From: Naegleria gruberi
Taxonomy: Eukaryota
Reading direction: 5' to 3' (one strand)
Assembly (NCBI GenBank): GCA_000004985.1
Contig: GG738864.1
Length of the DNA: 64,000 nucleotides
Positions within the stretch are counted from its first letter, which is position 1, and the number at the start of each line of letters is the position of its first letter. Positions 1-64,000 of the stretch are shown here, one piece after another. The notes below the pieces were generated by a model. That model was not told the origin of the DNA. It did not search any database and saw only the letters and a list, made by a program, of their open reading frames with translations. The translations under genes were made by a program, and so were the position numbers.

Positions 1-68
1 ATAATGATGAAAAAAAACAAATTTTACATCATGAATGGAAAGATGGATTTTCTTATATTCCCTATCCG

Positions 69-887
69 ATGGGAAATAATCAGATCATTCCACGAATTAT
101 TCATCAAACCTTTAAAAGTCAAACTAGAAATGAAATGACAAGTGGCATGAGGAATGCAACTTTATCCTTTGCATCCAATTTAAATTTTAAATATATTTAT
201 TATAACAATGATGCAGTTTTACAATTTTTAATTGACAATTATGGGGAAAATTCTGATGAATTTCACACGTTTAACAATATTATTCCATTTGCATATAAAA
301 TTGATTTTTGGAGATTGGCACTTTTATATAAAATTGGAGGTTACTATTCAGATGTTGATTCAGTTTTACTAAAAAAGGAATTGAATAGTTTAATTGAAAA
401 TAATGCAACAATGATTCTACCAGTTGGATATGCCACAGAATTTGTTTGGTTTGGATTTGATTTTGCCTTTATTGGAAGTGTACCTCAACATCCATTATTA
501 AGAATTGCCATGGACATGATTATTTATAATGTGAAAAATAAGTTCATTCCACAAGTTCCACAACGATTGAATGAAATTTGGTTTTTCAAATATTTCACAA
601 TTACAGGACCTGTTCTAATGGGAAAAGCATTTAATAGATTTATGAATGAACCTGATGAAGCTCCACATAATATTGTAAAGGGAAGAAGTTTGGGAATTCA
701 ATTTCTTGGATTTTGTGAAGTGAATGGCAGAAAGTATTTTACCACCATTCCACATCAGAGAAATATCAGGGAATGTAGAGGTGAAACTGTGATACAGTTT
801 GCCTATGATGAATATTGGGAGGAGAGATGGAAAACAAGTAAGCCATATTGGCGAAATGTTATTGAGGGAAAGATTTTTAATTCTTGA
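69..887 (+). CDS. Glycosyltransferase, GT32/OCH1-like sugar-binding region with DXD motif
   Basis: Track ORF of 272 aa. N-terminal IIHQTFKS block and a YSDVDS (DXD-type) motif are typical of the Gly_transf_sug family. ATG start. Ends in TGA, with TAA two codons later. Confidence 0.55.
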   Translation: MGNNQIIPRIIHQTFKSQTRNEMTSGMRNATLSFASNLNFKYIYYNNDAVLQFLIDNYGENSDEFHTFNNIIPFAYKIDFWRLALLYKIGGYYSDVDSVLLKKELNSLIENNATMILPVGYATEFVWFGFDFAFIGSVPQHPLLRIAMDMIIYNVKNKFIPQVPQRLNEIWFFKYFTITGPVLMGKAFNRFMNEPDEAPHNIVKGRSLGIQFLGFCEVNGRKYFTTIPHQRNIRECRGETVIQFAYDEYWEERWKTSKPYWRNVIEGKIFNS

Positions 888-1007
888 TATTAAATGTTTA
901 TTTTCAATGTTAATATATTGAAATATTCTAGAAATATGTGGTGATGGTATGCTTTCAAAGATGAGAAAATCTTTCAATTTATTAGTTAATTCACAGATCT
1001 TTAAAAA

Positions 1008-1981
1008 ATGGCACAATATGCATATCTGCAAAACAATTTCACAGAGATTAAAGATTTTATTATTCAACTAGCTGGTAAAACACCATGAGAATTTCTCCAA
1101 TTTATTGAAACTATACGATTTGAATCCGAAAGAATTTATTTGTCATGACGAAAGCAAACTATTCGAGAAATTTGAAATTGATATTAGTCATCATGATGAT
1201 CAACAAAATTATGAAGTTAAAACCATGTTGATGATTTACTTTTTTGGATTGTCAGAATTAGACAAGTATTCTCAACCAAACTTCCAAACAAAGTTTCGTA
1301 ATTTTATTAACAATATAATTCATGACAAATCACTCGCAGGAGAAGTAAATCTATTCGATACTGGAATTGAAACTTTGGAGAAACATCAACAGTTGATACT
1401 TCATTTGTACATTCGTTTGGCAATTGACATTAATAATTCTAAATGTGATTTAGGATTTGGTGGAGTCACTTCAATTCCACCAAGATGTCTTCTACTCACT
1501 CTCTCACAAAGTACTTTTGTGAAAAGAAATAAAAATTCTTGAGTGAAAATTCTGGTCAATTGTGGCAATTTACTGAGAGCGAAAGTTTTCTTTTTACAGA
1601 TATGATCAAATTTTCACATTTTGAATATGAAGCATGTGATCCAGTTGACGATCAAAAGGAACAATACGATCTGTCTGTTGCCAATATTTCACAAATTTCC
1701 ATTGAATGTTTGTATGACAAAATATGAAAATTGTGAAATTTCAAAGGAGATATTGGATGGATTATGTTACATTTCAGAGAAACACATTCCATTTCTTCAT
1801 TCATTGCTTCAATAATTACTTATTAGTGATTATTCAACAAAGAATAGTTGGAAAATATGTTTGGCTAATCAAACACAAGATATTACGAGTCATTGGTGCT
1901 TTATTTTCCAATGATGACCTCTTTATTGGAAAAGTTGACAATCATACACTTTCAATTGATGCAACCCAAAAAGACTGGTAA
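1008..1981 (+). other. Probable multi-exon gene or degenerate locus of unknown function; coding potential switches frame three times
   Basis: Abutting ORFs: frame 0 at 1008-1088, frame 1 at 1072-1542, frame 0 at 1539-1727, frame 2 at 1724-1981. Each frame boundary coincides with a TGA. Candidate small introns (GTAAAA...AAAG around 1074-1130) could join some of them. No homology recognised. Confidence 0.2.
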
Positions 1982-2111
1982 TTACAAAGAGAGTTTTACA
2001 AAAAATTCAAATTGAAATCGACGATGAATCAGAAGGATCACAACAAGAACATGATTCTGCGGATTCTGAAGATTATGAAGATGGAACTGATATATCAGAA
2101 GATGATATTTA

Positions 2112-4196
2112 TTACACTGATACTGAAACTTGTTGAGTTTCTTCTTCTGATTTCACAGCAGAAGTTGCTTCTGGAAGAGTTTCTTCTTTTTGAGATTTAA
2201 GTGCTTCCTTTTGTTCATGGAGTGATGGTTTGAACTTGGCAACAACCAAGTAAATGACACAAATCACTAATGAAACAACTGACATGAAGATACAAATTGT
2301 CATGAAACCAAATTCTGGTTGACCATTTTCCTTAAAACGATCAATAGCTTGAGAAAGTCCAAAGGCAATCAAAGTTGTCAAGATAATGTAACATGAGTAT
2401 AAGAAACTCATGACAGCTGCCAGCTCATTAACACCAGTCTTTTCGTTTGGTTCTTCAGACAGAGTTGATTGCAAATAAGCAACTTGAGAAATATCACCAG
2501 CAGCCCAAGAACCTGAAATTAACATCATGGCAGGAACCATACAAATAGCAAATATCAAGTTGTCATCAGTCTTTTCATTAAATGTCAAGAATGGGAAAAT
2601 CCACATCAAATTCAAAAACAAGCAATCCAAAACAATCCAAACTGTTGGAAGTTTCACCTTCTTGGCAAATATTAAGAGCATTCCAGCTCCACACAATTCA
2701 CCAAAGTTACTTCCACCCAACAGAATTCCAGAATAAGATCCCTTCTTGAGGATGTTCTTACTGTAAGCAGGGAGGAAGATATTTTCAATCAATCTATGGA
2801 GAACTTGTGGAATGACAAAGCATGGAATCAACCAAATGTAATATCTGTTGGTGAGGACTAATTTGGCACCAATGTACATGCTCTTGAAATAATTCTTGAT
2901 GACAGTTCCAATCTTTTTCAAAATTCTTAAAACTTTGTTGTTTGGTTGAGGAGTTGTTTCTTGAGCTGAGGTTGTAGGAGCAGATTCAGTTGAAGGAACA
3001 TTAACTTGTTCTTTGGTTTCAGAATCTTCAAAGATTTCAACTTCCTTCACAGTAATGAAGAAGAGGAAAATGGAAGCAGCAATGAAAAATACTGGAATGT
3101 GGAAGAGAGCAAAAATAGTTCCCATCTTTTCAATGAAAACACTTGATAAGAAGGCACCAACTGTACCTGCCAATTCATACGTTATGTGAACACCTGCATT
3201 AATTCTCTTCAGCACTGACGATTCATTATTACCTAAAATGGAAGCTGGTATAATCTTTCTCAAAACTTCCATCACACCAACGCTGAATCCAATGAAAATG
3301 TAAATAGGGAAGATAATCCAAGGAGTCCACCAACCAGCAGTGGTCAAAGTGCCACCTGTCGAAGCTTCCAAAATAATCATGACCACCACCAAAAGGGCAA
3401 AGAAAACCAAAGAAAGACAATACAATCTGGTAGCTCTAATAATTTTCAAGAGACCTTCAACAGTTGATGAAGAAATGGATTGAGCCAAACCAAATGAAAT
3501 TGTTAACAAGCTCAAAATTGTGGTAGCTCCCAAAGCATTTCCATCCAATCTATTCAAAATGGTCAACCCAATAGCTCCTGATAATGTTTCATATGAAAAT
3601 TTGAAACACATTGTACCTAGTAAGAATAATATCAGATTGGCAACTCTTCTCTTGAATCCCTTTGGCCTTTTCTTTTCAGTAGTTTGATCTTGTGTTTTGT
3701 GTGATTTGTGGTGGGTTTGATGTTGAAAATGATGAATTTGATTATCAGTGTGAACCATAGTTGGTAAAACGTTCTCGTTAAAGCAATCAAGCACATCATC
3801 AATATTATTGGCAACATTTTCTGAAGTATCCGAAACTGATGAACTCGATGTGATGGTATTAGTAGTAGTATTAGTTAATGTTACAGTGTGATTGTGATTA
3901 TGTTGGTGAATTAAATTCAATTGAGATGGAATTGTACAAAGTTTCAGATCTAAATCTGAAATATCATTTACATTGGTTTCTGGTGGAATATCTACATTTT
4001 CTGCTTCAAAAACAGCCCGTTCTTTAACTTGTTTAGATTCTGATTTGCCTAAATCAACAGCACGATGATTATCAGCAGTTGATTCTTCTGTTTGAGAATG
4101 CAAGTGAGGACTAGTCGATTCTTCAACGACAATAACTTGAATTGTTACTTCTTCTTCTTCTCTGTGTTGAGTACTATTTTCATTCGAAACAGTCAT
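2112..4196 (-). CDS. Polytopic membrane transporter, MFS-like, about 12 TM segments, with a long hydrophilic N-terminus (His/Thr-rich) and an acidic C-terminus
   Basis: 694 aa ORF with multiple hydrophobic helices (for example LILFLLGTMCF, IIFPIYIFIGFSVGV, VFFIAASIFLFFI). ATG preceded by in-frame TGA/TAG. TAA stop. Confidence 0.45.
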   Translation of the reverse strand: MTVSNENSTQHREEEEVTIQVIVVEESTSPHLHSQTEESTADNHRAVDLGKSESKQVKERAVFEAENVDIPPETNVNDISDLDLKLCTIPSQLNLIHQHNHNHTVTLTNTTTNTITSSSSVSDTSENVANNIDDVLDCFNENVLPTMVHTDNQIHHFQHQTHHKSHKTQDQTTEKKRPKGFKRRVANLILFLLGTMCFKFSYETLSGAIGLTILNRLDGNALGATTILSLLTISFGLAQSISSSTVEGLLKIIRATRLYCLSLVFFALLVVVMIILEASTGGTLTTAGWWTPWIIFPIYIFIGFSVGVMEVLRKIIPASILGNNESSVLKRINAGVHITYELAGTVGAFLSSVFIEKMGTIFALFHIPVFFIAASIFLFFITVKEVEIFEDSETKEQVNVPSTESAPTTSAQETTPQPNNKVLRILKKIGTVIKNYFKSMYIGAKLVLTNRYYIWLIPCFVIPQVLHRLIENIFLPAYSKNILKKGSYSGILLGGSNFGELCGAGMLLIFAKKVKLPTVWIVLDCLFLNLMWIFPFLTFNEKTDDNLIFAICMVPAMMLISGSWAAGDISQVAYLQSTLSEEPNEKTGVNELAAVMSFLYSCYIILTTLIAFGLSQAIDRFKENGQPEFGFMTICIFMSVVSLVICVIYLVVAKFKPSLHEQKEALKSQKEETLPEATSAVKSEEETQQVSVSV

Positions 4197-4753
4197 CTTG
4201 AATATAACTGATAATGCGCTCTATCACTTCTTTGTTCTTTGAAAACAAGTGGTGTTTCGATTTCAAGTTGTTTTTTTAGATATTGTTAATATTTTCATAA
4301 GATCTCAATTAAGATTTTCAACTTATCCATTGGTGCTCAATATGATCATCATCATCACCAGGTTTTTTATTAAAATAACGGACCGAGTATGGACCTCATT
4401 GTTGATGCAACAAAAACATGCGAATTACTATTCTAACAAGTTATTTTCCTCAATCGTGCCTGATGATGCGATAAAGCTGAAGATATATGACATATGTTGA
4501 GGTGCATACTAATGGTTGGTACCTGTTTTATTTTGTCTATTTCTCAATGGATAGAAATTTTCCTCAATAGTGCGCGATATGTTTTTTTGCTGTTTGATGG
4601 TTTCTATTTTTGTAATGGCGGTGTGACTTTAGAATTTGGCGCCATACTAACAAAATTTCAGTTTAATGCTGTAGTTGCGGACTTGGAAATCGAATGAAAC
4701 TTTTACAAAGTATCAAGTTTTTGAAAGTTTAGAATAAGAAGATATTGAGATTT

Positions 4754-5707
4754 TTATTGATTCTTTGAATGTTTCCAACATTGATAGCACAATTGACCAT
4801 TTTCCAAGAAATTCAAATGCTTTGGTCTCCATCCCAAAACTTCCATTGCCTTTCTTGGGTTTACAATAACTGAATTTTCACACATTTCAGCTAACAAATC
4901 ATTTTGTGGAATTGGCTCAACTTGGAGGGAATCTTCTTCTCTGTGTGGTGAGCTTGGTTTCCATCCAGTTAGTTTGGCTAATTCAATTCTGAGATGACCA
5001 AATTCTGGATGATCGTTCAATGCAGTCACATTGAAAACTTGACCTGAAATTAAGTTTCTGCCAACTGTCAAGACTTTGACGTATGCTTCACTGAGATCAT
5101 CAACGTGTACCCAACTCCATTTCTTGTGTGGAGAACCAATTACGATAAGCTTATTGTCAGAAGTGATTTTAGGTTTGAAATAATCTTCGAATATACCTCC
5201 ACCACTTTTGCCATATACGAAACCGGGACGAATCACAACATTATCCAAATGCTTGTATTGCTCATTAAGCAATTTGAATTCTACCTCTCTTCTCTTATCC
5301 AGAGCAGGATGATTAGGTCTTTGAGGAAAAGTTTCGTCTACAATCGTATCATTTGTTCCATACGTCAAGATTCCACTCGTAAAAAGAAACAATAATTTAG
5401 GATGTTGTTTCTTAAACCGTTCAGCAGCATGTTCTTGAATTAACTGAATCATTTTCTCAGTATCATTGCTCAATCCAACACAATCAAGAATTGCACTTGT
5501 TCTCCACAATAAATTCTCATACTTCTCATCAGTGAATAATTGAGTAACGTTGGGCAAGATGAGTGGAGTAATTTCATTCGACCACATGAGATGTTCATGT
5601 TTATCTGAACGAACGGCTCCATGAACTGTAAAACCATTTCTTTGAAGTGCCTGAGCAACTCCCAATCCAATGTAACCATTGGCGCCAAGGACAATAACGG
5701 TGGACAT
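4754..5707 (-). CDS. NAD(P)-binding Rossmann-fold protein of the NmrA/epimerase-dehydratase (atypical SDR) family
   Basis: MSTVIVLGANGYIGLGVAQAL glycine-rich dinucleotide-binding motif at the N-terminus. The track ORF extends upstream to 5797, but the first ATG giving a canonical start is near 5707. TAA stop. Confidence 0.55.
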   Translation of the reverse strand: MSTVIVLGANGYIGLGVAQALQRNGFTVHGAVRSDKHEHLMWSNEITPLILPNVTQLFTDEKYENLLWRTSAILDCVGLSNDTEKMIQLIQEHAAERFKKQHPKLLFLFTSGILTYGTNDTIVDETFPQRPNHPALDKRREVEFKLLNEQYKHLDNVVIRPGFVYGKSGGGIFEDYFKPKITSDNKLIVIGSPHKKWSWVHVDDLSEAYVKVLTVGRNLISGQVFNVTALNDHPEFGHLRIELAKLTGWKPSSPHREEDSLQVEPIPQNDLLAEMCENSVIVNPRKAMEVLGWRPKHLNFLENGQLCYQCWKHSKNQ

Positions 5708-5901
5708 TTTGTTTGGTTTTCGAAATTTGTTTTGAAAATTCAGAGATTCTTTAAATAGTTCATTTGTGTCCCAGGAATGTACAATTTCCATTCCCAAATT
5801 CTTTTAAACTCCATAAAAAGAACTTGCCAAAATCAAATTCTGAATTTTTACAATTTTTTTTCAAACACACAAAAATTTGTTCGAGCGATCACTAAACTTT
5901 T

Positions 5902-7164
5902 TTGGTGGCAAAAAACGAAACTCTGAAAAATCCACACAAAAAAATGTCTGAATATCCTACCATGACATCGTCCTCAGTGGCATTGCCTCGCCACCAATCC
6001 AACAATAATTCGGCCAACAAACGAACCATCCATCAAGTAGTGGTCGAAACCAGACCACCTCAAACTCCATCACTGGACGAAATTAGTGATGGTGTTGAAG
6101 ATGAGCTTAATACCACAATTAATACTCATCCACAAACACAACCAATGAAAAAGTATAAATTTGATTTGGAAATTAATAGAATTGATGATGAAGATAATCA
6201 AGATGATGAAATTGGTTGTTCCGAAAAGATTGAAGATGAAGATGAAGAAGAACAAGAATTGAAACCAAGACAAAGTTTTACTCAAGAAAATACGACACCA
6301 AATGTTGATGATATTGAGATGGAGGTAGATAATGAAGAAGATCCATCGATCAGTGAAAAGAATGATGGAGGAAATAATCAAGATTTAAACAATGATGTTG
6401 CTGCAGGACAGGAACAGGAAACACAAGGTAATGATGATGGAAATGGTTTGGAAATTCCTCAACCAATCGAAACTGGCCATACTAACCATGGAATGTTGAA
6501 TTATTTTGAAGATTTTGCATTAGAGATGGATAGCTCTGGACGAGTTTATTTTGAAGTGGAGATTTGTCATCAGACACCTTTGGTTGAGGATGAAGTTTCA
6601 TTCGAGATTGGAATTTGTAATAGTAATGAAGAATTGATAGCTATGAATAATTGTGGAAAAGTTCAATTGAATATGGAAAGTGTCATGGATATGGGAGTTG
6701 GATTGTTGAAAGAGAATGATGTAGTTGGTGTGCTTTTCAGTTTTGGAAAGATTTACTTTGTGCACAATGGAAAGAGAATTGCTCATGGTTTTGATTGGAA
6801 AGATATTCAGAATAGTTCTGGAAAGATTGTTTGTAGAAATAACTCTCAAAAGTTCTGTATTAAGAATAATAATTTTCTCTATTCTGGATATAGGAAAGTA
6901 TCAGGAAAGGATGATGCTCTTTCTGCTGCCATTAAAACTCCATTCACTGAGGTGATTCAGAAAATTACTCAACTCGAGATGGATTATTTAGTGAAAGAGA
7001 AGGAGAATAGAGAAATGAAATTATTCCACAATAATTTGAGTGCTAGAATGACGTTGAGTGAAGAGGAAGTTTCTCAACTTTCTGATATTAATATTTTCAA
7101 TTTGCAAAGCGTTATTCTTCAATCAATGACCTTGTTAAATGATGAGCTGAAAAATCGTAAATAA
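5902..7164 (+). CDS. SPRY (B30.2-like) domain protein with acidic, low-complexity N-terminal half
   Basis: 420 aa. C-terminal region VYFEVEI...GICNSNEE...GVLFSFGKIYFVHNGKRIAHGF matches SPRY beta-sandwich motifs. D/E-rich N-terminus. Confidence 0.5.
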   Translation: MVAKNETLKNPHKKMSEYPTMTSSSVALPRHQSNNNSANKRTIHQVVVETRPPQTPSLDEISDGVEDELNTTINTHPQTQPMKKYKFDLEINRIDDEDNQDDEIGCSEKIEDEDEEEQELKPRQSFTQENTTPNVDDIEMEVDNEEDPSISEKNDGGNNQDLNNDVAAGQEQETQGNDDGNGLEIPQPIETGHTNHGMLNYFEDFALEMDSSGRVYFEVEICHQTPLVEDEVSFEIGICNSNEELIAMNNCGKVQLNMESVMDMGVGLLKENDVVGVLFSFGKIYFVHNGKRIAHGFDWKDIQNSSGKIVCRNNSQKFCIKNNNFLYSGYRKVSGKDDALSAAIKTPFTEVIQKITQLEMDYLVKEKENREMKLFHNNLSARMTLSEEEVSQLSDINIFNLQSVILQSMTLLNDELKNRK

Positions 7165-7241
7165 GCAGAGCTCTCTACATTATAGAGTTTCAATAATCAG
7201 TTTGAAAATGAATTTCAATTTATAATATACAATACACCTTC

Positions 7242-9095
7242 TTATTCTGAAACAGAAGCTCCTTTTCTTCTCATTACCAAATTACCAATCATGTACTTGG
7301 TAGTCAGAGTTTGAGCAATAGTTCCAATACCATCCACACCAATCTTTTCATTGTTACCAATATCGACACGTTTGAGAGTTTTGTGATCGATAAGAGCCTT
7401 GACTAAACTCTTGGCACCTGCATTATCGAATGGATTTCCGTGTAAACTCAAATCCTTGAGTCCTCTATTGTAAAGGATACCGTCATTACATAAACGAATA
7501 AGACCCTCTGATCCAATAGCATTGAATGACAAGTCCAAAGTTGCCAATGTCTTATTGGCCTTCAATCCTTCAGCGAGAGCTGAGCAACCTTCATCTCCAA
7601 TATTATTATGACCCAAATCCAAACGTTTGAGAAGTGAATTTGAGCATAGAGCTTTGGAAATTGATTTGGCACCATCTGAACCGACTCTATTATAGGAAAT
7701 ATCAAGTCTTTTGAGTGAAACATTGCCTAGTAAGAGATCGCTCAAATAAACACAACCAACATTTCCAATATTATTATGTGAAAGAGTTAATCTCTTCAAT
7801 GTAATGTTAATAAATAGACCGTCTATTAAATCACAAATACCAAAATCAGAAATCAAGTTAAATGACATATCAAGTGAAGTAATAGTTTGATTATCAGCCA
7901 AACCATGGGCCAATAACTTTAAATGTTCATCACCAACATTACAATTGACAATGGATAAACTCTTGAGTGAAACTCTAGAACTTTGAATACAGGTTGTAGT
8001 AAGAGCTTTCAAATCTGAAATTGTGAAAGGATCTTCACCTTCCAAAACTAATTTTTCAATATTAGATTCACGTTTAGCATCATTTTCCTTGTCTTCATCT
8101 GAAGAAGTATCAATAGCAGCAACTGCAGTCAATAACATAACAACAGACAAGAGTGGTCTCTCAACTCCACAAATTTTACAATCGACAAAGTAATCCTCAA
8201 CGAAAATACAAGCTCTAATTCTCTTAACCCAATCCTTGGCATCTTGCATACTTGGAGCAGCCATAAACAGTTCACGATCAGCTGCAATAACACAAAACTT
8301 GTACTTGTAGGCATTGCTTTCGAGTTTTCTTTGAATTTTTGATTGATCACCTCCACCTGCTGAGCTTTCATTATTTGCAGATGATGAATTGGATCCCTTA
8401 GTATTGGTTTCTTCATCTTCATCATCACTATCTAAATCTTCATTATCTAAAACTGTATTAATTCTAATAGTTTGAAAGAAACTATCATAATTTTGAATAT
8501 CTCCCAAATAATAAACTTGAGCTCCCTTCAAATCCATTCTACCTTTGACATCATTTTCATTCTTTTTAGCATTTTTGAAATAGGTCAACACTGAACCTTT
8601 AATTTGGAAATAACGCTATTTACACATTCATCACAAATTTCACATAAATTTCACATAAATTGTTATTCGAAATACATTATTAAAATAAATTTTCATCAAA
8701 TTCAATTTAAATTTCATCACCAATCATCATTATAACCACAATACAAATTACACATTTCATACGAAACTCAACTAAACACTTACCTTCTTCCAACTCTTCA
8801 CCACACGTCCTTCCTTTATCAAAAACCCTTCCTTCCACACTTTTTCATTATATTCCGTATAAATATCGAATCCCTGTGATCCAGGTGTACCAACAGGACT
8901 CGAAGGAGAAGACAAATCATGATTTGAATTTGTTCTGGAAATTGTTTGCAAAGTTGTTGGAGTAATTTGTGAAGTTCCACCGAGGTAGGAAAATCCGCTG
9001 CCACTTCCTTGTTTTTGTAGAGGTGAAGTGGTAGTTGGTGATCCTGTTGGTGTAGAGCTGCCTGAATCCTTCTTCTTGTTGAAGATGCTACGCAT
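7242..9095 (-). CDS. PH-domain plus ribonuclease-inhibitor-type LRR protein, two exons (exon 1 about 8784-9095, exon 2 7242-8605)
   Basis: Exon 1 ends ...WKEGFLIKEGRVVKSWKK then GTAAGT. Exon 2 resumes ...KGSVLTYFKNAKK, completing a PH-domain start. The C-terminal half has repeated LxxLxLxxNxIGxxG units (RNI/NLRC-like). The alternate-frame ORF 8819-9190 is rejected. Confidence 0.55.
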
Positions 9096-9274
9096 TTTTT
9101 TTTAAATGGTTTGATGACACGTGACAGTTTGTTAAGTGGATGAACAGATATGAGTGAAAGGCAAGATTGAGGATGATGATCTGGTGACACACTAGTAGGG
9201 TAAATGAAACGAATCGTTTTTTAACATTGTTTACAATTATAAATATTTTTGTAACATGTTAAATATGTTTAAAT

Positions 9275-10219
9275 ATGTTTAACATATATTTAATTGCCTT
9301 TTATCAAGTATTTAACAAATATTTAAATATTTTAAAAAAAATGAACAAAAGCCAACCACAAGAATTTATTCATCAAAATAGCAACAAAGAATTTAAAGAT
9401 GATAATGATGAAAAAGTAAAAACAATTAAAACTCAAGTCGGAGTGGATAATATTGCAATTTCAAAGAGTTCGGAATATTCTCTTTTTGATTGGTTTAATT
9501 ATTGGTTTAGGGGAATTACCTTGTCTGTTTCAACATTTGGAGCAGTGAGTAATCCTCATAAATATATTGAAAAACAAGGAGATTTATTACCTGATAGGCT
9601 GTCTCATGATTTCTATTCGAGAATTTATCGATTTAATAAGGAGGAGTATGTGGATGCTATTGTAAATGCAAAAGATGATGTACATGCCCCACTCACTCAC
9701 AACTATGAAGATTGCATGCAAGCAAGGAGAGGAATGACAATATTTGGAGTCGTCTCGGGTGGAATTTTTGGATCTGCCTTTGCCTATGCAAAGAATTTTG
9801 GTACAATTACCAATAGAAAGAGATATTTGCCTTATACATTGAGTGGAGTGTTGATTGGATTTACAATGTTTAGATTTGTGATTGCTCCAAGAACTGAGAG
9901 TTGTTTTGAGCAAATTATAAATCAAGCTCTTTCAGAGAGAATTATTACAAAGGGATACAATAACATGATGGAATACTATAAACAAAACGAGAAACCAAAG
10001 ATGGTGAATTGGAGTGACTATGAACTCGATAAGGAGCAACAGGACTATCTCAATACCAAAATGAGAGAACACATGCTCAATGCAATGAAGAAGGCTGGAT
10101 GTAATAAGGAAAGTATTGAATCTTTCACTGATGGTAATGAACTGGTGTGGAAGCAACATTTGGATGTCAATTTTAAAAGAAAATATCCATCTCATAGAAA
10201 GTATTTCGAGTTTTTATAA
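9275..10219 (+). CDS. Hypothetical protein with one predicted hydrophobic segment
   Basis: 314 aa track ORF. First ATG near 9341 (MNKSQPQEF). Gly-rich hydrophobic stretch IFGVVSGGIFGSAFAYA. No family recognised. Confidence 0.3.
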   Translation: MFNIYLIAFYQVFNKYLNILKKMNKSQPQEFIHQNSNKEFKDDNDEKVKTIKTQVGVDNIAISKSSEYSLFDWFNYWFRGITLSVSTFGAVSNPHKYIEKQGDLLPDRLSHDFYSRIYRFNKEEYVDAIVNAKDDVHAPLTHNYEDCMQARRGMTIFGVVSGGIFGSAFAYAKNFGTITNRKRYLPYTLSGVLIGFTMFRFVIAPRTESCFEQIINQALSERIITKGYNNMMEYYKQNEKPKMVNWSDYELDKEQQDYLNTKMREHMLNAMKKAGCNKESIESFTDGNELVWKQHLDVNFKRKYPSHRKYFEFL

Positions 10220-10231
10220 ACATTAATTATT

Positions 10232-11449
10232 TTACACTTCTTGTGATTTCTTTTCCTCACTTGTTGATGAAACAGGAGTGGAATCTTCTGTTTCTCTTAC
10301 TTGCAAGGAAGTATCCTCGATCGTTGATTCAAGATCTTTAGATCTCACATCATCATTAGTTGCCACTGGTAAATACATTTCCTTCTTTAATTTTTCCATT
10401 TCCTCCTTATATTTAAAGTAAGAGTAAGCAATAGTTCCTAATACAGCAACAGCTATTCCAACAATATGATTAACATTCATTGGTTTATCATTTCCAAAGA
10501 ATAAATATCCTCCAATAAGAATAGAAATAGTTTTAGCATGTCCTAAAACTTGGAAGCTAATAAAAGTTAAATCCAACTGTTGTAATAATATCAAAATACA
10601 TACGTAAGTGGTGATAATTTACCAATTACCAAGTAACCAGCAATATTCACAACAAAAGCAGCAAAGCATGAAATGATTACAGAAATCTGATTTGATTAGT
10701 TGGAGATTTGAAATGAAAAACTTACGAAAAATGATGGATCTTGGATGAATCTCATAAAGCTATATGAAATTGAATCAACACCATCAATTGGAACTGCCAA
10801 AGAACCAACTAGAATTGATGAATACAATGAATGGTTCAATAATAATTCAAAACCATTGAGTTCATATTCTTTACAAAAGTAATTGATGGCCTTTAAGAAA
10901 TTAGAATGAATAATCTTTTTAAATACTCACAATCTGAGATGATGCTCCAAAAATGATTGCCAACAATGCAATGATCGATCCGAAAAAGTTTAAATAGAAA
11001 TCTCCTCCAATAACTAAAGCCATTCCTAAAACAATTAACATTAAACAGGCCAAAATCTTTGGTTCTACAACAGTACGGAACCAAACATAATTAATAGCAA
11101 GAATACATGGAATTACCATCAATTTAGCCAGCTGATAAACAGTGATGGAATTGTGAATTAAACTCAAGTTTCCTACGAGAATGGCCGAACCAATATTCAA
11201 TGCAAAGATTATTCCTGTCCTCACTGGTAATATTTTAGCTTTAAACAATTGAATGATCGGGTTGGATGAAACTCTTGTTAACAAAGTCAACAAGATGGAA
11301 ATTATATAGCATGATAAAAAGTGCAAAGCCATGAGCATTGTACCAGCCACTCGTTTATCCGTATAAATATACTTGTTCAGAAATATAATAGCCACACTAC
11401 TCGCATAGGAAAATAGCAAATAGCCAGCTTCTTGATATATTTTCGACAT
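10232..11449 (-). CDS. SLC35 / triose-phosphate-translocator-family nucleotide-sugar transporter, multi-exon
   Basis: 5' exon 10919-11449 and 3' exon 10232-10594 with at least two small exons between (GTGAGT and GTAAGT donors). Translations have TPT/EamA-like TM helices (…LIGGYLFFGNDK…). Confidence 0.5.
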
Positions 11450-11851
11450 TTTAAAGTATTTACAAAAATAATCCTAGATAAATTATGATATATCGTAATG
11501 ATGATGATGATGATATTTAATAAATTAAAATTTAAATCCAATGAAAGCCACAAAAAGTACCCAATGATCGCTGTCCTTTGTGTGGCTTCTTTTTTTTAAA
11601 AAGTTTAAAACTCTTCCAATGTCATTTCCCGCCCTAGAAAATAATGACAGTATCAAAATTTGAACAGCACACGTAACTTACCACATCATCATCACCAGAA
11701 GAAAGTGTTGTTGGGGCTGCTGATTATTGCATCTAGTGTATTGAAAGCAATTTGATTGCTGAGTTTTCATTCGGACTCCAATGATCTACTGTATTAAGGG
11801 CATTCATTGTACAATGATGAAGGAGATGGCAATTATGAAATTTCCAGAAAT

Positions 11852-12843
11852 TTACTTCTTTTCAGACTTTTTCTTCAAATTGGTAATAGTTTCCTTAAGA
11901 ATCGGATCAGCATAGGCTTGAGCTTGAGCATCAGCTTCTCTGGTGATCATTTGTTCAAGACCTTGAATTTGTTGCATTCTCAAATTCTTTAAACATAATT
12001 TGGTTGCAATTGGAGGATTTCTTGCAATACGAGCTGCATAGTCCAATGCCTTTTCTCTGAGTTTATCTTCACCTTCGACAACTTCATAGACCATTCCAAT
12101 TTCGAGAGCTTTTTGAGCAGAAATCAAGTCACCAGTCAATAATAAAACACTGGCATTTTGATGACCAAGTAAATAAGGGAGGAATATGTAGAGGCCATAC
12201 CTGGTGATAAACCAATATTTACAAAGTTGACACCAAGTTTGGCACTTGTTTCAGCAAATCTGACATCTGTGGCCAAACTGATGGCCAAACCAGCACCTAC
12301 AGCATGTCCATTCAAAGCAGAAATGGTTGGAACTGGAGAGAATTTCAAAAGTGGTTCCAAGAATGAATTATAAAATTGAATCATTCTTCCAGAATTATTA
12401 TATGGTTGATCATTACAACGTTCCAATAAGAAATCAAAATCACCACCTGCACTGAAAGCAGATTTAACACCAGGAGTTTTAGATGGAGCACCTGTCAAGA
12501 CAATACATCCCAAATTCTTGTTTTTCATAATTTTATCACTTGTGAAAAGATCTCTAAATTGTTGAGCAGTTTTAACACAGAGTGCATTCATCTTTTCTGG
12601 CTTGTTAATAGTAACAATTCCGATGGTGGTTTCTTGATTGAATGGAGTGGTGAATTTTGGAGCAATTTGTGAGAGTGGAACTTCTTCAAAGACAATAAAT
12701 TGTTCTTGATCCGATGATGATGATGAACGATTCATGGACATGGTAGAGAAGGATCTTGATGAAGGCATCTTCATCATTGAAAAGCGAGAGGAAGAAGTGG
12801 CTCCAACAAGGGAGAGGACACGTCTTGAAGTGTTTTTGATCAT
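11852..12843 (-). CDS. Mitochondrial enoyl-CoA hydratase/isomerase (crotonase family), interrupted by a 1-nt frame break near 12172-12186
   Basis: N-terminal R/S-rich presequence. Upstream frame reads ...CIVLTGAPS...AGGDFDFL...ALNGHAVGAGL...NIGLSPGMASTY. Downstream frame resumes LPYLLGHQNASVLLLTGDLISAQKALEIGMV, aligning residue-for-residue with the ECHS1 segment [32 protein letters not shown]. No room for an intron; one nucleotide appears to be missing in a TCCTCCC run. Confidence 0.6.
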
Positions 12844-13143
12844 TTTTTTTGATTGGTGTGAAAAGAGGTTAAATTTTGAATGGGTGATTGATTTCTATTG
12901 GATAGTAATTTTTGTTTGTAATCTTTCAATTTATAATGTTTGAGAAATCAAATTGAGGTTGTAAAGTTCATGTTTTATTCAATTGAATCATTGAAAAACA
13001 AATGAAATCCAAAATCACTTGAAAATATATTTCCATTTTCTAATAAATATACGATTCTTTACACTAGTTTATTGAAGATTTTTACAAACCTTCCTAATTA
13101 ATATTTCAATTACCTTCCAATTCAAGGTAAATAGATAATTTAT

Positions 13144-14013
13144 TTAATCGAGGGATTGAGATGCAAAACGTCCAGTATAAACAGCTCTACCTTCAAGCTT
13201 CATAAAGACGAATTGACACAAGTGAGTGCCTGGATACAATGCAAGAGAATTAGGACTAATGGAGTGTCAAAATGCAAAATTCATTTCAATAAACTTACCT
13301 AGCATTGAAAATTTCCAAGACTTGCTTGTTGTTAATACCTGGTTGCATGAAACCAGCAGTGATGTGAATAGCAAGACCCATACGAGCGAATCTAGATCTA
13401 CCTTCCAACAAACCACAGAAACTTGGTGAAATACTGACAGTTTCTTCAGTGATGCCCAAAACAGTTTGACCTGGTTTGAGAACAAAGCATTCACCCTTTG
13501 GAACCTTAACAACCTTTGAGTATTGCTTATAGTCAACGTCATCAGTAATTGGAATAACATCTTCGGAAACTGTCATTTCTCTGAATTCATCTCCAAGAGT
13601 TCTGTATAAGCATTATAAAATTGCATCATATTCAATATTGCATTTTGTATCATCATTTTGTGGTCAATAACATTTTCATTGCATTTTGATGAAATTTTTC
13701 ATGAATTTAAAAACACAAAGATTTTAAAAAGACACCTACAAGTCATAAGAAGCAGGACCCAAGTGAGACAAGTTGAATGGAGTGATGGTAATTTGTCTAT
13801 AGAGTTGCATCATTAAAAAGGTTCATATCAAACGTTACATTGATCATCACAATGACACACAACAATACATTCAAACATGGTCATCATTCCGAGTAATAAT
13901 ATCAAACAAAAGAGTAGCAGATTTATTGTTGGCACCCTGATGTGTGTCCAACCTTCTTCAACTTACTTGGCTTGAATAGCTTTCAAAATCGAGTCGCGGG
14001 AGAGAACAGACAT
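13144..14013 (-). CDS. dcd: dCTP deaminase (Dcd/dUTPase superfamily, bacterial type) with 4 exons: 13967-14013, 13740-13796, 13299-13601, 13144-13255
   Basis: Spliced protein MSVLSRDSILKAIQAKKQITITPFNLSHLGPASYDLTLG...EGRSRFARMGLAIHITAGFMQPGINNKQVLEIFNASPNSLALYPGTHLCQFVFMKLEGRAVYTGRFASQSLD aligns along its length with E. coli Dcd (GRSSLARLGL, LPLALRPG motifs). Donors GTAAGT, GTAGGT, GTAAGT. Total 519 nt, in frame. Confidence 0.6.
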
Positions 14014-14443
14014 TTTTTTATATTAATTTATATATTAAATAATACAAATGATATTATTAGAGTATCTTTGTCTTGATTACTTTTTTGGGTGCATCAAGAA
14101 TTTTCTGCTCCATGCAACTTTCCAGGCGGCGGAATATATGTGAGGATTTATTTGACTGTGTATTACTTCATGAAATTAATATTAAACACTGTTTGGTACT
14201 ACAGATTTTACACTTGGAAGATAACGGGTAAAATTTCATACTGCTTTCATTCATCTGGGTAATGTCAATCAGCTTATTAAGGTTCTAATGGTTTCGTATT
14301 GTTACACCATCACTTGGCTGGGATAAATGGAAAAAAAAAGAGTCAACTAGTTCAATATTTGCTTTCAATTAGTTGGTTGAGCATAGTGGTATTTTAACCA
14401 TGAACCGTTCTCATTACTTTTCTAAAGTTTAAAAAATAGCAAA

Positions 14444-15877
14444 ATGAAACTTATCAATTTTCTAAGTCTTCTTGATAGCTGTTGGTGCACTGTCTTCTAA
14501 CTTGGTTTCGTCACAAGAAGTTAGGGATGTTTCTTTGAAAGTATGTTAAAAATCTCTAGATTTAGTCAATTACAAGCTTTTAAGATACACTGGCTTCTCT
14601 ATCGACCTAATTCAATTTCTTGTTTCCAAAATGACAAACGTGTCCATTGAATTTTATGAAGCTCCAGATGGTACCTTTGGTAGTCCAACTGCTGCGAATG
14701 TGAATGGAAACTGGTCAGGAACCATCGGTGAAATAATATCTGGTCGTGCTGATGTCATGATTGGCCCTTTAACAATTACTCAAAGTAGACATCAAGTCAT
14801 GGATTTTACAACAAGTTTCTTTGATGTTGGACTTTCTATTCTAACTCTTAAACAAGGAGAGGAATCTAATTTATTTTCATTCTTATTACCATTCTCGTGG
14901 GAGGTTTGGATTTTGATTTTCGTGAGTGCATTAATAGTTGCCTTGCTAACATGGGTTTTTGACCATGTTTCGCCTTATGGACATTCGAAACAATCAGACG
15001 AATCAAAGAATGAATTTGATTTTAGTGGTTCGTTAATCAATGTATGACAATATCTGGTCAAGACGGAAATCCAGGTAAAAGCTGGTCAACCAGAATCATG
15101 TTGTTAGGTTATTTCCTCTTTGTCATGATTATTCTCTCAACTTATACAGCTAATTTGGCAGCCGTCCTGACAACAAAGGTTCAATCCACAAGAGTTACTG
15201 GACTATCTGATATCAGAACCTACGGATTCAAGTTTGGTGTGGCTAAAAACTCTGCTCCTGCTTCTTACATTTCCAGCAGTGAAGACATGGCAGATATCAA
15301 AAAGAATATGGTTGTATTCGATTCCCTCGATGATTGTTTACAAGCTCTGAGAGATGGAAAGGTGGATGCTTTGATTTGGGCAAGTGCCATTCTCGAATAT
15401 ATGGCCAATCAACCACCATGTGATACTTTGGTCGTTGGTGATTTGTTTAGTCCTGGAAATTATGGTTTACCTTTTGCTAAGGGAAATTGGATGATTGGTC
15501 ATTTCACTTCGGTGTTGTTGTCGATGAGAGAAAGTGGACTTGTTGAGAAACTCAAAAGGAAGTGGTGGATTGATAAGGGAAGCTGTTCATTGGTTGAATT
15601 GACACAAACAGCAACAGGTGTAAAGATTCAAGACTTGGGAGGTATCTTTTTGATTTTGGCAGGTTTTGTAGTTGTTGGTGGTGTGGTTTTGATATTCGAA
15701 TTAGTATATAGGGCTGTATATGACAAGACAAAACACAAAACTAAACATCTGAAATATCTGAATAGATTCTTGGGAGGTGAAAAGCACCTAGTTCAACGTG
15801 AGAAAGATGTACAGGAATTGAACACCACGAATATTGCAACTCCAACACTCGAAAAAGATGGGAATATGAACCAGTAA
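14444..15877 (+). pseudogene. Minimal ionotropic glutamate receptor (S1-M1-P-M3-S2-M4, no amino-terminal domain) with several reading-frame lesions; possibly a pseudogene
   Basis: Contains YTGFSIDLIQFL, GNWSGTIGEIISGRADVMIGPLTITQSR (S1), the pore/M3 STYTANLAAVLTT (the SYTANLAAF signature), S2 and M4. The frame breaks at about 15044-15047, so the track splits it into ORFs 14631-15047 and 15044-15877. An in-frame TAA lies at about 14547-14549 within a 36-nt GTATGT...AAG segment that may be a mini-intron. The signal-peptide-like start at 14444 is in yet another frame. Confidence 0.5.
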
Positions 15878-16055
15878 ATATATTTTAAAAGGGATATGTA
15901 GATATTGATATTTCGTAAATTAAGGTGTTTGGTGGCTTTCTTTCCAAAACTCTACAAGGCAAAACTAGTTAAATTTTCAGCCTCCAAAGACATTGAAATT
16001 GATAATGGGAATTAAGGCAGAATATATTTAATTACCTCGGGTTGAGATTGTCAAT

Positions 16056-16174
16056 GGCTACGGCCATATCACGATGAATGCACCTCATCCCGTCCGATTT
16101 GAGAAGTTAAGCATCGTCGAGCCACATCAGTACTGAGGTTGGAGACAACTTGGGAACCTGTGGTGCTGTAGTCT
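16056..16174 (+). rRNA. 5S ribosomal RNA, solo copy
   Basis: GGCTACGGCCATATCAC...CCCGTCCGATTTGAGAAGTTAAGC...GTACTGAGGTTGGAGACAACTTGGGAACCTGTGGTGCTGTAGTC matches the eukaryotic 5S consensus, including box A/C regions. The terminal helix pairs 5' GGCTACGG with 3' CTGTAGTC. Followed by TTTTTT. Confidence 0.8.
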
Positions 16175-16180
16175 TTTTTA
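16174..16180 (+). terminator. Pol III oligo-T terminator of the 5S gene
   Basis: TTTTTT run directly after the 5S 3' helix. Confidence 0.5.
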
Positions 16181-16321
16181 TTTAACATTTTTTTATTCTG
16201 CCTTAATAAACTGTATTGTCTAGACTTTCTTTGAAACTGAATTTACGTGAATTTATTCGGCTGGAACTTGATTTTTACCACCTTATTAATAATACTGAAT
16301 TTAAATTTCCATAAGTCCATG

Positions 16322-17278
16322 TTACACCATCAAACAGCCTTTCTTTTTTTTATGTAGAGATAATACCTCTTCCAGCACTTTTTTTGGATCATCAATACGT
16401 ACTCGAAACTTTCTAACACATTCTTCCACTAATTTATCAATATTTTCATTTGTTTTTGCACTTGTTTTCAAAATTGTACAATTAGTCAATTCAAATTCTT
16501 TTACAACTTCTTGTACCATTTCCAAATTAATTTCATACCTATCAGGGAGATCACATTTGTTCATGGCAATCATACAGGGAGCATTCTTTCCCTTCCTATC
16601 TACAAATTTACTTATCAATATTTTCAATTCTTCCAAACTTTTCTGGTCTATCATTGAGCAAACAAGAATCAAAACATCGAACATGCAATTTTTCCAATAA
16701 TAATCAGTTTCTTCCTCACTACACGTATCCAAAAAGTTTACAGTTTCCTCTTCATCATCCACAGAGATTGTTCGTTTGTACGAATCATAACCGGTAGGGT
16801 CATATTCTAGGAAGAATTGCCCATATATAAATCTTGTTATGATTGAGGATTTTCCACTGCCTCCCCTTCCAATCACTAACAGCTCAATAATTGGTGTATC
16901 AAATTTTTTTCTAAATATTTTCCCTTGTTTTTCTCTTGTTCGAATCAAATGAATAAAGTAACCTAAACTTTTAACAACTCCAATCTTGGCGAATTTATCA
17001 AAAACATGCAAAGATTCCATTTCTTTTGATTCTACTGATATCGAATACTGATCAAATATCACACCAACAAAAATCCAACAAAATTCATCAATGTATTTTG
17101 CAATAAATTTCGAATAATTTGGATGAATCAATCGGAAACTTAATACATTCGGAATGGAGTTTTTTAATTGATGGAAATATTGTTCATGCAATTTTCTTTC
17201 AGCTAACTCATAAAACGGAGACAAGTATGAAATAATTTCTGTATGAATCTCTTGGGGAAGTTGAAGAAATTTGGACAT
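16322..17278 (-). CDS. F-box-like N-terminus fused to a divergent Ras-superfamily small GTPase domain
   Basis: 318 aa, ATG start, TAA stop. N-terminus LPQEIHTEIISYLSPF is F-box-like. GTPase motifs: G1 GRGGSGKSS, G4 NKCD, G5 TSAK. Switch II reads LDTCSEEE instead of DTAGQE (Gly60 and catalytic Gln61 replaced). Confidence 0.6.
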   Translation of the reverse strand: MSKFLQLPQEIHTEIISYLSPFYELAERKLHEQYFHQLKNSIPNVLSFRLIHPNYSKFIAKYIDEFCWIFVGVIFDQYSISVESKEMESLHVFDKFAKIGVVKSLGYFIHLIRTREKQGKIFRKKFDTPIIELLVIGRGGSGKSSIITRFIYGQFFLEYDPTGYDSYKRTISVDDEEETVNFLDTCSEEETDYYWKNCMFDVLILVCSMIDQKSLEELKILISKFVDRKGKNAPCMIAMNKCDLPDRYEINLEMVQEVVKEFELTNCTILKTSAKTNENIDKLVEECVRKFRVRIDDPKKVLEEVLSLHKKKKGCLMV

Positions 17279-17393
17279 TTTTTAATGATAAGAAACCTCC
17301 TAAGTTGCTCCTTCAAACAACAACTCACTTGCCAAGGAATAAACATGGATTTAATTAGAAACATTGGGAGTAATATTTTGATGAGATCAAGAA

Positions 17394-17466
17394 GCCGACA
17401 TAGCTCAGTTGGGAGAGCGTAAGACTGAAGATCTTAAGGTCCCTGGTTCGATCCCTGGTGTCGGCA
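17394..17466 (+). tRNA. tRNA-Phe (anticodon GAA)
   Basis: GCCGACATAGCTCAGTTGGGAGAGCGTAAGACTGAAGATCTTAAGGTCCCTGGTTCGATCCCTGGTGTCGGCA is near-identical to metazoan tRNA-Phe. Has a 7-bp acceptor stem, D-loop AGCTCAGTTGGGAGAGC and T-loop GGTTCGATCC. Followed by a TTTTT run at about 17470-17474. Confidence 0.9.
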
Positions 17467-17599
17467 AATTTTTATTCCGATAATAACTAATAAGGTGGTA
17501 AGAAAGAAGGGGTACAGAGCAAGACCTAGAAATAGAAGAAATTCTTCATCTAACTTCAAAGAAAGTTTATTAAGGTGGAATAAGAAGGAAAAAACGACA

Positions 17600-17637
17600 A
17601 CACAGGTTCCAAGTTGTCTCTAACCTCAGTACTGATT
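17600..17637 (-). repeat. Inverted partial copy (about 35 nt) of the 5S rRNA 3' region
   Basis: ACAGGTTCCAAGTTGTCTCTAACCTCAGTACTGAT is the reverse complement of 5S positions around CATCAGTACTGAGGTTGGAGACAACTTGGGAACCTGT, with 2-3 differences. Confidence 0.5.
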
Positions 17638-17864
17638 GGAAAATTCCATTCCTTTTAAACAATTTAAAACTTGGAAATCGTCTAATACATTCAAATTCCA
17701 CTGTTTCAATAATTCAATCATAAATTCCTTATCATTTCTTAGAGAAGGTGGTTATTTTGAAATGAAAATATTTCAAACCCATTTCCTTATCATTTCCAAT
17801 TTGGAAATGAATAAATTGTAGCAAATCTTAAAGCACATTGAATTATTGTAATTGTTGGATTATT

Positions 17865-18881
17865 TCAAATAACACCAATATCAAGTGATGTTAATTGTTT
17901 CATTTCACTTATGAATTTGGATCCTTCTACACCAATTTGATTGTAAGTAATGTCAAGTGATGTTAATTGTTTCATTTCACTTATGAATTTGGCTCCTTCT
18001 ACACCAATTTGATTGCCAGTAATATTAAGTGTTAATTGTTTCATTTCACTTATAAATTTGGATCCTTCTACACCAATTTGATTGTAACCAATATTAAGTG
18101 ATGTTAATTGTTTCATTTCACTTATATATTTGGATCCCTCTACACCAATCCCATTATAATATATATCAAGTGATGTTAATTGTTTCATTTCACTTATGTA
18201 TTTGGCTCCTTCTACACCAATTTGATTGTAACCAATATTAAGTGATGTTAATTGTTTCATTTCACTTATATATTTGGTTCCCTCTACACCAATTCCATTA
18301 TAATATATATTAAGTGATGTTAACTGTTTCATTTCACTTATGTATTTGGATCCTTCTACACCAATTTGATTGTAAGTAATGTCAAGTGATGTTAATTGTT
18401 TCATTTCACTTATGTATTTGGCTCCTTCTACACCAATTTGATTATCAGAAATATAAAGTGATGTTAATTGTTTCATTTCACTTATGAATTTAACTTTATC
18501 TGGAGAGTTACGCAACCTATAACAAAACTTAACATTTACAATACTATTCTTGAATTGGCTTTTCATAAACAATTCAATTCTATTTTCTGTAAATTGTTTT
18601 TTAAATTGAATAACAAGTCTTGAACGTTCCCGGATCACATTAAAGAATTGTTTTGAAATTAAAGAACAATTATTCAAAATAAACCACGAATCATCAATCA
18701 TGGAAATTATGTCAAAACAAACATCATCTGAAAATATATCTTGTTGGAGTTTCACAACTTTTTTTGCTTTCTCTTTCATCGAATAATTATCATTAATCAA
18801 TAGCTCCTCCGAAATTAATTGATTTGCAAAATCTTGGCTGATTCGTTTGCTCATTTTTTTATTACTAATAGTTTTCTTCAT
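17865..18881 (-). CDS. F-box-like plus leucine-rich-repeat protein with about 8 near-identical 24-aa repeats
   Basis: 338 aa. Repeats EMKQLTSL(D/N)I(T/G/Y)YNQIGVEG(A/S)KYIS. N-terminus DVCFDIISMIDDSWFILNNCSLIS is F-box-like. Stop is TGA, with an in-frame TAA about 26 codons later. Confidence 0.6.
   Translation of the reverse strand: MKKTISNKKMSKRISQDFANQLISEELLINDNYSMKEKAKKVVKLQQDIFSDDVCFDIISMIDDSWFILNNCSLISKQFFNVIRERSRLVIQFKKQFTENRIELFMKSQFKNSIVNVKFCYRLRNSPDKVKFISEMKQLTSLYISDNQIGVEGAKYISEMKQLTSLDITYNQIGVEGSKYISEMKQLTSLNIYYNGIGVEGTKYISEMKQLTSLNIGYNQIGVEGAKYISEMKQLTSLDIYYNGIGVEGSKYISEMKQLTSLNIGYNQIGVEGSKFISEMKQLTLNITGNQIGVEGAKFISEMKQLTSLDITYNQIGVEGSKFISEMKQLTSLDIGVI
17880..18480. repeat. Tandem 72-bp nucleotide repeats encoding the LRR units (8 or more copies, over 90% identical)
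   Basis: Recurring TTGTTTCATTTCACTTAT(G/A)(A/T)ATTTGG(A/C)TCC(T/C)TCTACACCAAT(T/C)(T/C)(G/C)ATT units are visible directly in the sequence. Confidence 0.6.
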
Positions 18882-19072
18882 ATATCAATTATGCCAGCCA
18901 TTTCATTGAACTAATGTCTATTCGATTGGTCAATCAAGAAGAACAACCAACACAAACGAATGTAAGAGAAAAGCTAATGCAGTTACTCAACCAAGAAAAA
19001 GAAGGAATGCTCATTTCCCTATGGCATCGTTCTGCAAATTGACGATGGCGTATTTACTCTTTGAGCTCAAGT

Positions 19073-19345
19073 TCACTTTAAAATATAAATACTTGTACAG
19101 TAAGTTAATATTGACAAGTTGCTAGATAACCAATCTGAACCTTCGAATAAACCATTGCCATTTATTTCACTACATGGTTGGATGTATCAATCTTGTTTGA
19201 TCGAATTTAAGTGCAATATCTTTGCAAGGTCTGTAACTTTGGCGGCCCTTGGTAAATCTTGCTTATTAGCCCAAATTAAAAATTTGGCATTTGATGGATC
19301 TTCCATAACTTTACAGGATGAGGTGCATTCATCGTGATATGACTG
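19073..19345 (-). CDS. ARF/ARL-family small GTPase, C-terminal coding segment; in-frame TGA at the invariant Trp codon. Upstream exons not resolved.
   Basis: Minus-strand translation ...AKFLIWANKQDLPRAAKVTDLAKILHLNSIKQD-[TGA]-YIQPCSEINGNGLFEGSDWLSSNL aligns with ARF1 [57 protein letters not shown]. The TGA (plus coordinates 19187-19189) sits exactly where W of NWYIQ is expected. Absent from the ORF track because TGA splits it into pieces shorter than 60 aa. A possible MG... start lies near 19580. Confidence 0.4.
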
Positions 19346-19714
19346 TAGCCCTCACTTAATCGAATTCTTAATATAAAAACAATAATATATCAAATCCTAA
19401 GAAAATAAACTTAATTAAATTATGAAAATTACAATGTATTAATTATTTGGTCTTTTATCAAATATTGGAACTTTTCAATTTGTGGTCAGTCTAACCTTGA
19501 AGTTCGTTCATTCTGTTCCTTTTTCTTTATTATTCCAAAGAGATGGTTAATGAAAGACCAAATGAATAATATCCAAAACCCATGGCTACTCCTTCTTTGG
19601 AAACTCGTTAATCATATTTCTTTCCAAAATTATTAATTGACTGAGCAAGTACAAGTTTTGAAATCTATAAATTGTGGAAAGTAAAAAATTAAAAACAGAA
19701 TACAAAGAAAACAA

Positions 19715-20114
19715 AATGAAAAGATTTATTTCAATTCTATTAATTGCATTGACGTTAACAGTTCTTGCTCTTTCATTCACATCAGGAGTTAGTGCCACCA
19801 CTGAAGAACAAGCATCAACTCTCTCCTTGTATATTAGAAAGTATGGAAATAAGAAGAGAAATCTCAAGAAATACAGATTAAAGAAGAGAAAGAACAACAG
19901 AAAGCTCAACAAGTACATTGATACCTATGGAAGAAAGAGAAGAGGATCAAAGAGATTAGGAAAGAGGAGAATTATCAGAAAGAAGGTTGATGTTTATGGA
20001 AAGAAGAGAAGATTGAATAAGAAGAGAAGAATTGATACCTATAGAAAGAAGAATAGAAAGAATAAAAGAGGAGGAAAGAGAAATAAGAAGGTTGATATCT
20101 ATAAGCGTAAATAG
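19715..20114 (+). CDS. Small secreted polybasic repeat protein (signal peptide plus K/R-rich repeats)
   Basis: MKRFISILLIALTLTVLALSFTSGVSA signal peptide, then repeats of the type (I/V)D(T/V)YG(R/K)KRR...KKRR. The track ORF begins upstream with a non-ATG start; first ATG at about 19715. Confidence 0.4.
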
Positions 20115-20486
20115 AATTTCCTTAAATTTTGTAATTATGAGTAATAAACGTGTGATTCCATTCAATCTTGTTTAACATGAGGCCTTAGAGTCTGAAAACT
20201 TGAATAAATGTTTGGAAGTTTGAATCATGTATAAAAATTCCTTTGGAATGTTTGCACTCCTCAAGCATGGAATAACAAAGAATGTATGTCCATGCACTCT
20301 TAGTCACTCCCGACGGTCTGTCTTAGGGCGTACAAATTTTTCCTCACTAACTGCGTACTATCTCTCTATTTTTATTTAAAAGGCCATTAATCGAAAACCT
20401 CAAATGAAACCAATAACAAAAAAAACTAATCAATTGATTAACTGTTAATAATAGTCATCTATTTAGCTCAAAATATTGAAAAAATC

Positions 20487-21410
20487 ATGTCCGCCTCATC
20501 AAATTCTAATAATTATTCATCTGTTGTAATTGCAGGAGCAAGTGGTAATCTTGGTAACCAAATTGTTAAAGCTTTTCTCAATCAACCAAATGTTAGAACT
20601 CATATTCTTGTTAGAAATGAAAGCAAACACAAGGTTGAAGAATTGATCAAGTTGGGAGCTCACATTATTGAGGGAGATGTAACAACCTCAAGTGTTGAAG
20701 AGTTGGCTCAATCATTCAAAGGAATTGAAGTTATTGTTAGTGCACTTTCTGGTGATCATTCAGTTGTTTTTGATGGTCAACTGAAATTATTGAATGCTGC
20801 CAAGTTGAGTGGGGTTAAAAAGTTTGTTCCTTCAAGTTACGGTTTCAATTTCCAAGATTATTTGCAATTAGGTGATAGTTTACTCATTGATCCAAAGAAG
20901 AAATTGATTAATGATTTGCAATCTCAAAACCAAGTTGACTATCTATTGATTCACAATGGTTTATTCTATAGTTATGCTTTCTTTCCAGGTTTCCTATTCC
21001 AAAAGGAAAATGACACTATTAAATACTATGGAGATTTGAATGTCAAAATCCAATTGACTGACACTTTAGATATTGCCAAGTATGTTGTCGAAGCATCTTT
21101 GAATCCACAATTAAAGAACAAATCCATCAACGTTGCTGGTGATGAAAAGACCTTGGAAGAATTAGCTCACTTGAGTTTCCCTCAAACTCAACTCAAATTT
21201 GAAAAGTTGGGATCCGCCCAAGATTTGAAGAATCTCATCCAGAAAGAAATTCAACAAGGATTGAAACCAGAACAAATTGGTCCAATTATTTATCAACAAT
21301 TACAATGGATTGCAATTTCAGGAGTTGCACATCCACCAAAAACTGATAACGATCTCTTCAATGTTAAACCACTTTCATTGAATGATTATGTAAAAAATCA
21401 AAAACAATAA
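20487..21410 (+). CDS. NmrA-like / isoflavone-reductase-like NAD(P)-binding protein
   Basis: 307 aa. VVIAGASGNLGNQIVKAFL Rossmann motif. ATG start, TAA stop. Confidence 0.55.
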   Translation: MSASSNSNNYSSVVIAGASGNLGNQIVKAFLNQPNVRTHILVRNESKHKVEELIKLGAHIIEGDVTTSSVEELAQSFKGIEVIVSALSGDHSVVFDGQLKLLNAAKLSGVKKFVPSSYGFNFQDYLQLGDSLLIDPKKKLINDLQSQNQVDYLLIHNGLFYSYAFFPGFLFQKENDTIKYYGDLNVKIQLTDTLDIAKYVVEASLNPQLKNKSINVAGDEKTLEELAHLSFPQTQLKFEKLGSAQDLKNLIQKEIQQGLKPEQIGPIIYQQLQWIAISGVAHPPKTDNDLFNVKPLSLNDYVKNQKQ

Positions 21411-21745
21411 ACCCTATCCTGTACTATAGTAACGTTAATATTAAATCACCTACAAATTCTCAATTTTTAACAAGCTTCTTCATTGCGCTTATCATTGATG
21501 GCAAAGAAAAACGAATAATTAATCAATTTAAAAAAAACAAACAACAACGCGTCGCAGCGAAAAGCGAGGAAAACTCTGTGTTTTTTAATAATAGGACCAC
21601 ACAACAACAGCAAGTTACTTGCCGACTACAATAGTACACGTGGTGGATCATCAGAAAGAGAGGATTATTTTAGATCGGCTCGTTTTTTATATTGTGTTAT
21701 ATTCTTCTGTATTATATATTTAGTTGTAAATAGTTTCGGAAGGAA

Positions 21746-24493
21746 ATGAACATTCTCTTCTTGGTTGATACATCTTCATCGATGAATCAACTCACAACCA
21801 ATGGGATGAAATTGATTGATATTTCCAAGCATTGTATTGAACATTTCATCAAGAATAGACAAAAACATTTAATGCACCAACAAAAAAGGGATAATTATCT
21901 ATTGGTAACATCTGGACAAAAGGTAGTTGTTGGATGGAAAGATGCCACGGAATCATCATGTTTCCTTCAAAGATTGAAATCCCTAAAGGCTAATGATTTG
22001 ACTGAAATTGGGCCATCTTTGAAAAAGTCTTTTGATGTTTTAAATCAACATCGGCTTCAAAAAGGAGTGGACCATTATGGCATGGGAAGACATGCAAGTG
22101 CTGTAGAAAATTCTGCTATTGTTTTAATTACGGATGGTGAAAGATTAACTCAATCTGTTAATCCATTCGACCAAAGAGTATTTGTAAATCAATTTTTGGA
22201 TGCCAACAAATTGACACTCCCTAATCCACATTCATATTCTACAAAATTGACAGAGGAACCATTTAGATGGGATCAAAGAGTGTTCAGTATTATTTTACAA
22301 TTTCAAGCTGTTGGTACTTCTTTGACAACTGTTTCTCCATCAGCTTCACTTAATCCCTCATTGGCCAATCAACAACAACAACAAGCCAATTTGACAAATC
22401 AAACACCAACTATTACAGATAATCCAATAGCTCCAATAAGTGAAGTTACAGGTGGCTTATCGAGAACTTTCTCAAATATGGTTTCTCTCCTAAAATTTAT
22501 GGATGATTTATCTGGTGTTCAGCTTGCTAGACCTTCAGTGGTTGTAAATTTTGACATTGTAAAAACATTGAATAATAAGCAATCCAGTGTTTTCCCTCCA
22601 ACAAATAATGAGGGTCTAGGAAAAACTGTACTACAATATATTACTCAACCTCAGCAAAGAGAATCCTTTTGGCCAATACCAGAGAACTATCTTCCAGGTG
22701 CTAACATGACAGAACTGCCAACAAGAAGAGCTCAACCATCTATTTCTTTACTATATACTGAAAAGAATGATATTCTTTTGACAATGGCTCTTAACAAATT
22801 CCCAATTTATGATATTTTTGAAATCAGTACTCAAAGTCCAATTGGAAAATATGTTATTCAACAGTCAAGCAGAGAAGGATGCTATAAAGCCTTTGTAACA
22901 AACAGTACTCCGAGTAATTATGGATTTGGAGAAAGTTTTGGATTTTTAAAGAAGATTGCTGTCCAAAATAGTACTGGAGAAGTTGAAAATAAGATTTATT
23001 TCTACCTTCTGCCATATAACTTTTTGAGATTATTTTATTTGATGAATGAGTTTGTTGTAACCCACAAGTCTCAACCCTCAGCTGCTTGGATCCAACAGTT
23101 CCATAAATTTGTACAGAATCTCCCTGCCTACTATATCAAACCACTTAAATCAGCGATGAACAAATGGTTTGGAGCATTTGCCCATTTCCCTGATGTACCT
23201 TACGAACTACCAAGCTCATTACAACTCTATTACAAGCAACTAGTTGATGAGGAGAAACGATTTAACAAAGATATGGAATTAGAGGAAAGTGGATCATCTA
23301 CCAATGTAAATTTACCAAATGACTCACTTCCAAAAAATGACGACCAAATGCAAGATCCTCCATCCTTCCCAATAATCAGTTTCACAAATCCATATGTTGC
23401 CAAAAAGGAAACCAATAATTTAATTAGAAATCCATTCGATATCGACAAAACATCACTCCTGAAACAAATGAAAATGATGAGCCAGTACCTTTTCCATTCA
23501 GTTGTTGTAGAAGTTCCAGAAGATGCTGACCATTCTAAAATACCTTTGGATCAACATTTAAGAGATTTATCAAAAGAAGAAATTAAGAAACACTCCACTC
23601 CAATATCTCAAATGGGTAACTTTGATAAGGTATTATTGTCTAAGGAGGTTTTGAGAGACCCATTCGAGCCTCAAAAGCAGAAACAAGTCAACTTTGGAAG
23701 CCCATATCAGAAAAAGAAAAAGAGATTGAGATCAATTCATATGAACGCCCCATTACTTCTCGATAAATTAGTTGATGAATCTGAGATGGATCTGAAACAA
23801 AAGGAGGAGGAAGAATCATCAGAATTTGATGCAAAGGTGGAATCAATGCTCTTATTAGAACCAAACATTGCCGATTCAAATGTATCATCAATACCAGTTG
23901 AACCTAGTTCAGCTCCACTTGAAACACACGAACCTTTTGAAACAGAGTTAGAAAAGATTGAACCAGTTCCACCAATTATTGAAGATGCTGTTCCAATTAT
24001 TGTAGATGATGTAATACCTGACCAATATGCAGCCCTAACACAAAGTAGTACTAAGCCACAATCCCCTACCTCAAATCTTCCTGGTAAAGCGGCCAATTTT
24101 AGACCTCCATCAACCAATAGAAAATCTAAAGCTAATCCTCAAAAAGAACATGCTCAATTATTTGTTGATAGTTTCCAAAACAACCATGAATGTTTACAAT
24201 TTGTTTCTCAACTTCCTGACCCTTTACTTTCAGCTGTTGTGACGAGAGTAATGCAACAAGAATTAACAGATGGCAAAAAGAAACAACAACTAGATGCCAT
24301 TAGATCAAAGATAAGAAAAAGAAAACGTAAAGACATGGAAGAATTGGAAGAAGCAAAAGATATTACTTCTGATATTAATAAGGTTCATTTCCCAACTAGA
24401 GAAAGTAGGACAGTCTTTGTTAGAGAAATAATCGCTATAGCCGCTTTATTTAAAAAAACCAAACTAGCTCAATTATTGACAGAAGAGCTCTAA
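21746..24493 (+). CDS. INTS6: Integrator complex subunit 6 (INTS6/DDX26-like) homolog
   Basis: 915 aa single exon. N-terminus MNILFLVDTSSSMNQ (vWA start), ...LVTSGQKVVVGWKD..., and TEEPFRWDQRVF match human INTS6 MPILLFLIDTSASMNQ...TKEPFRWDQRLF. Long disordered C-terminal half. Confidence 0.7.
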   Translation: MNILFLVDTSSSMNQLTTNGMKLIDISKHCIEHFIKNRQKHLMHQQKRDNYLLVTSGQKVVVGWKDATESSCFLQRLKSLKANDLTEIGPSLKKSFDVLNQHRLQKGVDHYGMGRHASAVENSAIVLITDGERLTQSVNPFDQRVFVNQFLDANKLTLPNPHSYSTKLTEEPFRWDQRVFSIILQFQAVGTSLTTVSPSASLNPSLANQQQQQANLTNQTPTITDNPIAPISEVTGGLSRTFSNMVSLLKFMDDLSGVQLARPSVVVNFDIVKTLNNKQSSVFPPTNNEGLGKTVLQYITQPQQRESFWPIPENYLPGANMTELPTRRAQPSISLLYTEKNDILLTMALNKFPIYDIFEISTQSPIGKYVIQQSSREGCYKAFVTNSTPSNYGFGESFGFLKKIAVQNSTGEVENKIYFYLLPYNFLRLFYLMNEFVVTHKSQPSAAWIQQFHKFVQNLPAYYIKPLKSAMNKWFGAFAHFPDVPYELPSSLQLYYKQLVDEEKRFNKDMELEESGSSTNVNLPNDSLPKNDDQMQDPPSFPIISFTNPYVAKKETNNLIRNPFDIDKTSLLKQMKMMSQYLFHSVVVEVPEDADHSKIPLDQHLRDLSKEEIKKHSTPISQMGNFDKVLLSKEVLRDPFEPQKQKQVNFGSPYQKKKKRLRSIHMNAPLLLDKLVDESEMDLKQKEEEESSEFDAKVESMLLLEPNIADSNVSSIPVEPSSAPLETHEPFETELEKIEPVPPIIEDAVPIIVDDVIPDQYAALTQSSTKPQSPTSNLPGKAANFRPPSTNRKSKANPQKEHAQLFVDSFQNNHECLQFVSQLPDPLLSAVVTRVMQQELTDGKKKQQLDAIRSKIRKRKRKDMEELEEAKDITSDINKVHFPTRESRTVFVREIIAIAALFKKTKLAQLLTEEL

Positions 24494-24508
24494 TTATAAT
24501 GTACAGCT

Positions 24509-27500
24509 TTATTCATTCAAAAATTCAAAACTTGACTCTTCTTGATTCTCAGTTTTTTCTTCCTCCTCATTTCCAGCAATGAAATCAAACGATGATTTTT
24601 CTTCGCTAACTGGTTCTGATTCAGTTGGTTCTATAGTTGATTCAATAATTGGGACTTGTTCAGTTGGTTCTTCATCTCCTGATGCGATAAAATCAAAGGA
24701 CGATTCCTCTTGTTTTGGTTCTTCTTCATTTTGAGACTCTTCAGAAATAAAATTGAAGGATGATGGTTCAGTTGTCTCTTCAGTTGGTTCTTCAACTTGC
24801 TTAGCTTCTTCAACAACTTCTTCAACTGGTTCTTCTTCAGTTTTAATAAAATCGAAAGAGGTTGATTCCTCAACTGCTTCATTATCGTTACTGTCATTGA
24901 AGGTTTGATATTCTTCAACATGTTGCTCTTCTTCTTGTGGAGCCTCACTAACAGTAGTAGTGGCAACGGCTTCTGTTGATTCTTCTACTTTTTCTTCCTT
25001 TTCAGTAACCTTTTCTTCTACCAACTCTTCTTCCACCTTTTCTTCCTTTGGTTCTTCAGGAGGAATTTGAGATTTCAATTCTTCAATTTTAGTTTTGACT
25101 TCTGCAATCTTAACCTTTGTTTCTTCCAATTGTTGGTCCAAAACTTCACATAAATCAAATTGCTCCTTTTCTAAAGCATCATTGATATTGTCATTAATCT
25201 TACTTTCTGATTTCTTCAATTCTTCAAGATTAGATTCTAATTTTACAAGCTTATCCTTTGGAGATAAATTTTCCTCAACAACTTTGACTTCATTAACTTG
25301 GACTTGTTGTTGTTGATTTGGAGATTGCTCTTCAACCTTTTCAATAACTGGAGTTTTAGGTTTTGGTACCTCTGGACTATTGATTGACTTTTTCATTTCG
25401 AGCAATTCCTCATCTGATAGTGAAATAATTGACTTAAGCTGTCTAACTTGATAATTGAAAAGAGCAATTAATTCATCAATAACATCAAATCTCAACTTGA
25501 GTTGTTCAGGTGCTTCAACTTCTAAAAGCTTTACGCGATTTTTTTCCAAGAAATCTATTCTCTTCAAACACAATCTAATGAATCGTTTAGAATCCACCTT
25601 ATCAACTTGTTCAAGTCTGTTGTGGGTAGCATCAAGTTCTTGGGTCAATCCTAGCTTTTGTTCCTCCAATTGTGTTTGTTCTTGCTTTAAGCTTGGGATA
25701 CTTGATTCAAGTTCCTGAATCAATTTGGTTAATTTATCGCTTTCTTCTTTACATTGAGCAGCTTCCTTAAATTTACGTGCTTTAGCATATTCAAGCTTGT
25801 CTGCCTGTACTTTTGGCAATCTATCATTTGCTCTTTGAAGTTGTTGAGTTGAGTTATCCAATTCCATTGAAACAGATGAGAGATGAGATTTGAGGGTAGA
25901 CAATTGTTGACTGAGAGCTCCTAATTCCTTAATTATTTGAGGTCTACTGTCATTAGGTGAACCTGGACATTCTTCCAGTTTATCCAATTTTTCAACCATG
26001 TCAATTATTTGTGAAACTCTTACTTGTTGGGTTTGTAGGTAGTCCTTGTATTGTCTCTTATCCATCATGGCATCATATTTCTTGGTTTCTTTGGTTTCAA
26101 TATTGGTCAAGTCCTTATTAAGAGTTGCAGAAAGTTTTTCAAACGAATCAACATCATCCAAATAATTTTGCTTTCTCTTTTGGAATTGTTCCTCATCATA
26201 AGATATCAACTTGAGTTGTTCATTAAAATCTTCCTCATACTTCTTGATTTTGTCTGTAACATCACTAAGTAAAGAAAGAACAGTCTTTTGTTCTGCTCTC
26301 TTTTCTTTCAACTTTCTTTCAAGTTCAGCAATTTCTCTAGAGATTTCTTCATTTTGATCTCTTAAATTATCTTCTTGAATTCTCAAATCCTTTGTAGAAT
26401 AATCAATTTGGTCAGTAATTCTTGTCTTTCTCTTTTGGAATTCATTCTCTTCCAATTTAATGCTTTCACCCATTCTCTTGATACGATTAGTTTCTGATTC
26501 TAATCTTTCACGACGTAATTCCTTCAATGGATTATTTTTCTTTAAAAAGTCATCATAATCCTTCTTTGTTGTTGTAAATGAGAAATCAACTCTTGAGTAA
26601 ACAAGATTGATTTCCTTCTTCATTTCAGTCAAAGTCTTAGAAATTGCAGAAATATAAGAATCGTTATTTTTCTCGGTCACTTGAATTTCTTCAATTTTTG
26701 TTCTCAACTCTGTTAATTCTTGTTCAATTTGTTCAGCCTTCTCGAATTCTTCCTGTTCAGTATATTCATCAAGTAATTGTTCGAGAGATTGAATTTTTTC
26801 TTGAAGAAGAGAGAATTGGTTCTCCTTCTTTTCATCAATCTTCTTTTGTTCTTCATCAAGCAATTTTGAAATTCTAGTTGAATATTTTGTAAGAGATGAA
26901 TTAATTGTAGACTTGATGTTTATCCAATCATTATCTACTGTTTCCTTTTCCTCCTCAATAGTTTCCGATTTGAAGGAATCTCTTCTTGTTGGTTTTTCCT
27001 CCTTGATTGATGTAACAACTGGACTTTCAATATGCTTTACAGGAGTAGAAGCTACAGGAGTTGAAGCAGAACCAACTTCAGAACTTGAACTACCTCTATC
27101 AAGTCTTCTTGGCTTGACTTGTAAAGAAGCAAAATCAATATCATCAGAAGGGCTTGAGGATTTTCTTGGTTCTGCAACTACTGGTGATGGTTTTAATTTT
27201 GGTTCCTCATCCTCAGTAGTCTTCAGAAATGATGAAATTGTAGAATCATCTTGTTCCTCATCCTCATTAGTATTACTATTGTTATTTGATTGAATGTGTG
27301 TTGTTAATTGAGAGCTGTGATTCAACTTAATATTATTTTCAATGTTTGAAAATGTTTTTTGAGCCATTGAATATTCTCTATCCAATTCATCACTTGTTTG
27401 ATCCAATTGTTTTAATTCTTCATCAACCTTGCTATTTTTTGCATTCTTTCTTCTTCCTTTTCCTACAGATCGATTGATTTTAATTTGACCAGGAATTGGT

Positions 27501-27908
27501 TGAATATTTTCAGGTTCATCTTGAGGTGTTGTTGCAGAGGTTGTTGTATCATCATCGTTAATAAAAGAAAAAGAAGATCCAGTATCGTGAGTTGAAACTG
27601 TTGGTGTGACTTCTCTGTGGCTACTGAGTCTAGAAGAACTTCCGGATGATGTACTGTTTTGAAAATAATGTTGTTTTTAAATATTACTACTTTGTTTTTA
27701 AAACCTACGAGTAAGTAGAAGTATTTCCGTAGTTGCTTGAATGTACTGTCATTCCTCCAAACAATTCATCTCCTTGATTTTGTTGATTTATAGAAGAAGG
27801 TGACGAAGAAGCAGCTGTTCCCAAAGGTGGTTCATACTCGGCAGTGCTCTTAGTTGGAGCATTATTCCGTTGTTTTGAATTATTACCTCTACCGAAGAAG
27901 CCAAACAT
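24509..27908 (-). CDS. Long coiled-coil protein (over 1100 aa) with iterated acidic SSFDF(I/L) motifs; two exons (27709-27908 and 24509-27653)
   Basis: The upstream reading frame stays open beyond the track's non-ATG start at 27406. Exon 1 MFGFFGRGNN...NTSTY then GTAGGT...ACAG (55-nt intron). The central ~600 aa is heptad-rich E/K/L/Q. The C-terminus has 5 or more copies of EE(S/T)SF(D/N/E)F(I/L) and the N-region has SSFSFI / DDIDFASL variants. TAA stop. Confidence 0.5.
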
Positions 27909-28123
27909 GCTTTACTTTCAAGATTTTTTTTATTGATGATGTAATTACTCATAGTACCCAGCAATTACTCATAATGAAACACAGTAAAGATTATTTATCA
28001 TCAAAATATGATTTAGATAATAGAGAACATTTTACAATCCTAATGAAACTACCCAAGAAGAAAAATTATACAAGGAAATTATAATTTAGAGTTTTGCTAG
28101 TTGATGTATTATTAATAATTAAA

Positions 28124-28638
28124 TTATTCAATCTTTGGGTTAACTGGTGGACGGAATTCAACACCCAAAACGTGGTGAGCGCATGATTCAAAAGCACTTC
28201 TTTGTGGATAACAATCTAATATAAATTATATTATTATGTTTAAACATTCCGATTCATTAATTAATTCCTTACCTTTGTAGTCATATTCACGCTTTCTCAG
28301 ACATTCAACGAGAGTAGAGAACTTTGGTTGACAAGGAGAGTTCATAAATTCAGAAGCAAGACTGAAGACACATTTACGACAGTTAATGCTTTCCTTCAAA
28401 CAATCTACAATATTATAATATTAATTCGACAATTAATGTTGTGTGATGAAAAATAAAATAATAATTTTGATGATCGTCAAATTAAAACACTATTGCGAAA
28501 TTTACCTTCTGGATTTTCGCTCTTTGATTTACATTTCATATATTCAGTATTTTCAGTTGAACACTTGGTCAAGAGAGCAGGAGCCAAGGCAGCAATGACA
28601 GCGGAAGAGTCAATAGAGTATTGTTCGGTGGTAGACAT
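28124..28638 (-). CDS. NDUFA8: NDUFA8-like twin-CHCH (four Cx9C-type pairs) mitochondrial protein, 3 exons
   Basis: Spliced protein ...IDSSAVIAALAPALLTKCSTENTEYMKCKSKSENPEGDCLKESINCRKCVFSLASEFMNSPCQPKFSTLVECLRKREYDYKDCYPQRSAFESCAHHVLG... aligns with human NDUFA8 ([26 protein letters not shown]...RCLEEGKLVNKCALDFF...). Donors GTAAAT and GTAAGG. Confidence 0.55.
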
Positions 28639-29082
28639 TTTTTTCGTGTAATTACAACATCGCAACAATAAGAGAAGGCTTTAAAGTATTGCAGTCTACT
28701 GATTGAATTCTCCTACATGATGGTTTGGAATGAAGAAAAGAATAGAATAATGTACAATCAGTTGCATCATACATGTTTTCTTCTTAGTAATCTTCAGCTC
28801 AGTCACAATGAATAAAATTATTGTCTATTAAAATATTTGAAAGGCCAATAAAAAACTGCAAAATTTTATGAAAAACTAACTTGTTAAGGTAAAGAATTAG
28901 CATTAATAAACACTAATTTTACAAAGTTACAAAAATTGTGTATGTGAAAATTGTACATCAACACTATTCCTTGTTCATTGACTGTGGTTATTCCGTTGAT
29001 GCTTTGTGTTCAATAACAAAAAGGAAAAACAATAAAAAAGAAATTGAGGAGGGAAATACAAAGCCAAAAATAACTCAAAAAA

Positions 29083-30435
29083 ATGGCAGACGATCTATTA
29101 ATGAGTTTTATGTCTATCACAGACGAAAACAACGTTGAAACTGCTCAACATTACTTGGAAGCAGCTGGATTTGATTTGGAGACTGCTGTAGAATTATTCT
29201 TCTCTAATCAACCTGCAAGTAAATCCAATTCAAGTGCTACTACTACTACAAGTAACAAGCCTACAATACCCTCCGATTATGAAGATATTAGATCACCTAT
29301 TCCGCAACAAGCCTCCAGACTGTATGACTCATTTCAAGGAAATGATTATTCCTATGATAATTCTCAATCCTATTCTGTACCATCTTTTGTAACTTCAAAT
29401 CAATACAACAATAGAGCAAACCAACAATTCCAATCATCAAGATTAACAAAACACGGTGATGAATTTTCGGAAATGTTTAAAAAGCCAGATATTGTATTTA
29501 AGGGAAGTTTTGATGCTGCCAAACAAGAGGCTGAAACATCAGGAAGATGGCTTATTGTAGAAATTCAAAAGGATGATATTTTTGACTGTCACAGAATGAA
29601 TAGAGATACTTGGAATCACGAAGTTGTGAAAACAATTGTGGATACATTCTTTGTTCTTTGGCAAGCTGATGATGGAACTAATCAGGCTGAATTATTTAAA
29701 ACAAGATATCGTATTCGTTCCTATCCTTTCGTTTGTATTATTGACCCAAGAACTGGAGAAAATATGAAGACTTGGGAAGGTAAATATATCGATGCCAGCA
29801 CAATGGTAGATTCTCTTCAAAACTTTGCCGATAGTCACTCACTTATGGATCACCTTCCTTCACCATCTCCAAATACTTTACATACTCCAAATCCATTCGA
29901 TAATATTCCAGTTCAACACCTTCCTTCAACAACGGCAACAACAACAACTAGTCACCATACTGATATGTCAACAGGTGATGAAACAGAGGAAGAAATGATT
30001 AGAGCTGCTATTGAGGCTTCACTCCAAGAATCTAATGCCATGCAGGACGATGACGTGCAAATTTTAGATAGTTTCCCAATTGCTCAACCAACAACAGCCA
30101 CTAATACTATATCGACACCAGTTGTTCAAGAACCACCAAAACCTCAAGAAACACCTGACAAGCAAGTTAATGTTTCCGATTTTGTCGTTGAACAAGGAGA
30201 TACAACCAGAATTCAAGTTAAATTACCAGACGGAAAGAAGGAAGTTATTAAGATTTTGAAGAGTGCTCCATTGGCAGCTGTTTATGCTGTCTGTAGACAA
30301 AAATTAGGAGACAGTGTACCATCATTTACCATTACTTATTTTGACAAGACTCAAAAGACTTTGGAAAATACCTTAGAAAAAACTTTAGGAGGAGAAGGAA
30401 TTTTAGGAGCTGCTTTATCAGTTGTTCCTGAATAA
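29083..30435 (+). CDS. UBA-UAS-UIM-UBX adaptor (UBXD7/Ubx5-like p97 cofactor)
   Basis: 450 aa. N-terminal UBA-like region (FMSITDENNVETAQHYLEAAGFDLETAVELFF). Thioredoxin-like UAS (GRWLIVEIQKDDIFDCHRMNRDTW). UIM (EEEMIRAAIEASLQES). C-terminal UBX (TRIQVKLPDGKKEVIKILKSAPLAAVYAV...). Confidence 0.7.
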   Translation: MADDLLMSFMSITDENNVETAQHYLEAAGFDLETAVELFFSNQPASKSNSSATTTTSNKPTIPSDYEDIRSPIPQQASRLYDSFQGNDYSYDNSQSYSVPSFVTSNQYNNRANQQFQSSRLTKHGDEFSEMFKKPDIVFKGSFDAAKQEAETSGRWLIVEIQKDDIFDCHRMNRDTWNHEVVKTIVDTFFVLWQADDGTNQAELFKTRYRIRSYPFVCIIDPRTGENMKTWEGKYIDASTMVDSLQNFADSHSLMDHLPSPSPNTLHTPNPFDNIPVQHLPSTTATTTTSHHTDMSTGDETEEEMIRAAIEASLQESNAMQDDDVQILDSFPIAQPTTATNTISTPVVQEPPKPQETPDKQVNVSDFVVEQGDTTRIQVKLPDGKKEVIKILKSAPLAAVYAVCRQKLGDSVPSFTITYFDKTQKTLENTLEKTLGGEGILGAALSVVPE

Positions 30436-30570
30436 ATGACAAATCCATTACTTTAAAGAAAGTGTATAGCGTAAATACCATTTAAATCATCAAGAAGCAA
30501 AAAACAAATTAGCTCACGATCGTAGGTGACAATAATAAACAAGTAAAATGTCAAAAAACTAAACACAAAT

Positions 30571-30928
30571 TTATTGGTGCTTGGCGAGCAATTCCTTGAC
30601 GAGAGCAACGTATTGTTCCATGGCATCTTCCTTGGTCATACCTTCCTTACCCTTCCAGGCGTCCCTATTTTAATATTGTTGTTATTAATAAAATATCATT
30701 TTAAAACAACTTACCATTTAGCTCTATCCTTCATGTAGAAGATAGATGGTTGATCAGTGTTGCAATCACCAACAGTAGCTTGCTTGTACTATAAAATTAT
30801 TAGTTGATGACATGATGAATATTTAAACATACCAAAGAGTACAACAAAAGGAGATCATCATTGGTTGGTCCAGAGGTCAACTTCTTGATGTCTTCAGCAG
30901 CTTGAGTGAAATCTTCTTGCAAACCCAT
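30571..30928 (-). CDS. Acyl-CoA-binding protein (ACBP/DBI), 3 exons
   Basis: Spliced: MGLQEDFTQAAEDIKKLTSGPTNDDLLLLYSL | YKQATVGDCNTDQPSIFYMKDRAKW | DAWKGKEGMTKEDAMEQYVALVKELLAKHQ. Canonical ACBP motifs YKQATVGD and KWDAW. GTATGT and GTAAGT donors. Confidence 0.7.
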
Positions 30929-31185
30929 TTTTATGTGTTGTTGATTTTTTGTTTTTTGAAAATTTATTTTCCTTCTTCCGAAGGCCATTTAATTCGGCCC
31001 AAGACAAGTCATCAAATTTTTAGTCCGTTGTTGATTGTCGACGTTGTAAAGTTGCTTTCAGTTTATTGGTTTGAATTATCAATTAACAGCTTTGGCACGT
31101 CAAGAGTTGAGGATGGCCATTAATTGCATGAAAAGTTTCTTAATTGTTAAATTGTCTAATTTGCAATATTTTCAAATATTAAAAA

Positions 31186-34062
31186 ATGTCAAAGTATGAT
31201 CCATACGTTGTCGATGACAATGAAAGTAGTTGTGAGGAAGTTGATGATGAAGAAAATGAAGATGATGATGATGATGACGATGAGGACATTAATACATTAG
31301 AAACAAAACCAGCCTTGGGATCCTTATTTTCTAGTGTTGTTGAGATGGGTGGAGGTAATTTTACTTGTGGAGGTGCATTGCAAAGTAATTTTGGCTTACC
31401 TGGATTGGAAATTATCATTCCGAAGTCATCATCGGATCAATCATCAAGTAATGTTTCTTCATCAAGTGAACAATTTGAATATAAACCAATTGCCTTACCA
31501 ATTGTTTCAAAAGAACAAGCTAATGAATTAATTTCTCAATGCTCTAAAGCTCCTTTTGGAAAAGGAGAAGAAACAATTTATGATGATAAGGTTAGAAATT
31601 CATGGCAATTGTCACCTTCACAATTTAGAATTTCTAATAAGAATTGGAATGTTATGTTAAATGAATTAATGAATGGTGAATTGAAACGTGGATTGGGAAT
31701 TAATGAAAATGTTAAAATTAAGTGTTCACTATACAAATTATTATTATATGAGGAAGGTGGACATTTTGAATTTCACAGAGATACTGAAAAGGAAGATCAA
31801 ATGTTTGCTACTTTAGTGATTCAACTTCCATCAGTTTATAAAGGAGGTAATATTATTGTAAAACATTGATCTAATGAGGAAGTTTATGATTTATCAAACG
31901 AATCATCATATACTCCATTCTATTTCAGTTTCTATTGTGATTGTAAACACAAAGTAGACGTAGTTACAAGTGGTTATAGAACTTGCTTGATTTATAATGT
32001 CTGTTATGTTTCCGGAAGTAAGCCAATCATTACAGATAATACCTCACTTGTTACAACATTTAATGAGATTGTTAATAATTGGAGTCTTTCAACCCCAATA
32101 CTGTGCTATCTACTTGGCCATAAATATTCAAAAGCAGGTCTAAGCTTTGATTGTCTAAAGGGTAGTGATACAAAGATATTACAATTAATCAGACAATACA
32201 ATGCCAAACACTCAGAACAAGGTATTGAAGTGTTTCTAGCAATGATGACGAAAACAGAGAGTGGGTATGGAGATCCATATAATATTGAGTGGGAAGAGAC
32301 TTCTTACAGCATTACTCATATGATTGATGAGAGTGGTCATATTCATTCAAACACCAATAACTTGGATTTGGACGAAAGTGATTTCTTTCCAGAAGATGCT
32401 CTAGAAGAATTAGAACAATCTGGTGAAGAAGTAAGTTCTATCTGTACATTAATTTATAACTCAGTTCGTTGTCATCTCTAGATTGAAGAACATACAGGTA
32501 ATGAAGGAGCTACTGCTTCAAGATGGTACAAATCAGCATGCTTAATCATTTATCCAAAGAGATTCAAATATTTAATGGCATTGAAGTTTGGTGGTTCAAG
32601 TGCTTATAAAGGACTCCAGGATTTATGGGAAGCTTATCTGAAAGATGCTTCATTAAGAAATCAACTCGTTCAATATTTGAAGAGTTTTATAGAAAAAACG
32701 TATAGTCGTTATATGGTTGGCAATTTTAGTATTGGTAATTACATTTCCGAATTAAGAGAATTGAGTTTGGCAAAATTATTACTTTCTCAATATAAATGTT
32801 CGAAAGAAGATGTTATTCAAATGGTATCAGCATTTGGAATTGACCCACTCAGAAACGAAATCATTGGATACTATAAGAACATGGATTTTAATTCCCTTGC
32901 TGAATTTTTGGATGTATTTCCTGATAATAATTTGGCTCAATTATTAATTCCTACTCTTCTAACCAATAATAGATACTCTTATAGAAGTAATTCATCAACA
33001 GATTATGAGACTGCATTAACCGCTTGCTCAAAGTATAATATTACCTTGGACTCTGAAACAAAAAAGAAAATTCTATCCGATAGTTCATATAACACTACTC
33101 AACTCTATCAATTGGGATGCAAACTAAAAGATATTTATTGTTTGATGGAAGTATTGAAAAGATCATTCTCTATCAGCTTGAATTCAAACAGATTCTATTT
33201 AAATTCTAATACTGTAACACCTCCTACCACATTACCTGTTAAAATAATTGTAAATTGTATTCAAATTATTGGACTTGATAATTGTAGAGCCACATTAGAA
33301 CAATTAATTTCAGAATTTGTGAATAGAAATGGAATTTCATCATCTCTAGATAGTATTCAATTATTTAGTGATAATACAGATAATATTCACGTATCAGATT
33401 TCATTTCAAAGTCAATTGTTAAGAATATTAAGGCAAGAAATGATTTAAAATCTCAAAACATTGATATTTATGAAAAGATATTTATTCAATTCTACAAGTG
33501 TGGAGCAATTGATGAGATGAGTGATCTTGCTAAATTATTAATTTCTAATCCTAATTCTCAATATATTCACTCAACAATTAATCCACTTGTTTTGAAAATT
33601 TCAAGAGCCAATATTAATGTTATCAATAGTGAACCCCTTCAATTTTTAATTAGAAAATGTATTCAATACTATGATTCAGTAATTACAAACCAATCAAATG
33701 TACCAACACCTAATAATTGGGTCATTAATGCTACTTTGGGTTGTACATGTGGTAATTGTAAATCATGTAATGAATTCCTCAAATCAGCCACACAAGTTAC
33801 TCATTCGATAAAGGCATCAGCCAGCGTTAGAGATCATGTCGAGAGGGAGTCACGTAAAGTTACAATTGATTTGCAATATGATACACTCAGACAAGGTTCT
33901 CCACACACTCTCGTATTGACAAAGATTAGAAAATCACAAGAATTGAAACAGAGAGCATTACAAGAGTCCATTACTTCCAGAAATAATTTAACACCACTGG
34001 TGAGGAAAGCAGGAGCATCCACAAATGATCCACCTTCCAAGAAGCTTAAAAGTGAACATTAA
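31186..34062 (+). CDS. 2OG-Fe(II) oxygenase (P4H-like) domain protein with about 550-aa C-terminal extension; in-frame TGA at 31867-31869; 51-nt intron 32431-32481
   Basis: HFEFHRD (HxD), GGNIIVKH, then TGA, then in the same frame SNEEVYDLSNESSYTPFYFSFYCDCKHKVDVVTSGYRTCLIYNV (second His plus the GxR DSBH strands). The track shows it as two same-frame ORFs, 31186-31869 and 31987-32481. A GTAAGT...CTCTAG segment whose last triplet is TAG joins in frame to ORF 32575-34062, which carries a C-terminal CTCGNCKSCNEF Cys cluster. Confidence 0.5.
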
Positions 34063-34656
34063 TAAAGATGATCTATTACGCCACAGAATATTTATTGTTC
34101 ATCCATTATGTTAAACTTGGTATTCCTTAATAATAATGTTGATGATTTTCTTTTTCTACGTATGTAATTTTCCCATTGTCATTTCATTTGTAATAGTACT
34201 ATCATCTCTCCTGTTGTTCAACATTTGATTTCCATCAATTAAATAAAAGAATTTATCATTAATTTCGGAATGAGAAGACAGTGTTGATTAGTGATTGTCT
34301 ATTGATGTTGAGATTGAATTGATTAATTCCATCATTTAATTGTCTAATTGTCTGCGATTAAAAACATTGCAAGAGATGAAAATATTTCCAATTTCAGGAA
34401 ATCAAGTGTTTGTCTGTTGTTTTTGTAACAAACTGATTCGGAAGGATTTACACTCTCACTTTGTTTACTAATCACCATGTTGAAGAGAGTCATTTTGGTT
34501 TGCAAGCTTCATTGTTGTACATCCTTGTTGTGGTGAGTGATGAAAATTTTTTCCAAGTCTATTGCTTGCCATTTTTCGCTGAAGAAATTCTTTGTTGTAA
34601 AATAATAGTTAACCAAGAATAAAAAACTTGTTGAAAAAAAATAAGTCGAAAGCACA

Positions 34657-35550
34657 ATGGTTTGTATTCATCTGCTGAATTTTATCTTTGCTTACACTTT
34701 GCTGTTTTAATATTAACACTAACCTCCTCTTCATACCCTATTGTTAATGTTGTTCTTCAAATTTAAACTATAATAGCCTCCAAAGAATCCACAAGAAAAG
34801 AAGGCCAAGAAAGTCGTCAAGACCTCTGGTAAGAAGATCCAAAAGGGTGACTTCAAGAATTTATTGGCTCCTAGACCAAAGGATATCGGTATTGGTAGAG
34901 ATTTGGGCGCTAAGATGAACTTGACTAGATTCGTCAAATGGCCAGTTTATGTCCGTCTCCAAAGACAAAAGAGAATTCTCTTGAAGAGAGTCAAGATTCC
35001 ACCAGCAATCAACCAATTCAGAATTGTTGCTGATAAGCCTTTGGCTCACTCTGTTGTCCAATTCCTTGCTAAATACAAGCCAGAAGATGAACAACAAAAG
35101 AAGGAAAGACTCAGACAAGCTGCTAAGGATAAGGTTGAAGGTAAGGCTGCTACTCCAAAGAAGAGTGAATCCTCCCTCATCCACGGTATTAACGAAGTTG
35201 TCAAGGCTGTTGAAAGAAAGCAAGCTTCATTGGTCGTTATTGCTCACGATGTTGAACCAATCGAACTCGTTTTGTTCCTCCCTGCTTTGTGTAAGAAGCT
35301 CGATATCCCATACGTCATTGTTAAGTCCAAGTCCAGATTGGGTCAATTGGTCCACATGAAGAACTGTGCTGCTGTTGCTTTGACTGAAGTCAAGAAGGAA
35401 GATAGAGATCAATTCGCCAAGATTGTTGAAGCCGTCAGAGGTGCTTTCGTTGACAGATTCAGAACTGTCAATACCAAGTGGGGTGGTGGTCAATTGAGCA
35501 AGAGATCAATCATCGAACAAAAGAACAGAATCAAGAAGCTCAAACAATAA
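34657..35550 (+). CDS. RPL7A: 60S ribosomal protein L7a (eL8); exon 1 is the ATG alone, then a 117-nt intron (34660-34776)
   Basis: ATG|GTTTGT...TAATAG|CCT CCA AAG... gives MPPKNPQEKKAKKVVKTSGKK...LLAPRPKDIGIGRDLGAKMNLTRFVKWPVYVRLQRQKRILLKRVKIPPAINQF...LVVIAHDVEPIELVLFLPALCKK..., near-identical in motifs to eL8. Confidence 0.8.
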
Positions 35551-35648
35551 ATTCCAACATAAAAACCATAAATTTAAAATTAAAAACATTTTACTTTTTT
35601 ATTTACAAAATAGACTTGCCCTTTTACTTTGGTTTTGCAGAGCTCTCC

Positions 35649-37178
35649 TTAAGGTAAGAACATGGATAAGAATTCATCCATATTTTCATCACGTTCTTGT
35701 TGCTTTGTTTCTTCGTCTTCATCTTGGAGAAATACGTTTTCAAAGGATCCAATCATGGAATCTTCTTGGTTTGTATCAATCATTGAAATCTCATCTAGTG
35801 GTGTTTGTTGCATTGGCACAGTATTGTGAGAAGGTTCTTGTTGGTAAGATTCAGAGATGAGAAAAGATGAAAAATCATAACTTGGAATATCACTGTTTGA
35901 GGAATGGGAAGAGACAGGAGTTCTTGAGACTGGTGAATAACTGTAGCTTGAAGATGCAGTTTCCCTTATTCTCATCTTGTTTGCCTTTTGTTGAGGAATT
36001 TTGATTGGTTGATGGTTACTAGCATATCGTTGTTTGAATTGTTGATAGTTAAAGGATTGAGAAAGTTGACTCAAATCTACACTATTCATATTTACAACTG
36101 ATTGAGTTTGCTGGGAACTGTTTGGTTCATGAACATTACTATTAGCATTGACTGCATTCAAACTTCCACCTCTTGGTGTTGACACTGATGCTCTTCTAAT
36201 ACTGGATCTTCTCTGTCTATGAACTGAATCTGAAGTACCACTTTGAGTATTGCTTCCTCCAACATTGAACATTGAAGTATTGCCATTGCTTCCTTCCAAT
36301 TCTAACAACTTGGTAAAGAAATCAAATTCAGCACTTGGTTGACCTCCAAATGATTGAACTCTTTGCAAATTATTGTGAGCATTATTGGGTGGAGGACTAA
36401 TCATTCCACTATTGTTACTAGTGTATGAGCTTCTTGGAGTTGATGAATTAGAATTTGAATTCAAATCCATCATCATTGAATCAGTCATTCCTCCATAACT
36501 GAAATTATTTGGATATGAGGATGAGATTCTTACAACCTTTGTTGGAGTATAGATACTATCATTACTATAACTATGATACATACTTTGAGCTGATGTATCA
36601 ATAAAGAGTGGATGAGAATCATCACCATTCAATTCTGATGTTGCGGTTGTTGCTGTTGTAACCGAATTGAGATTTTGTTGTTGAGGATTAGTATTATTAC
36701 TATGATACAATTGATTCATCGAATCAGAATGATGCAAACCTGAAACATTAAAGGTAGTTTGCAAGAGAGAAATACCAGATATTGTGTTTCTTCTTTTATG
36801 TGAATAATTGCTATTGGCACTCGAAGAATCATGATGAATGGCAGCAGCATCATATTGAGAGGTGGAGGAGGAGAGGAAATCATCATCGGTTGGAGTTACA
36901 ACTGAATGAGAGGATGAGTTCTTACGTTTCTTCCTATCATTCTTATCAGTCTTGAAGAAAAAGTAGTTGGCTTGAAATTCGGTATTGCTTCTGAATTGCT
37001 TGTTGACTTTGAGCAGTTTATCTCCTTTCAATTGAGTCTTGAGTTTCACCTCATCTGTTAGATCGACAATTGAGAATTTGCCATTACCATTCGAATCATT
37101 CGTTGATGCAGTTGATATTGTTGTGGCAGATGCAATTCCATTATTGTTGGTATTCAATGATGAAGAGGCTTGTTGCAT
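35649..37178 (-). CDS. Ser/Asn/Gln/Thr-rich low-complexity protein of unknown function
   Basis: 509 aa, strongly biased composition with homopolymeric N/S/Q/T tracts. Short structured N-terminal region KFSIVDLTDEVKLKTQLKGDKLLKV. TAA stop. Confidence 0.4.
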   Translation of the reverse strand: MQQASSSLNTNNNGIASATTISTASTNDSNGNGKFSIVDLTDEVKLKTQLKGDKLLKVNKQFRSNTEFQANYFFFKTDKNDRKKRKNSSSHSVVTPTDDDFLSSSTSQYDAAAIHHDSSSANSNYSHKRRNTISGISLLQTTFNVSGLHHSDSMNQLYHSNNTNPQQQNLNSVTTATTATSELNGDDSHPLFIDTSAQSMYHSYSNDSIYTPTKVVRISSSYPNNFSYGGMTDSMMMDLNSNSNSSTPRSSYTSNNSGMISPPPNNAHNNLQRVQSFGGQPSAEFDFFTKLLELEGSNGNTSMFNVGGSNTQSGTSDSVHRQRRSSIRRASVSTPRGGSLNAVNANSNVHEPNSSQQTQSVVNMNSVDLSQLSQSFNYQQFKQRYASNHQPIKIPQQKANKMRIRETASSSYSYSPVSRTPVSSHSSNSDIPSYDFSSFLISESYQQEPSHNTVPMQQTPLDEISMIDTNQEDSMIGSFENVFLQDEDEETKQQERDENMDEFLSMFLP

Positions 37179-37309
37179 TCTTTTTTGTCAGTGTTTTGAT
37201 GAATATTGTTGGTGGAGCTCTCTCTCGTTCCAAGTTTTCATTCTTCCTTCCATAATTGAGGAGCAACAATTAAAACATGTCATCAATTGCTTTGAATTGT
37301 TGCAGACTA

Positions 37310-38105
37310 GTGAAAAATTCATTTCATGCATGCAAAAACCTTTTTTGTAATTTGGAGGACAATATCGACATCAATGCACAATCTGATCCTCTCACATAAC
37401 CAGCCAATCCTTCTTCTGTGCTCGTTGGTTGTTGTTATTGTTCAATAGTATAAAAAAGGAATGTTTGAAATAGTCCCAATTGTCTCTATTTAATTGTAAT
37501 GTTCATTGCGTGGTATTACAATGAATCTTCGTGTGAGATTTCTAATATTCTGTTCGATTCCTAAAAAATTCAGCAGCTGTTTGATATTAAATCAGGAAAA
37601 ACAGGATTTTTTTGACCCAGTAGCCAATTTTTCTAATAGCAATCGAATGAATATTGACAAATCTTACCATGATTGTTTAACTATATTTTTATCACTATTC
37701 ATACGCTGTCTAAAAATCTTCTGAATAAAATCAAAAAAACAAGCATTAGAAAAGATTAAGCAAATTGCTCCAACATTTGCATGTTTGTGTAATAAAGGAA
37801 GTGACCTGACAGATAGTGCAAATTATTGGTGCTTAACTCAAGGAGAATTGGCTTCAAGCAGACTTGAATCAACAATAAAAATCACTTGCCAACATGTTTC
37901 CCCCTCAGTCAATACAACAATTTTCATTTCATGCAAAAACCTTTTATGTAATTTGGAGAATAATATTGTAGATAGGTTGTCCAATCTGATCCACAATCTA
38001 ATCCACTCATTTATCCATGTTAACCTTTTCTGTAAGGATTTGTAATAGTATTTAAAAGGAAATTTGAAATAGTCCCAATTTTCTCTAATCTATTGTAATA
38101 TTAAA
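37310..38105. repeat. Two copies of an about 190-bp direct repeat (about 37310-37500 and about 37915-38105)
   Basis: Shared blocks TTCATTTCATGCA(T)GCAAAAACCTTTT(T/A)TGTAATTTGGAG(G/A)A and TTTGAAATAGTCCCAATT(G/T)TCTCTA...ATTGTAAT appear in the same order in both copies. Confidence 0.45.
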
Positions 38106-38116
38106 TGATGGTGAAA

Positions 38117-39247
38117 TCACTTTGAATTTTCTGAAGATACTGTTGTTGGAGTACTGTTTTTGGCTGCATTCTTAGATGAATCGTCAAATTTAGTTCTAAG
38201 ATTTTTGTAAGCTCTTGCTGTCTTTTCTTCATTACTGACATAATTTTGTCCGACTCCAGATCCACCATCATTACCAATTTTAGTACCATCTCGTGAGTAA
38301 ACTCTGTATCTATTGTTTTGAACACCTCTAACTCTATTCTCCTCGATTTCTTTCATTTTAGAGGTTTGAGCTTCTCTTCTCACAAGAGAGGTCATTCCTT
38401 TGAAAACTAAATAAATTGCAAAAACGTAAGCCACGTAAGCCATCAATTTCATACCGAGAGCAATGGCTTTAGTTGGAGTCATTCCGTTCATCTTAATGTC
38501 GTAAACAAAACTGAAAATGACTGGTGATTTCAACAAGACTTTTTTAACAAGCTCATGTTGGTCTTTGAAATGAGTTTGAATTATAGTTTCTCTTTGTTTC
38601 ATTTCTTTTTCTTGTCTTCTCTCTGAATTATACTTATTCATAATACCAAGGAAAGTGGTATGTTCTGAATCAGCAAACCATGTCTTTTCACCCTTCTTAT
38701 ATTTTTCAATTCTTGTCAGGAAATCATCATCTGAAAATGGGAATACATCGAATGGATTGTAACGAGATCCACTACTAAATGGATCCTTTCCCCAAAATCC
38801 TCTTGGATCTGATTGTCCTGTTCCAAATGGTGCACTATTTGGATTGTTTGGATTTTGAACATTTCCTTGTTTAATTTGAGAATAGGCTGCATTAATTTCA
38901 GCCATCTTATCTTTAGCATCCTCTGTCTTGTTAAGATCTGGGTGAAATTTCTTACTCAACTTGATATAAGCCTTTCTGACAACATCTTCACTTGCTCCAA
39001 ATTGAACTCCTAAAACTTCATATGGATTTTTCGTGGCATTTTGAAAAAAGGATTGTGTATGAAAGGAACGACTTGTTCCGATATTTAATAAATCCAAATA
39101 ATTATTATTGCGTTTTAATAAATTACTATTATTGCTACTATTAATGTTCCAAAGAAATAAATTATTCAGTGATGATGACAAACGTAAATTGGAGGAGAAG
39201 GTGGCGAAAGTTTGTCTTCGAGAGTATCGGGAAATCATTCGAGACAT
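38117..39247 (-). CDS. J-domain (DnaJ) membrane protein with predicted mitochondrial presequence
   Basis: [34 protein letters not shown] contains the HPD motif. Two hydrophobic helices ([22 protein letters not shown]). N-terminus [14 protein letters not shown] is R/S-rich. Stop is TGA, followed 9 codons later by TAG. Confidence 0.6.
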
Positions 39248-39554
39248 TTTTTAATTAAAGTACAAGATATTATGTGGATGATGACGACAATATATTGTTG
39301 AACGAATACTTGCAAAAGTACTCATAAATCAGAAATGATTGAGGCATATTCTTATTGTTTTCATCAAGAATTACAACACCTTTGCAGAAGAGTGAGAGTT
39401 TCAAACTTGTGAAGTGGTAAAAATGAAGGGACGAAACTTTGATTGTAAAAACAAAAATCGGTGGTCATCCCAGGAAATTTTTTGAAAAAAAAAGCCCAAA
39501 CGTAAGTAGACCTTTTATTTCGCCCATCTCGTTACACAGACATTTTAATAGAAA

Positions 39555-39803
39555 ATGCAAAACGACGCCGGTGTCCAAGTTGATTACTATCACCCAAGAA
39601 AGTGTACTGCCACTAAGAATTTGATCACTGCTAAGGATCACGCTTCCGTTCAAATCACTGTTGGTTTGGTTGATGAAAACGGTGTTTACACTGGTGAAAA
39701 TGCCACTGTTGCTTTGTGCGGTGATTTGAGAATGAAGGCTAAGTCTGATGGTGCTGTCAACAGACTCATGCTCGAACAAAAGATTATGAAGGATATCCAA
39801 TAA
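39555..39803 (+). CDS. RPS21: 40S ribosomal protein S21 (eS21)
   Basis: MQNDAGVQVDYYHPRKCTATKNLITAKDHASVQITVGLVDENGVYTGE... matches eS21 ([33 protein letters not shown]...). 82 aa, single exon, TAA stop. Confidence 0.85.
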   Translation: MQNDAGVQVDYYHPRKCTATKNLITAKDHASVQITVGLVDENGVYTGENATVALCGDLRMKAKSDGAVNRLMLEQKIMKDIQ

Positions 39804-40416
39804 ATTCTCAACTAAAAAACTATTTAAAATATTAAATTTACCTTTACTTTTTCTAATTACAATAGTAGAATGACATTTGAAAAAGCATTAGATGATATTT
39901 CAACATCATTCGTTTTTGCTTATTATTTTCAAAAACAATGTCTCTAATTGGCCCAAAGGATTTATCGGACCAATGCAAAATTCATATCAGCAAGGATTAT
40001 AACTTGCAGATTGTTAGCATTGTCATTTGCTTTCTGAGTATTATAAGTAGTGTTTTTGTATTTGCAGGAGTGTTTTTGTATAGGAAGGAGACCAAATCGC
40101 CTCGGATGAACATTTTAGCGTATGTATTAATCTAATTCTTCTCATCAACAACTTTATCTGTTTTACAATTCTTGTTAAATTTCATTATTTCACCAATGTT
40201 CTCTTTCAACAACAATATAACATCATTACGATAGTATAATCAACATTTTCGGATTCATCTATTGTTTATGTATTGAAATTGAATCAATAATTATCACATT
40301 GTGTAGGTTTTCGCAAAATGTAATAATACTAATTAATTAATCAACATGATTGTACATCATCAACTTTGTTCCGAATTCAATTCATCAAAAATCATCATCA
40401 AATCTGAAATAATACA

Positions 40417-42601
40417 GTGGGAAATGTCACTTACATTTATCCTCTATGCCAAATTCAAGCCTTTGTTGCAAATAGCTCTTCATTGTGTCTGAACACATTT
40501 TCTCTGTGTTTGACATTCTTCCTCTTCTACACAGTGGTTGTTAATAATCAGTATAGGAAATTGAAATCCCTCTACTCTAAACTCATTATCATCTTTTTAG
40601 TGCTTTGTTTCCTTGTCTCTATTCCATTCTTTGTATTTATATTTCCTGTTCCAGTTCCAAACTCTTCGAGATATGCAGAGCTCTATGGAAAATCATCGAA
40701 ATTGTGGTGTGATTTTGCCAATACCCCTAATCATTATATTAATCAAACTGATGATGCATCAATGAGTAGTTTTATTAGTCAATCATCACCTAAATTGCTA
40801 ATGACATCAACAATATCAACAATGGGAGAATTTTCGAGGAAGAATGCAACAGTGGCGGATCCTGTGGAAACTTATTGGGCTATTTTCTTTGAGATTGGAT
40901 TCTTTTATGTTCCAAATACTCTAATTCTGTTTGGGTATGTTTCCTATTTCATGACATGAATTAATATTTGGAAATTATAGAAATGTTCTCTTGTTTTTAG
41001 TGATTATTGTGAAAATTAGGAGGAATTCAACAATTCTTAAGAATCACCAACAGATGTTTTCATTGATGAGGGAGTCTTCTTCCAACACCTCTATTGTAGA
41101 TGATTCAGAGGTTTCTCAATCGGTTCCTATTAAAAATCCAAAGAGAGTTGGTTCTATGGCAAATATGAGTCCATCCAATAGGAGGAACACACCATCGGTT
41201 GGCTCTCTTGGAAATAATCTTTCATTTTCTAATGAATGTATTGATGAGGACAATCAGGAGGCAATAGATGAAGGAAGGCCATTACTGAATCCAAAAAAGT
41301 TTTTCACGAGTAATTCTTCTTCTTTAAATCTACTGGCAAAGAAGGGATCTTCAAATTCATTGGTTATTCCAAAAAGTGGCCCAAAGCCAAACTCAGTCAC
41401 ACAACCTTTGGAGGCATCTCTTCCTAGTACTTTTTCCTTCTTTATGTTTGGAAGTAATATCAAATATTCCACGTTAACACAGAGAGATATTGATGAATAT
41501 ATTCAATTTTTACATTCTCAATCTAGAACAGCCTTGTATTATATTGCCGTATTGACATTTAATTGGATTGTATGGATTGTTTCAAGGTTATGTTGGGAAT
41601 TTACACAATGTCAACAATCTGAGAGTCAATCTATTATCATTTTCGTTCTTTTATCGATAGCAGAACAATGTAGTGGACCTAGAATGAGTTCCATTCTGCT
41701 ATCTATTATTTTTGGTATTAGTGAGGATACAGTTTCACCATCAACACTTTTTGACATGTTCCAAGATGTAACATGTCTCAGATATTTTACGACATATTGT
41801 TCTGAGAGAGATTCAACAGTTTCTAACAAAGAACCACAAGAAGAAAAACCATTACCTATCGAATATGATAATTTGGTTTTCTTTTGGTTTGATATTTATC
41901 AACTCAAAGAGCTAATTATGAAGGAAGAGGAGACAGAGCAAGAATTGAGAAAGAAGAAAATATCTGCAAAGGTTCAAGATATTTGTGATCTCTACTTCTC
42001 TGAAACATCACAATTTAAAATCAATTCTGACATTGTTACGAATAAGGAGAAGAACTTCTTGAGGACAACATGTATTAATTATATTAAGGGAGGTGCTCAT
42101 GACGAATCTGATGACGAATATTCAGAGAGTAGTGATGTTGAAGGAGATTCAGCCTCAACTGTATCAGGAGCTCATGAAGGAGTTCCTAAAGAAGATTTGG
42201 TTCTTCTCAACACTTTGAAACAACCTTTAAAATCATCACTTAAAATTATGAATGATTTATTATCAGAATTTAAAACTAGCCCAGCTTTTGATGAACTTAT
42301 TAATATTTTGAGAATGAAAGCTGTTTCGCAAAGAAGAAGCTTATTCAAAGACATTATCTCCAAATTGGGAAGGTTATTTATTAACTGCTTTGGAATGTGT
42401 CAAGTGTTCTTTTTGTCCAGTAGACATGAAAGTGAAGTTGAAGGATATGAAACAGTTACAGATATTGAAAATAAGCATGTAGATCATGTTGATGTACAAA
42501 TCAAGGACTTGTGGTCCAAAGAATATTCGCAAGATGTTTTCGAATTCCTCGAAAGACTAAAGAATTTGAAATTGGATAATAGAAAGATTTGGGTAATTTA
42601 G
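40417..42601 (+). CDS. Seven-transmembrane receptor fused to a C-terminal RGS-like domain (AtRGS1-type architecture); intron about 40934-41003
   Basis: Exon 1 has multiple TM helices. GGTATGT donor and TTTTAG acceptor join it to ORF 40991-42601. The C-terminal part has an RGS-like stretch (FTTYCSE...IEYDNLVFFWFDIYQLKE...AKVQDICDLYF...INSDI). TAG stop. Confidence 0.5.
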
Positions 42602-42685
42602 TTAATATGTACTACAAAGTCAACAACAGAACACTCCACACGTTCTATTGTCATCTAATGTATTGATTAGTTAGTAATTTACAAG

Positions 42686-43741
42686 TTATTGTTTGAGTTC
42701 ATCAAAGTATGGATGTTTAAGGGCATCACTTGCACTTATTCTATTTGCAGGATTTATGACTAACATTCTTGATAGCAGATCCAATCCTTGGGAGTCTAAA
42801 GGTGTATTAATAAATTTTGATGCAAGCAAATTTACGTTCCATTTAGGGAATGTTGTTCTAAAGTTTGGTAATTGTGTTACAGCTCCATCAGAAGGTGTGC
42901 CTAATAATTGGAATACCTTAAATAAATGGTCAATTTCTGAATCGCTTGGGAATAATGGTTGTAATAAAACCAATTCAGCAAAGATACAACCAACTGTTTA
43001 AAGTAAATTAAAACAATAAACGAGTTCACTACTTACTTGACCATATATCTACTGAGGTTGAATATTTGTTTGCTCCCAATAAGAGTTCTGGGCATCTGTA
43101 CCACAAAGTAATGACTTCCTTAGTGAGTGTTCTGAGAGGAATATTGAATTCTCTGGCCAACCCAAAGTCTGCAAGTTTAATATTCCCCTGGGAATCTATC
43201 AGAATATTTTGTGGTTTGATATCTTTGAAGAGTTATAAAATAGGTTCAAAATGTGAAACAAACCTCTATGTAATACACGTCGTGCATGACAAAAAGCCAG
43301 AGCTTGTAACATCTGGAACATGTATTTCTTCACTAAAATTGGAGGGAAATATGTTTTAGTTTTTCTTTGTTGATCGATAAATACTTTAAGGTCACTATCT
43401 ACAAATTCAAATACTAAATTCAATTGATTGTTTTCGTGTATTACTTCAAAAAGTCTTTAGAATTTCAATACGAGAAATAGTTCAATAATTGAAACCTACC
43501 TTACAACACAAGGGTGACAAATATGTTTCAGCAAGGCAATTTCTCTCAATGTTGTGGATGGTACTCCTTCATCTTCCTTTTCTAATCTAATTCTCTTCAC
43601 TGCCACAACGTTATTATTTGTTAAATCTATGGCCTAAATGTATTTCAAGTTTAGATTAGATCAATAACAAGTAGAATCACAAAATACTGACTTTAAAAAC
43701 TACACCATATGTTCCTTCTCCAATCTTTTCTAACTTTTCAT
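42686..43741 (-). CDS. Cyclin-dependent kinase (Cdk1/2/5-like), about 4 exons
   Basis: [20 protein letters not shown] | [36 protein letters not shown] (PSTAIRE-like) | ...[14 protein letters not shown]...HARRVLHR | [50 protein letters not shown]...SVDIWS | ...[21 protein letters not shown]...[21 protein letters not shown]-type donors. Confidence 0.7.
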
Positions 43742-44157
43742 ATTTGGCCAATTTACTTGATCTGTGTAATGTAGTTGATTCCGTATCACAATCATGTTGT
43801 TGACAAATTATTCTTGTTATGTTATTAATTATTGAAACTCTACCCAAAGTTTGCTTGCTGTTGCACTTGTTGTTGCTGTTGTTGAATATGAATGTTTTGC
43901 GCGTAAATATTCGGTTGTTGTGTTTGCATTTTTTTTATTTGAATTTAAAAAGTTAGAAATTTTGGCGGCAACATTTAGAAAATACTAATTAAGATGACTA
44001 AGTGTTGTTAATATAACAATAAATGAAATTATTAATAGACTCTTTATTCTATCTTTACAAAAAATTAAAGGATTTAATAAACAATTAACGATTTACAAAA
44101 TGATAATACATATAATACGCCATAATGGTGGTGTGAAATAAGTTAAATAGGAAAAAT

Positions 44158-45650
44158 TTAAAGCTTCTTGGCAAACTCGACTTCTTCTTCGTCTTCCTTA
44201 AGGAATTCAATGAAATCTCCGAGACTCTTATCCTTGTATTCCTCAGATGTTGGATCATATTTAAATACATATTCATCTTCGGTTCCTTCCTTCAGTTTGA
44301 AAAGATCTTGATTCCACTTTTGTCCATTTTCTTCTCTCTTCTTTCTCAATCCACGTTGTTTTTCTTCAATCAAGTTCTTTTGTACGTTTGCATCTTCGAA
44401 TTCACTATCAGCTAAAGCTTTGGTGACCTTGTGCCAAACTCTACGAGATTCGTTTAATTTTTGACTGGCAACCTTCTTTACAAACCATGGAGCATGTTCG
44501 ACTTCCTTAGAATCAAAGAATAAGCTTTGTTTCTTGGTCTTGACACTACGGATTTGAACTTGACCAGTGATTGATCCATTAACCTTGTAGAGACGGTTTC
44601 CATCCTTTTTGATAGAACCCTTAATTTCATTGTCAGTACCAGATTTGAATTGAATCTTGGCAGAATAACCAGTACCTGGGCAAGAGATTTTCAAATCTTC
44701 ATTGATTTCAATACATTGAGTTCCCCATATTAATCCCTTGGCAACAACCCATGGGAAGACAATTTCATACACTTCGGTTTCTGGTTGGTTCAAGAAACGC
44801 ATTGTGATTGTACCTTCCAAGACAATTGATGCACTGTTACCATGGAATTTACTCTTAGGTTTTATCATGGCATTAACGAGGAGATTGTTTTTACGGTTCA
44901 TCAATACACAGGAAGCCATTGGGGGATGGTGAGATACTTGTTCCGCAATATATTCTGTTTTAGAAATTTCACCACTTGATGGATCCTTATGGATCCATTT
45001 ACAAGCAAAAACTTCACCAATAATTGGATTGTATGGTTTGGCTTGCATAATACCACCACGAGGTGTGTGGCTGGTATTACTCAACCACCATTTCAAAACT
45101 GAGATGAAACGTTGTTCTGGATCGAATGATTTGTGGGCACTTTAAAGAAACAAGAAACGTCATTATGTTGTATGTTTGACAGATTTAACACAAAAAGTTC
45201 AAGTGTCATTTTTCGGTTGATGATGAGTTGAAAAAGACGATTGGAGTTGAAAACAAAGTTTGTTGATAGATAAAGTAGATGATCGTGTCCAATAGATAAA
45301 GATCGTACGATTTTTTGATGAAGAAAATTAAATACTACAAAAGTTAAACTAATTACATACCTCAAGATATAATTTTGTGGTCTAACAAAGTAGGAAATAT
45401 ATTCAAGCATACTGATTGGAGCCAACAACGCGGATGGGAGAGAAATTCTGAACAAGTCTGCTCCGGTACGCAATTGTTTAACAACATCCATAATGATTGA
45501 TCCTCTGCTAATACCCTTTTCCTTCAAGGTTGATTCCTCAGCTTTAAATTGAGTTTGTCCATAATACTTTTGTTCTGTTGCGAGTTGTTCATCTGTTGGT
45601 TCGATATCCAAAATTTCGCTACCAGTTGTTGATGTTGGGGTGTCAGACAT
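44158..45650 (-). CDS. Oxysterol-binding-protein-related protein (short ORP, ligand-binding domain), 2 exons
   Basis: Exon 1 ...LEYISYFVRPQNYIL then GTATGT. Exon 2 ...KPYNPIIGEVF...EQVSHHPPMASCV (OSBP signature EQVSHHPP). TAA stop. Confidence 0.7.
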
Positions 45651-46344
45651 TTTTTTTCGATGAGTAACGTTCCTATGCGTATTTTCTGTCGTGATGATGC
45701 ATTAAATTTTTTGGCTTGGATCTCAATCGCGCACAAAATTTCAAAAGGACGCTTGTATTTAAAGTACAACAGCAGATGGACCTCAGGTAAGGAATACCAT
45801 GTGACCTTTGGGTGTATTGAAATTGATATTTTACCAAGAGGTTCATTGGTGCTAATGATGTTGATGAACAGCAAGAATATCCCGTCCTATTGGTTTGTTC
45901 TCATCATTTTGTCGAGAATGCAGAGAGTGCAAAAAAGGCTCTTAATATTCCGTGGAGCTTTAATGGACTCTAAGAATCTCTAATCAAATAAATACTACTT
46001 ACGAATCGTTCCAACATTCGAAACATATGAAAAAGAATTTTCTTGATAATCATCATATTATAATGAATTAGATGGTGGCTAATGAGTAATGATGAATGGA
46101 TAATTATCCATTCATTCTAAATGGACGCTCTATGAAATCCTGACATACACTCGTTGAGGGAACATGGTTTTTTCAACGTTTAAGAGATGCTCATCTCTTC
46201 ATCGTTTGAAATTTACGATTGTATAGTTCATTCAATGGAGAAAAATGGTCTTCTTCCTTGTTTGCTGTTTGACTATATGAAGAATATTAAGGTATTTAGA
46301 AAATTACAAAAATATATATAACATTGAAGAATTGTATTGAGAAA

Positions 46345-49300
46345 TTAAGTATCTTCCTCCTTAACAGTGTAGAGGTGAGAATGTTTGTATACATGTCTAA
46401 GTTGTTCCTTAAGGAGATTGAATGGTTTTTGATGTTGTTCAATCTCAGAGTTGTGATTCATGCATTTTTCAATTAGATTCTTGCTGATATCTTGTAAGGT
46501 ATATCCAAATGATTCTCTATATACTCTAAAGAGTTTTGGAAGGATAATTATATTATTGGATTGAGAAGTAGAGTTGTTGAAATTGTTAATAATTTTGATG
46601 TTTTGTAGGAGGAATAATTCTGTTTCCTTTCTGACAAATGATTCATAGTTTTCTGGAGTAATGTATGGGAATAAAGTACAACAATTTCTCATTCTCATAT
46701 TCTTGAATTGTTGTGAGTTTGGAAGGATAGATATTTGAGATTTTTCATTCCACAATAGCTCACCATATCTGTACATTATAAATATCAATCTCAAATCAAC
46801 ATAATTAGAGTAGAAAGAAATAAATCGTGATCTTCTATCAAAAGATTTCATACCATTCCCATTCAAAACATTGATTGGAGGAGCTAACAATTTACTAGAG
46901 CCAACAATATTTTTCTGGTCGTGAGACATATCTGTAACAATACCATTAGGATAGCTCTTGTTTCCTCTCAAAATTCCATCACGAATGTCAGAAAGTGAAA
47001 ATATCAAGCCATCAACTTGATAAGCCATTCTATTATAGAAAATGAAAGTGGCATTATTTCCCACTAGTCTATACTTGCTGCTAGATCCCATTATCAATAA
47101 AGAATGATAGAATAGTGTTAAGAATAGGTTCAAAAAGAAACATCTGAATCTAACTCGTTCATTCTTTTCTTCATGAACATCCATAAGACTAGAAAGATCA
47201 ATTCTTGATAATTCATGGCAAAGAGGAAGTAACTGAGTTAGGTAAATGTGGTTTGTACACACAATTTTTCTAGAATGTTGGGATACAGTCTTGAAGAAAG
47301 TGGCATTTCGGAAATTATACTTTTCATATTTAGGGAATATTCCTTGATACATTTGTCTTAGGTATTCCATTAATTTGTAAAGAACTGCATTAGGTTCACA
47401 CCTATATGGAATGTTTTCAATCGATTCAGGATATGAAAATACGTCACTAATAGGTAAACTCATGTTAATAACTCGGATTGGGTTATCATTACTAAATCTA
47501 TACAAATAATAGCCATCAATAAATGATAGCCCATAGTTAACATGGTGAATAATGTTGGACTCAAGGAGAAGTTGATAGAATTCAACTGCTTGCTTTCTAC
47601 TTTCCATATTAATTACAACAAATGGTTGGCTGAGATCATTATTTTGGGTGTTGTTAAAATTCAAAAGCAAATCTATCGCCTCTTTAGATTCGAAACATTT
47701 TCTGTAAATCTTTCCTTTCAATAAATTATACAATGAAGTTGAATAATTACTTTGCTTTGGGTAACGAACTCTATCCAGTAGGGTAAGGTTATTCTTCAAA
47801 TAGGCTATTACAACTTGAATGTGTGAAACTAACTGATCAATATCGTGTGCCAATGGAAAGAATTTTTTAAGCTTGTTCAATACAATAATATCGTCCTTAT
47901 AGAGAAGAACCAATGAATTGATAGCAGAAAGTGGACCATCTACAATATTATTCTTAGGCTTCTTATCATTGGATGTAACTTGCTTGTACATATTAATCTT
48001 TGAAACCTCTTTCTTATTCAGGAATGATACATCATATTGATACTTTACATATTGGCCATAAATGGTTTGGTTATGAGCTGGTACAATATAAGGGGTTATT
48101 GATTTGGATTCAAACTGATTTTCAATAAAGTATTGAGAAATATATTCATCATATTCCTGTGATCTTTGAACTGATTGATCACTAATATTCTTTTCCTCAA
48201 TTAATTGGTTATTAAATTCGGTGGTATAATTAGAATACATATCCATATCATAACTAGGAATAACATTTCTTTCTATACATTTTCTTGCTTGTAAATTATT
48301 GTAAATAGAATTAACATCTACATTATAGAAATCTCTCAATACTTCAAATGAAATATTTGGATACTCATTACTCATTTTACCTTCTAATGATCTCAAAATT
48401 TCTCCCTGAGGAAGAACAGTTGTAGAGCCATTCTCGTTGAGAGTAAGCTTCATAGAGTTCATAATACTCTTAAGGATTTTTTCATTCTCTGCCACATTAT
48501 CAGAAGGTGTTGGGATTGGTGAAGTAGGTGATTTTTCTTGTTTCTTTTCGTGTGTCTTATTCTCCATTTCTTTCACTGGAAGAACTGATTCGATTTCATC
48601 TTCAACTTCAGAGTTAATAGTCAAAGAGAGCTGATCTAGCCTTTCATCACTCAGGTCTGTTATTTGTCTTGGATTATATGTTTCATCAAAATAGAGCTGG
48701 GAGGTAACTTGATTAGATACTTCCTCTTCATCATCTGAGTCATCAGAGTAATCGTCACAAGAGTCTTCTTCATCAGTAATCATACTTAAATCCCTATCAT
48801 CGTGTAAATAAATATCACCACTTTCCAAATCCCACAAATGTACTCCAAACAATCTAATGTGGAAACTTGGTTTATAGTTACCCAAAAATATATTGATAGC
48901 ATGTTGTTTCCACTCATCTTTAAAGTTACTACTATAATATCTTTTCATATTTGTCATTAAATCAGCCAAAACACCTCCTCTATTGTGAATATCAACACTA
49001 ACTGTTCTACTTCCACTGTATTGAATAGCAATATGGTCACTAACTTGTTCATACATTTGCATTAAAATTAAAATGAATTGACCATGGTGAACAAGATGAG
49101 GTGATTCAATAATTCCCAGTGAACATAATTGTTCTCCAAGAACATATTTGGCAATAATAAATTGAGCTACACCTGTTCTATCAAGACAATCAATACAATT
49201 AGTTCTTAAAACACCAGATTGTTCCTGTATCACTTTTCCATACTTGGATGTTGTGAAAAATTTACATTGTCTTACATGATTTTCTGCAATTGCATGGAGT

Positions 49301-51090
49301 TCATTCAATGCCTTTTCAGGTTTGTCTTTAATTGCATTCCTGAAATCAAATGGAACATATTCTATATGCTTCTTTTGTTTGAATGGTTCTTCATTTTTGT
49401 AAATATTCCTGTTAAGATATTCTATGCAAATCTTGAATTTTTCTCCCAATATTATTTCTCTTGGTTTTTTCTCGTGCTGTTTCACTAGATCCAGACACAT
49501 GATTGGAGAACCTTCGTATCTTTCGAATAGGTTATTGAAATGATGCATACTATCCAGATAGAGAGGATCAAATTTTGTAATAATAATATTAGGTTTTGAG
49601 AGTAGGTTTGATGTGGATGCTTTTGTTGTGGTAGTAGTAGTATTCTTTTGATCGTTTTCATCGACAGTGGTCGTGGTAGTGGTCATTGTTGTAGTGGTAG
49701 CAGTAGATTGAGACCAATATAGAGGAATACTTCCTCTCACTTGAACAAAGCTACTAAATGCACCTTGAGATTGATTATTGAATAAATGGTGATTTGCTTC
49801 ATAAACTATTTGCTCAATTTCAACATGATTGGCCACATGACCTCCATCTGAAATACCTCGTTTAAGGTATCTAGTACCAGCATAATATCGACTTCTCCTT
49901 GCAATAACTGTCAATACAATAGATATATTACTGTTACCTGTTTTAATTTGATTTTTCTGGAGTGTTTTGTTGAATTCTTCATGTTGAGAAGGTTTCATTA
50001 ATTCCTTTGAAGAGTTTCTTTTAACTGGCACTGGTTTGGTATAATCAGCAAGAGCCATTGAAACCTTGGATTGAATAAAGTGGCCATGAATGCATGGACA
50101 CATCCATTTAGACATTTTCGTCCTCTTCAATGGTTCAAGAAGATGTGAATTCCAAACAAACATATCACATGTTGTGTTTTTTGGTTCATCTCCATAAGTC
50201 ACTATTGGTGTAGAGTTTTGTTGCAATGTTTTTGTGAGATCATAGTTATAACTAAAGTAAAAATCCTGATTCAAATTAATATTATTAAATAATTCCTTAT
50301 ACTTGTCTTCGATTAACTGTTCTTGTTTTGAAAGGTTGTCATGCATAGATAATTTCACTAATTTAGTATCTTTAATTTCATAGACACTAGCATTACCAAT
50401 CATTCCAACTTTAAGTCTATCCGTTATCAAAACCAAATAATGATGAGATTTGAGTTCAATAAACCCCAAAATGCCATAAATATTATTAGTATGGAGTTTG
50501 ATATCTTGTTGAATACTCTTCATTGCAAATTTTATCATGTGCAATAGATCATTGATTTGTTTCAAGCTATACTCTCCAGCATCTTCATTTAAATAATTGA
50601 CAATGTCACAATCAGCTCCATTGGGTCTATCAATTTTTAACATTTTATACTTTGTTTTTGATCCATTGCATCCAACAAGATAAAATCTATTATATGCCTC
50701 GTATAATGTAAAGTTGCTATACTTTTCACCAAATGTAAAATCAATTTTACTATATTCACATTCAAATGATGAATTAAATTCCTGTTGAGGAATATCGTCT
50801 CCTCCCGTCTGAATATCCGTATCAGAATTGGTTGTGATGGGCTGAAATGATGAAATTGGAGGTTGAATTGGTGATGATGGTTCCACTACTTGTTCTTCAA
50901 CATTTCTCATTCGGGATTGATCTAATATTGGCGAATCATCATTGAATTCGTAGGTTGGTGATTTTTTGGATTTTTGATCACCATAGGGTGTGTTCTTTTG
51001 TGGGCTCGTATTTGAAGATGAAGGAACGAGCAACCTTTTGATGAACATTTTTTTTGTTAAAAAATCTTTTAAAGAAGCACTTAATATCAT
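46345..51090 (-). CDS. SAC-domain phosphoinositide phosphatase with a very long C-terminal extension (1581 aa)
   Basis: RTNCIDCLDRTGVAQ (the CX5R(T/S) catalytic motif) plus upstream SAC blocks (RYLKRGISDGGHVANHVEIEQIV, VQVRGSIPLYWSQ). Single exon, ATG start, TAA stop. Confidence 0.7.
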   Translation of the reverse strand: MILSASLKDFLTKKMFIKRLLVPSSSNTSPQKNTPYGDQKSKKSPTYEFNDDSPILDQSRMRNVEEQVVEPSSPIQPPISSFQPITTNSDTDIQTGGDDIPQQEFNSSFECEYSKIDFTFGEKYSNFTLYEAYNRFYLVGCNGSKTKYKMLKIDRPNGADCDIVNYLNEDAGEYSLKQINDLLHMIKFAMKSIQQDIKLHTNNIYGILGFIELKSHHYLVLITDRLKVGMIGNASVYEIKDTKLVKLSMHDNLSKQEQLIEDKYKELFNNINLNQDFYFSYNYDLTKTLQQNSTPIVTYGDEPKNTTCDMFVWNSHLLEPLKRTKMSKWMCPCIHGHFIQSKVSMALADYTKPVPVKRNSSKELMKPSQHEEFNKTLQKNQIKTGNSNISIVLTVIARRSRYYAGTRYLKRGISDGGHVANHVEIEQIVYEANHHLFNNQSQGAFSSFVQVRGSIPLYWSQSTATTTTMTTTTTTVDENDQKNTTTTTTKASTSNLLSKPNIIITKFDPLYLDSMHHFNNLFERYEGSPIMCLDLVKQHEKKPREIILGEKFKICIEYLNRNIYKNEEPFKQKKHIEYVPFDFRNAIKDKPEKALNELHAIAENHVRQCKFFTTSKYGKVIQEQSGVLRTNCIDCLDRTGVAQFIIAKYVLGEQLCSLGIIESPHLVHHGQFILILMQMYEQVSDHIAIQYSGSRTVSVDIHNRGGVLADLMTNMKRYYSSNFKDEWKQHAINIFLGNYKPSFHIRLFGVHLWDLESGDIYLHDDRDLSMITDEEDSCDDYSDDSDDEEEVSNQVTSQLYFDETYNPRQITDLSDERLDQLSLTINSEVEDEIESVLPVKEMENKTHEKKQEKSPTSPIPTPSDNVAENEKILKSIMNSMKLTLNENGSTTVLPQGEILRSLEGKMSNEYPNISFEVLRDFYNVDVNSIYNNLQARKCIERNVIPSYDMDMYSNYTTEFNNQLIEEKNISDQSVQRSQEYDEYISQYFIENQFESKSITPYIVPAHNQTIYGQYVKYQYDVSFLNKKEVSKINMYKQVTSNDKKPKNNIVDGPLSAINSLVLLYKDDIIVLNKLKKFFPLAHDIDQLVSHIQVVIAYLKNNLTLLDRVRYPKQSNYSTSLYNLLKGKIYRKCFESKEAIDLLLNFNNTQNNDLSQPFVVINMESRKQAVEFYQLLLESNIIHHVNYGLSFIDGYYLYRFSNDNPIRVINMSLPISDVFSYPESIENIPYRCEPNAVLYKLMEYLRQMYQGIFPKYEKYNFRNATFFKTVSQHSRKIVCTNHIYLTQLLPLCHELSRIDLSSLMDVHEEKNERVRFRCFFLNLFLTLFYHSLLIMGSSSKYRLVGNNATFIFYNRMAYQVDGLIFSLSDIRDGILRGNKSYPNGIVTDMSHDQKNIVGSSKLLAPPINVLNGNGMKSFDRRSRFISFYSNYVDLRLIFIMYRYGELLWNEKSQISILPNSQQFKNMRMRNCCTLFPYITPENYESFVRKETELFLLQNIKIINNFNNSTSQSNNIIILPKLFRVYRESFGYTLQDISKNLIEKCMNHNSEIEQHQKPFNLLKEQLRHVYKHSHLYTVKEEDT

Positions 51091-51104
51091 TCCGAATATT
51101 TTGA

Positions 51105-51980
51105 TTATTTATCAGAATTTGAATCATTGGATGGTTTCCTATTCGAATACGAATATTGAAGTGCAAATTTAACACAACGTTGGAAATAATGACCTTCCCA
51201 AAAGAATTTTTTGCAAGTTGGACATTTTGTGACTGTTTGACCGTACAGATCATAAATTCGTTTTCCTCCCATAATTTTGGTCAATTCTTGAATTTCTTCT
51301 TCAGTAGTTGCTTTGATACACTGTACAGGATCGTTGCATTTCAAACATCTGGTGTAAATTTTTGCTGGATGAAACATGAGGTGGAATGATTTTACAATAT
51401 CTGAAATTGAGTCATGAAACTCAACTTTTCTTGAATCAATGAAAAGATATCGAATTTGTTTTGTTTCCTCATTATTCGAATTTTCTTCATTTTCTTCCTC
51501 GTCACTATCATAATAATCTTTCACTTTTGGTTTAGTTCCCTTGTTTTCACTCTTAATTTTTGAAGCCAAAGAAGCAGATCCAGTAACTATTATTCTATTC
51601 TCTGATCTAGCTTTATAAATAATATAATTCGTGGAATAGGATGGATCACTAATACAATCATATCCCAGTAATCTGATATGTTTGGCAATTTTTGAAATAC
51701 TTGTATCAGCAATAAATTTTGTATTTCGGAAAAAGCCATTAATTTCAGTTTGTTCTTCCTCAGTACAATCCACAAGAGGTTTATCTTGTTTTAAAACTCC
51801 CTTCGGAAATGTAAAATTCGATGTTTGTTCATTATTCTCCTTTTCCTCTTGATTCAGTACGAGAGAATTTGTTTGATTGATAATAGACATCATTTCTTCA
51901 TCCAAAAATTCATCTTCCTCTCCATTTGCTTGTTCGTCCACATTCCGAGCCTCCATCATAGGTTCATTACTTGCTAACAT
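51105..51980 (-). CDS. Mut7-C / PIN-like RNase-domain protein with C-terminal zinc ribbon
   Basis: HIRLLGYDCISDPSYSTNYIIYKARSENRIIVTGSASLASKI resembles the Mut7-C domain core. C-terminal CLKCN...CPTCKK Cys pairs. Acidic N-terminus. Confidence 0.4.
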   Translation of the reverse strand: MLASNEPMMEARNVDEQANGEEDEFLDEEMMSIINQTNSLVLNQEEKENNEQTSNFTFPKGVLKQDKPLVDCTEEEQTEINGFFRNTKFIADTSISKIAKHIRLLGYDCISDPSYSTNYIIYKARSENRIIVTGSASLASKIKSENKGTKPKVKDYYDSDEEENEENSNNEETKQIRYLFIDSRKVEFHDSISDIVKSFHLMFHPAKIYTRCLKCNDPVQCIKATTEEEIQELTKIMGGKRIYDLYGQTVTKCPTCKKFFWEGHYFQRCVKFALQYSYSNRKPSNDSNSDK

Positions 51981-52216
51981 TTTTTATTTGTCTTTGCAAC
52001 AACTATTGTGTATTTCTTCAAATGGAAAAGAGTAGCATCTTCATGTTACGCTCTAAAATAGTACATTCTTATTACACCAGTTATTAATATTACCATTCAT
52101 CATCAAGTTGTTTCCTCTTCTTCCTACCTTGATAACATAAGAGAACGTTACGAAAGCAAGACTTTCTAAAAAATTTTGAAGTTGAAAAAATATTCAAAAA
52201 AATTGAATTGAAAAAA

Positions 52217-55200
52217 ATGTCCACCGTCATAGCAAAGAGCCTTCAATTCAAATTTTATTCGGACGAGGATATTGAAAAATTGTCAGTTCTCGAAGTTGAT
52301 AATGCTATTACACACGATGAATTCCAAATACCTGTGCGGGGAAGTTTATATGATCCAAAGATGGGTCTTAGGGACAATGATGGACCAATGGCAAGATGCG
52401 AAACTTGTGGATTGGTGAATACATTCTGTCCTGGACACTTTGGTCATATAAGTATTCCACAACCTGTTTTTAATGTATTGTTAAAAACCGACGTAACACA
52501 AGTTATGAATTTATGTTGTCCTTTTTGCGAAAAGTTGCATATACCAAAGGAAGAAAAGACAATATTATATTTGGTTTTGAGACTCTTAGATTGTGGATTA
52601 CCTTCCGAAGCCATGGAGTTAAACGATAAACCTCTCATGTTTTTGAGAAAGTACGGAAATGAACAAGAGGAAGAACCTATGAGCGAAGAGGAAGCAGAAG
52701 AAGGTAAAAAGAAAAAGAAGAAAAAGAAGAAAAAACTTGATTTGGAAACTGAACACTACAGATTTGAAGATGATTATCAAAAGCTTGTCTCAACTACTTT
52801 AGGTCTTATCCAACAACAAATTTTAAAATACGACGTGTCGAATGAATTGGAGCTCCATTCAAAATTCTTAAATGACGAAATTGTCTTTGATTTAAAACAT
52901 CAAATCAAGGAAAAGATTATGAAGACACATGCCCATCCACCTCTTTCCAAGATTAAGACTACAGGTTGTAGAAATTGTAAAGCTGTAAGAGTTCCATTTG
53001 CTATTCTCAACAAGGATTGTGTTGCTTTGCACGAGACTACTGTTGTTAATTTTGAATTTTTGAAAGCTCTTAAGGAATGGCATGGTAAATGTATCCACAA
53101 GGATTATGCTGACAAGAGTTTATTCGATGATGTGGACCAAGTTGATACCGTTCTTAAAAAGAGAATTGAAAAGCCATTCTGTTTAGCTAATAATTTCCAC
53201 TTGATGACAACTAAAATTTTGAAGGAAACTACTTCACTTTTCTATAATTACCTTCACACTGATGAAGTAGTAGATATGCTTGACCGTGTTTATTATAATG
53301 GTATTGAAACAGCTCTCAATGAAGTTTTATTCAAGATGGATATCAACAATGAAGAAGAACATTTATTTGATCTTATTGCTGGAAGTATCCAAGATAATAG
53401 AATCAGATATATGGATTCTTATATTTTACACTCCTTTTTTGATAACAGTCCTGCTCTCATGTTTACTAAGAAGGTTTTGGTGATGCCAGTTCGTTTCAGA
53501 CCAATTTCTCCTCTTCATATTGCTGCTAAGGAAGAAGGTAAAACTATGGTTACCTACGTTAAAACTGATATTGATATTCACTACATTAACGTTTTAAAGA
53601 CAAAGAAACTTTACGAAGATATTCAAGCTAAATTGGGAACAAGTACTATCAGATCTGATAACACAGCTATTGCTGTTTTGAGAGCTCTCCAATGTTACAT
53701 TAACGATATGTTGGACAGTACAAGTAATACTTCTTCTGGGTCAAATAGATTCTACTCATCACTTCTTAAGAAGAAGAAAACATCTACTACAACTTTGAAT
53801 CGTGGTATGAAACAATTGATGGATAAAAAGGCTGGTTTAGTCAGACAATCTATGATGGGTAAGCGTGTCAACTACAGTGCTCGTACAGTTATTTTGCCTG
53901 ATGTTGCTATTGCTTGTAATGAAGTCAGTTTCCCAGCAATGTTTGCTAAGAAGATGACATTCATGGAAACTGTCACTAACTTTAATATTAACAAGATGAG
54001 AGAATTAGTTATCAATGGTGCTAAACAATATCCTGGTGCTAATCAAATCGTTAAGAGTGGTAAAACTCAATCTGATGTTTCTTCCTCAACAGCTGTTGCT
54101 CCATATACTCGTCCTCCACTTTCAATTCAACTTAATGTTGTTAAATCAAAGAAACAAAGAGTTGCTATGGCTAATCAATTGCAAGTTGGTGATGTTGTCT
54201 ATCGTCACCTCCAAGATGGAGATATGTTGTTGATGAACAGACAACCTTCATTGCACAGACCTAGTATTTTAGCTCACAGAGCTAGAGTTATTGCTAACCA
54301 ACGTGTTATGCGTCTCCACTATGCCAGTTGTAAATCTTTCAATGCTGACTTTGATGGTGACGAAATGAATGCTCACTTTGTACAAAACCCAATTGCTCAA
54401 AGCGAAGCTCGTCAATTAATGGATGCTCAATTGTCTTTCTGTACTCCTACCAGTGGTGAACCATTGCGTGGCTTAATTCAAGATCACGTTTCATCTGCTG
54501 TCTTGTTGACTATGAAAGATAACTTTTTATCTCGTGAAGATTATCAAGAAATTTTGCTCAGTGCTAACATTTTTGATGTCAATGAAGTCATTCGCTCTGA
54601 AATTCCATCCATTTTGAAACCAACACCTTTGTGGACTGGTAAGCAAGTTATTACAAGTCTTTTGAAGCATGTTGCCAAGAAGAATACTCCAGCTGGTGCT
54701 CCAGTTTTTGGTGTCAATTTGGATTGTAAGACTAAGGTTAAAGGTACTGTTTGGGGTGCTCACAACGAAGAAGGAATGGTCATTATTAGAGATAACGAAC
54801 TCTTGACTGGTATTTTTGATAAGTCTCAAGTTGGTTCTTCAAAATATGGTATTTTGCACGCTTTTGATGAATGTTATGGTAACAACGCCAGTAATATGCT
54901 CATTTCATGTTTATCAAGAATGTTAACTTTCTACTTGCATTACTTTGCCATCAGTTGTGGTATTGATGACTGTCTCCTTTCCAAGTCTGCTGAAGCTAAC
55001 CGTATTGAAACTTTGAAAAACTCCAATGAAGCATGTCATCATGCTACTGCTTCCTACTGTGGTCTCCCAAAGAAGAAGGATGCTTCACAATATGATCACG
55101 ACAAGGTTAAGGAATTTTTGGCCAAACATATGCTTAACCCAACTGTTTCTAAACAAACAGGTGAAATTATCAATGAAAAGATTGTCCGTAAATTGGATTC

Positions 55201-57484
55201 AACTGTCAAGAAGAGTATTAACAAGTTCACAACAAAGGCTATCAATGATTCTATTCCTATGGGTCAATACAAGGCTTTCCCATACAATATGCTTTCACTC
55301 ATGACTGAAACTGGTGCCAAGGGTTCTATGGTTAACTCTTCACAAATTGCTGTCTGTTTAGGTCTTCAAGAATTTGAAGGTAAACGTGTTAACGTTCAAG
55401 TTAAGAGTGGTAAGACCCTGCCATCATTCGATTCTTTCGATTCAAACAATATTGCTAACGGTTACGTTGCTAGTAGATTCTTGACTGGTATCAAGCCACA
55501 AGAATTCTTCTTCCATTGTATGGCTGGTAGAGATGGTCTGATTGATACTGCTGTCAAGACAGCTCGTAGTGGTTACTTGCAAAGATGTTTGATTAAGCAC
55601 TTGGAAGACCTTTCCGTTCAATATGATGGTACTGTCAGAAATGGAAACAAGACAGTCGTCCAATTCTCTTACGGTGGTGACCATATTGATCCAATCAAGA
55701 CTGGTTATATGACTCAATTCGATTTCATGAGAATGAACCAAGATTTACTTTCTCAAAGATATAATGAAGAATCAGCTATTCAATACACTAAGGATGTTAA
55801 GGAATGGCAAGAAAAGACTAAGAATGCCACATCTACTATTTATAAGAACGACTTTGTTCAAATCGAAGATCCATGGAATTATTTGGGTGGTGTTTCTGAT
55901 GCTTACGATAAGAAGCTCAAGAAGTACATTGAGGCAACTAAGACCACTACTTTGTCTGATACAAAGAAGAAATTCGACCCAGAACGTATCAAGACATTGG
56001 CTCATCTCAAATATCTCCGTAGTTTGGTTAACGCTAGTGATCCAGTTGGTATTATTGCTGGTCAATCTATTGGTGAACCTTCAACACAGATGACTTTGAA
56101 CACTTTCCACTTTGCTGGTTTGGATATGGCTCACGTTACAGTTGGTATTCCTAGATTGGTTGAATTGTTGATGAGAGGTACTACTCGTGTCCTCACAATG
56201 AATGTTCCAGTTAAGAAGGAATGCGCTCAATACCAAGTCGAAAAGATTTACCAATATGCTGATAGTATTTCAAAGTTGCCATTCTTCAGAGTTTTGACTA
56301 ACATGGACATTCAAGAACAATTCAAGTTCTCCGTTGACGTTAAGCGTAAACAAATTTCAGTTTCTCTCTTCTTTGATATGAAGGACATTACTGAATACTA
56401 CCAAATTTCTAATGATGTTTTTGACAAGAAGGTTCAAACTCTTCTCATCTTGTTAACAGCAAGAATTGTTTCTCCAAAGAAGCTCATGTACTCTAGAATG
56501 AAGGCAATGTTATCCAAACTTGCCAGTTTTGGTGGTACTGGTGCTGTTGCTGATGGAGCTGCACCAGCTGAGGCAGAACCTGAAGAAAACAAGGAAGCCA
56601 CACCAATGGATGCATTCATGGGTACTGATACAGCTGAAATGATGAAAGAGGATAGTGATGAATCCAATGTAAAGAAACCTAAGAAGAAGAAAAAGAAGAG
56701 TGATAGCGACGACGAAGATGAAGATAATGACGAAGATGAAGAAGAAAAGAGATCTAAGAGAAAGAAGAAGAGGGATGAAGAAGAAGAAACACAAATTAAT
56801 AATGATGAAGGCCTTTCTGGAGAAGACCTTTTCATTAAGACTTTCGGATCTGCTTTGGGTGAATATGATGAACATTCTATCAATGCTAAGGAAGGTGTTG
56901 TCACTTTCACATTTACTCAAAAATCAGATGCTGGTAAGGTTTACATTGCTGAAGGTATTCAAGATGTTTTGAAGAATTGCTTCTTACAAAGTGTTGACGG
57001 TATTGAAAACGTTACAGTTGTTCCAACTAATGATGGATACGATCTTTCAATTGAAGGTTTCAACTTTTATGCTTTGCACGCTCTTCCAATGTCCCATGAA
57101 TTGCTCGACCTCAATCGTTTGGTCACAAACAATGTCAACATTATGAACGACCATTATGGTATTGAATCAGGATACGGATTGATTGTTAAGGATGTTTCTT
57201 ACGTCTTTGACATGTACGGTATGGAAGTCAGTCCAGCTCACATTCAATTGATTGCTGATTACCTTACATATCGTGGTTACTATTCCTCATGTAACAGATT
57301 TACCATTAAGAACAGCCCTTCAACATTCTACCGATCTTCTTTCGAACAAGCTTGTCAAAATCTCTTGAAGGCTGCTGTCAGAAGCGAAACTGATACTATG
57401 GTTTCTCCAACTGCTCGTGTTGCCTTGGGTACACCTGTTAGTGTTGGTACTGGCAGTTTTGATTTGTTGCTTGTAAATAAGTAA
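52217..57484 (+). CDS. RPA1: DNA-directed RNA polymerase I largest subunit (RPA1/A190)
   Basis: About 1755 aa single exon. Zn-binding N-terminus (CETCGL...CPGHFGHI), active-site NADFDGDEMNAHF, trigger-loop and cleft regions. Pol I-specific acidic/lysine-rich insert near the C-terminus. The track ORF starts at a TTG at 52208; first ATG at 52217. Confidence 0.85.
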   Translation: MSTVIAKSLQFKFYSDEDIEKLSVLEVDNAITHDEFQIPVRGSLYDPKMGLRDNDGPMARCETCGLVNTFCPGHFGHISIPQPVFNVLLKTDVTQVMNLCCPFCEKLHIPKEEKTILYLVLRLLDCGLPSEAMELNDKPLMFLRKYGNEQEEEPMSEEEAEEGKKKKKKKKKKLDLETEHYRFEDDYQKLVSTTLGLIQQQILKYDVSNELELHSKFLNDEIVFDLKHQIKEKIMKTHAHPPLSKIKTTGCRNCKAVRVPFAILNKDCVALHETTVVNFEFLKALKEWHGKCIHKDYADKSLFDDVDQVDTVLKKRIEKPFCLANNFHLMTTKILKETTSLFYNYLHTDEVVDMLDRVYYNGIETALNEVLFKMDINNEEEHLFDLIAGSIQDNRIRYMDSYILHSFFDNSPALMFTKKVLVMPVRFRPISPLHIAAKEEGKTMVTYVKTDIDIHYINVLKTKKLYEDIQAKLGTSTIRSDNTAIAVLRALQCYINDMLDSTSNTSSGSNRFYSSLLKKKKTSTTTLNRGMKQLMDKKAGLVRQSMMGKRVNYSARTVILPDVAIACNEVSFPAMFAKKMTFMETVTNFNINKMRELVINGAKQYPGANQIVKSGKTQSDVSSSTAVAPYTRPPLSIQLNVVKSKKQRVAMANQLQVGDVVYRHLQDGDMLLMNRQPSLHRPSILAHRARVIANQRVMRLHYASCKSFNADFDGDEMNAHFVQNPIAQSEARQLMDAQLSFCTPTSGEPLRGLIQDHVSSAVLLTMKDNFLSREDYQEILLSANIFDVNEVIRSEIPSILKPTPLWTGKQVITSLLKHVAKKNTPAGAPVFGVNLDCKTKVKGTVWGAHNEEGMVIIRDNELLTGIFDKSQVGSSKYGILHAFDECYGNNASNMLISCLSRMLTFYLHYFAISCGIDDCLLSKSAEANRIETLKNSNEACHHATASYCGLPKKKDASQYDHDKVKEFLAKHMLNPTVSKQTGEIINEKIVRKLDSTVKKSINKFTTKAINDSIPMGQYKAFPYNMLSLMTETGAKGSMVNSSQIAVCLGLQEFEGKRVNVQVKSGKTLPSFDSFDSNNIANGYVASRFLTGIKPQEFFFHCMAGRDGLIDTAVKTARSGYLQRCLIKHLEDLSVQYDGTVRNGNKTVVQFSYGGDHIDPIKTGYMTQFDFMRMNQDLLSQRYNEESAIQYTKDVKEWQEKTKNATSTIYKNDFVQIEDPWNYLGGVSDAYDKKLKKYIEATKTTTLSDTKKKFDPERIKTLAHLKYLRSLVNASDPVGIIAGQSIGEPSTQMTLNTFHFAGLDMAHVTVGIPRLVELLMRGTTRVLTMNVPVKKECAQYQVEKIYQYADSISKLPFFRVLTNMDIQEQFKFSVDVKRKQISVSLFFDMKDITEYYQISNDVFDKKVQTLLILLTARIVSPKKLMYSRMKAMLSKLASFGGTGAVADGAAPAEAEPEENKEATPMDAFMGTDTAEMMKEDSDESNVKKPKKKKKKSDSDDEDEDNDEDEEEKRSKRKKKRDEEEETQINNDEGLSGEDLFIKTFGSALGEYDEHSINAKEGVVTFTFTQKSDAGKVYIAEGIQDVLKNCFLQSVDGIENVTVVPTNDGYDLSIEGFNFYALHALPMSHELLDLNRLVTNNVNIMNDHYGIESGYGLIVKDVSYVFDMYGMEVSPAHIQLIADYLTYRGYYSSCNRFTIKNSPSTFYRSSFEQACQNLLKAAVRSETDTMVSPTARVALGTPVSVGTGSFDLLLVNK

Positions 57485-57589
57485 ATAAAACATTAAATCT
57501 TTAAAAATTATTTATCCTGTTCCAAATTTTAGGTTCCTAAATCCTTATGAAATAGCGAAAACTTTAATGCTACATTTATTAAGATTTAT

Positions 57590-59794
57590 TTATCTTCTTT
57601 TATAGTAACTGTTATTATTGCCACCACCATAGCTTGAGTGATAACCTCTTCTTGCACTGGTATTCACACAATCTCTCAAATACTTTGCAATAGATGAATT
57701 ATCATATAATGTACCTATTCCGACATAGTCAAAGTATTGTTTGAAAGATGAAACATTTTGAATCTTGAAAACTTCACGTTGTAACACATCTTCCAACAAT
57801 TCACCACTCTTTGTCTTTGGAGGACAGCCAAAGTTTGTATCGTACAATCTTCCAAATTCTTCCAAGGAGAGATCACTATATTCTTCAACAATGTTTCTCA
57901 AAAAGAAGACGTGGAACATGATCAATTTGCAGGAAACTTGGTTTGCTTCCCATGATTTGATACATCTTTCAGAGTCCATTTCGTTGAATCTAGCCAATCC
58001 AGGATGCATCTTGATAACCCACAATGCATTTCTAATTGAGGTTTCTTCAACAACAGAGGTCTTAATTGAGTTCCATGTTAATTTACTTGGACCCAGAACT
58101 GAAAGCTTTGGAAGGAATTCTCCAAGATTTGGACAGGAGCTCTTTAATCTAGCGCTTTCAGAGTTCTTGAATTGATTGACTTGATACTTTAAACGATCCA
58201 AAGCTTGTGGGAATTTTTCAATCAAGTAAATTAACCAACGATGGAAGTACATGTAACCGTAGAGAGCTTTGATTGAGGCATGAGTATTACCTTTCATAAT
58301 TTCAACAACCATAGTATTCATCAACTTGCACATCAATTCAATATAAATTGTTGCATTATCTAAGGATTCAGAGCTTGAAATTGAAGGATAAGCAATTTGA
58401 ATTTTCATCACTGACTGTTTCAAAATCTCAAAGTTACCATGCTTTCTGTTGATAAATACTGGGATCCAGTGAGAGAAACATCTTCCCCAGACACTCTTTC
58501 TGACATTCTCCTTATAGAAGGAAGTGTGAGAGAGAAGATCCAGAGGAGTTGAAATTGAGGCAATTGTGCCATCTTTCTTAGTTTCGAAAGATAGACCAAC
58601 ACCAAGTGTATCCTCATTAAATGTTTCCTTAGAGTGGAAACACACTAATTCTCTGGCTGTAGACAAGAATTTGTGTTCACACAAATCATAGAGATATTTG
58701 CTAGACTGTTCAACTCTCTTCAATTCAATAATATTAAGATAGCTGAGAGTGTGTAAAATCAATTCGTTAGGTAAGTCTTTGAGATGCTTCTTTGGTTCAG
58801 GAGTTTTCTTCAACATGCTTACAGCAATTAGGTTTTTGGAAGGTTGCGCAGGAGAAGCTGTTTCAATAATGGTTGATGATTCAACTGCAGACTTTTTCTT
58901 TTCCATCTTTTCTTGAACTTTCTTCAATCTGTTCAGTTTCTTTTTCTTGTTCTTTCCAATGTAGTTTGGATCCTTGGCTTCATCTTGAGATGGTTTTGGT
59001 TGTTCTTCCTTCTTGGCAACAACCTTAGTTGGATCAACATATTGAAAAGGAATATCCCAGGCATTTGTGTTGACTGGAACTGCTTTAGGTTCTGGTTTGG
59101 TTTCTACTGGTTTAGTTTCAGCTATTGTTTTAGGTTCTACAGGTTTAGTTTCAACTTTTGGTTCAACCGTCTTTGGAGTTTCTTTCTTTGGAACTGGCTT
59201 GACCACAGGTTTGTCTTTCTTTAGAACGACAGCTTTAACAGGTTGTGGAACATACTTTGAAGCAAGAATTTCTGAAACATTCCAATAAGGAGCACATGGA
59301 TATATGGTTCCCTTTGTTGGATTGTGTCCAGTTGTGGAATTAACATATTTCCTGGAAGCGTCAATATCACTCTGTATATATCTTTCCTGTCTATCCTCTT
59401 CTTCCAATAAGAATGATTGTAATTGCAACAAGATTGACAAACAAGAGTAACTTGTACTCCAACCCATGTATGGAATATCGTCAAAATAGTGAGCTTTCAA
59501 CATGTCCAAGCAGATCCACCCACCAAAAACGTGAGAGTGATGCAATTGAGTAAGGCAAGCAATTTGTGGAGGTTCATTAGGATAATCCTTTGGAAACTTG
59601 ATATCCAATACAACAATAATTCCATGATACTTGGATGTCTTTGGAGCTAACACAGTTGCATACCAATGAAACATGTCTCCTTGAAATGGCTCAGCATAGA
59701 CAGTTTCTAATGGATTCGATTGAATTTCCTTCAAGTCTCTCGTTATTCTTTTGAGAGCAGAAGAAGGGAGAGCCTTCGAGCTGCTGCTATTCAT
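57590..59794 (-). CDS. Ubiquitin-conjugating (UBC) domain protein with central K/P-rich linker and an F-box-like motif
   Basis: N-terminal UBC fold ...KFPKDYPNEPPQIACLTQLHHSHVFGGWICLDML (active-site Cys; the HPN triad reads HSH). PKxE/KPV repeats. LPNELILHTLSYLNIIELKRVEQSSKYLYDL is F-box-like. ATG start, TAA stop. Confidence 0.55.
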   Translation of the reverse strand: MNSSSSKALPSSALKRITRDLKEIQSNPLETVYAEPFQGDMFHWYATVLAPKTSKYHGIIVVLDIKFPKDYPNEPPQIACLTQLHHSHVFGGWICLDMLKAHYFDDIPYMGWSTSYSCLSILLQLQSFLLEEEDRQERYIQSDIDASRKYVNSTTGHNPTKGTIYPCAPYWNVSEILASKYVPQPVKAVVLKKDKPVVKPVPKKETPKTVEPKVETKPVEPKTIAETKPVETKPEPKAVPVNTNAWDIPFQYVDPTKVVAKKEEQPKPSQDEAKDPNYIGKNKKKKLNRLKKVQEKMEKKKSAVESSTIIETASPAQPSKNLIAVSMLKKTPEPKKHLKDLPNELILHTLSYLNIIELKRVEQSSKYLYDLCEHKFLSTARELVCFHSKETFNEDTLGVGLSFETKKDGTIASISTPLDLLSHTSFYKENVRKSVWGRCFSHWIPVFINRKHGNFEILKQSVMKIQIAYPSISSSESLDNATIYIELMCKLMNTMVVEIMKGNTHASIKALYGYMYFHRWLIYLIEKFPQALDRLKYQVNQFKNSESARLKSSCPNLGEFLPKLSVLGPSKLTWNSIKTSVVEETSIRNALWVIKMHPGLARFNEMDSERCIKSWEANQVSCKLIMFHVFFLRNIVEEYSDLSLEEFGRLYDTNFGCPPKTKSGELLEDVLQREVFKIQNVSSFKQYFDYVGIGTLYDNSSIAKYLRDCVNTSARRGYHSSYGGGNNNSYYKRR

Positions 59795-60501
59795 TTGTAT
59801 TTGTTTTTTCTTTGTTGATATTGTTAAAGCATGGAACAGCCTTCCGAGCTATTTAAATAGTTTCAAAATTTGATGAACAGAGTAGAGCTGAAGTTGAATT
59901 TTCAAAGTAAATCCGGATCGATTTGATGAGATGTTATCAAGTAAATTGAATTTTCATCATTTTTTTAAGCGCCAAAAATAGCTTGAAAAGGTATTTGAAA
60001 CAAAAAGAAAGAGCTGTGATTACTTCTGGTTTACGGTCTGGAAAATTTTGCAAGTAATAACCTTAATCTTAAATAACTTCCCATGCATGATTAATCAATG
60101 TGATAATAAATATTTACCAAGAGAAGGTGATTAAAAAATGATTACCACAATCAACCTCATTTTTTCGTCAATAAAAAATTGTGAAGCATCTTTGCATCCT
60201 TTTAGAGCCTAATGATGATCACTAAATCATGACTAGAGTCTCCGAATCCCTGTGAGCGATAACCCAACAAACTCAACTCAACAACTCTGACAAGCTTATT
60301 ATCTTTACATTAATTTAATTGCTAAATATTAAATACACATTAATTTTTTAATTTTGAATCAATTTTCAAAATTGGAAAATCTAAGGAGATGACATACTCC
60401 TTCAAAACTCCTTGGAGATGGGAGTGAGTATCAAGAAGAAAACCTGGCGTGAAATTTAATGATCCTCTCGCTTGTCAATAGTTTTCATATCATAAAAAAA
60501 T

Positions 60502-62417
60502 ATGAAACAATCACTCTTGCTAGTTGTTGCTGTTTGTTCCGTGATGGCAATGTTATTGTCATCATTGGCCGTGGCACAAACTGAAAAGGATCATCTCGTT
60601 ACAACTCTCCCTGGTTATAAGGTATGTTTGTTTTATTGCATGGATGCTGATATGCTGAACCATTGACAATAATGCACGGGCAAATTATTCACAAATATTC
60701 ACTCTTGTATGAATTTTAATAATAATTAATAATATAGGATGGTAGAACACCACTTCCATTCAAATCATATACTGGTTATTTATTGGCAAATCAAACTAGA
60801 GGCCATTACTTGTTTTATTGGTTTTTTGAAGCTCAAACAAATAGTGACACAGCTCCTCTTGTTTTCTGGACAAATGGTGGACCAGGTTAGTAGTATAATC
60901 TGTTGTGGCATTCAATATTTTCTATGAAAATCATGCAATTTTTTTATGATATGGAACTATACAGGCTGTTCAAGTCTTGGAGGAGAAGCCAGTGAACGTA
61001 TGTATTTAAAAGTTATTATCAATTGAGGATCATTTAATATTATATAGATGGATTTTTACTTGTCAATGCTGATGGTGCTACTTTGAGAGAAAATCCATAC
61101 AGTTGGAATAGAAAGGCCAATATGTTGTACATTGAACAACCTATTGGTGTTGGTTTCAGTTATTCAAATCATACTTCTGATTATGGAGTTGTCAATGATG
61201 TGATGGCTGCTTCTGATATGGCTAATGCTTACAGAGATTTCATTAAGAGATTCCCAAAGTTTTTGAATAGAGATGTTTATTTGTCAGGTGAAGTAAGTAT
61301 ATTCACACATTGAATGAGATTGAATTTCTTACCAAATAATAGTCTTATGGAGGAGTTTATGTTCCAACTACTGCAGCTGAAATTATTCAAGGAAACCAAA
61401 ATGGACAAGTCCCATACATTAATTTGAAGGGTATTTTAGTCGGAAATGGTGTTACAGGTATGTTTACTGAAATGTTAAATTCCATAACAATTATTTCTAG
61501 ATGCTGAGGCTGACGCAAATAGCATTCCACCAATGATGAAATATCACAGTTTGATCTCTATCAAGTATTACGAGCAAGGTTTTGCTGCATGCAAGGGTGA
61601 TTTCTTTAACAATCAAAATGTTCCAGCTTGTGCTCAATTTTTGGACCAAAGTAACAATGTCATGGGTAATATTAACCCATACTACATTTATGACAGCTGT
61701 CCATGGTTGGGTATTACTTCTCAAAAAGCCAAGATTTCATTCCAAGAAAAGAAATTCAATGTTTTGAATGAACAAGGAAAGAAAGTCGATGTTCATCCAC
61801 TTTTCCAAATGTACAAACATGGTGGTTGGTCAAAGAGAGTTGCATTGCAATCAAATTCTAAGGTTAGAATGGAGTCTGACAGTCCATGTGTTCCAAATCA
61901 ATCCATTGCTAAATATTTCAAGAGATTGGATGTCCAAAAAGCCCTTGGTATTCAACACGGAACTGTTGATCCAAATGGTTGGGATATCTGTACCAATGCC
62001 ATTAATTATACTCAAGTTTATCCAAGTATTCTTCCATTCTATACAAAGTTGTTGCAACACATTAGAATTCTTGTTTTCTCTGGTGATGTAGACATGGTAA
62101 GTTCTCCATATTTCTAATTGTTTTTAATAATTACTAATTTTAATATTTTAATTCCATAGGTTGTTAACTCTTACGGAACTCAAGCTGCTATTGATAAATT
62201 GCAATTGCAAGAAACTTCATCTTGGAGAACTTGGGAACATGAAACAGTTACTGGAACAGTTGTTGGAGGATATATCAGAAAGTTTGGACCAGGCGGAAAG
62301 AATGGACAAGGATTGACCTTTATTACCATTAGAGGCGGTTCTCACATGGTTCCTATGGTGAAACCAGAAGCTGCTCTCACCTACTTTACTAAATTCTTGG
62401 ATGGTGATTGTTGTTAA
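60502..62417 (+). CDS. Serine carboxypeptidase (peptidase S10), secreted, about 7 exons
   Basis: Signal peptide [25 protein letters not shown]. Exons encode ...[42 protein letters not shown]..., catalytic [14 protein letters not shown] (GESYxG), and C-terminal ...[20 protein letters not shown] (His). Introns with GTATGT/GTTAGT/GTAAGT donors. Confidence 0.75.
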
Positions 62418-62432
62418 ATAAAGTTAAACATT

Positions 62433-63008
62433 TTATTGAGATGATTCATTTGGATTCTTTAAATATTTAATAACCTTACAAGGATTTCCAGCAGCAACAA
62501 CATATGGAGGAATATCCTTAGTGACAACAGAACCAGCTCCAATAGTTGTTCCCTTTCCAATCTTAACTCCTGGAAGAATAATTGCAGCTCCACCAATCCA
62601 AACATCATCTCCAATCTCAATTGGTTTTGCATATTCCAATCCAGATTTTCTCTCCTCTGGATCCACTGGATGAGTTGCAGTATATACATTTACATTAGGT
62701 CCAAATAAAACATTATTTCCAATTCTAATTTCACACACATCCAACATGACACATCCAAAATTAGCAAAAAATGATTTTCCATAATGAATATTATATCCAT
62801 AATCACATCTAAATGTTGGTTCTAGAAAACTTCCCTCACCATGAGTTCCCATCAATTCTTTCAAAATTCCATCCATTACCTTCTTATCTTGTTCATTATT
62901 ATAGAGATGAACGAGTTGACGAGCTTTGGCTCTCTCTTGAACTAGCTGTTCATCCATGGCATTGTAGAGCTCTCCAGCGAGCATTTTCTCCTTTTCACTT
63001 CTTTGCAT
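62433..63008 (-). CDS. Maltose/galactoside O-acetyltransferase (left-handed beta-helix hexapeptide family)
   Basis: 191 aa. N-terminal Mac domain (MLAGELYNAMDEQLVQERAKARQL). Hexapeptide repeats (IGDDVWIGGAAIILPGVKIGKGTTIGAGSVVTKDIPPYVVAAGNP). ATG start, TAA stop. Confidence 0.75.
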   Translation of the reverse strand: MQRSEKEKMLAGELYNAMDEQLVQERAKARQLVHLYNNEQDKKVMDGILKELMGTHGEGSFLEPTFRCDYGYNIHYGKSFFANFGCVMLDVCEIRIGNNVLFGPNVNVYTATHPVDPEERKSGLEYAKPIEIGDDVWIGGAAIILPGVKIGKGTTIGAGSVVTKDIPPYVVAAGNPCKVIKYLKNPNESSQ

Positions 63009-63267
63009 TTTTTTTTGATTGTTTTTTGTAATAATTTAACTTGGATATTAATATTGGACGAATCTTATTTGGAAAGACACGTGTTTTTTCATTCTTTTCA
63101 GCTGAATTGAAAAAGAAATATCTTTTCAATAAATGTTTAAAGTTTAAAACAACTTACAAAATCCGCCAAATCAAGTTCTTTAAGTTTTGTAACACAATAT
63201 GGAGTTTACTTTAGTTATGTAACATGATATGGAGTTTACAATATTATAACACATCCCAACAAAAAAA

Positions 63268-64000
63268 ATGTCAATATTTTCACCACAAAACGATAATGAT
63301 GAAGAATTTCTCATTCAAGATTTGATCAAGGCACATTTAGAAGGAAAATCATCACAAAAAACACTTGAAAAATTCCTAAATGATCCCTTCTATGGGATGT
63401 GTGATCGGATCAGAAGGTGGATTAAACAAGATGAATCGAGAGGATGTTCTGTTGCTTCGGAAGAAGTGATCAATGTGGATTTACTTAGAAAATTGGATGA
63501 TAATATCAAGTATGATATTATGGAATTTATTCCAACCTTTTCGAAATGGAAACAATTCAATCTGGAAAGGGAATATTTGAAAAGGATTAATTTTCCAAAA
63601 GAAATAATTCATTCCAATGAATATTATCTGGATAGCAACTTGGTAACCTTTCACAAAATGAGATTAATTTCCAAATCTTTCAATAGACGAATGATGATTA
63701 AAATATTGAATATTGAAGAAGTTTTCATTGATATGGAATTACCTAATGCAAGAGAACTAATCGAAGGTTTCAATATATTATTCGCTAAACAGACTAAATA
63801 TGTTAAGGAAAATAGAATATTACCAGATTCAACTTTGTATCTGTATTCAGATAAGACAGTTCCTGATCCTTTAGAAGCTTTGAAAAAGAGTGTTAAGAAG
63901 GTTAAGAAGAAAGCATCCTTGTTCGATGATGAGGATGAGGATGAGATGTTTCCTGTTGGAACGAGTAGCTCAATATTTGATGATTCATCTGAGGATGATT
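63268..64000 (+). CDS. 5'-partial view of a gene of unknown function; ORF runs off the window end
   Basis: ATG near 63268 (MSIFSPQNDNDEEFLIQDLIKAHLEG...), open in frame to position 64000 with a D/E-rich tail. No stop within the window. Confidence 0.35.
   Translation, partial: MSIFSPQNDNDEEFLIQDLIKAHLEGKSSQKTLEKFLNDPFYGMCDRIRRWIKQDESRGCSVASEEVINVDLLRKLDDNIKYDIMEFIPTFSKWKQFNLEREYLKRINFPKEIIHSNEYYLDSNLVTFHKMRLISKSFNRRMMIKILNIEEVFIDMELPNARELIEGFNILFAKQTKYVKENRILPDSTLYLYSDKTVPDPLEALKKSVKKVKKKASLFDDEDEDEMFPVGTSSSIFDDSSEDD

Follow-up and report, generated by a model that had tools for sequence, protein, structure and literature searches.

Results

Structure of the dcd1 gene

A window of 64,000 nt of Naegleria gruberi DNA carries on its minus strand, from position 14013 down to 13144, a gene (dcd1) made up of four exons and three GT..AG introns of 170, 138 and 43 nt. 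Splicing yields a coding sequence of 519 nt that specifies 172 amino acids and then a TAA stop. Three-frame translation of the region returns Dcd-like peptides in two frames, split by stop-rich, AT-rich stretches, and no single frame stays open across the whole of it. Exon 1 (13967..14013, minus strand like all features below; CDS nt 1-47) opens with the ATG at 14013-14011; a TAA in frame with it, 12 nt upstream, leaves no room for an N-terminal extension of the product, and the proteins of N. lovaniensis and Willaertia, like the Eremiobacterota homologue, start at the same point. Intron 1 (13797..13966; 170 nt, GTAAGT..TAG) interrupts the reading frame in phase 2 after CDS nt 47, exon 2 (13740..13796) supplies CDS nt 48-104, and intron 2 (13602..13739; 138 nt, GTAGGT..CAG) follows, again in phase 2, after CDS nt 104. 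Exon 3 (13299..13601; CDS nt 105-407) carries the entire active-site block, whose codons span 13313..13396: Ser104 at 13396-13394, Arg108 at 13384-13382, Phe119 at 13351-13349, Gln121 at 13345-13343 and Glu131 at 13315-13313. The short intron 3 (13256..13298; 43 nt, GTAAGT..TAG, phase 2 after CDS nt 407) leads into exon 4 (13144..13255; CDS nt 408-519), which ends with the TAA at 13146-13144.

By exact-sequence look-up, the spliced product is residue for residue EFC45263.1 / XP_002678007.1 / UniProt D2VD40, deposited as 'dCTP deaminase [Naegleria gruberi]'. The sequence-only reading of this stretch had proposed the same gene from the letters alone, and its coordinates, four exons, intron size range of 43-170 nt and 172-residue product are all returned exactly by splicing, while the intron signals that it called canonical are indeed so in the three donors and in the AG that ends each intron; its exon model reproduces the deposited annotation. 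The predicted splice junctions are supported by comparative evidence together with the deposited model. A metagenome gene call made on exon 3 alone (P0008) is 100% identical to exon 3 of dcd1.

Intron conservation and selection on the reading frame

To compare intron positions across six eukaryotic loci, the deposited protein of each was aligned, with splicing, to the locus that encodes it. N. lovaniensis has its three introns just where N. gruberi does, following CDS nt 47, 104 and 407 and each in phase 2, with lengths of 176, 110 and 53 nt as against 170, 138 and 43 nt in N. gruberi. The position and phase of intron 1 are common to N. lovaniensis, Willaertia magna, Acrasis kona and Dictyostelium purpureum, and it is the equivalent of the widespread i1 described by Liang et al. 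2023, an intron common to Amoebozoa, fungi and Naegleria (PMC10733785). The other two are additions that we did not see outside the genus among the six loci: in the loci compared, Willaertia, Acrasis and D. purpureum lack intron 2, and Willaertia lacks intron 3 too. The Eremiobacterota homologue, lying among bacterial genes, is intronless.

Intron 3, after nt 407, falls 4 nt away from a phase-0 intron at nt 411 that is common to Acrasis, D. purpureum and Paratrimastix. Remodelling intron 3 to match the latter was rejected, since read-through from exon 3 meets a TAA at once (AGG TAA).

Between N. gruberi and N. lovaniensis the exons are 74-81% identical and free of indels (80.7% for exon 2 and 74.1% for exon 4), whereas identity falls to about 60% in the introns, whose lengths are not the same. 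The coding sequences differ at 123 sites, distributed as 27, 10 and 86 over codon positions 1, 2 and 3. The preponderance of third-position differences, the indel-free exons and the diverged introns together indicate that this reading frame is under purifying selection.

A resident gene of the Naegleria nucleus

Six other ORFs of the window translate into sequences identical to N. gruberi NEG-M proteins, all encoded on the same 441,990-bp scaffold. The dcd1 coding sequence has a GC content of 0.401 and a GC3 of 0.33, within the GC3 range of 0.23-0.34 of the neighbouring ORFs, so that the AT-rich codon usage which the sequence-only reading described as native can be confirmed; the region as a whole, at 0.35 GC, matches the remainder of the window. 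An enoyl-CoA hydratase gene is next after dcd1, on the same strand, in both N. gruberi and N. lovaniensis. A scan for bacterial promoters and terminators around dcd1 found 10 sigma-70-like sites as against 7.4 +/- 2.4 in shuffled sequence, that is, no enrichment.

These observations bear directly on the possibility that the segment stems from a bacterial contaminant or from faulty assembly, with 'introns' that are mere artefacts of a forced gene model. The Dcd family is typical of prokaryotes, and contaminants of this sort are known from other eukaryotic assemblies (with examples excluded in Supplementary Table 1, PMC10733785), but the explanation has a negligible probability here and is already refuted by the splicing, the flanks, the N. 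lovaniensis locus, the promoter-site counts and the GC data: GT..AG splicing precisely removes three stop-rich interruptions, exact N. gruberi proteins stand on both flanks within a 442-kb scaffold, the gene, its introns and its neighbour are the same in N. lovaniensis, and neither sigma-70-like sites nor base composition set the region apart. Because of the exact flanks, the introns, the host-like GC3, the unenriched promoter-like sites and the synteny, contamination is excluded, as the sequence-only reading had concluded, and dcd1 is a resident nuclear eukaryotic gene. Liang et al. came to the same judgement, listing 'Naegleria gruberi XP002678007, 442 kb contig GG738864' as a 'credible homolog' and recording for it annotated introns, neighbours of eukaryotic type and, as closest prokaryote, Ca. 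Eremiobacteraeota at 54.44% (Supplementary Table 1, PMC10733785); their GC value of 40.1% over 519 nt (Supplementary Table 2, PMC10733785) equals ours.

The product belongs to the dCTP deaminase family

Residues 3-155 of the product match positions 1-152 of the 153 in the Pfam DCD profile PF22769 (E 3.2e-43; 147.9 bits for a cutoff of 27), and the NCBIfam equivalog TIGR02274, 'dCTP deaminase', is reached with 125 bits against a curated cutoff of 92.8; chance cannot account for such scores. All 15 PDB sequence matches are deposited under names of the dCTP deaminase family, B. halodurans 4XJC (74.8 bits) ranking above M. tuberculosis 2QLP (70.9) and E. coli Dcd (65.1). An AlphaFold monomer model, built from a 58-sequence alignment, is confident (pLDDT 95.5, pTM 0.88), and its 25 top PDB fold matches are without exception Dcd or bifunctional DCD:DUT enzymes with a dUTPase-like beta-barrel (TM 0.78-0.88), the E. 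coli Dcd variants E138A and E138D being among the solved structures matched. The best folds are the DCD:DUT enzymes of M. tuberculosis and B. halodurans and E. coli Dcd, at TM 0.85-0.88 and rmsd 1.6-2.0 A. In the HMMER alignment, Ser104, Arg108 and Glu131 fall opposite Ser111, Arg115 and Glu138 of E. coli Dcd, and these deamination residues are essentially invariant among homologues: within the 48-member eukaryote clade described below, Arg108 and Glu131 do not vary, and position 104 is Ser in 47 members and Thr in one.

HMM and fold evidence thus show the product to be a Dcd-family enzyme of the dUTPase superfamily, and profile, equivalog, fold and deamination residues alike bear out its earlier identification as a dCTP deaminase of bacterial type. 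The further statement of an end-to-end alignment to E. coli Dcd is a little too strong: HMMER pairs residues 26-161 with 26-168 of the 193 in the E. coli protein, and the fold alignment covers 168 columns. E. coli Dcd (1XS1) shares the fold (TM 0.86) at an identity of only 28% and is longer at the C-terminus by about 20 residues. Short-form enzymes fit the product better, for instance B. halodurans 4XJC, which aligns with query residues 3-169.

Some archaeal 'dCTP deaminase' annotations in fact denote dUTPases (PMC5122711), and the Thermococcus dUTPases 8Y1W and 9LN0 occur among our fold and sequence matches, so that the product might be conceived of as a Dcd-like dUTPase of the kind found in Pyrococcus and Thermococcus rather than as a deaminase. 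We hold this to be very improbable. The model for the archaeal Dcd-like dUTPases, NF002598, is not reached (28.1 bits as against a curated cutoff of 130), the Glu, Ser and Arg of deamination are all present while the hydrolytic Asp is absent, and the D. discoideum orthologue can stand in for dcd in an E. coli knockout (PMC10733785).

Phylogenetic placement and origin

The closest proteins are those of N. lovaniensis (84% identity) and Willaertia (76%), after which comes a band at 50-61% identity that mixes eukaryotes with bacteria. Its named eukaryotes, at 53-61%, include dictyostelids, Acrasis, skoliomonads, Barthelona, Paratrimastix, Andalucia and Arcella, joined by many EukProt transcriptome sequences; its bacteria are Eremiobacterota, Vulcanimicrobiota and Xenobia. 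Further named near relatives come from Ca. Uabimicrobium (Planctomycetota), Synechococcus (Cyanobacteria), Elusimicrobia/Omnitrophota and one Woesearchaeote. In a neighbour-joining tree of 228 sequences (169 columns, 200 bootstraps), all 27 named eukaryotes fall into a single clade of 48 members that contains no named bacterium; in 87% of the bootstraps no named bacterium falls among the eukaryotes, and Naegleria and Willaertia group together in 100%. The exact 48-member clade is recovered in only 15% and its sister group in 0%, for which reason we claim no donor lineage. Strict eukaryote monophyly and the donor lineage rest mainly on the published maximum-likelihood tree (PMC10733785). Nearest to the eukaryote clade stand genes without introns from a range of bacteria and from some archaea.

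Among these, the short-form bacterial enzymes (Eremiobacterota, Vulcanimicrobiota, Ca. Uabimicrobium, Synechococcus, Elusimicrobia), of 170-176 residues, are 49-56% identical to the Naegleria product from end to end, and their motifs LEGRSRFARLGL, FMQPGINN and QVLEI are near-identical to its own. Unlike dcd1, their genes have no introns and lie among other bacterial genes, and positions 133/135, occupied by F/Y and A in eukaryotes, hold S/A and V in the short-form bacteria.

The analysis of Liang, Mower & Chia 2023 (MBE 40:msad268, PMC10733785), which includes the Naegleria accession in its data set, recovers the eukaryotic Dcd1 clade as monophyletic (BS 92%) and nested in prokaryotes (BS 100%), with members from Amoebozoa, some fungi, Metamonada and, in Discoba, the genus Naegleria. 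D. discoideum Dcd1 (DDB0230112) belongs to this same clade. Five dictyostelid orthologues are 54-61% identical to the Naegleria product over the full length, and Dictyostelium Dcd1 shares with it the length class (about 171 residues), the position of intron 1 and the active-site motif F-x-[QN]-P-G, which in D. purpureum reads FMNPG. Social amoebae carry in addition a second, unrelated paralogue, Dcd2 (PMC10733785). Only the Dictyostelium protein has had its function tested, by rescue of an E. coli dcd knockout (PMC10733785), an outcome compatible with either a dUTP-forming or a dUMP-forming activity; that of the Naegleria protein is predicted.

Could the gene have reached the Naegleria lineage recently from a bacterium, its likeness to the genes of other eukaryotes being the outcome of convergence or of shared donors? 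The nearest named prokaryotes (Eremiobacterota, Vulcanimicrobiota, Xenobia), at 54-56%, lie only slightly below the non-heterolobosean eukaryotes, at 55-61%, and the exact eukaryote clade has the low bootstrap value already given. A recent transfer is nevertheless highly improbable in view of an intron 1 that is identical in position and phase in Naegleria, Willaertia, Acrasis and Dictyostelium, of the separation of named eukaryotes from named bacteria in 87% of our bootstraps, of the 92% that eukaryote monophyly receives in the published tree (PMC10733785), and of a GC3 that matches the host.

An old acquisition of dcd1 is instead supported by the eukaryote-only clade together with the intron 1 that Naegleria has in common with Willaertia, Acrasis and D. 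purpureum, on which count the sequence-only reading, which spoke of an old horizontal acquisition or an ancestral retention, was right. It had also held that placement within a broadly distributed eukaryotic clade would speak against its view. Such a clade is what emerged, patchy and composed of Discoba, Amoebozoa, Metamonada, some fungi and others; this distribution rules out a transfer specific to Naegleria and still fits an old acquisition or ancestral retention.

The second half-reaction: dUTP or dUMP as product

The second half-reaction, the hydrolysis of dUTP, needs Ser102, Asp119 and Gln148 in the numbering of M. tuberculosis (Pecsi et al. 2012, PMC3360063, citing Helt et al. 2008 and Johansson et al. 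2005), Asp119 holding the catalytic water and being indispensable. In monofunctional enzymes of the E. coli type, Arg126 occupies the site of the nucleophilic water and, salt-bridged to Asp128, blocks hydrolysis, while in bifunctional DCD:DUT enzymes an aromatic residue takes the place of Arg126 (PMC3360063). 'Life without dUTPase' (PMC5122711) offers no sequence rules that part monofunctional from bifunctional Dcd.

The Naegleria product conforms to neither pattern. Its Phe119 and Gln121 align with Arg126 and Asp128 of E. coli Dcd in the HMMER alignment, so the salt-bridged pair of the E. coli type is missing; of the residues of the bifunctional type, Phe119 provides the aromatic site and Ser104 and Gln150 the equivalents of M. 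tuberculosis Ser102 and Gln148, but Gln121 stands where M. tuberculosis has the catalytic-water Asp119. None of the 139 aligned homologues that are at least 45% identical has Asp at position 121 (Gln in 97, Asn in 31, another residue in 11), and across the 228 aligned homologues Asp reappears only in the more distant relatives; Arg at position 119 occurs in none of the 228.

A bifunctional dCTP deaminase:dUTPase, making dUMP directly and without release of dUTP in the manner of the M. tuberculosis, B. halodurans and M. jannaschii enzymes, is the alternative to be taken most seriously at this point. The solved structures closest to the product are bifunctional enzymes, by sequence (4XJC and 2QLP above E. 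coli Dcd, in the bit-score order given above) as well as by fold: those of M. tuberculosis (Rv0321; 2QLP, 2QXX) and B. halodurans (4XJC) are 30-33% identical to it at TM 0.85-0.88, and M. tuberculosis structures head the Foldseek E-value ranking (TM 0.85-0.86). They share with it the aromatic residue in place of the blocking Arg126 of E. coli as well as the Ser and Gln of hydrolysis, both conserved. Against this stands the replacement of the indispensable Asp by Gln121, at a position that is non-Asp in all 139 of the closer homologues. In trimeric dUTPases, a change from Asp to Asn at the catalytic-water position is crippling, and we count this against bifunctionality too. On balance we consider a bifunctional enzyme unlikely, if still worth keeping in mind.

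Since Gln121 takes the place of the Asp that holds the hydrolytic water, the dcd1 enzyme most likely stops at dUTP. We therefore predict, on the basis of this single residue and with a fair degree of assurance, a monofunctional, dUTP-forming product that would depend on a separate dUTPase. Neither a dUTPase motif 3 nor a dCMP-deaminase zinc motif was found in a six-frame scan of the 64,000-nt window.

The pattern at position 121 allows a broader and tentative proposal, namely that dCTP deaminases might have a third class of active site, made up of the eukaryotic Dcd1 clade and the bacterial enzymes close to it, in which the catalytic-water Asp, described as conserved across the dUTPase superfamily, has become Gln or Asn and an aromatic residue occupies the Arg126 site. 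If this somewhat doubtful class were real, its members would be monofunctional through loss of the general base and not through an Arg block; an altered sugar or product specificity would be another way to account for the change. The Gln/Asn-type subfamily has no member among the solved-structure matches, and we found no description of the Asp-to-Gln/Asn pattern in PMC10733785, PMC5122711 or PMC3360063. In the first of these, the word 'bifunctional' appears in the reference list only, and mono- versus bifunctionality is not addressed.

Discussion

The evidence is best explained by taking dcd1 of N. gruberi NEG-M (XP_002678007.1 / D2VD40) to be a nuclear, intron-bearing gene under purifying selection that encodes a homotrimeric dCTP deaminase of the dUTPase fold, a reading to which we assign a probability of roughly 0.9. 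The gene, its exon model and the conclusion of an ancient origin are already known, given that the annotation is deposited and the accession was analysed in print in 2023 (PMC10733785).

Dcd active sites lie between the subunits of a trimer, and, to judge from the family, the Naegleria enzyme would likewise be a homotrimer with inter-subunit active sites. By the established mechanism of the family, Glu131 would activate a water molecule that attacks C4 of the cytosine in Mg-dCTP, giving dUTP and ammonia, and dTTP, by the same analogy, would probably act as feedback inhibitor. A separate dUTPase would then convert dUTP into dUMP for thymidylate synthase. The usual eukaryotic route runs through dCMP deaminase; the dcd1 route may supply dTTP to an AT-rich genome (33% GC) alongside that route or instead of it. 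For a Naegleria dCMP deaminase there is only 'modest support' (BLASTp 5e-11; PMC10733785).

As to how such a gene came to reside in an amoeboid eukaryote, the published analysis favours an ancient horizontal transfer and does not reject a mitochondrial origin (P = 0.073; PMC10733785). Our results are consistent with a single ancient transfer from a prokaryote, or from the mitochondrial ancestor, into an early eukaryote, which would have been followed, as published, by patchy loss, by transfer between eukaryotes or by both.

Two minor leads arise from the comparison: the Asp-to-Gln/Asn pattern of the active site, and the near-coincidence of the introns at nt 407 and nt 411. Of wider interest is that dcd1 offers a textbook case of a prokaryote-type enzyme of nucleotide metabolism that has turned into a normal nuclear gene in protists, and that it bears on the supply of dTTP in AT-rich amoebae. 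An orthologue of dcd1 is present in N. fowleri (PMC10733785). Were Naegleria to rely on dcd1 over dCMP deaminase, this would be of mild relevance in that species, where the enzyme may present a possible parasite-specific target.

Active site and N-terminal extensions

In the alignment of the dcd product to E. coli Dcd, the site that in the superfamily holds the catalytic-water Asp (Asp128 in E. coli, Asp119 in M. tuberculosis) is taken by Gln121 (codon at window 13345-13343, minus strand), and the site of E. coli Arg126 by Phe119 (codon at 13351-13349, minus strand). Asp was found at the former site in none of the 139 aligned homologues with at least 45% identity, which carry Gln (97), Asn (31) or another residue (11). 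Pecsi et al. 2012 (PMC3360063) describe one pattern for E. coli-type enzymes and another for bifunctional ones, and the combination of Phe119 and Gln121 matches neither.

The top match in the 50%-identity representative library, P0133, is a 383-aa protein from a Palpitomonas bilix transcript whose Dcd domain spans residues 214-383, and the 213-aa N-terminal region that precedes it has no Pfam match. Such N-terminal extensions are also present in Paratrimastix (209 aa), in the homologous protein P0065 (258 aa) and in further homologues, where they might play a role in targeting.

Genomic context

The downstream neighbour of dcd is an enoyl-CoA hydratase gene (Pfam ECH_1; window 11852-12843, minus strand) whose reading frame falls into two adjoining ORFs; the break near 12136-12139 is presumably due to an intron or frame change. 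The order dcd then enoyl-CoA hydratase also holds in N. lovaniensis (hydratase gene at 7118-8274 of its dcd locus, L001). Between these two N. lovaniensis genes lies a tRNA-Val(AAC) gene (L001 6945-7018, minus strand); no tRNA was found at the matching place of the N. gruberi window, whose sole tRNA gene in 64,000 nt is a tRNA-Phe(GAA) at 17394-17466 (plus strand).

On the upstream side, divergent from dcd, two abutting ORFs (14631-15877, plus strand) carry the ionotropic-glutamate-receptor-type domains Lig_chan-Glu_bd and Lig_chan and probably form a single ligand-gated channel gene with one or more introns. Two genes upstream of the N. lovaniensis dcd stands a DDE_3 transposase-like gene (L001 4256-5326); no DDE_3-type domain occurs in the dcd-proximal upstream ORFs scanned in the N. 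gruberi window. Farther along, the gene for the predicted protein XP_002677914.1 (20487-21407, plus strand) is a recent duplicate, because its 90%-identity cluster also holds XP_002682502.1, encoded on a different N. gruberi scaffold.

Environmental relative and intron 3

A 902-nt environmental contig from ENA metagenome PRJEB11402 (L003), compared with window 13037-13978, is 99.2% identical from dcd exon 3 through the 3' flank and 94.9% identical in the 5' part of dcd, and these identities indicate that the sample contains a very close N. gruberi-like strain. The prokaryote-style gene call on this contig covers exon 3 only.

Intron 3 of dcd (window 13256-13298, minus strand) follows CDS nt 407 in phase 2, 4 nt from a phase 0 position at nt 411 that is common to Acrasis (L004 3449-3486), Dictyostelium purpureum (L005 2051-2124) and Paratrimastix (L006 3635-3999), and the Willaertia dcd is without an intron at either position. 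Taken together, the 4-nt offset from the shared position and the Willaertia gene suggest that the Naegleria intron arose either by intron sliding or by independent gain beside an old site.

Follow-up and report, generated by a model that had tools for sequence, protein, structure and literature searches.

Ionotropic glutamate receptors (iGluRs) of animals such as GluN1 and GluA2 (PDB 7yfg chain A and 4u1y chain A) are built in the order S1, M1, re-entrant pore loop, M3, S2 and M4, and an acidic residue (GluN1 D732, GluA2 E705) holds the amino group of the ligand. A smaller design is found in Synechocystis GluR0 and in bacterial GluR0-like receptors, which comprise S1, a pore and S2, have neither an amino-terminal domain (ATD) nor M4, and carry a potassium-channel pore. 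Among the insect IRs many are ATD-less and some have lost canonical glutamate-contacting residues (Croset et al., 2010; PMC2924276). The same study found no iGluRs in the unicellular eukaryotes that it examined. Our search of the accessible literature returned no publications on Naegleria iGluRs.

We analyzed a window of 64,000 nucleotides, by which we mean the whole stretch of DNA under study, from Naegleria gruberi NEG-M (contig GG738864.1). The window has about 33% G+C and is dense with long standard-code open reading frames (ORFs). On its plus strand, positions 14444-15877 hold a homolog of eukaryote-type iGluRs that carries disabling lesions relative to its intact homologs. Judging from sequence comparison, we consider this locus to be a recently inactivated paralog, that is, a young pseudogene or a null allele in a heterozygous diploid, and we give this reading a probability of roughly 0.65. 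The locus would come from a small Naegleria family of iGluR-type channels with M4 and without ATD. The ancestral gene would have encoded about 478 aa, with signal peptide, S1, M1, pore loop, M3, S2, M4 and a tail, and by homology its product would have served at the cell surface as a tetrameric ligand-gated cation channel. The receptor would then have been cut off from its start codon and signal peptide by an insertion of 1 nt, and the loss of 4 nt after M1, ahead of the pore loop, would have shifted the frame of pore, M3, S2 and M4. Early in S1, a TAA would be a third lesion, an ambiguous one that perhaps lies inside a 36-nt intron. Even when plausible introns are allowed, a continuous reading frame from the start codon is absent, with two frame changes unrepaired in addition to the in-frame TAA. 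No full-length receptor can be made from the DNA as assembled.

After conceptual repair, the protein is about 478 aa long when the 36-nt segment is counted in, which corrects the about 470 aa estimated in an earlier, sequence-only reading of the locus. It matches the Pfam families Lig_chan (2.4e-26), Lig_chan-Glu_bd (2.4e-22) and SBP_bac_3 (2.5e-12), and aligns with GluN1 residues 457-844, from S1 through M4 (E=2.7e-55), as well as with GluA2 (E=3e-48). The order encoded is signal peptide, S1, M1, pore loop, M3, S2 and M4, and hydropathy revealed four hydrophobic segments, namely signal peptide, M1, M3 and M4. Both Pfam and the GluN1 alignment recover a bilobed ligand-binding domain whose S1 and S2 halves are split around the channel. 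The S1 half, detected by Lig_chan-Glu_bd, spans 14577-14891 (LLRYTGFSIDL to FSFLLP) and is followed by the M1 helix (FSWEVWILIFVSALIVALLTWVF, 14892-14960), assigned by hydropathy and alignment to GluN1 M1. The pore loop (CMTISGQDGNPGKS) and M3 occupy 15041-15175 (Lig_chan, GluN1 alignment) and include the SYTANLAAF-type gate motif STYTANLAAVL at 15137-15169. The S2 half extends over 15176-15634 in the GluN1 alignment and keeps the cysteine pair (15407-15427 and 15575-15589): the Cys of PPCDT and the Cys of KGSCS match both GluN1 cysteines. The fourth helix follows S2, where LGGIFLILAGFVVVGGVVLIFELVY at 15635-15709 is hydrophobic and aligns with GluN1 M4, and the remainder up to the stop codon at 15875-15877 encodes a cytoplasmic tail. 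Thus, the iGluR hallmarks listed in the sequence-only reading are all present by Pfam, alignment and hydropathy.

A homology search with the repaired protein returned two entries named "predicted protein [Naegleria gruberi]", P0001 (380 aa) and P0002 (417 aa). P0001 matches the translation of the locus without any difference apart from a single internal gap and is therefore its public model, which identifies the window as nuclear DNA of N. gruberi NEG-M. P0002 is an intact paralog, 83-85% identical and encoded on another scaffold (707,703 bp). A second iGluR copy within the window was not found by tblastn. The approximately 20 closest cluster representatives from an exhaustive search are ATD-less proteins of 450-490 aa from metagenomes and Amoebozoa (Pelomyxa, Pyxidicula), and one metagenome scan yielded only a distant locus with 24% identity. 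Over the whole core, identities to P0002, P0006 from Pelomyxa schiedti, P0034 from Pyxidicula operculata, L001 (492 aa) and L003 (495 aa) range from 33 to 85%. P0002 and the amoebozoan and metagenomic relatives share the architecture of the locus, ATD-less and M4-bearing. However, their frames are continuous or interrupted by canonical introns, whereas the locus has two frameshifts and an in-frame TAA. The nearest named relatives that do bear an ATD are animal GluN1 and kainate-type receptors.

The lack of an ATD at the locus, already claimed from the sequence alone, was confirmed. The repaired protein has no Pfam match to ANF_receptor. Upstream of the locus the plus strand contains no ORF longer than 57 aa, and the region 12136-13576 is filled by minus-strand ORFs with ECH and dCTP-deaminase domains. 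Therefore, there is no room for an ATD. A search for a missing N-terminal exon farther upstream with tblastn and the family profile (12800-14720, both strands) detected nothing before 14580. In the full-length relatives used here (L001, L003 after splicing of two introns, and ten representatives of 448-592 aa) the signal peptide leads directly into S1, and the ATD is absent there too.

The first frame change lies in the signal peptide. The start codon and first part of this peptide (MKLINFLSLL, 14444-14473) are in frame mod3=2 according to three-frame translation, and this ATG does not share its frame with the hydrophobic continuation from about 14466-14475 onward. Read onward, the ATG frame gives MKLINFLSLLDSCWCTVF and ends after 18 codons at a TAA (14498-14500). 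The continuation, IAVGALSSNLVSSQ, is in frame mod3=0, which is closed by a TAA at 14463-14465 just upstream and has its first ATG only at 14631. Within this frame, 14475-14540 encodes the remainder of the signal peptide and a putative first S1 beta strand (IAVGALSSNLVSSQEVRDVSLK). Deletion of one surplus base within 14466-14475, e.g. g14474, moves the frame from mod3=2 to mod3=0 and yields MKLINFLSLLIAVGALSSNLVSSQ, a typical signal peptide of 24 aa. The stretch 14475-14540 is colinear with the N-terminus of the relative P0005 in tblastn and is not detected by the family profile. MKLINFLSLL had been placed in a third frame by the sequence-only reading; it is indeed out of frame, but only two frames are used, and that of the ATG (14444 mod 3 = 2) is also that of the C-terminal ORF (15044 mod 3 = 2).

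No upstream first exon with a consensus donor that would restore the frame was found. The only candidate is a 239-nt intron following an upstream ATG at 14170, with a weak GTAAAA donor at 14228 and an acceptor at 14466. The two ATGs, 274 nt apart on the plus strand, begin with similar codons (MKLILN, 14170-14190; MKLINF, 14444-14464), which may be chance. We also listed by hand single introns that would remove the 5' frame change together with the TAA. Those of 94, 100, 79 and 85 nt wreck the signal peptide and have poor donors, and a 13-nt "intron" is implausibly short.

The TAA (14547-14549) is in frame and lies within a segment of exactly 36 nt, GTATGT...ACAAG, at 14541-14576, in agreement with the sequence-only reading. 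The segment is ambiguous: the TAA may be a nonsense codon, and thus lesion 2, or part of a mini-intron. Its ends are splice-like and match those of real introns in the N. gruberi genome. GTATGT is the donor of two real introns of the window, at 40935-40980 (46 nt) and at 45140-45360 on the minus strand (221 nt). The latter unites two abutting ORFs into a continuous homolog of 423 aa that is OSBP-like (oxysterol-binding-protein); it ends in TAAAG, and hence AAG acceptors are used in this genome. Moreover, detectable homology to the family profile begins directly after the segment, at LRYTGF (14580). On the other hand, 36 nt is shorter than any intron seen, since the shortest introns in the window measure 46, 51 and 63 nt, followed by longer ones, and the shortest in a relative 44 nt, ending in TCAAG. 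This relative is L003, an orthologous receptor on a heterolobosean-like contig (Logan SRR15442445) with introns at 3511-3561 (51 nt) and 3940-3983 (44 nt). Both occupy positions that are intronless in the N. gruberi copy and in L001, showing that intron positions vary within the family. Reassignment of stop codons as in ciliates, or tiny introns of the ciliate or Stentor type, were rejected in view of the very long standard-code ORFs and of the organism, Naegleria.

The spacing of conserved elements argues against an intron. With it, the distance from beta1 to the GF residues is 26 aa, without it 14 aa, and in five relatives counted by hand it is 24-28 aa. The 12 codons of the segment are colinear with the relatives, and upon their removal a strand-and-loop element with a proline motif, kept in 14/14 relatives, would have no counterpart. 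This motif follows beta1 as P[FY] in 13 of the 14 and as P-L-L-Y in Pelomyxa, whereas the locus lacks it in any frame. Its absence points either to an unusually divergent Naegleria N-terminus or to decay. A rescue by splicing, in which the 36-nt mini-intron, a 104-nt intron taken from the public model and possibly the 239-nt intron are removed and a variant protein is expressed, appears highly improbable to us. All three candidates have GT-AG ends, GTATGT donors and AAG acceptors occur in real introns of the window and of relatives, and the public model of the paralog likewise begins at an internal Met. However, the 36-nt segment conflicts with intron length and with the room needed for the proline-motif strand and loop, and the GTAAAA donor of the 239-nt candidate departs from the GTAAGT or GTATGT of confirmed introns.

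The 104-nt candidate speaks against this rescue as well. The public model P0001 starts at the internal Met of ATG 14631 and passes the second frameshift by removing 14922-15025 (GTGAGT...TTTTAG), so that it reads ...WEVWILIF|WFVNQCMTISG and has M1 deleted. In the upstream frame, the removed stretch and the next few codons read VSALIVALLTWVFDHVSPYGHSKQSDESKNEFDFSGSLINV with no stop; 35 of 41 residues are identical to the M1 region of the paralog, and the stretch aligns with GluN1 M1. Since 14922-15025 is conserved coding sequence, in the paralog and in all iGluRs, the "intron" is an annotation artefact and the "WF" that P0001 gains by switching frame is coincidental. The iGluR topology is not possible without M1, and the spliced product would thus lack the topology of a channel. 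P0001 is a mis-model and unsuited to iGluR phylogenies or structure work. For curation, we recommend labeling the locus a probable pseudogene.

The internal start of both public models also bears on the age of the 5' lesions. As the model of the paralog P0002 also begins at this Met, the 5' end of that gene may be interrupted alike. In that case, some of the apparent 5' "damage" could reflect a structure common to both genes, for instance an intron, rather than decay. In a related scenario, the paralog has the same 5' damage from long ago, both copies make a truncated protein from the internal Met (14631), and only the 4-nt deletion is recent. The equivalent Met at the start of both models fits this scenario, as do the well conserved downstream body and the failure of the family profile to find a counterpart of beta1, proline motif and beta2 in 12800-14579. 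Yet, a protein starting at 14631 would lack the signal peptide and two core strands of lobe 1, and the model start could merely reflect the annotation pipeline. Furthermore, a near-perfect signal peptide and a beta1-like strand, colinear with relatives, are still found upstream, which is unexpected after long neutral decay. We therefore regard old, shared 5' damage as improbable.

The second frame change separates M1 from the pore loop. tblastn with P0002, L001 and P0006 places the switch from mod3=0 to mod3=2 at 15032-15041. Between AAT (15039-15041, Asn) and ATG (15044-15046, Met) only GT remains (15042-15043), and 4 nt are missing. At this position the paralog P0002 has SLINACMTISG (N-A-C-M-T), and L001, L003 and P0005 likewise have three residues between Asn and Thr/Val. 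Compared to the paralog, at most about one residue is lost. An ancestral AATGTATGTATGACA (N-V-C-M-T) that lost one GTAT unit by slippage would give AATGTATGACA, exactly as seen at the locus. We infer that the loss of 4 nt carries the signature of replication slippage and not of a base-calling error. The sequence-only reading had described a -1 shift at about 15044; its site is supported by tblastn, and the change is better described as 4 missing nucleotides. No intron was found that would restore the frame here without deleting conserved residues. Programmed frameshifting and nuclear mRNA editing were rejected as well, because neither site shows a known slippery or stop-associated motif and neither process is known from Naegleria nuclear genes.

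The sequence-only reading had named a decaying gene and assembly indels as the alternatives; these were the right ones, and the evidence favors decay without proving it. From 14631 onward, conservation equals that of the intact paralog and all family-invariant residues are kept (29/29). Substitutions show no significant excess at the locus: with L001 as outgroup it has 18 unique substitutions and the paralog 12 (p=0.36), at sites where L001 and L003 agree, in the larger outgroup set, it has 7 changes compared to 4, and at sites of a six-sequence alignment where the other copy and all outgroups agree, it has 1 unique change and the paralog 2. The gene body was therefore constrained until recently, and the lesions, if real, are young. 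Constraint of this kind fits a young pseudogene and a sequence error alike.

All three lesions lie within 600 nt, roughly the length of one capillary-sequencing read. Together with the unbroken conservation downstream, this would be compatible with a gene that is intact in the organism and was damaged only in the consensus, in a stretch where the draft assembly is poor owing to low coverage or to a mosaic of indels from two haplotypes. Several observations speak against such errors. Uninterrupted ORFs of at least 300 aa cover about 35 kb of the window, two of them reaching 1758 and 1581 aa, and canonical introns join the remaining abutting ORF pairs that we examined. Hence, a generally raised rate of indel errors cannot account for two such changes within 600 nt. 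Between the lesions, 410 nt can be translated without a break, with 85% identity to the paralog. Finally, a 4-nt deletion and a substitution creating a TAA are not typical single-base miscalls. For these reasons real lesions are favored, and a local sequencing error is the less likely explanation; we rate it as unlikely. Naegleria is reportedly a heterozygous diploid (PMC9928731, with reference to the genome paper). An intact second allele may thus exist, with the lesions in one allele only.

Downstream of the receptor locus, a complete 5S rRNA gene (16056-16174, plus strand, 105 bits) begins about 180 nt past the receptor stop codon, and a tRNA-Phe(GAA) gene (17394-17466, plus strand) is located 1.2 kb beyond it; both are dispersed among protein-coding genes. 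Between them, an intronless ORF of 318 aa on the minus strand (16322-17278) has a Ras-family GTPase domain at residues 133-291, and its N-terminal stretch LPQEIHTEIISYL looks F-box-like by eye. Farther along the window, a minus-strand ORF of 291 aa with a Mut7-C RNase domain (51105-51980) ends 14 nt before the ATG of the 1581-aa ORF on the same strand (46345-51090), which has SacI, DEP and DUF547 domains. This pair reflects either an extremely short intergenic spacer or one joined gene.

It is the intact paralog, and not the broken copy, that would be informative in experiments. The ligand-contact residues of the locus can be read from the GluN1 alignment. In S1, the ligand-contacting Thr and Arg are present and aligned with GluN1 T518 and R523 (GPLTITQSR, 14763-14789, vs APLTINNER). 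In S2, Ala occupies the acidic position of GluN1 D732 (IWASAILEY, 15374-15400, vs FIWDSAVLEF). In the Naegleria-like subgroup (P0002, L001, L003/P0004), the residue matching GluN1 D732 / GluA2 E705 is Ala, Val or Thr, and several more distant ATD-less relatives keep Asp. Based on these residues, the ligand of the Naegleria-like subgroup may not be a standard amino acid. Tentatively, and with low confidence, we propose a protist clade of iGluRs with M4, an animal-like pore and no ATD, made up of the Naegleria proteins and of their relatives from Amoebozoa and metagenomes. Its Naegleria subgroup would have lost the acidic contact, and the ligand of this subgroup would be something other than a standard amino acid.

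The locus, its intact paralog and the about 20 related clusters place M4-bearing, ATD-less iGluRs in Heterolobosea and Amoebozoa, a finding with bearing on the timing of M4 and ATD acquisition. The sequence-only reading had held that such a minimal receptor would be notable if intact. This claim is not supported, as the intact paralog is already public as a predicted protein and the ATD-less relative clusters exist. If the locus (or its other allele) and the paralog were functional, one could use them as a simple system to ask what a eukaryotic receptor sensed before the ATD, and their existence would contradict the earlier view of iGluRs as absent from unicellular eukaryotes (PMC2924276).

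Compared to the known systems, the locus resembles Synechocystis GluR0 and the bacterial GluR0-like receptors in being small and ATD-less, with S1, pore and S2. In contrast to them, it has M4 and a eukaryote-type pore loop, from which the TXVGYG potassium-channel filter is absent. The bacterial-type matches P0018, P0019, P0021 and P0023 carry Pfam Ion_trans_2, and three of the four also Ion_trans. The repaired protein scores far better with animal receptors of the GluN1/GluA2 type (1e-55 to 1e-47) than with bacterial-type receptors (1e-24 and weaker). The term GluR0-like, suggested by the sequence-only reading, is therefore not appropriate. With metazoan GluN1 and GluA2 the locus shares the order of domains, the SYTANLAAF-type M3, both S2 cysteines and the ligand-contacting Thr and Arg of S1. 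Unlike them, it has no ATD, its reading frame is broken, its source is a unicellular heterolobosean, and the acidic residue that holds the amino group is replaced by Ala. Insect IRs are a protostome-specific offshoot of the animal iGluRs, and their likeness to the Naegleria clade is one of architecture only.

What the first reader, a model, noticed from the sequence alone, without database searches (positions are those of the whole stretch)
16322..17278. F-box fused to a Ras-like GTPase with a disabled switch II
P-loop, NKxD and SAK motifs are intact, but DTAGQE is replaced by DTCSEEE. The catalytic Gln and the switch II Gly are lost, which predicts a hydrolysis-dead, nucleotide-locked GTPase. 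Coupled to an F-box it would be an SCF substrate adaptor whose recognition module is a pseudo-GTPase.
Basis: partly seen in the sequence, partly recalled or inferred. Interest (0 to 1): 0.5.

Follow-up and report, generated by a model that had tools for sequence, protein, structure and literature searches.

The report
Naegleria Ras GTPase with split F-box
This is an intact gene of the amoeba Naegleria gruberi for a membrane-anchored Ras-type GTPase with a worn-down molecular switch and a diverged F-box-like head. It belongs to a gene expansion whose F-box–GTPase fusions are already described in the literature, so it is a modest rather than a striking finding.

Summary
The ORF at 16322-17278 (-) is real. 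It is identical to Naegleria gruberi XP_002678008.1, annotated as a Ras family small GTPase.

**GTPase observation: correct.**
- GRGGSGKS, Thr35, NKCD and SAK are intact.
- DTAGQE is DTCSEEE (G60S, Q61E).
- Switch II also carries a 4-residue deletion.

**F-box: only half visible in this protein.** Pfam gives 12.9 bits against a cut-off of 20.5. The protein belongs to a Naegleria/Willaertia subfamily (at least 13 members) built as LPxEI head, helical linker, Ras domain and CaaX.
- The subfamily N-terminal profile matches F-boxes (hhalign probability 94-96%; 0 of 150 shuffles reach the score).
- The F-box is interrupted by a variable insert. With the insert removed in silico, the query scores 23.7 bits.

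**Switch II loss is a family trend.** Position 61 is P, A, H or E in most members, and G60 is lost in several.

**Limits on the interpretation.**
- "Hydrolysis-dead" is not safe: Ras Q61E has raised intrinsic GTPase activity. G60 loss more plausibly breaks the switch.
- F-box–GTPase fusions in Naegleria were published in 2021, for Rab, Rho, Ran and Gα but not Ras.
- The closest paralogue is a putative pseudogene and no orthologue was found, so decay remains a live rival.

Verdict: new member of a known kind, of modest interest.

The parts
16322..17278 (-). Complete intronless CDS (318 aa plus stop) = N. gruberi XP_002678008.1, 'ras family small GTPase'
   Evidence: ORF list. 100% identity and 100% coverage to P0001. 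Accession.
17213..17269 (-). F-box first half, aa 4-22 FLQLPQEIHTEIISYLSPF (LPxEI loop plus helix 1)
   Evidence: Pfam F-box 12.9 bits, profile positions 1-19. hhalign of the query alone aligns aa 4-27. L7, P8 and E10 are invariant in 9-11 family members.
17153..17212 (-). Variable insert inside the F-box, aa 23-42 (YELAERKLHEQYFHQLKNSI)
   Evidence: Length-variable, gap-rich block in the family alignments. hhalign skips it. Removing it raises the PF00646 score from 12.9 to 23.7 bits.
17069..17152 (-). Degenerate F-box second half plus the 'xW' motif, aa 43-70 (PNVLSFRLIHPNYSKFIAKYIDEFCWIF)
   Evidence: Aligns to the family consensus I..v..fQSi.KkF ... FNxxxWK, which hhalign pairs with the VcKrW ... 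LW part of F-boxes. W68 is nearly invariant.
16892..17068 (-). Helical linker conserved within the subfamily, aa 71-129; no known domain
   Evidence: Family alignment. AF2 predicts helices at low confidence, pLDDT 39-65. No Pfam match.
16403..16891 (-). Ras-family G domain, aa 130-292
   Evidence: Pfam Ras 89.2 bits. PDB phmmer best hits RalA/Rap1B/KRas at 1e-21. AF2 pLDDT 74-96 in this region. Foldseek top hits Rap1B/KRas with TM (target) 0.83-0.88.
16847..16870 (-). P-loop GRGGSGKS, aa 137-144 (G1, intact)
16778..16804 (-). Switch I YDPTGYDSY, aa 159-167: Thr35 equivalent kept; effector residues I36G and E37Y differ from the family consensus YDPTIEDSY
16709..16729 (-). Degenerate G3/switch II DTCSEEE, aa 184-190 (A59C, G60S, Q61E), followed by a 4-residue deletion relative to H-Ras Y64-M67
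   Evidence: DNA read directly. Alignments.
16550..16561 (-). G4 NKCD, aa 240-243 (intact)
16454..16462 (-). G5 SAK, aa 273-275 (intact)
16325..16351 (-). Polybasic stretch plus CaaX box, aa 310-318 (KKKKGCLMV): predicted prenylated membrane anchor
   Evidence: Translation. The Cys is invariant in the family and the consensus is KKKCxxM. Herman et al. note a CaaX motif in one of the Naegleria GTPase subgroups that carry an N-terminal extension.

Best explanation
**What is shown**
- The ORF is an intact nuclear gene of Naegleria gruberi.
- It encodes a lineage-specific, fast-evolving member of a heterolobosean (Naegleria, Willaertia) subfamily of Ras-type GTPases.
- Subfamily members share one architecture: an N-terminal F-box-derived motif split by a variable insert, a roughly 60-residue helical linker, a Ras G domain, and a polybasic CaaX tail.
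- This copy keeps every motif that holds guanine nucleotide and Mg2+ (G1, Thr35, Asp57, G4, G5).
- It has lost the DxxG glycine and the catalytic glutamine, has lost four residues of the switch II helix, and has changed two effector-loop residues.

**What is inferred**
- The protein still binds GTP/GDP and sits on a membrane through a prenylated tail.
- Switch II can no longer follow the gamma-phosphate and no conventional GAP can act on it, so it does not work as a regulated on/off switch.
- The N-terminal LPxEI helix, the part of the F-box under visible constraint across the family, most likely tethers the protein to Skp1.
- Two outcomes of Skp1 tethering are possible. The Ras-like domain may act as a fixed, membrane-bound recognition surface of an SCF-type ligase. 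Alternatively, the protein's own abundance may be set by SCF-dependent turnover in place of GTP hydrolysis.
For: - **Identity and organism:**
- **Ras domain:**
- **Motif states:**
- **Subfamily with the same architecture:** found in N. gruberi, N. lovaniensis, Willaertia magna and two environmental contigs.
- **N-terminal constraint:** L7, P8 and E10 are invariant although the N-terminal regions are only 12-25% identical.
- **F-box, Pfam on native sequences:** 7 of the 9 members scanned (the query and 6 of 8 others) give sub-threshold F-box or F-box-like hits at exactly this site, up to 22.9 bits over profile positions 2-44 of 47.
- **F-box, profile level:** family profile against F-box alignments gives hhalign probability 93.9-95.9% and P 1.6e-7 to 5.4e-9. 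The maximum score over 150 column shuffles is 13.5 against observed scores of 39-46. The result is the same without the query.
- **F-box, insert removed:** the query reaches 23.7 bits on PF00646 (cut-off 20.5). Three paralogues pass one or both F-box cut-offs at 21-33 bits.
- **Switch II trend:** position 61 is Q in only 2 of the 13 full-architecture members (P x6, A x2, H x2, E in the query). G60 is lost in 4 of them.
- **Linked divergence:** copies without G60 are 29-33% identical to H-Ras; copies with G60 are 40-51% identical.
- **Ras G60A:** adopts the effector-incompetent state 1 with drastically impaired GTPase (PMC4867591).
- **Precedents:** F-box–GTPase fusions in Naegleria, interpreted as GTPase-dependent ubiquitination (PMC8296547 Additional file 4). 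Prenylated F-box proteins FBXL2, FBXO10 and Rcy1p. RhoBTB, an atypical GTPase fused to a cullin adaptor (PMC4931677).
Against: - The native query fails both Pfam F-box cut-offs. Alone it matches only helix 1.
- Its helix 2-3 region carries IHPNY where F-boxes have VcKrW.
- It is unknown whether a 20-residue insert between helices 1 and 2 is compatible with Skp1 binding.
- A profile search of the PDB gave only non-significant F-box hits: FBXL5 E=0.46, AnkB E=0.64.
- AF2 models of the N-terminus are low confidence (pLDDT 39-68) and gave no fold match.
- Glu at position 61 can support intrinsic hydrolysis in Ras.
- No orthologue was found in any collection, and no N. fowleri one-to-one orthologue is listed. 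Purifying selection on this copy therefore cannot be shown.
- The closest paralogue is flagged as a putative pseudogene.
- Herman et al. scanned this protein for extra domains and listed none.
Confidence: 0.55

Rival explanations
1. Decaying duplicate. The gene is a recent product of the birth-and-death expansion of Naegleria Ras genes. It is drifting under relaxed selection, and its eroded switch II, altered effector loop and degenerate F-box second half are early pseudogenisation rather than a new function.
For: - Herman et al. describe birth-and-death evolution with disrupted copies in the divergent GTPase clades.
- The nearest paralogue (46% identity in the G domain) is flagged as a putative pseudogene. 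It has lost both the CaaX and the N-terminus.
- The neighbouring table entry XP_002680544 has a broken P-loop, GPGGSGIH.
- No orthologue was found in N. fowleri, N. lovaniensis, Willaertia or metagenomes.
- The query is among the members most diverged from H-Ras, at 31%.
- Its CaaX ends in V where the family has M.
Against: - The 318-codon frame is open (P about 2e-11 by chance).
- All nucleotide-binding motifs are perfect: G1, T35, D57, NKCD and SAK.
- The invariant family residues L7, P8, E10, W68 and C315 and the polybasic stretch are retained.
- Losses are concentrated in the switch and effector surfaces rather than spread evenly.
- Herman et al. did not flag this gene as a pseudogene.
Confidence: 0.2
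2. The N-terminal extension is not a working F-box. It descends from an F-box, or merely resembles one, but now serves as a subfamily-specific helical domain that binds other partners or folds back on the G domain, with no link to Skp1 or SCF.
For: - Native Pfam scores are below threshold in every member.
- Variable inserts of 0 to about 45 residues split the motif.
- Trp of the VcKrW motif is replaced by F, I or Y in the family.
- A second conserved helical block (aa about 85-120) has no F-box counterpart.
- Herman et al. listed no extra domain for any member of this Ras subfamily.
- An intramolecular GTPase–adaptor domain contact is the accepted model for RhoBTB.
Against: - The invariant residues are exactly the F-box hallmark LPxE(I/L).
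- Profile-profile probability is 94-96%, with alignment running through to the LW motif.
- De-inserted sequences pass the Pfam cut-offs.
- The same genome fuses clear F-boxes to Rab, Rho, Ran and Gα domains.
Confidence: 0.15
3. It is still a cycling GTPase. Glu188 takes over the role of Gln61 and the Ser187 backbone NH still contacts the gamma-phosphate. The protein then hydrolyses GTP intrinsically and works as a normal, if GAP-independent, switch.
For: - Ras Q61E has increased intrinsic GTPase activity (PMC2987813, PMC10515638).
- All nucleotide- and Mg-binding motifs, plus G12 and G13, are intact.
- From established knowledge: Rap proteins work without Gln61.
Against: - Ras G60A, the mildest possible change at that site, already locks state 1 and drastically lowers GTPase activity. 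Ser is bulkier than Ala.
- Four residues of the switch II helix are deleted.
- Effector residues 36 and 37 are changed.
- Loss of G60 goes with accelerated divergence of the whole G domain in the family.
Confidence: 0.1

Closest known systems
Naegleria F-box–GTPase fusion proteins (Herman et al. 2021, BMC Biol 19:142, Additional file 4 and Table S8)
   Same: Same organism and same design. Each has an N-terminal extension recognisable as an F-box upstream of a Ras-superfamily G domain. One subgroup carries a C-terminal CaaX. The expansion is lineage-specific and shows birth-and-death evolution. The authors propose GTPase-dependent ubiquitination.
   Different: The paper lists F-box fusions for Rab, Rho, Ran and Gα, not for Ras. 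XP_002678008.1 and its subfamily mates are entered as plain 'Ras' with no additional domain. Here the F-box is split by an insert and falls below the Pfam threshold, and the G domain is Ras/Rap/Ral-like.
RhoBTB (atypical Rho GTPase fused to BTB domains, Cul3 adaptor)
   Same: An atypical, non-classically regulated small-GTPase domain joined in one polypeptide to a cullin-RING ligase adaptor module. [quoted passage not shown] Inactivation is thought to occur by auto-ubiquitination. RhoBTB3 carries a CaaX (PMC4931677).
   Different: The adaptor module is BTB (Cul3), C-terminal to the GTPase, not an F-box (Skp1/Cul1) N-terminal to it. The G domain is Rho rather than Ras. No BTB domain is found here.
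TbFRP (FYVE–F-box–GTPase of Euglenozoa)
   Same: An F-box placed N-terminal to a small-GTPase domain in another discoban lineage. [quoted passage not shown]
   Different: TbFRP has a FYVE domain for membrane targeting and a Rab18/Ypt6-like G domain. The authors found no Naegleria orthologue. The protein here has no FYVE domain, uses a CaaX tail, and is Ras-like.
Atypical GTPases and pseudoGTPases that bind nucleotide but lack catalytic residues (Rnd1-3, RhoH, RGK family; Stiegler & Boggon 2020 classification)
   Same: Nucleotide-binding motifs are retained while the catalytic and switch II residues are substituted. Regulation is expected through expression, localisation and degradation rather than GAP/GEF cycling (from established knowledge; reviews listed).
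   Different: Those proteins are animal Rho/RGK members without an F-box. None of their biochemical properties has been measured for this protein.
Prenylated F-box proteins (FBXL2, FBXO10, yeast Rcy1p)
   Same: F-box proteins anchored to membranes by a C-terminal CaaX, giving compartment-specific SCF complexes or, for Rcy1p, Skp1 complexes (PMC9988375, PMC11042265, PMC2175155).
   Different: Their substrate-binding parts are LRR or other domains, not a GTPase domain.

Membership tests
Ras family small GTPase (Pfam PF00071; Ras/Rap/Ral branch) | HMM score above the curated cut-off, and G-domain fold | tested here: met
   89.2 bits against a cut-off of 21.6. PDB best hits RalA/Rap1B/KRas at 1e-21. 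AF2 plus Foldseek TM (target) 0.83-0.88 to Rap1B/KRas.
Ras family small GTPase (Pfam PF00071; Ras/Rap/Ral branch) | G1 GxxxxGK[ST], G2 Thr35, G4 NKxD, G5 SAK | tested here: met
   GRGGSGKS, T162, NKCD, SAK
Ras family small GTPase (Pfam PF00071; Ras/Rap/Ral branch) | G3 DxxG with catalytic Gln61 (DTAGQE) | tested here: not met
   DTCSEEE: G60S and Q61E, plus a 4-residue deletion in helix alpha2
Ras family small GTPase (Pfam PF00071; Ras/Rap/Ral branch) | C-terminal CaaX membrane anchor | tested here: met
   KKKKGCLMV; the Cys is invariant in the family. Actual prenylation was not tested.
F-box domain (PF00646 / PF12937) | HMM score above the curated cut-off on the native sequence | tested here: not met
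   12.9 bits (cut-off 20.5) and 11.3 bits (cut-off 24.3), covering only profile positions 1-21
F-box domain (PF00646 / PF12937) | LPxE(I/L) loop plus the amphipathic helix 1 pattern | tested here: met
   LPQEIHTEIISYL. L7, P8 and E10 are invariant in the subfamily.
F-box domain (PF00646 / PF12937) | Helices 2-3 (L..l..VcKrW) and the trailing LW | tested here: inconclusive
   Family profile against F-box alignments gives 93.9-95.9% with 0/150 shuffles reaching the score. The query with its insert removed scores 23.7 bits on PF00646 over positions 1-33 of 43. But the native query has IHPNY in place of VcKrW and lies behind a 20-residue insert.
F-box domain (PF00646 / PF12937) | Three-helix F-box fold | tested here: inconclusive
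   AF2 N-terminus pLDDT 39-68. Foldseek of the N-terminal model found nothing below E=2.8.
F-box domain (PF00646 / PF12937) | Binds Skp1 | not testable with these tools
   Needs a pull-down or two-hybrid assay, or a multimer structure prediction with N. gruberi Skp1.
Naegleria F-box–GTPase fusions (Herman et al. 2021) | Conserved N-terminal extension with an F-box upstream of a Ras-superfamily G domain, in a heterolobosean-specific expansion | tested here: met
   At least 13 proteins share the architecture, in N. gruberi, N. lovaniensis and W. magna. This protein is in their Table S8, but as 'Ras' without an extra domain.
Nucleotide-binding, hydrolysis-impaired atypical GTPase (pseudoGTPase in the broad sense) | Catalytic and switch residues substituted while nucleotide-binding motifs are kept | tested here: met
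   (sequence level only)
Nucleotide-binding, hydrolysis-impaired atypical GTPase (pseudoGTPase in the broad sense) | Measured nucleotide binding with little or no hydrolysis | not testable with these tools
   Biochemistry is required. Ras Q61E hydrolyses faster than wild type, whereas G60A is impaired.
TbFRP (FYVE–F-box–GTPase) | N-terminal FYVE domain and a Rab18/Ypt6-like G domain | tested here: not met
   No FYVE hit. The G domain is closest to Ral/Rap/Ras. The authors found no Naegleria orthologue.
RhoBTB | Rho-type G domain followed by tandem BTB domains | tested here: not met
   No BTB hit. This is an analogy of logic only.

The most novel reading that the evidence does not exclude
The query is one member of an unrecognised heterolobosean class of membrane-anchored SCF receptors whose substrate-binding module is a Ras domain. 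In this class the catalytic Gln was lost early (P, A, H or E at position 61 in 11 of 13 members) and the DxxG glycine was lost repeatedly. GTP hydrolysis would then have been replaced by SCF-dependent turnover as the off-switch, and copies such as this one would have become nucleotide-insensitive pseudo-GTPase adaptors.
Probability: 0.25. Interest if true: 0.55.

Novelty: new member of a known kind. Interest (0 to 1): 0.3.

Why it matters
If the F-box is functional, Naegleria couples Ras-type domains directly to cullin-RING ubiquitin ligases at membranes. [quoted passage not shown] It would also show a series running from intact switch to eroded switch within one subfamily. That would be a natural experiment in how a GTPase becomes a pseudo-GTPase, and in replacing hydrolysis by degradation as the off-switch, as proposed for RhoBTB.

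In practical terms, the split F-box explains why domain scans missed it, and the same correction probably applies to other Naegleria Ras genes. If the copy is merely decaying, it only illustrates the known birth-and-death dynamics of this gene expansion.

Tried and rejected
- **Word-indexed protein search, full protein.** It found only the protein itself and one weak hit.
- **Same search with the N-terminal profile.** Nothing at E<=10.
- **Same search with the full-length family profile.** Swamped by canonical Ras and added no subfamily members. It does show the G domain is nearest true Ras.
- **N-terminal profile against PDB sequences.** Two of the five hits are F-box proteins aligned in register (FBXL5, Legionella AnkB), but at E about 0.5, which is not significant.
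- **AF2 of the N-terminus alone.** Mean pLDDT was 62, and Foldseek against the PDB gave no hit below E=2.8, so this was uninformative.
- **tblastn of the protein against the window.** No paralogue in the 64 kb.
- **Metagenome scan for orthologues to test selection.** Only a 28% relative was found.
- **TbFRP orthology.** Rejected: no FYVE domain, and a Ras-like rather than Rab-like G domain.
- **Alignment artefact for switch II.** Rejected: four independent alignments agree.
- **F-box in the neighbouring LRR ORF (17865-18881).** Not supported: hhalign probability 1-2%.
- **Bacterial or viral origin.** Rejected: exact match to the N. gruberi nuclear scaffold, with eukaryotic 5S rRNA and tRNA genes alongside.
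Full report
**1. What is there**

The window is AT-rich eukaryotic DNA of about 33% G+C. A single 318-codon ORF lies on the minus strand at 16322..17278. Its product is 100% identical over its full length to N. gruberi XP_002678008.1 / EFC45264.1, named "ras family small GTPase". The gene model is therefore this intronless ORF. An open frame of this length is not chance at this base composition (P about 2e-11).

**2. The GTPase half**

Pfam Ras scores 89.2 bits (cut-off 21.6) over aa 133-291. The best solved relatives are RalA, Rap1B and KRas at about 1e-21. An AlphaFold2 model built on 11 family sequences has pLDDT 74-96 in this domain. It superposes on Rap1B and KRas with target-normalised TM 0.83-0.88.

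Reading the alignments gives the motif states below.

| Motif | Sequence in this protein | State |
|---|---|---|
| G1 | GRGGSGKS | intact; G12 and G13 kept |
| Switch I | YDPTGYDSY | Thr35 kept; I36G and E37Y |
| G3 | DTCSEEE | A59C, G60S, Q61E |
| G4 | NKCD | intact |
| G5 | SAK | intact |

The DNA at 16709-16729 reads back as GAT ACG TGT AGT GAG GAA GAA. In addition, four residues at the position of H-Ras Y64-M67 are missing and two extra residues precede strand beta4.

**3. The F-box half**

- On the native sequence Pfam gives 12.9 bits for F-box (cut-off 20.5) and 11.3 bits for F-box-like (cut-off 24.3). Both cover only aa 4-25, LPQEIHTEIISYLSP. Taken alone this is a hint, not a domain call.
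- An exhaustive HMMER scan of 1.84 billion representatives found proteins that match the query from the N-terminus through the G domain. They come from N. gruberi, N. lovaniensis and Willaertia magna, plus two environmental contigs.
- Further N. gruberi members appear as corrected models in Table S8 of Herman et al. 2021.
- All members share the same layout: an LPxEI...ILSYL head, a length-variable insert, a block I..v..fQSi.KkF, a block FNxxxWK, a helical linker, a Ras domain, and KKKCxxM.
- L7, P8 and E10 are invariant although the N-terminal regions are only 12-25% identical.
- Of the 9 members scanned with Pfam (the query and 8 others), 7 give sub-threshold F-box or F-box-like hits at this exact site. 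The best is 22.9 bits over profile positions 2-44 of 47.
- A 13-sequence profile of the N-termini was compared by hhalign with an alignment of ten canonical F-boxes. The result was probability 93.9%, P=1.6e-7, score 39.4.
- With nine Naegleria F-boxes taken from Table S8 added, the result was 95.9%, P=5.4e-9, with 44 aligned columns running to the trailing LW.
- None of 150 column-shuffled profiles exceeded a score of 13.5. The reversed profile scored 6-8. The result is unchanged without the query.
- hhalign places the family insert between F-box helix 1 and helix 2. I removed the insert once, at the hhalign boundaries. The query then scored 23.7 bits on PF00646 over positions 1-33 of 43. Three paralogues scored 21-33 bits, passing one or both cut-offs.
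- The query alone still matches only helix 1, and its second half reads IHPNY where F-boxes have VcKrW.
- Structure prediction of the N-terminus was low confidence and gave no fold match. A profile search of PDB sequences put FBXL5 and AnkB among five hits, but at E about 0.5.

Conclusion: the subfamily N-terminus is F-box-derived and split by an insert. In this copy the first half is well kept and the second half is degenerate. Skp1 binding is untested.

**4. Switch II in the family**

| State | Number of the 13 full-architecture members |
|---|---|
| Position 61 = Gln | 2 |
| Position 61 = Pro | 6 |
| Position 61 = Ala | 2 |
| Position 61 = His | 2 |
| Position 61 = Glu | 1 (the query) |
| Gly60 lost | 4 (query, P0026, P0037, XP_002673059) |

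Gly60 is also lost in the extension-less relative XP_002680544. Copies lacking Gly60 are 29-33% identical to H-Ras, and those keeping it are 40-51% identical. The deviation is therefore a trend of the subfamily, not an artefact. Loss of the glycine goes with faster divergence of the whole domain. That pattern fits either release from switch constraints or decay.

**5. What the substitutions predict**

- Ras Q61E has increased intrinsic GTPase activity (PMC2987813 and PMC10515638). Loss of Gln does not by itself predict a hydrolysis-dead protein.
- Ras G60A predominantly adopts the effector-incompetent state 1 and has drastically impaired intrinsic GTPase (PMC4867591). Ser is bulkier than Ala.
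- Together with the 4-residue deletion in helix alpha2 and the changed residues 36 and 37, the most likely outcome is a protein that binds nucleotide, because all binding motifs are intact. Its switch II would no longer track the gamma-phosphate, and no canonical GAP could act on it.
- "Nucleotide-locked" remains an inference.

**6. Literature context**

- Herman et al. [quoted passage not shown]
  - They report that the F-box is the most frequent extra domain, found with Rab, Rho, Ran and Gα domains.
  - Divergent clades carry a conserved N-terminal extension that is sometimes recognisable as an F-box.
  - One subgroup has a CaaX.
  - These clades show birth-and-death evolution.
  - They read this as pointing to GTPase-dependent ubiquitination.
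- Ras is not in their list of F-box fusions. XP_002678008.1 and its subfamily mates are entered as "Ras" with no additional domain and no pseudogene flag.
- The next row of the table is the closest paralogue (46% identity in the G domain, matching fragment P0008). It is flagged as a putative pseudogene.
- XP_002678008 does not appear in the N. fowleri sheet, where N. gruberi orthologues are listed.
- Other precedents:
  - TbFRP, a FYVE–F-box–Rab-like GTPase of Euglenozoa (PMC3593210).
  - Legionella Rab-domain proteins carrying F-boxes.
  - RhoBTB, an atypical Rho domain fused to Cul3-binding BTB domains with an auto-inhibition and auto-ubiquitination model (PMC4931677).
  - The prenylated F-box proteins FBXL2, FBXO10 and Rcy1p.

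**7. Mechanism and rivals**

Best explanation (confidence 0.55): a membrane-anchored, nucleotide-binding but switch-defective Ras-like protein. Its conserved LPxEI helix ties it to Skp1/SCF. It then acts either as a fixed recognition surface for the ligase or as a protein whose level is set by SCF-dependent turnover.

- **Shown:** the identity of the gene, the architecture, the motif states, the family trend, and family-level F-box homology.
- **Inferred:** nucleotide binding, loss of switching, prenylation, Skp1 binding, and the direction of ubiquitination.

Rivals:
- a decaying duplicate (0.2);
- an N-terminal domain that no longer functions as an F-box (0.15);
- a GTPase that still cycles using Glu188 (0.1).

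I could not test selection because no orthologue exists in the collections searched.

**8. Verdict**

The kind of protein, an F-box–GTPase fusion of Naegleria with an atypical GTPase lacking catalytic residues, is already known. What is added here:
- a Ras-type subfamily also carries an F-box, in split form;
- domain scans missed it;
- the subfamily shows progressive erosion of switch II.

I classify it as a new member of a known kind, with interest 0.3.

Noticed in passing
window 16056-16174 (+) and 17394-17466 (+): The gene is sandwiched between two RNA polymerase III genes on the opposite strand. A 5S rRNA gene (105 bits) lies 148 bp beyond its stop codon. A tRNA-Phe(GAA) gene lies 116 bp upstream of its ATG, leaving very little room for a promoter.
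   Followed up: no
window 14631-15047 (+) and 15044-15877 (+): An ionotropic-glutamate-receptor-like gene (Lig_chan, 58.7 bits on the second ORF) is split into two ORFs in different frames that overlap by 4 nt. This could be a short intron or a frameshift.
   Followed up: no
window 17865-18881 (-): The neighbouring ORF is an array of near-identical 24-residue LRR_6 units (ISEMKQLTSLxIxxNQIGVEGxKY; 122 bits). Its N-terminus (DDVCFDIISMIDD...LISKQFFNVI) looks F-box-like by eye, but hhalign gives only 1-2% probability.
   Followed up: partly
window 16691-16708 (-), aa 191-196, just after DTCSEEE: Switch II carries a 4-residue deletion relative to H-Ras Y64-M67 and to all paralogues, plus two extra residues before beta4.
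   Followed up: yes
Related proteins P0008 / N. gruberi contig ACER01000199.1, and XP_002680544.1 (Herman et al. Table S8): The closest paralogue (46% identity in the G domain; switch II DSFGIL; no CaaX; truncated N-terminus) is flagged as a putative pseudogene. The entry before the query in the table has a broken P-loop (GPGGSGIH) and SQID in place of NKxD. Together they look like a small cluster of degenerating Ras copies.
   Followed up: partly
Related proteins P0003-P0007, P0010: The best-scoring hits outside Heterolobosea are proteins made of two or three tandem Ras domains. One example is Anaeramoeba ignava KAJ5070002.1, which has three domains and non-canonical switch II variants (DTVGSEE, DTATAEE).
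   Followed up: no
Subfamily alignment: Within the F-box-like Ras subfamily, members that lost Gly60 are 29-33% identical to H-Ras, whereas members keeping it are 40-51% identical. Loss of the DxxG glycine therefore coincides with accelerated divergence of the whole G domain.
   Followed up: partly

Follow-up and report, generated by a model that had tools for sequence, protein, structure and literature searches.

Is the strongly basic open reading frame at positions 19674-20114, on the plus strand of a 64,000-nucleotide stretch of Naegleria gruberi NEG-M DNA (contig GG738864.1, here called the window), a gene, and if so, is its product a precursor of short processed peptides or a protein that acts by its charge? 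The frame is present as first described, and its standing as a real protein-coding gene is borne out by purifying selection, by selection on its lysine codons, and by its membership in a multi-copy family. Its start required correction. The initial annotation had opened the frame at GTG 19674, which is not plausible as a start codon because the window is eukaryotic and because this GTG directly abuts a TATAAATT box. That TATA box (19666..19673, plus strand), 50 nt upstream of the ATG, is conserved in an alignment of the window with the related DNAs L002, L001, and L003. The first ATG, at 19716, stands in a conserved ACAAAATGAAAAGA context, and the same ATG begins every homologue; the product is therefore a protein of 132 aa, beginning MKRFISILL. 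The coding region (19716..20114, plus strand) consists of 132 codons and a TAG stop codon at 20112-20114, with no intron needed, and a candidate polyadenylation signal, AATAAA (20143..20148, plus strand), lies 29 nt past the stop.

A blastn comparison to the paralogous contig L002 matches window positions 19462-20115 only and stops at the stop codon, while the genes that flank the L002 copy differ from those that flank the window copy. By this comparison the upstream region (19462..19715, plus strand), with the promoter and a short 5' UTR, was duplicated together with the gene. The gene at 19716-20114 is omitted from the N. gruberi reference annotation and proteome. Searching the window by tblastn with the whole family finds one copy. 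Tandem Repeats Finder, run on the coding region, detects no array at the DNA level, and the repeats discussed below must therefore be old and degenerate in DNA. An Rfam search returned a nearby tRNA only, and an antisense reading frame at 19586-19918 was rejected as the mere complement of the purine-rich coding strand.

Between the window copy and the copy on L002, dN/dS is 0.17 at a dS of 0.38, a ratio by which the gene is under purifying selection. The same ratio cannot be used for L001 and L003, two divergent copies of environmental origin, as their 1 synonymous and 14 non-synonymous differences cluster around an indel. Codon choice gives a second line of evidence. The lysine codons AAG and AAA occur in a ratio of 25:4 in the coding region vs. 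481:541 in 22 long open reading frames of the window (Fisher p = 3e-5), so that AAG makes up 86% of lysine codons here and 47% in the neighbouring frames; the remaining codons follow the background. The longest run of A in the coding region is 4 nt, and this together with the lysine codon bias indicates that poly(A) tracks are avoided. Because dN/dS is 0.17 and AAA lysine codons are avoided, the gene is very probably translated.

On alignment, the window locus is the sixth paralogue of an uncharacterised N. gruberi family. The search for similar cationic repeat genes that had been proposed as a check was productive, finding five annotated paralogues, NAEGRDRAFT_71365, 71069, 68008, 68479, and the N-terminal 131 aa of 50395, which share 66-83% identity with the window protein over the full length (E = 2e-58 to 4e-27). 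The best match, P0001, has 83% identity at 100% coverage (E = 2.4e-58). Members have in common a signal peptide, a piece containing the residues STLS, four motifs (fewer in some relatives, the number ranging from 2 to 5), and a C-terminal YK[RK]K end. The window copy occupies a locus of its own, on another scaffold and among other neighbours than its paralogues. The frame is kept in all six N. gruberi paralogues and in the environmental relatives, with every indel a multiple of three. When 1.84 billion proteins were searched exhaustively with a profile, members turned up in N. gruberi-like sources only, and a scan of JGI metagenomes with the family alignment found no relative. Searches of Pfam and of PDB sequences with the protein gave no match. 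The paralogue locus tags have no mention in the searchable literature; the supplement of an N. gruberi copper proteomics study contains no paralogue identifiers, but the identifier of an annotated neighbour is missing from it also, so it is uninformative. The family is thus lineage-restricted, present in at least six copies, without a name, a Pfam family, or a literature, and previously undescribed.

The protein has three parts. Residues 1-27, MKRFISILLIALTLTVLALSFTSGVSA (19716..19796, plus strand), have by inspection the n, h, and c regions of a signal peptide, with MKR as n-region, a hydrophobic core of about 17-18 residues, and V-S-A ending at position -1. Across the family the stretch SILLIALTL is invariant, V-x-(A/C/G) is kept at -3/-1 in all members, with a small residue at -1 without exception, and each of the 7 aligned members has EE after the predicted cut. 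Inspection and the family alignment strongly indicate the signal peptide that was first proposed, and with it a conserved site for signal peptidase. The next segment, residues 28-42, TTEEQASTLSLYIRK (19797..19841, plus strand), is a short acidic to neutral piece with a charge of only about -2, in which S-T-L-S is invariant in 7 of 7 aligned members. The remainder, residues 43-132 (19842..20111, plus strand), is a polybasic tail containing a single Ser. Lys and Arg make up 53% of the tail, counted over the 91 aa from residue 42 to 132, and 47% of the 105-aa mature protein, which has a net charge of +43 and a pI of about 12. The earlier description of the product as almost entirely Lys and Arg was thus right about a polybasic tail and overstated for the mature protein. 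AlphaFold2 models the tail with a pLDDT of about 50 and a pTM of 0.19, and the protein is predicted to be disordered and without a fold.

Positive charge appears to be a selected property of the tail. In comparison with three close paralogues, 5 of the 132 basic positions aligned had lost their charge, against changes at 24 of the 66 non-basic positions of the spacers (p = 4e-9, from pairs that are not independent). Within the spacers between motifs, charge was lost at 4 of 81 aligned basic positions; there Lys and Arg swap freely, and non-basic residues drift. The K+R fraction lies between 0.47 and 0.53 in every member, and relatives that lack the first two motifs keep the same fraction.

Embedded in this tail is the motif [IV]D[TVI]Y, found four times, starting at residues 68, 91, 106, and 126. 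At least three copies occurred in 0 of 200,000 composition-preserving shuffles. Where a period of about 20 aa was reported at first, successive motifs start 23, 15, and 20 residues apart. Motif A, IDTYG at residues 68-72 (19917..19931, plus strand), is followed by RKRR; every N. gruberi paralogue keeps its extended form YIDTYG, and upstream of it members have N/H/S-K (N-K here) and no basic pair. Motif B, VDVYG at residues 91-95 (19986..20000, plus strand), has RKK before it and KKRR after it. Motif C, IDTY at residues 106-109 (20031..20042, plus strand), lies between KRR and RKK, in a region where K103, R104, R105, D107, T108, Y109, K111, and K112 are invariant in all members. Motif D, VDIY at residues 126-129 (20091..20102, plus strand), is followed by KRK and the stop codon. 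The C-terminus KK-[VF]D[ILF]Y-K[RK]K is conserved wherever the true C-terminus is known, including in the divergent L001 and L003, so that every such member ends exactly three basic residues past its last Tyr; P0008, whose end is lost in a fused gene model, falls outside this comparison. A degenerate copy, YIRKYG at residues 39-44 (19830..19847, plus strand), resembles YIDTYG, but P0001 has YIRKSN at this place, and the copy is not conserved there.

The motif cores are the most conserved elements of the tail, and the basic residues that flank them changed at 3 of 51 positions vs. 21 of 81 for spacer basic residues (p = 0.005). Because of this difference, and because the cores are so well conserved, we read the modules as specifically recognised. 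The suggestion that convertase-like sites are present agrees with the family alignment, in which the motifs are bracketed by conserved paired or quadruple basic residues resembling such sites. The proposed repeat of YG before a (K/R)KRR run, by comparison, holds at motifs A and B (IDTYG-RKRR and VDVYG-KKRR) and fails at motifs C and D, which read IDTY-RKK and VDIY-KRK-stop. Gly therefore follows Tyr in 2 of 4 motifs, or in 3 of 5 if the degenerate copy is included; the pattern YG[KRN][KR], present three times in the protein, was equalled in 34 of 200,000 shuffles. All N. gruberi copies have Gly after Tyr at motifs A and B. At motif C the following residue is G or R, with Gly in divergent members and lacking in most N. 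gruberi copies, and at motif D no member has Gly after Tyr.

The reading we favour, though tentatively, is that the gene encodes a secreted, disordered polycation that acts mainly by charge and is probably cut at conserved KRR/KKRR sites. On entry into the ER, residues 1-27 would be removed to leave a chain of about 13 kDa with a net charge of +43, and this chain would be carried through the secretory pathway into the medium or food vacuoles. At its destination it would act chiefly by multivalent electrostatic binding to polyanionic targets, the likeliest being envelopes or nucleic acids of prey and of competing microbes, as an agglutinating or killing polycation in the manner of protamine, polylysine, or molluscidin. 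The four modules, [KR][KR]-(I/V)-D-x-Y-(G)-[KR][KR], would serve as sequence-specific recognition points, most probably endoproteolytic sites (RKRR, KKRR, KKRR), and cuts at these would release several cationic peptides of about 7-49 aa, each with one Tyr module; C-terminal amidation is not assumed. Highly cationic peptides can enter and kill microbes and protists, N. gruberi included (bioRxiv 10.64898/2026.08.23.746575). Against the polycation, the N-terminal piece, at about -2, is no sizeable acidic pro-piece that could neutralise a toxic charge, charge alone leaves the conserved (I/V)DxY and the invariant STLS unexplained, and a disordered chain rich in Lys and Arg would be very labile to proteases. 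Neither the maximal nor the mean hydrophobic moment of the protein, at 100 or 170 degrees, exceeds that of 2000 shuffles. Not being amphipathic, the protein differs from classical pore-forming antimicrobial peptides. The fallback of the initial annotation had been a secreted cationic protein, antimicrobial-like and binding nucleic acids or membranes; this suits the conservation pattern better than amidated peptides do, but the likeness to classical antimicrobial peptides does not hold.

The most direct competitor, which we consider unlikely, is that the protein is a multi-copy precursor of very short signalling peptides ending in Tyr, released by kexin-like cleavage and carboxypeptidase trimming. 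Candidate products would be LNKYIDTY, VDVY, IDTY, and VDIY, with the Gly-extended ones becoming Tyr-amides if an amidating enzyme exists, by analogy to pro-TRH, FMRFamide, yeast alpha-factor, and fungal KEP precursors. A signal peptide ahead of at least four conserved cores bracketed by basic pairs fits such a precursor, as do the end of the protein three basic residues past the last Tyr and the Gly conserved ahead of the basic run at motifs A and B, and at motif C in divergent members. The variation from 2 to 5 copies between members is likewise seen in known multi-copy precursors (PMC6339444). However, the polybasic spacers, in which charge is evidently selected, are needless for mere cleavage sites, and known precursors have neutral or acidic spacers. 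Conserved spacer charge (4 of 81 lost), and relatives that lack motifs A and B yet stay polybasic there, would not be expected if only the 4-aa cores mattered. Also against it are the lack of a basic pair ahead of motif A, the missing Gly at motif D in all members and at motif C in most N. gruberi copies, and the lack of genes for processing or modifying enzymes in the window or beside the paralogue. According to a review, which takes Trypanosoma as its example and does not name Naegleria, the amidating enzyme PAM is entirely missing from excavates (PMC6529398). A literature search for Naegleria with amidating enzymes or with kexin/furin-type convertases found nothing relevant. Amidated hormone-like peptides are possible, but support for them is weak, since just 2 of the 4 motifs have Gly after Tyr and excavates are reported to lack PAM. 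The original proposal of several short amidated peptides thus fares poorly, given also that Gly never follows motif D and that spacer charge is conserved throughout. More doubtful again is the broader version, that this is the first kexin-type multi-copy peptide precursor in Discoba/Heterolobosea, whose Tyr-ending peptides, (L/V)(N/H)KYIDTY, (I/V)DVY, IDTY, and VDIY, some perhaps Tyr-amides or Tyr-modified, would be secreted as intercellular signals in, for example, density sensing, encystment, or the switch from amoeba to flagellate. If true, it would extend peptidergic signalling by repeat precursors to a lineage only distantly related to animals, fungi, and green algae.

The same features of secretion, disorder, polybasic composition, and conserved, regularly spaced Tyr would also suit a structural or adhesive polycation of the cyst wall, glycocalyx, or substrate interface, its Lys and Arg binding acidic polysaccharides and its Tyr residues cross-linked or cohesive through cation-pi contacts. 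Lys- and Tyr-rich marine adhesive proteins and the basic tail of Giardia cyst-wall protein 2 offer comparisons, and a dispersed multi-copy family with its own promoter for each copy fits a gene for a bulk product. We nevertheless judge this role improbable: Tyr accounts for only about 8% of the tail, far under its share in adhesive proteins, there are no Cys, Pro, Ser-rich, or Gly-rich structural repeats, and the conserved basic flanks suggest enzyme recognition and not bulk material. Quite improbable is a cell-penetrating effector directed at other eukaryotic cells, likened to arginine-rich killer peptides, that competitors or prey would take up by endocytosis and that would accumulate in the nucleus or nucleolus. 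The polybasic tracts do resemble nuclear localisation or nucleolar-targeting sequences, and the highly cationic peptide PR-39 is taken up by N. gruberi, where it targets the nucleolus and is lethal (bioRxiv 10.64898/2026.08.23.746575), so the principle works in this ecological setting; but the argument is pure analogy, self-immunity poses a problem, and some members are biased to Lys (K 37 : R 10 in P0005), whereas such killers are usually Arg-rich. Finally, the product might not be a soluble secreted protein at all, the signal sequence being an uncleaved anchor that displays the polycation on a membrane, or the frame an unexpressed low-complexity by-product. The rather long hydrophobic core and the absence of the locus from the reference proteome allow this; but even divergent members keep a small residue at -1 and V at -3, and a non-gene is strongly contradicted by the dN/dS ratio, the lysine codon bias, the six paralogues, and the conservation of the TATA box and of the start context. 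We rate this the least probable of the alternatives.

In the window the gene's neighbours are LRR, Ras, NmrA-like, and INTS6-like genes and otherwise housekeeping genes, the paralogue lies beside RCC1-like and TMEM120 genes with no context in common with the window, and no processing or modifying enzymes are encoded within the window or adjoining the paralogue. Membership of a RiPP or other biosynthetic cluster was ruled out, as there is no conserved or enzymatic neighbourhood.

Few secreted proteins reach a net charge of +43. The amoebal antimicrobial repertoire is otherwise known mainly for the saposin-like naegleriapores, and a polycationic weapon or prey-handling factor would be a new class within it; with a processed multi-peptide precursor, heteroloboseans would have their first candidate gene for a peptide signal. 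Proteomics based on trypsin can hardly detect such a sequence, and nothing follows from its absence in proteome data. Under either reading the gene offers cheap experimental handles in synthetic peptides and targeted mass spectrometry.

Among known systems, the fungal KEX2-processed repeat proteins, or KEPs (alpha-factor, Ustilago Rep1, and the ustiloxin and phomopsin precursors), are alike in having a signal peptide, at least three near-identical short motifs, KR/RR/KK sites between motifs, and a copy number that varies between relatives (PMC6339444). There is no homology, Naegleria is not a fungus, and the Naegleria spacers are long polybasic tracts of conserved charge. Bare cores here, 4 x 4 aa, make up about 12% of the protein, compared to the 15% threshold of the KEP pipeline, but over 30% when the conserved basic flanks are counted. 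Ustiloxin-type fungal RiPP precursors are clustered with UstYa/DUF3328, tyrosinase, and tailoring genes, and no such neighbours occur in the window or beside the paralogue. Amidated peptides are made by a convertase, a carboxypeptidase, and PAM, in that order (PMC10886904). A signal peptide with X-Gly-(K/R)(K/R) downstream, as in animal and green-algal precursors such as pro-TRH and FMRFamide, is found here also, at motifs A and B, but those precursors have neutral or acidic spacers, whereas the Naegleria spacers are basic and Gly is present at half of the motifs. We know of no amidated peptide from any heterolobosean.

Non-amphipathic polycations such as protamine, histone-derived peptides, and the mollusc molluscidin, which exert their effect through charge, either at the microbial surface or once taken up, resemble the Naegleria protein in extreme Lys/Arg content, recurring dibasic pairs, disorder, and lack of amphipathicity. 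They have no sequence relation to it, the (I/V)DxY modules and classical signal peptide belong to the Naegleria protein, and activity here is putative. Classical cationic antimicrobial peptides differ in having an amphipathic helix or strand, which the hydrophobic moment shows to be absent here. The diatom silaffin precursor Sil1p has a signal peptide and Lys-rich repeats of about 19 aa with Tyr and Gly, cut at RR(I/N)L. It is not homologous, silaffins are Ser-rich and heavily phosphorylated whereas the Naegleria tail has one Ser, and Naegleria is not known to make silica. The Naegleria protein has RRII, RRLN, and RRID at residues 84, 98, and 104, which may be compared to the silaffin site.

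In this window of about 33% G+C, where genes are eukaryotic and intron-poor, an open frame spans positions 19674-20114 of the plus strand. The initial annotation started the protein at a GTG at 19674, but this was dismissed, because such a start is implausible for a eukaryote and because the GTG directly abuts a conserved TATAAATT box (19666-19673, +), kept in all four of the related DNA sequences that could be aligned. The start is instead placed at the first ATG, 19716, which has a conserved context, ACAAAATGAAAAGA, and a position common to every homologue. The predicted product has 132 residues, consisting of MKRFISILLIALTLTVLALSFTSGVSA, then TTEEQASTLSLYIRK, then a 90-residue polybasic tail that ends in VDIYKRK. 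The stop codon, TAG, occupies 20112-20114 (+), and an AATAAA is found 29 nt past it. A Leu/Phe-rich antisense ORF of 110 residues (19586-19918, -) overlaps the 5' half of the gene, but reflects no more than complementarity to a coding strand rich in AAG and AGA; the plus-strand frame is favored because of the selection and codon evidence.

In the predicted signal peptide, a basic n-region precedes a hydrophobic core of about 17 residues, and positions -3 to -1 read V-S-A. The mature protein would have 105 residues, a mass of 13.07 kDa, a net charge of +43, a pI of about 12, and 17 runs of at least two basic residues. It had been described as almost entirely Lys and Arg, but the fraction is about half (47% of the mature protein, 53% from residue 42 on). 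Four copies of the motif [IVLF]DxY are present, at residues 68, 91, 106, and 126 (motifs A to D; spacings of 23, 15, and 20 residues); shuffling the mature sequence 200,000 times never gave three or more. The proposed Gly-before-basic signals are found at motif A (IDTYG-RKRR), at motif B (VDVYG-KKRR), and in a degenerate N-terminal copy (YIRKYG-NKKR), but not at motif C (IDTY-RKK) or motif D (VDIY-KRK-stop). With start codon, basic fraction, and Gly count so corrected, the description as a polybasic repeat ORF with a signal peptide stands. Read directly, the sequence contains no N-glycosylation sequon, Cys, or second hydrophobic segment. AlphaFold2, run with the family alignment, returned a long low-confidence helix without a fold (mean pLDDT 59, about 50 in the tail; pTM 0.19), and in an amphipathicity test the hydrophobic moment at 100 and 170 degrees did not exceed that of shuffles. 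The description that best suits the tail is that of a non-amphipathic, intrinsically disordered polycation.

Only five relatives came out of a search through 5.8 billion protein clusters, four of them N. gruberi "predicted proteins" (NAEGRDRAFT_71365, 71069, 68008, and 68479) and the fifth encoded on an environmental contig. When 1.84 billion representatives were searched exhaustively with a HMMER profile, only the same family was found, now with NAEGRDRAFT_50395 as well. Similar cationic repeat genes, which the initial annotation advised looking for, do exist, as five N. gruberi paralogues. No relatives were found in a JGI metagenome scan, no Pfam domain in any family member, and no mention of the family locus tags in a literature search. 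By homology, the protein belongs solely to this unnamed N. gruberi family. Its own product is missing from the protein collection, where the best match is 83% identical. This makes the locus an unannotated paralogue, the sixth, and it is the only family copy within the window. Environmental contig L002 bears a near-copy of 71365, and its match to the window is limited to 19462-20115, a stretch that takes in 250 bp upstream together with the coding region and ends at the stop codon. The L002 copy is flanked by RCC1-like and TMEM120 genes, the window copy by LRR and NmrA-like genes. The family therefore has spread as dispersed gene-plus-promoter units.

Of the reference models of the family, two look wrong. 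In NAEGRDRAFT_50395 a protein with a NOT2/3/5 C-terminal domain (Pfam E = 4e-35) is fused behind a family member (residues 1 to about 131, without the C-terminal motif), and NAEGRDRAFT_68479 has an unrelated N-terminus where the signal peptide is expected. Divergent copies on environmental contigs L001 and L003 terminate at a TAG directly after VD[FL]YKKK, but the ENA gene calls (110-601 and 127-621, respectively) run past it, adding some 24 spurious residues; the probable cause is the use of an alternative genetic code for metagenome contigs.

Comparison of the window gene with the L002 copy gives dS 0.38, dN 0.065, and dN/dS 0.17. Lys codons are AAG over AAA by 25 to 4, against 481 to 541 in the 22 long ORFs of the window (p = 3e-5), while Tyr, Asp, Asn, and Ile codons match the AT-rich background; the longest A run in the coding sequence is four. 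Because poly(A) tracts stall ribosomes, we take this bias to mean that the message is translated and that poly(A) tracks in it are selected against. An alignment of seven family members shows invariant SILLIALTL in the signal peptide; V-x-A, V-x-C, or V-x-G at -3/-1, always followed by EE; invariant S-T-L-S in the short N-terminal piece; invariant K-R-R-x-D-T-Y-x-K-K at motif C and its flanks; and KK-[VF]-D-x-Y-K-[KR]-K-stop in all members whose C-terminus is known. When tail positions were sorted by class and the window protein compared with three close paralogues, changes were found in 3 of 51 cases for basic residues adjoining the cores, in 21 of 81 for spacer basic residues (17 of them K/R swaps), and in 24 of 66 for non-basic spacer residues, with charge lost at 5 of all 132 aligned basic positions; the p-values for the position classes (0.005 and 4e-9) should be taken as purely descriptive, the pairwise comparisons being phylogenetically non-independent. 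The K+R fraction stays at 0.47-0.53 family-wide while the xDxY count varies from 2 to 5, and in members without motifs A and B the same region is still K/R/N/G-rich. Given these position-class changes, the steady K+R, and the aligned conservation, three properties are selected: positive charge throughout the tail, the exact (I/V)DxY module sequence with its basic flanks, and the signal peptide with the STLS piece. Between L001 and L003 there are 14 non-synonymous changes and one synonymous, grouped near the site where the last spacer has an indel (GKNFHKLNRKSG vs GKKHQHKNRKGG); so few differences do not allow positive selection to be called.

Translation, ER targeting, and constraint on charge and the four modules are shown or strongly indicated; function is what we infer. 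The protein would be secreted to the medium or food vacuoles and would act by binding polyanionic targets through multivalent electrostatic contacts, the obvious ones for a bacterivorous amoeba being microbial envelopes and nucleic acids. The simplest reading of the modules, next to invariant RKRR, KKRR, and KKRR neighbours, is as sequence-specific processing sites. From dibasic-site positions, we derived by hand the fragments to be expected. Cutting only after the three x-K/R-R-R sites would leave four, of 49, 23, 6, and 27 residues. Kex2-like cuts after every KR/RR, with C-terminal basic trimming, would leave fragments of 2-18 residues: the longer ones (7-18), each with a Tyr, are TTEEQASTLSLYIRKYGN, NLKKYRL, KNNRKLNKYIDTYG, IIRKKVDVYG, IDTYRKKNRKN, and NKKVDIY, and the remainder are the dipeptides GS, LG, LN, and GG.

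A pure bulk polycation would leave the modules unexplained, and a pure tetrapeptide precursor the conserved spacer charge. A polyprotein of cationic peptides covers all three conservation classes, and we favor it tentatively, at somewhat below even chances. Short-peptide signalling of any kind is unlikely. This includes the precursor of several amidated peptides first proposed, which is partly supported: motifs A and B both conserve Gly, which at C is apparently ancestral, and the last Tyr is followed by exactly three basic residues to the protein end. The conserved polybasic spacers, the missing Gly at motif D, the non-dibasic N-flank of motif A, and PAM, reported to be lacking in excavates (PMC6529398; pathway requirements in PMC10886904), speak against it. 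C-terminal amidation itself is very improbable. A structural, adhesive, or cyst-wall role is improbable, and a cell-penetrating effector against other eukaryotes more so; the latter is suggested by PR-39, a very cationic peptide that enters and kills N. gruberi (bioRxiv 10.64898/2026.08.23.746575). Set against the codon bias and the conserved signal peptide, an ORF that is non-secreted or non-expressed would be very improbable.

The protein's architecture is like that of fungal KEX2-processed repeat proteins (criteria in PMC6339444) and of animal or algal amidated-peptide precursors, but the spacers here are polybasic and charge-conserved, and processing is a prediction from sequence. Physicochemically the protein is akin to polycations of the protamine or molluscidin type, from which its conserved Tyr modules and classical signal peptide set it apart. 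An ustiloxin-like RiPP is unsupported, since no tailoring-enzyme neighbours occur in the window or the paralogous contig; these two share no gene context. The locus is a genuine, previously unannotated gene, and its family one of undescribed, lineage-restricted, predicted secreted polycations. What the protein is made of and how it is conserved are unusual and would be easy to test, and overturn no current understanding.

Two neighbouring ORFs, whose products identify the window as N. gruberi NEG-M, match proteins of that strain on a 441,990-bp scaffold letter for letter: the Ras-family GTPase XP_002678008/D2VD42 (16325-17278) and the NmrA-like protein NAEGRDRAFT_66903/D2VD45 (20487-21407, +). 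The latter, 370 bp downstream of the polybasic gene, shares a 90%-identity cluster with NAEGRDRAFT_62363, its paralogue on a 941,567-bp scaffold; the polybasic gene is therefore not alone in showing recent dispersed duplication. An LRR_6 protein (17868-18881, -) has about nine near-identical 24-residue repeats (KYISEMKQLTSL[DN]I.YNQIGVEG.) whose appearance suggests tandem units homogenised very recently; its exact product is missing from the protein collection, and the reference gene model therefore differs. Between the GTPase and LRR genes lies a lone tRNA-Phe(GAA) (17394-17466, +; ARAGORN; Rfam 67.9 bits). An ORF at 15044-15874 (+) encodes a ligand-gated ion channel domain of glutamate-receptor type (Lig_chan, E = 8e-16) and is probably a single exon of a larger gene.

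Follow-up and report, generated by a model that had tools for sequence, protein, structure and literature searches.

A Naegleria protein related by profile to DISC1 carries two motif classes resembling the AP-4 ear-binding motifs of tepsin

After more than two decades of work on DISC1 as a scaffold linked to psychiatric risk, there is still no agreement on its core molecular function. Homologues of DISC1 have been described before from Excavates, plants and opisthokonts (PMC13273187; PMC4046923), and the core of the mouse protein is not a rod but a compact homotetramer, assembled through UVR-UVR contacts; DISC1 binds NDE1/NDEL1 at its C-terminal hairpin, NDE1 being a regulator of dynein (PMC13273187). 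The conserved SF-rich motif of DISC1 has had no role assigned to it so far. AP-4, which is present in Naegleria, is a coat of ancient origin that works without clathrin; its loss leads to a childhood neurological disorder, and papers on AP-4 state that it has no identified scaffold. Human ear constructs in earlier work span AP4E1 881-1135 and AP4B1 612-739 (PMC6160451). The ε-ear motif of tepsin, S[AV]F[SA]FLN, is said to come from Mattera et al. 2015. The tepsin tail contains two conserved motifs, for the ε and β4 appendages of AP-4 (PMC11064669), and the one for the β4 ear is LFxG[M/L]x[L/V] (PMC13335578).

In the window analysed here, a 64,000-nucleotide stretch of Naegleria gruberi DNA (contig GG738864.1), a gene on the minus strand (27908..24509), like all the features described below, encodes an 1114-aa product from two exons separated by one 55-nt intron. 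The limits 24509-27908 given by an earlier note on this DNA are exact, with the ATG at 27908 and the TAA stop codon at 24511..24509. Exon 1 (27709..27908) covers aa 1-66 and two bases of codon 67, and exon 2 (24509..27653) covers aa 67-1114 and the stop; the phase 2 GT..AG intron (27654..27708; donor TC/GTAGGT, acceptor ACAG/T) is joined so as to restore the ...NTSTYST... stretch of the orthologues in their alignment. The protein start, MFGFF (here MFGFFGRG), is the same in N. fowleri, N. lovaniensis and Willaertia, and a direct sequence search with the 1114-aa protein returned only 4 close homologues.

Mammalian DISC1 and the 1114-aa protein share so little sequence identity that only profiles reveal their homology. 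The best PDB match of a family profile of 51 members (A3) is the mouse DISC1 core (9rux_A, E=1.7e-7), collinear over UVR1 and UVR2, and HHalign pairs the same profile with 14 mammalian DISC1 sequences over 273 columns, from UVR2 to UVR3, at 97.5% probability (E=6.3e-12); a narrower 5-sequence core profile did not reach DISC1 in the PDB. By these profile comparisons, the 1114-aa protein is a heterolobosean homologue of DISC1. Family profiles also match the UVR domains of UvrB and ClpC, and the UniRef name of the orthologues is 'UVR domain-containing protein'. A Pfam scan, made with a copy that does not hold the DISC1 model PF28234, yielded nothing meaningful for the 1114-aa protein (PUMA_CC, E=0.12), and a Foldseek search of its AF2 model against a PDB library reaching to 8 April 2026, which probably predates 9rux, gave only generic proteins with long helices, none of them below E=0.08.

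The region homologous to the DISC1 core (aa 307-929; 25067..26935) consists of high-confidence AF2 helices, among which helix-turn-helix elements at aa ~346-395, ~636-777 and ~865-929 make up three dispersed hairpins (the AF2 model is in exon-2 numbering, and +67 gives the protein position). The turn of UVR-like hairpin 1, EQEEFEKAEQIEQEL (aa 366-380; 26714..26758), matches UvrB 1e52 (E=0.011) and is aligned to DISC1 DGDYDTAETLRQRLEEL; hairpin 2, LPKVQADKLEYAKARKFKEAAQCKEE (aa 679-704; 25742..25819), is the best-conserved block in the family, with near-invariant P, K, F, K and A, and is aligned to DISC1 LPALLEAKMLALSGSCFSTAKELTEEI; hairpin 3, EKEQFDLCEVLDQQLEE (aa 895-911; 25121..25171), lies in a profile region that matches UvrB 1c4o/1e52 and is aligned to the C-terminal hairpin of DISC1. 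The [FY] and A of the hairpin turns are near-invariant in the family, and the UvrB matches fall at UVR1 with the 5-sequence profile and at UVR3 with the 51-sequence profile. What is shared with the UVR domains of UvrB, UvrC and ClpC is the helix-turn-helix hairpin with its '[ED]x[FY][ED]xAxxL' turn, seen in weak but specific matches (1e52, 1c4o, 6em9), whereas here the hairpins lie within the long helices of a eukaryotic scaffold devoid of nuclease or ATPase domains.

In addition to the collinear core and the three UVR-like hairpins, the 1114-aa protein shares with DISC1 a long, disordered, Ser-rich N-terminal region (pLDDT <50 over aa 68-296 of the AF2 model) that includes an SSFSFI motif and a basic patch. 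The latter, KGRRKNAKNSK (aa 132-142; 27428..27460), is a loose match only and may correspond weakly to the family's KKKKR..(V/P)G(Y/F)AR and to DISC1 RRRRLARRPGYMR. Both RRRRLARRPGYMR and an SSFSFI-type motif occur in all 120 mammalian DISC1 sequences, and the S-F-x-F-[I/L] motif of the Naegleria protein, as judged from sequence, corresponds to this invariant SSFSFI of DISC1.

Six copies of the motif are present in the 1114-aa protein, as against one in mammals. SSFSFIND (aa 93-100; 27554..27577), which had been listed as an N-terminal variant and is a genuine copy, has a core identical to the mammalian SSFSFI. The other five lie in a disordered acidic tail of about 180 aa (aa 934-1114; 24512..25054) that sets the protein apart from DISC1: TSFDFIKT (aa 998-1005; 24839..24862), SSFNFISE (aa 1031-1038; 24740..24763), SSFDFIAS (aa 1051-1058; 24680..24703), SSFDFIAG (aa 1087-1094; 24572..24595) and, at the extreme C-terminus, SSFEFLNE-COOH (aa 1107-1114; 24512..24535), which of all copies comes nearest to the terminal S[AV]F[SA]FLN of tepsin. 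The at least five C-terminal FDFI-type copies claimed at the outset are therefore real, and they are enriched: the real sequence has F.F[ILMV] 6 times, whereas shuffling the whole protein 20,000 times with its composition preserved gave at most 4, and the 184-aa tail holds 5 copies against a shuffle maximum of 2, with 10 of its 11 Phe residues falling within motifs. Tandem Repeats Finder found no DNA repeat able to generate the array, which rules out a tandem-repeat origin.

The motifs occupy regions of the AF2 model with pLDDT <50. The description of multivalent short linear motifs on a helical, coiled-coil-type scaffold is upheld, with the motifs placed in disordered arms, and what they match best is a motif by which proteins dock on the machinery of vesicle trafficking. 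Their flanks are not EE(S/T)S throughout, as had been stated, but EST-, PSS-, ESS-, KSS- and ESS-. As for the acidic setting proposed for them, the tail is indeed acidic (66 D/E vs 10 K/R in 181 aa), but acidic flanks are a compositional trait of Naegleria/Heterolobosea and are missing from most other homologues.

A second class of motif, F-x-G-[LM]-x-[VIM]-K, is represented by ELFGGMTVH (aa 48-56; 27741..27767), which includes an exact fit to tepsin's β4-ear motif (core LFGGMTV, aa 49-55) and has SLFGGMSVH as its counterpart in N. fowleri and N. lovaniensis. The probability of at least one LF.G[ML].[LV] in shuffles of the 1114-aa protein is 0.0006. Encoded in exon 1, the site is next to the region of the AF2 model with pLDDT <50 and is taken as disordered; it had not appeared in the earlier note. 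Within DDIDFASLQVKPRR (aa 237-250; 27104..27145), DDIDFASL (aa 237) had been read as a variant of SSFDF(I/L), but it aligns with QLDFGGLTMKSR, DINFSGMTVKTR and DLDFSGLEFKGK of other Heterolobosea and therefore belongs to the F-x-G-[LM]-x-[VIM]-K class as a second, degenerate copy (aa 241-247). An intact LFxG[ML]x[LV] is a further difference from mammalian DISC1, in which the pattern was found in 0 of 120 sequences.

Both classes recur far beyond Naegleria. Over 71 family sequences, S.F.F[ILMV] was observed 105 times (0.59 expected) and LF.G[ML].[LV] 16 times (0.07 expected), while the exact S[AV]F[SA]FLN was seen 4 times (0 expected), in three distant homologues. The 122 family instances of the first class yield the consensus S-[ASG]-F-[SDGA]-F-[ILMV]-N, with Ser in 105/122 and N as the commonest residue at its position; they are almost confined to the N-terminal third (61) and the C-terminal fifth (42) of the proteins, and in three homologues, as in the 1114-aa protein, the last ε-type copy is at the extreme C-terminus. 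Conservation in orthologues, on which the earlier note had made its proposal depend, extends through Naegleria and Willaertia to ~60 distant eukaryotic homologues. Heterolobosea, Trypanosoma grayi, Vitrella and Rhodelphis have both classes together, and the Achlya homologue has SLFGGL only; taken as a whole, one or both tepsin-type ear motifs, often in many copies, are found in DISC1 homologues of Discoba, alveolates, a Rhodelphis and an oomycete.

In sequence, tepsin's C-terminal SAF[SA]FLN is similar to the family consensus S-[ASG]-F-x-F-[ILMV]-N, and tepsin sequences themselves contain LF.G[ML].[LVI] in 105/120 cases and end in S.F.FL(N) in 100/120. At the level of motif class the sequences correspond, exactly for the β4 type and closely for the ε type, and in tepsin, as here, both classes lie in a disordered region and the last ε-type copy is at the extreme C-terminus. 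The systems differ in that the motifs of the 1114-aa protein are multi-copy (6 + 2) and divided between its two ends, and in that the ε-type motif has Ser/Gly/Ala at position 2 in the DISC1 family and Ala/Val in tepsin. Pfam finds an ENTH and a VHS/ENTH-like domain in tepsin and neither of them in the 1114-aa protein; membership of the tepsin/epsin family by homology is thereby rejected, and the resemblance is at the level of motifs only. When scored with a tepsin PSSM built from vertebrate tepsins only, which is too narrow for a fair test, SSFEFLN (18.7) lies above and SSFSFIN (13.3) at the shuffle 99th percentile of 13.3, the remaining four ε-type copies score only 2.8, and the β4-type site ranks first, although its score of 2.4 does not reach the mean maximum of the shuffles (3.3).

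The match of both classes to tepsin's two AP-4 docking peptides suggests a previously unreported DISC1-AP-4 link, and the explanation we favour, with chances that we consider evenly balanced, is that the 1114-aa protein is a DISC1-type oligomeric hub predicted to bind AP-4 ears multivalently. The helical core with its three UVR-like hairpins would sit between long disordered arms and, by analogy with the mouse homotetramer, would oligomerise in Naegleria; the arms would offer the β4-ear class (an intact copy at aa 49-55 plus the degenerate one at aa 241-247) and the ε-ear class (six copies), so that each protomer, and an oligomer even more so, may present many low-affinity sites for AP-4 ear (appendage) domains. 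Through these many sites the hub would be recruited to AP-4 on post-Golgi membranes and could cluster or cross-link this adaptor; other clients would still have access to the helical core as well as to the C-terminal UVR hairpin, whose mammalian counterpart region binds NDE1.

More tentatively, and in our judgement somewhat short of an even chance, the DISC1 family as a whole may be an ancestral AP-4 accessory hub, in which SSFSFI would be the ε-ear and LFxG[ML]x[VL] the β4-ear docking motif, and whose protist oligomers would cluster AP-4. A Naegleria oligomer with two dozen or more sites would then concentrate AP-4 on post-Golgi carriers, could be a candidate for the scaffold missing from this clathrin-less coat, and could couple AP-4 carriers to whatever binds the helical core, in animals NDE1/dynein. 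A phyletic hint favours the AP-4 link: both AP-4 and tepsin were lost from yeast, worms and flies (PMC3317806), and DISC1 is absent from flies (PMC11352338). If true, the AP-4 link would join the DISC1 and AP-4 fields, and DISC1 would gain a cell-biological role of ancestral origin; if false, what stands is a correctly delimited protist DISC1 homologue whose array is an expanded form of a known DISC1 motif.

The strongest competitor, which we consider rather unlikely, keeps the DISC1 homology and has the two classes dock on a conserved partner other than AP-4, such as an appendage of AP-1/3/5, COPI, TSET, or a partner of the SF-rich region of mammalian DISC1, to which GSK3β and PDE4B have been mapped. 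Motif conservation and multivalency speak for some partner, and in none of the six copies of the 1114-aa protein is tepsin's S[AV]F[SA]FLN matched exactly, position 2 being Ser rather than Ala/Val and four copies having Ile followed by a non-Asn residue. Lineage-specific swaps point to an evolvable interface: the Percolomonas homologue has [IV]D[IL]SKFG in place of a motif class, and kinetoplastid homologues have Gly-rich FxFG-like repeats. A literature search found no paper linking DISC1 to AP-4, and DISC1 is not mentioned in the main text of AP-4 proteomics papers, nor in the portions of the Davies 2018 supplementary tables that were searched. Against a different partner stands the fact that two unrelated classes both coincide with tepsin's two AP-4 ear motifs, exact matches (16 vs 0.07 and 4 vs 0) included, so that such a partner needs a double coincidence. 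Among the alternatives, the γ-ear/GAE motif, psi-G-[PDE]-[psi/L/M], fits poorly and was rejected as a motif class, the Gly of the second class sitting in LFxG and not directly after Phe.

The LIR/AIM resemblance put forward by the earlier note would make the FDFI cores Atg8-binding sites in a protein that serves autophagy as a multivalent receptor or adaptor, which we deem improbable. There is a likeness, in that all six copies fit the aromatic-x-x-aliphatic core [FWY]xx[LIV], have Ser and acidic residues nearby and form a multivalent array; moreover, tepsin is itself an LC3B binder, with one of its predicted LC3B sites overlapping the β4-ear motif (PMC13335578), and AP-4-type motifs and Atg8 binding can therefore coexist. 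That core is trivially met, however, and the positions held constant over the 122 family instances are other ones, not explained by LIR rules: Ser at -2 in 105/122, a small residue (A/S/G) and never an acidic one at -1, and Phe at +2 in all cases (122/122), with Met tolerated at the last position (20/122). Acidic flanks are not conserved in most homologues outside Heterolobosea, Pfam finds no cargo- or ubiquitin-binding domain, and the second motif class would be left unexplained.

That the motifs have no dedicated partner, acting as hydrophobic 'stickers' that tune self-association, condensation or aggregation, or as FxFG-like nuclear-transport elements, is highly improbable: the oligomerisation and aggregation for which DISC1 is known (PMC12158487), the FxFG-like kinetoplastid repeats and a copy number of 1 to 9 between orthologues would suit it, but a consensus of seven residues, in which one Ser and two Phe are invariant, is kept from Discoba to mammals, the terminal position is kept as in tepsin, and the copies in the 1114-aa protein end in I/L, not in Gly.

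The other assignments made from the first inspection are not supported either. The FFAT core EFFDAxE is matched by no copy, all being F-x-F-[IL] and lacking adjacent aromatics followed by D-A, and the clathrin box L-[LIVMF]-x-[LIVMF]-[DE] is incompatible with six copies whose first position is Phe and whose fifth is K/S/A/N. Domain content and DISC1 homology speak against both protein types that had been envisaged: for a selective-autophagy receptor, Pfam shows no ubiquitin or cargo domain and the helical core is DISC1-like, and for a tethering golgin there is no GRIP, GRAB or TM domain, AF2 instead giving helical hairpins and a disordered acidic C-terminus. As further motif classes, B56 LxxIxE fits only 2 of the 6 copies, FxFG fails for want of Gly, and AP-2 FxDxF/DPF was considered and rejected.

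Example peptides of the ε-type class are EESSFDFIASGDEE and NQEESSFEFLNE, and of the β4-type class GDELFGGMTVHSS; residues 190-230 of human DISC1 include SAFTSSFSFIRLSLG.

The region 24509-27908 of the window is taken up by a single minus-strand gene of two exons: exon 1 (200 nt) extends from the ATG at 27908 to a GT donor at 27709/27708, and, after a 55-nt intron, the frame restarts at 27653 and exon 2 continues to the TAA at 24511-24509, giving a spliced product of 1114 residues. This model is confirmed by the orthologues of Naegleria fowleri, N. lovaniensis and Willaertia magna, whose N-terminus ('MFGFF…EYEPP…LFGGM.VH…NTSTYSTSS') runs unbroken across the splice junction. A Pfam scan of the protein found no domain; its orthologues are named 'UVR domain-containing protein' in UniRef, and the UVR turn recurs at three separate places in the sequence (EEFEKAEQIEQEL, RKFKEAAQCKEE and KEQFDLCEVLDQQLEE), an arrangement that matches the architecture described for DISC1 (PMC8527833; PMC13273187). 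When a 51-member family profile was run against all PDB sequences, the top match was 9rux_A, 'Disrupted in schizophrenia 1 homolog' (E=1.7e-7), through two collinear stretches corresponding to the first UVR-like hairpin (UVR1) and the UVR2 block 'LPxLExxK…F..A..L..EI', with the UVR domains of UvrB and ClpC ranking lower. Together with a profile-profile comparison against 14 mammalian DISC1 proteins (probability 97.5%, E=6.3e-12; 273 aligned columns, from UVR2 through the C-terminal hairpin), this match identifies the gene as the heterolobosean DISC1 homologue. It is a new member of a family already known, homologues having been mentioned in 'Opisthokonta, Plantae, and Excavates' (PMC13273187) and in plants (PMC4046923).

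Six S-F-x-F-[I/L] copies are present in the protein: SSFSFIND (residue 93), TSFDFIKT (998), SSFNFISE (1031), SSFDFIAS (1051), SSFDFIAG (1087) and, at the C-terminus, SSFEFLNE. When the protein was shuffled 20,000 times, no shuffle held six F.F[ILMV] matches (maximum four), and within the 184-residue tail five copies take up 10 of the 11 phenylalanines (shuffle maximum, two copies); Tandem Repeats Finder detected no DNA repeat able to give rise to them. In an AlphaFold2 model built from a 51-sequence alignment, residues 307-929 form confident helices and every copy falls in a segment with pLDDT <50, so that these are, as the earlier note had proposed, short linear motifs, and the arms that carry them are disordered. 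The same note had counted 'DDIDFASL' as a variant of this motif; its alignment with QLDFGGLTMKSR (Percolomonas), DINFSGMTVKTR and DISFSGMKVKAR (Acrasis-like), DLDFSGLEFKGK and TLSFSGMDFKKR instead marks it as a different element, the degenerate second occurrence of a motif that we call β4-type (LFxG[M/L]x[L/V]) and that is first seen, still intact, as ELFGGMTVH (residues 48-56). A further short island, 'DDSTISSFL' (residues 202-210; 27224-27250, minus strand), is kept in Naegleria-type orthologues (DDSTIS[ST]FL or DDSTIGAFL), while the disordered N-terminal region around it diverges.

A motif of the SSFSFI type ('F[TA]SSFSFI[RQ]LS') lies in the disordered head of all 120 mammalian DISC1 sequences retrieved, most of which contain RRRRLARRPGYMR. 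The motif is invariant there, and the array in the window protein is thus a multi-copy, expanded form of what the DISC1 literature calls the 'SF-rich motif', to which, to our knowledge, no function has been assigned.

Motif position and kind are kept in all four close homologues; the acidic flanks, emphasized earlier, prove to be a heterolobosean trait that the family as a whole does not conserve. Searching 1.84 billion representative proteins with a profile of the helical core returned 68 proteins, the majority collinear across ~600 positions, from Heterolobosea (Acrasis kona, Percolomonas), Kinetoplastea (Trypanosoma grayi, Papus), an oomycete (Achlya hypogyna), an ochrophyte (Pinguiococcus), an alveolate (Vitrella brassicaformis) and Rhodelphis marinus. 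Across 71 family sequences, S.F.F[ILMV] occurs 105 times (shuffle mean 0.59, maximum 5) and LF.G[ML].[LV] 16 times (mean 0.07, maximum 2), many of the motif-less sequences being fragments without their ends. The 122 F.F[ILMV] instances yield the consensus S(105/122)-[A/S/G]-F-[S/D/G/A]-F-[I/L/M/V]-N, where N is the most frequent residue at its position; with two exceptions, S.F.F[ILMV] matches map to the N-terminal third or C-terminal fifth of the proteins. Discoba, alveolates and Rhodelphis all include members that have both motif classes.

Individual lineages depart from this pattern. The Percolomonas sp. homologue has no S-x-F-x-F motif and carries about seven '[IV]D[IL]SKF[GA]' copies in its acidic tail (C-terminal 250 residues), an apparent lineage-specific swap of linear motif; that of Achlya hypogyna has ten SLFGG[LM]x[VIL] copies, spread over its two ends, and lacks the S-x-F-x-F class altogether, indicating that one class can be amplified independently. 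Kinetoplastid homologues, including that of Trypanosoma grayi, contain Gly-rich FxFG-like repeats ('GGFGFG', 'SGFAFG', 'SAFGFV'), as well as an additional N-terminal domain ('RRRLERFYEEYNPSKL…ALFxALxKKYGPEP') that Naegleria lacks. The extreme N-terminus of the family is conserved as a hydrophobic and then basic stretch ('MFGFFGRG' at 27885-27908, minus strand, in the window; 'MFGLFSGKK', 'MVGLFGKKK' and 'MFGFMSKSK' elsewhere), and in some members an LFxG[LM] motif begins at residue 2-4 ('MDLFGGLSVK', 'MFGGLEVKG'); this element could be a further degenerate β4-type copy, or it could act as a membrane or acetylation signal at the N-terminus.

Tepsin is an accessory protein of AP-4, to which it binds through two peptides in its disordered tail. 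According to Mattera et al. in 2015 and Frazier et al. in 2016, [GS]LFxG[ML]x[LV] reportedly engages the β4 ear and S[AV]F[SA]FLN the ε ear. In the β4-type motif the Gly stands at +3 from Leu (LFxG) rather than adjoining Phe, which sets it apart from the γ-ear/GAE motif. A fragment given in PMC3317806 served as the starting point for collecting 120 tepsins, of which 105 have LF.G[ML].[LVI] (chiefly SLFAGMELV) and 100 a C-terminal S.F.FL(N) (SAFAFLN, SAFSFLN, SVFSFLN and others). LFGGMTV of the window protein fits the published β4 pattern LFxG[M/L]x[L/V] (PMC13335578) exactly, a match that has a probability of 0.0006 in a shuffle, and the family consensus S-[ASG]-F-x-F-[ILMV]-N relaxes the ε-type pattern S[AV]F[SA]FLN at two positions. 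That pattern is found unrelaxed in three distant homologues, four times in all, and never in shuffles; moreover, the last ε-type copy sits, as in tepsin, at the extreme C-terminus of the window protein and three homologues. Judged by sequence, the two conserved linear motifs of the family thus appear to be the same as the two by which tepsin binds the ears of AP-4, apparently a new point: a full-text literature search found no paper connecting DISC1 with AP-4 (AP4E1, AP4B1) or tepsin. The interest of the locus lies in this DISC1-AP-4 hypothesis, and less in the gene itself.

We picture a DISC1-type hub on whose disordered arms the β4 and ε ear domains of AP-4 would find numerous weak sites for docking. 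Each chain would carry one or two putative β4-type and six ε-type sites, a number that would quadruple if the core tetramerises like that of mouse DISC1 (PMC13273187); avidity would then draw the hub onto membranes coated with AP-4 and might cross-link AP-4, an idea earlier proposed for bivalent tepsin (PMC9635299), and the protein may have a role in post-Golgi traffic. AP-4 and tepsin were lost together in yeast, worms and flies (PMC3317806), and DISC1 is absent from flies (PMC11352338); the joint absence in flies agrees with AP-4 binding as a hint, the pattern being common to many genes. Several findings count against it, as do the lineage-specific swaps: none of the six window copies fits the strict ε pattern S[AV]F[SA]FLN; with a vertebrate-tepsin PSSM, SSFEFLN and SSFSFIN alone stand apart from shuffles, and the β4-type site ranks first with a score under shuffle level; mammalian DISC1 has no β4-type motif; and DISC1 is not mentioned in the examined text of AP-4 proteomics papers, nor was it found in the accessible part of the Davies 2018 AP-4 supplementary tables. 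On balance, we regard AP-4 binding as about an even bet for protist DISC1-family proteins and as somewhat short of that for human DISC1.

The main rival, docking of the motifs onto a conserved partner other than AP-4, seems rather unlikely. The LIR resemblance raised in the earlier note stands for the window copies, which fit such a motif, but fails for the family invariants, which do not, making this reading improbable; it has some plausibility, given that LC3B is a binding partner of tepsin, whose β4 motif overlaps one of the predicted LC3B sites (PMC13335578). That the motifs are 'stickers' without a partner is very doubtful, being hard to square with the retention of a seven-residue consensus all the way from Discoba to mammals.

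The window is AT-rich (GC ~33%), and its proteins show at most 34-50% identity to a large protein collection, with top matches in N. fowleri and N. lovaniensis. Orthology of the DISC1-like gene is supported by a gene order identical in N. fowleri contig VFQX01000015.1, in which a syntenic UBX gene is followed by a small gene and then by the DISC1-like one. The UBX gene (29083-30435, plus strand, single exon) encodes UBA, thioredoxin-like, UIM and UBX regions in a UBXD7/FAF-type p97 adaptor architecture; the small gene (~28124-28638, minus strand, three exons) encodes a 118-residue protein that is rich in Cys, has CX9C-like pairs and gave no match in a Pfam scan, and a 117-residue N. fowleri gene occupies the equivalent place (L001, 5159-5725). 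The downstream neighbour in N. fowleri is a DCD-domain gene, differing from the INTS6-like gene of the window (21746-24493, plus strand; VWA and INTS6 beta-barrel domains). This gene converges on the DISC1-like gene and ends 15 nt from its stop codon (24509, minus strand), so that the 3′ UTRs of the pair must overlap or be near-absent.
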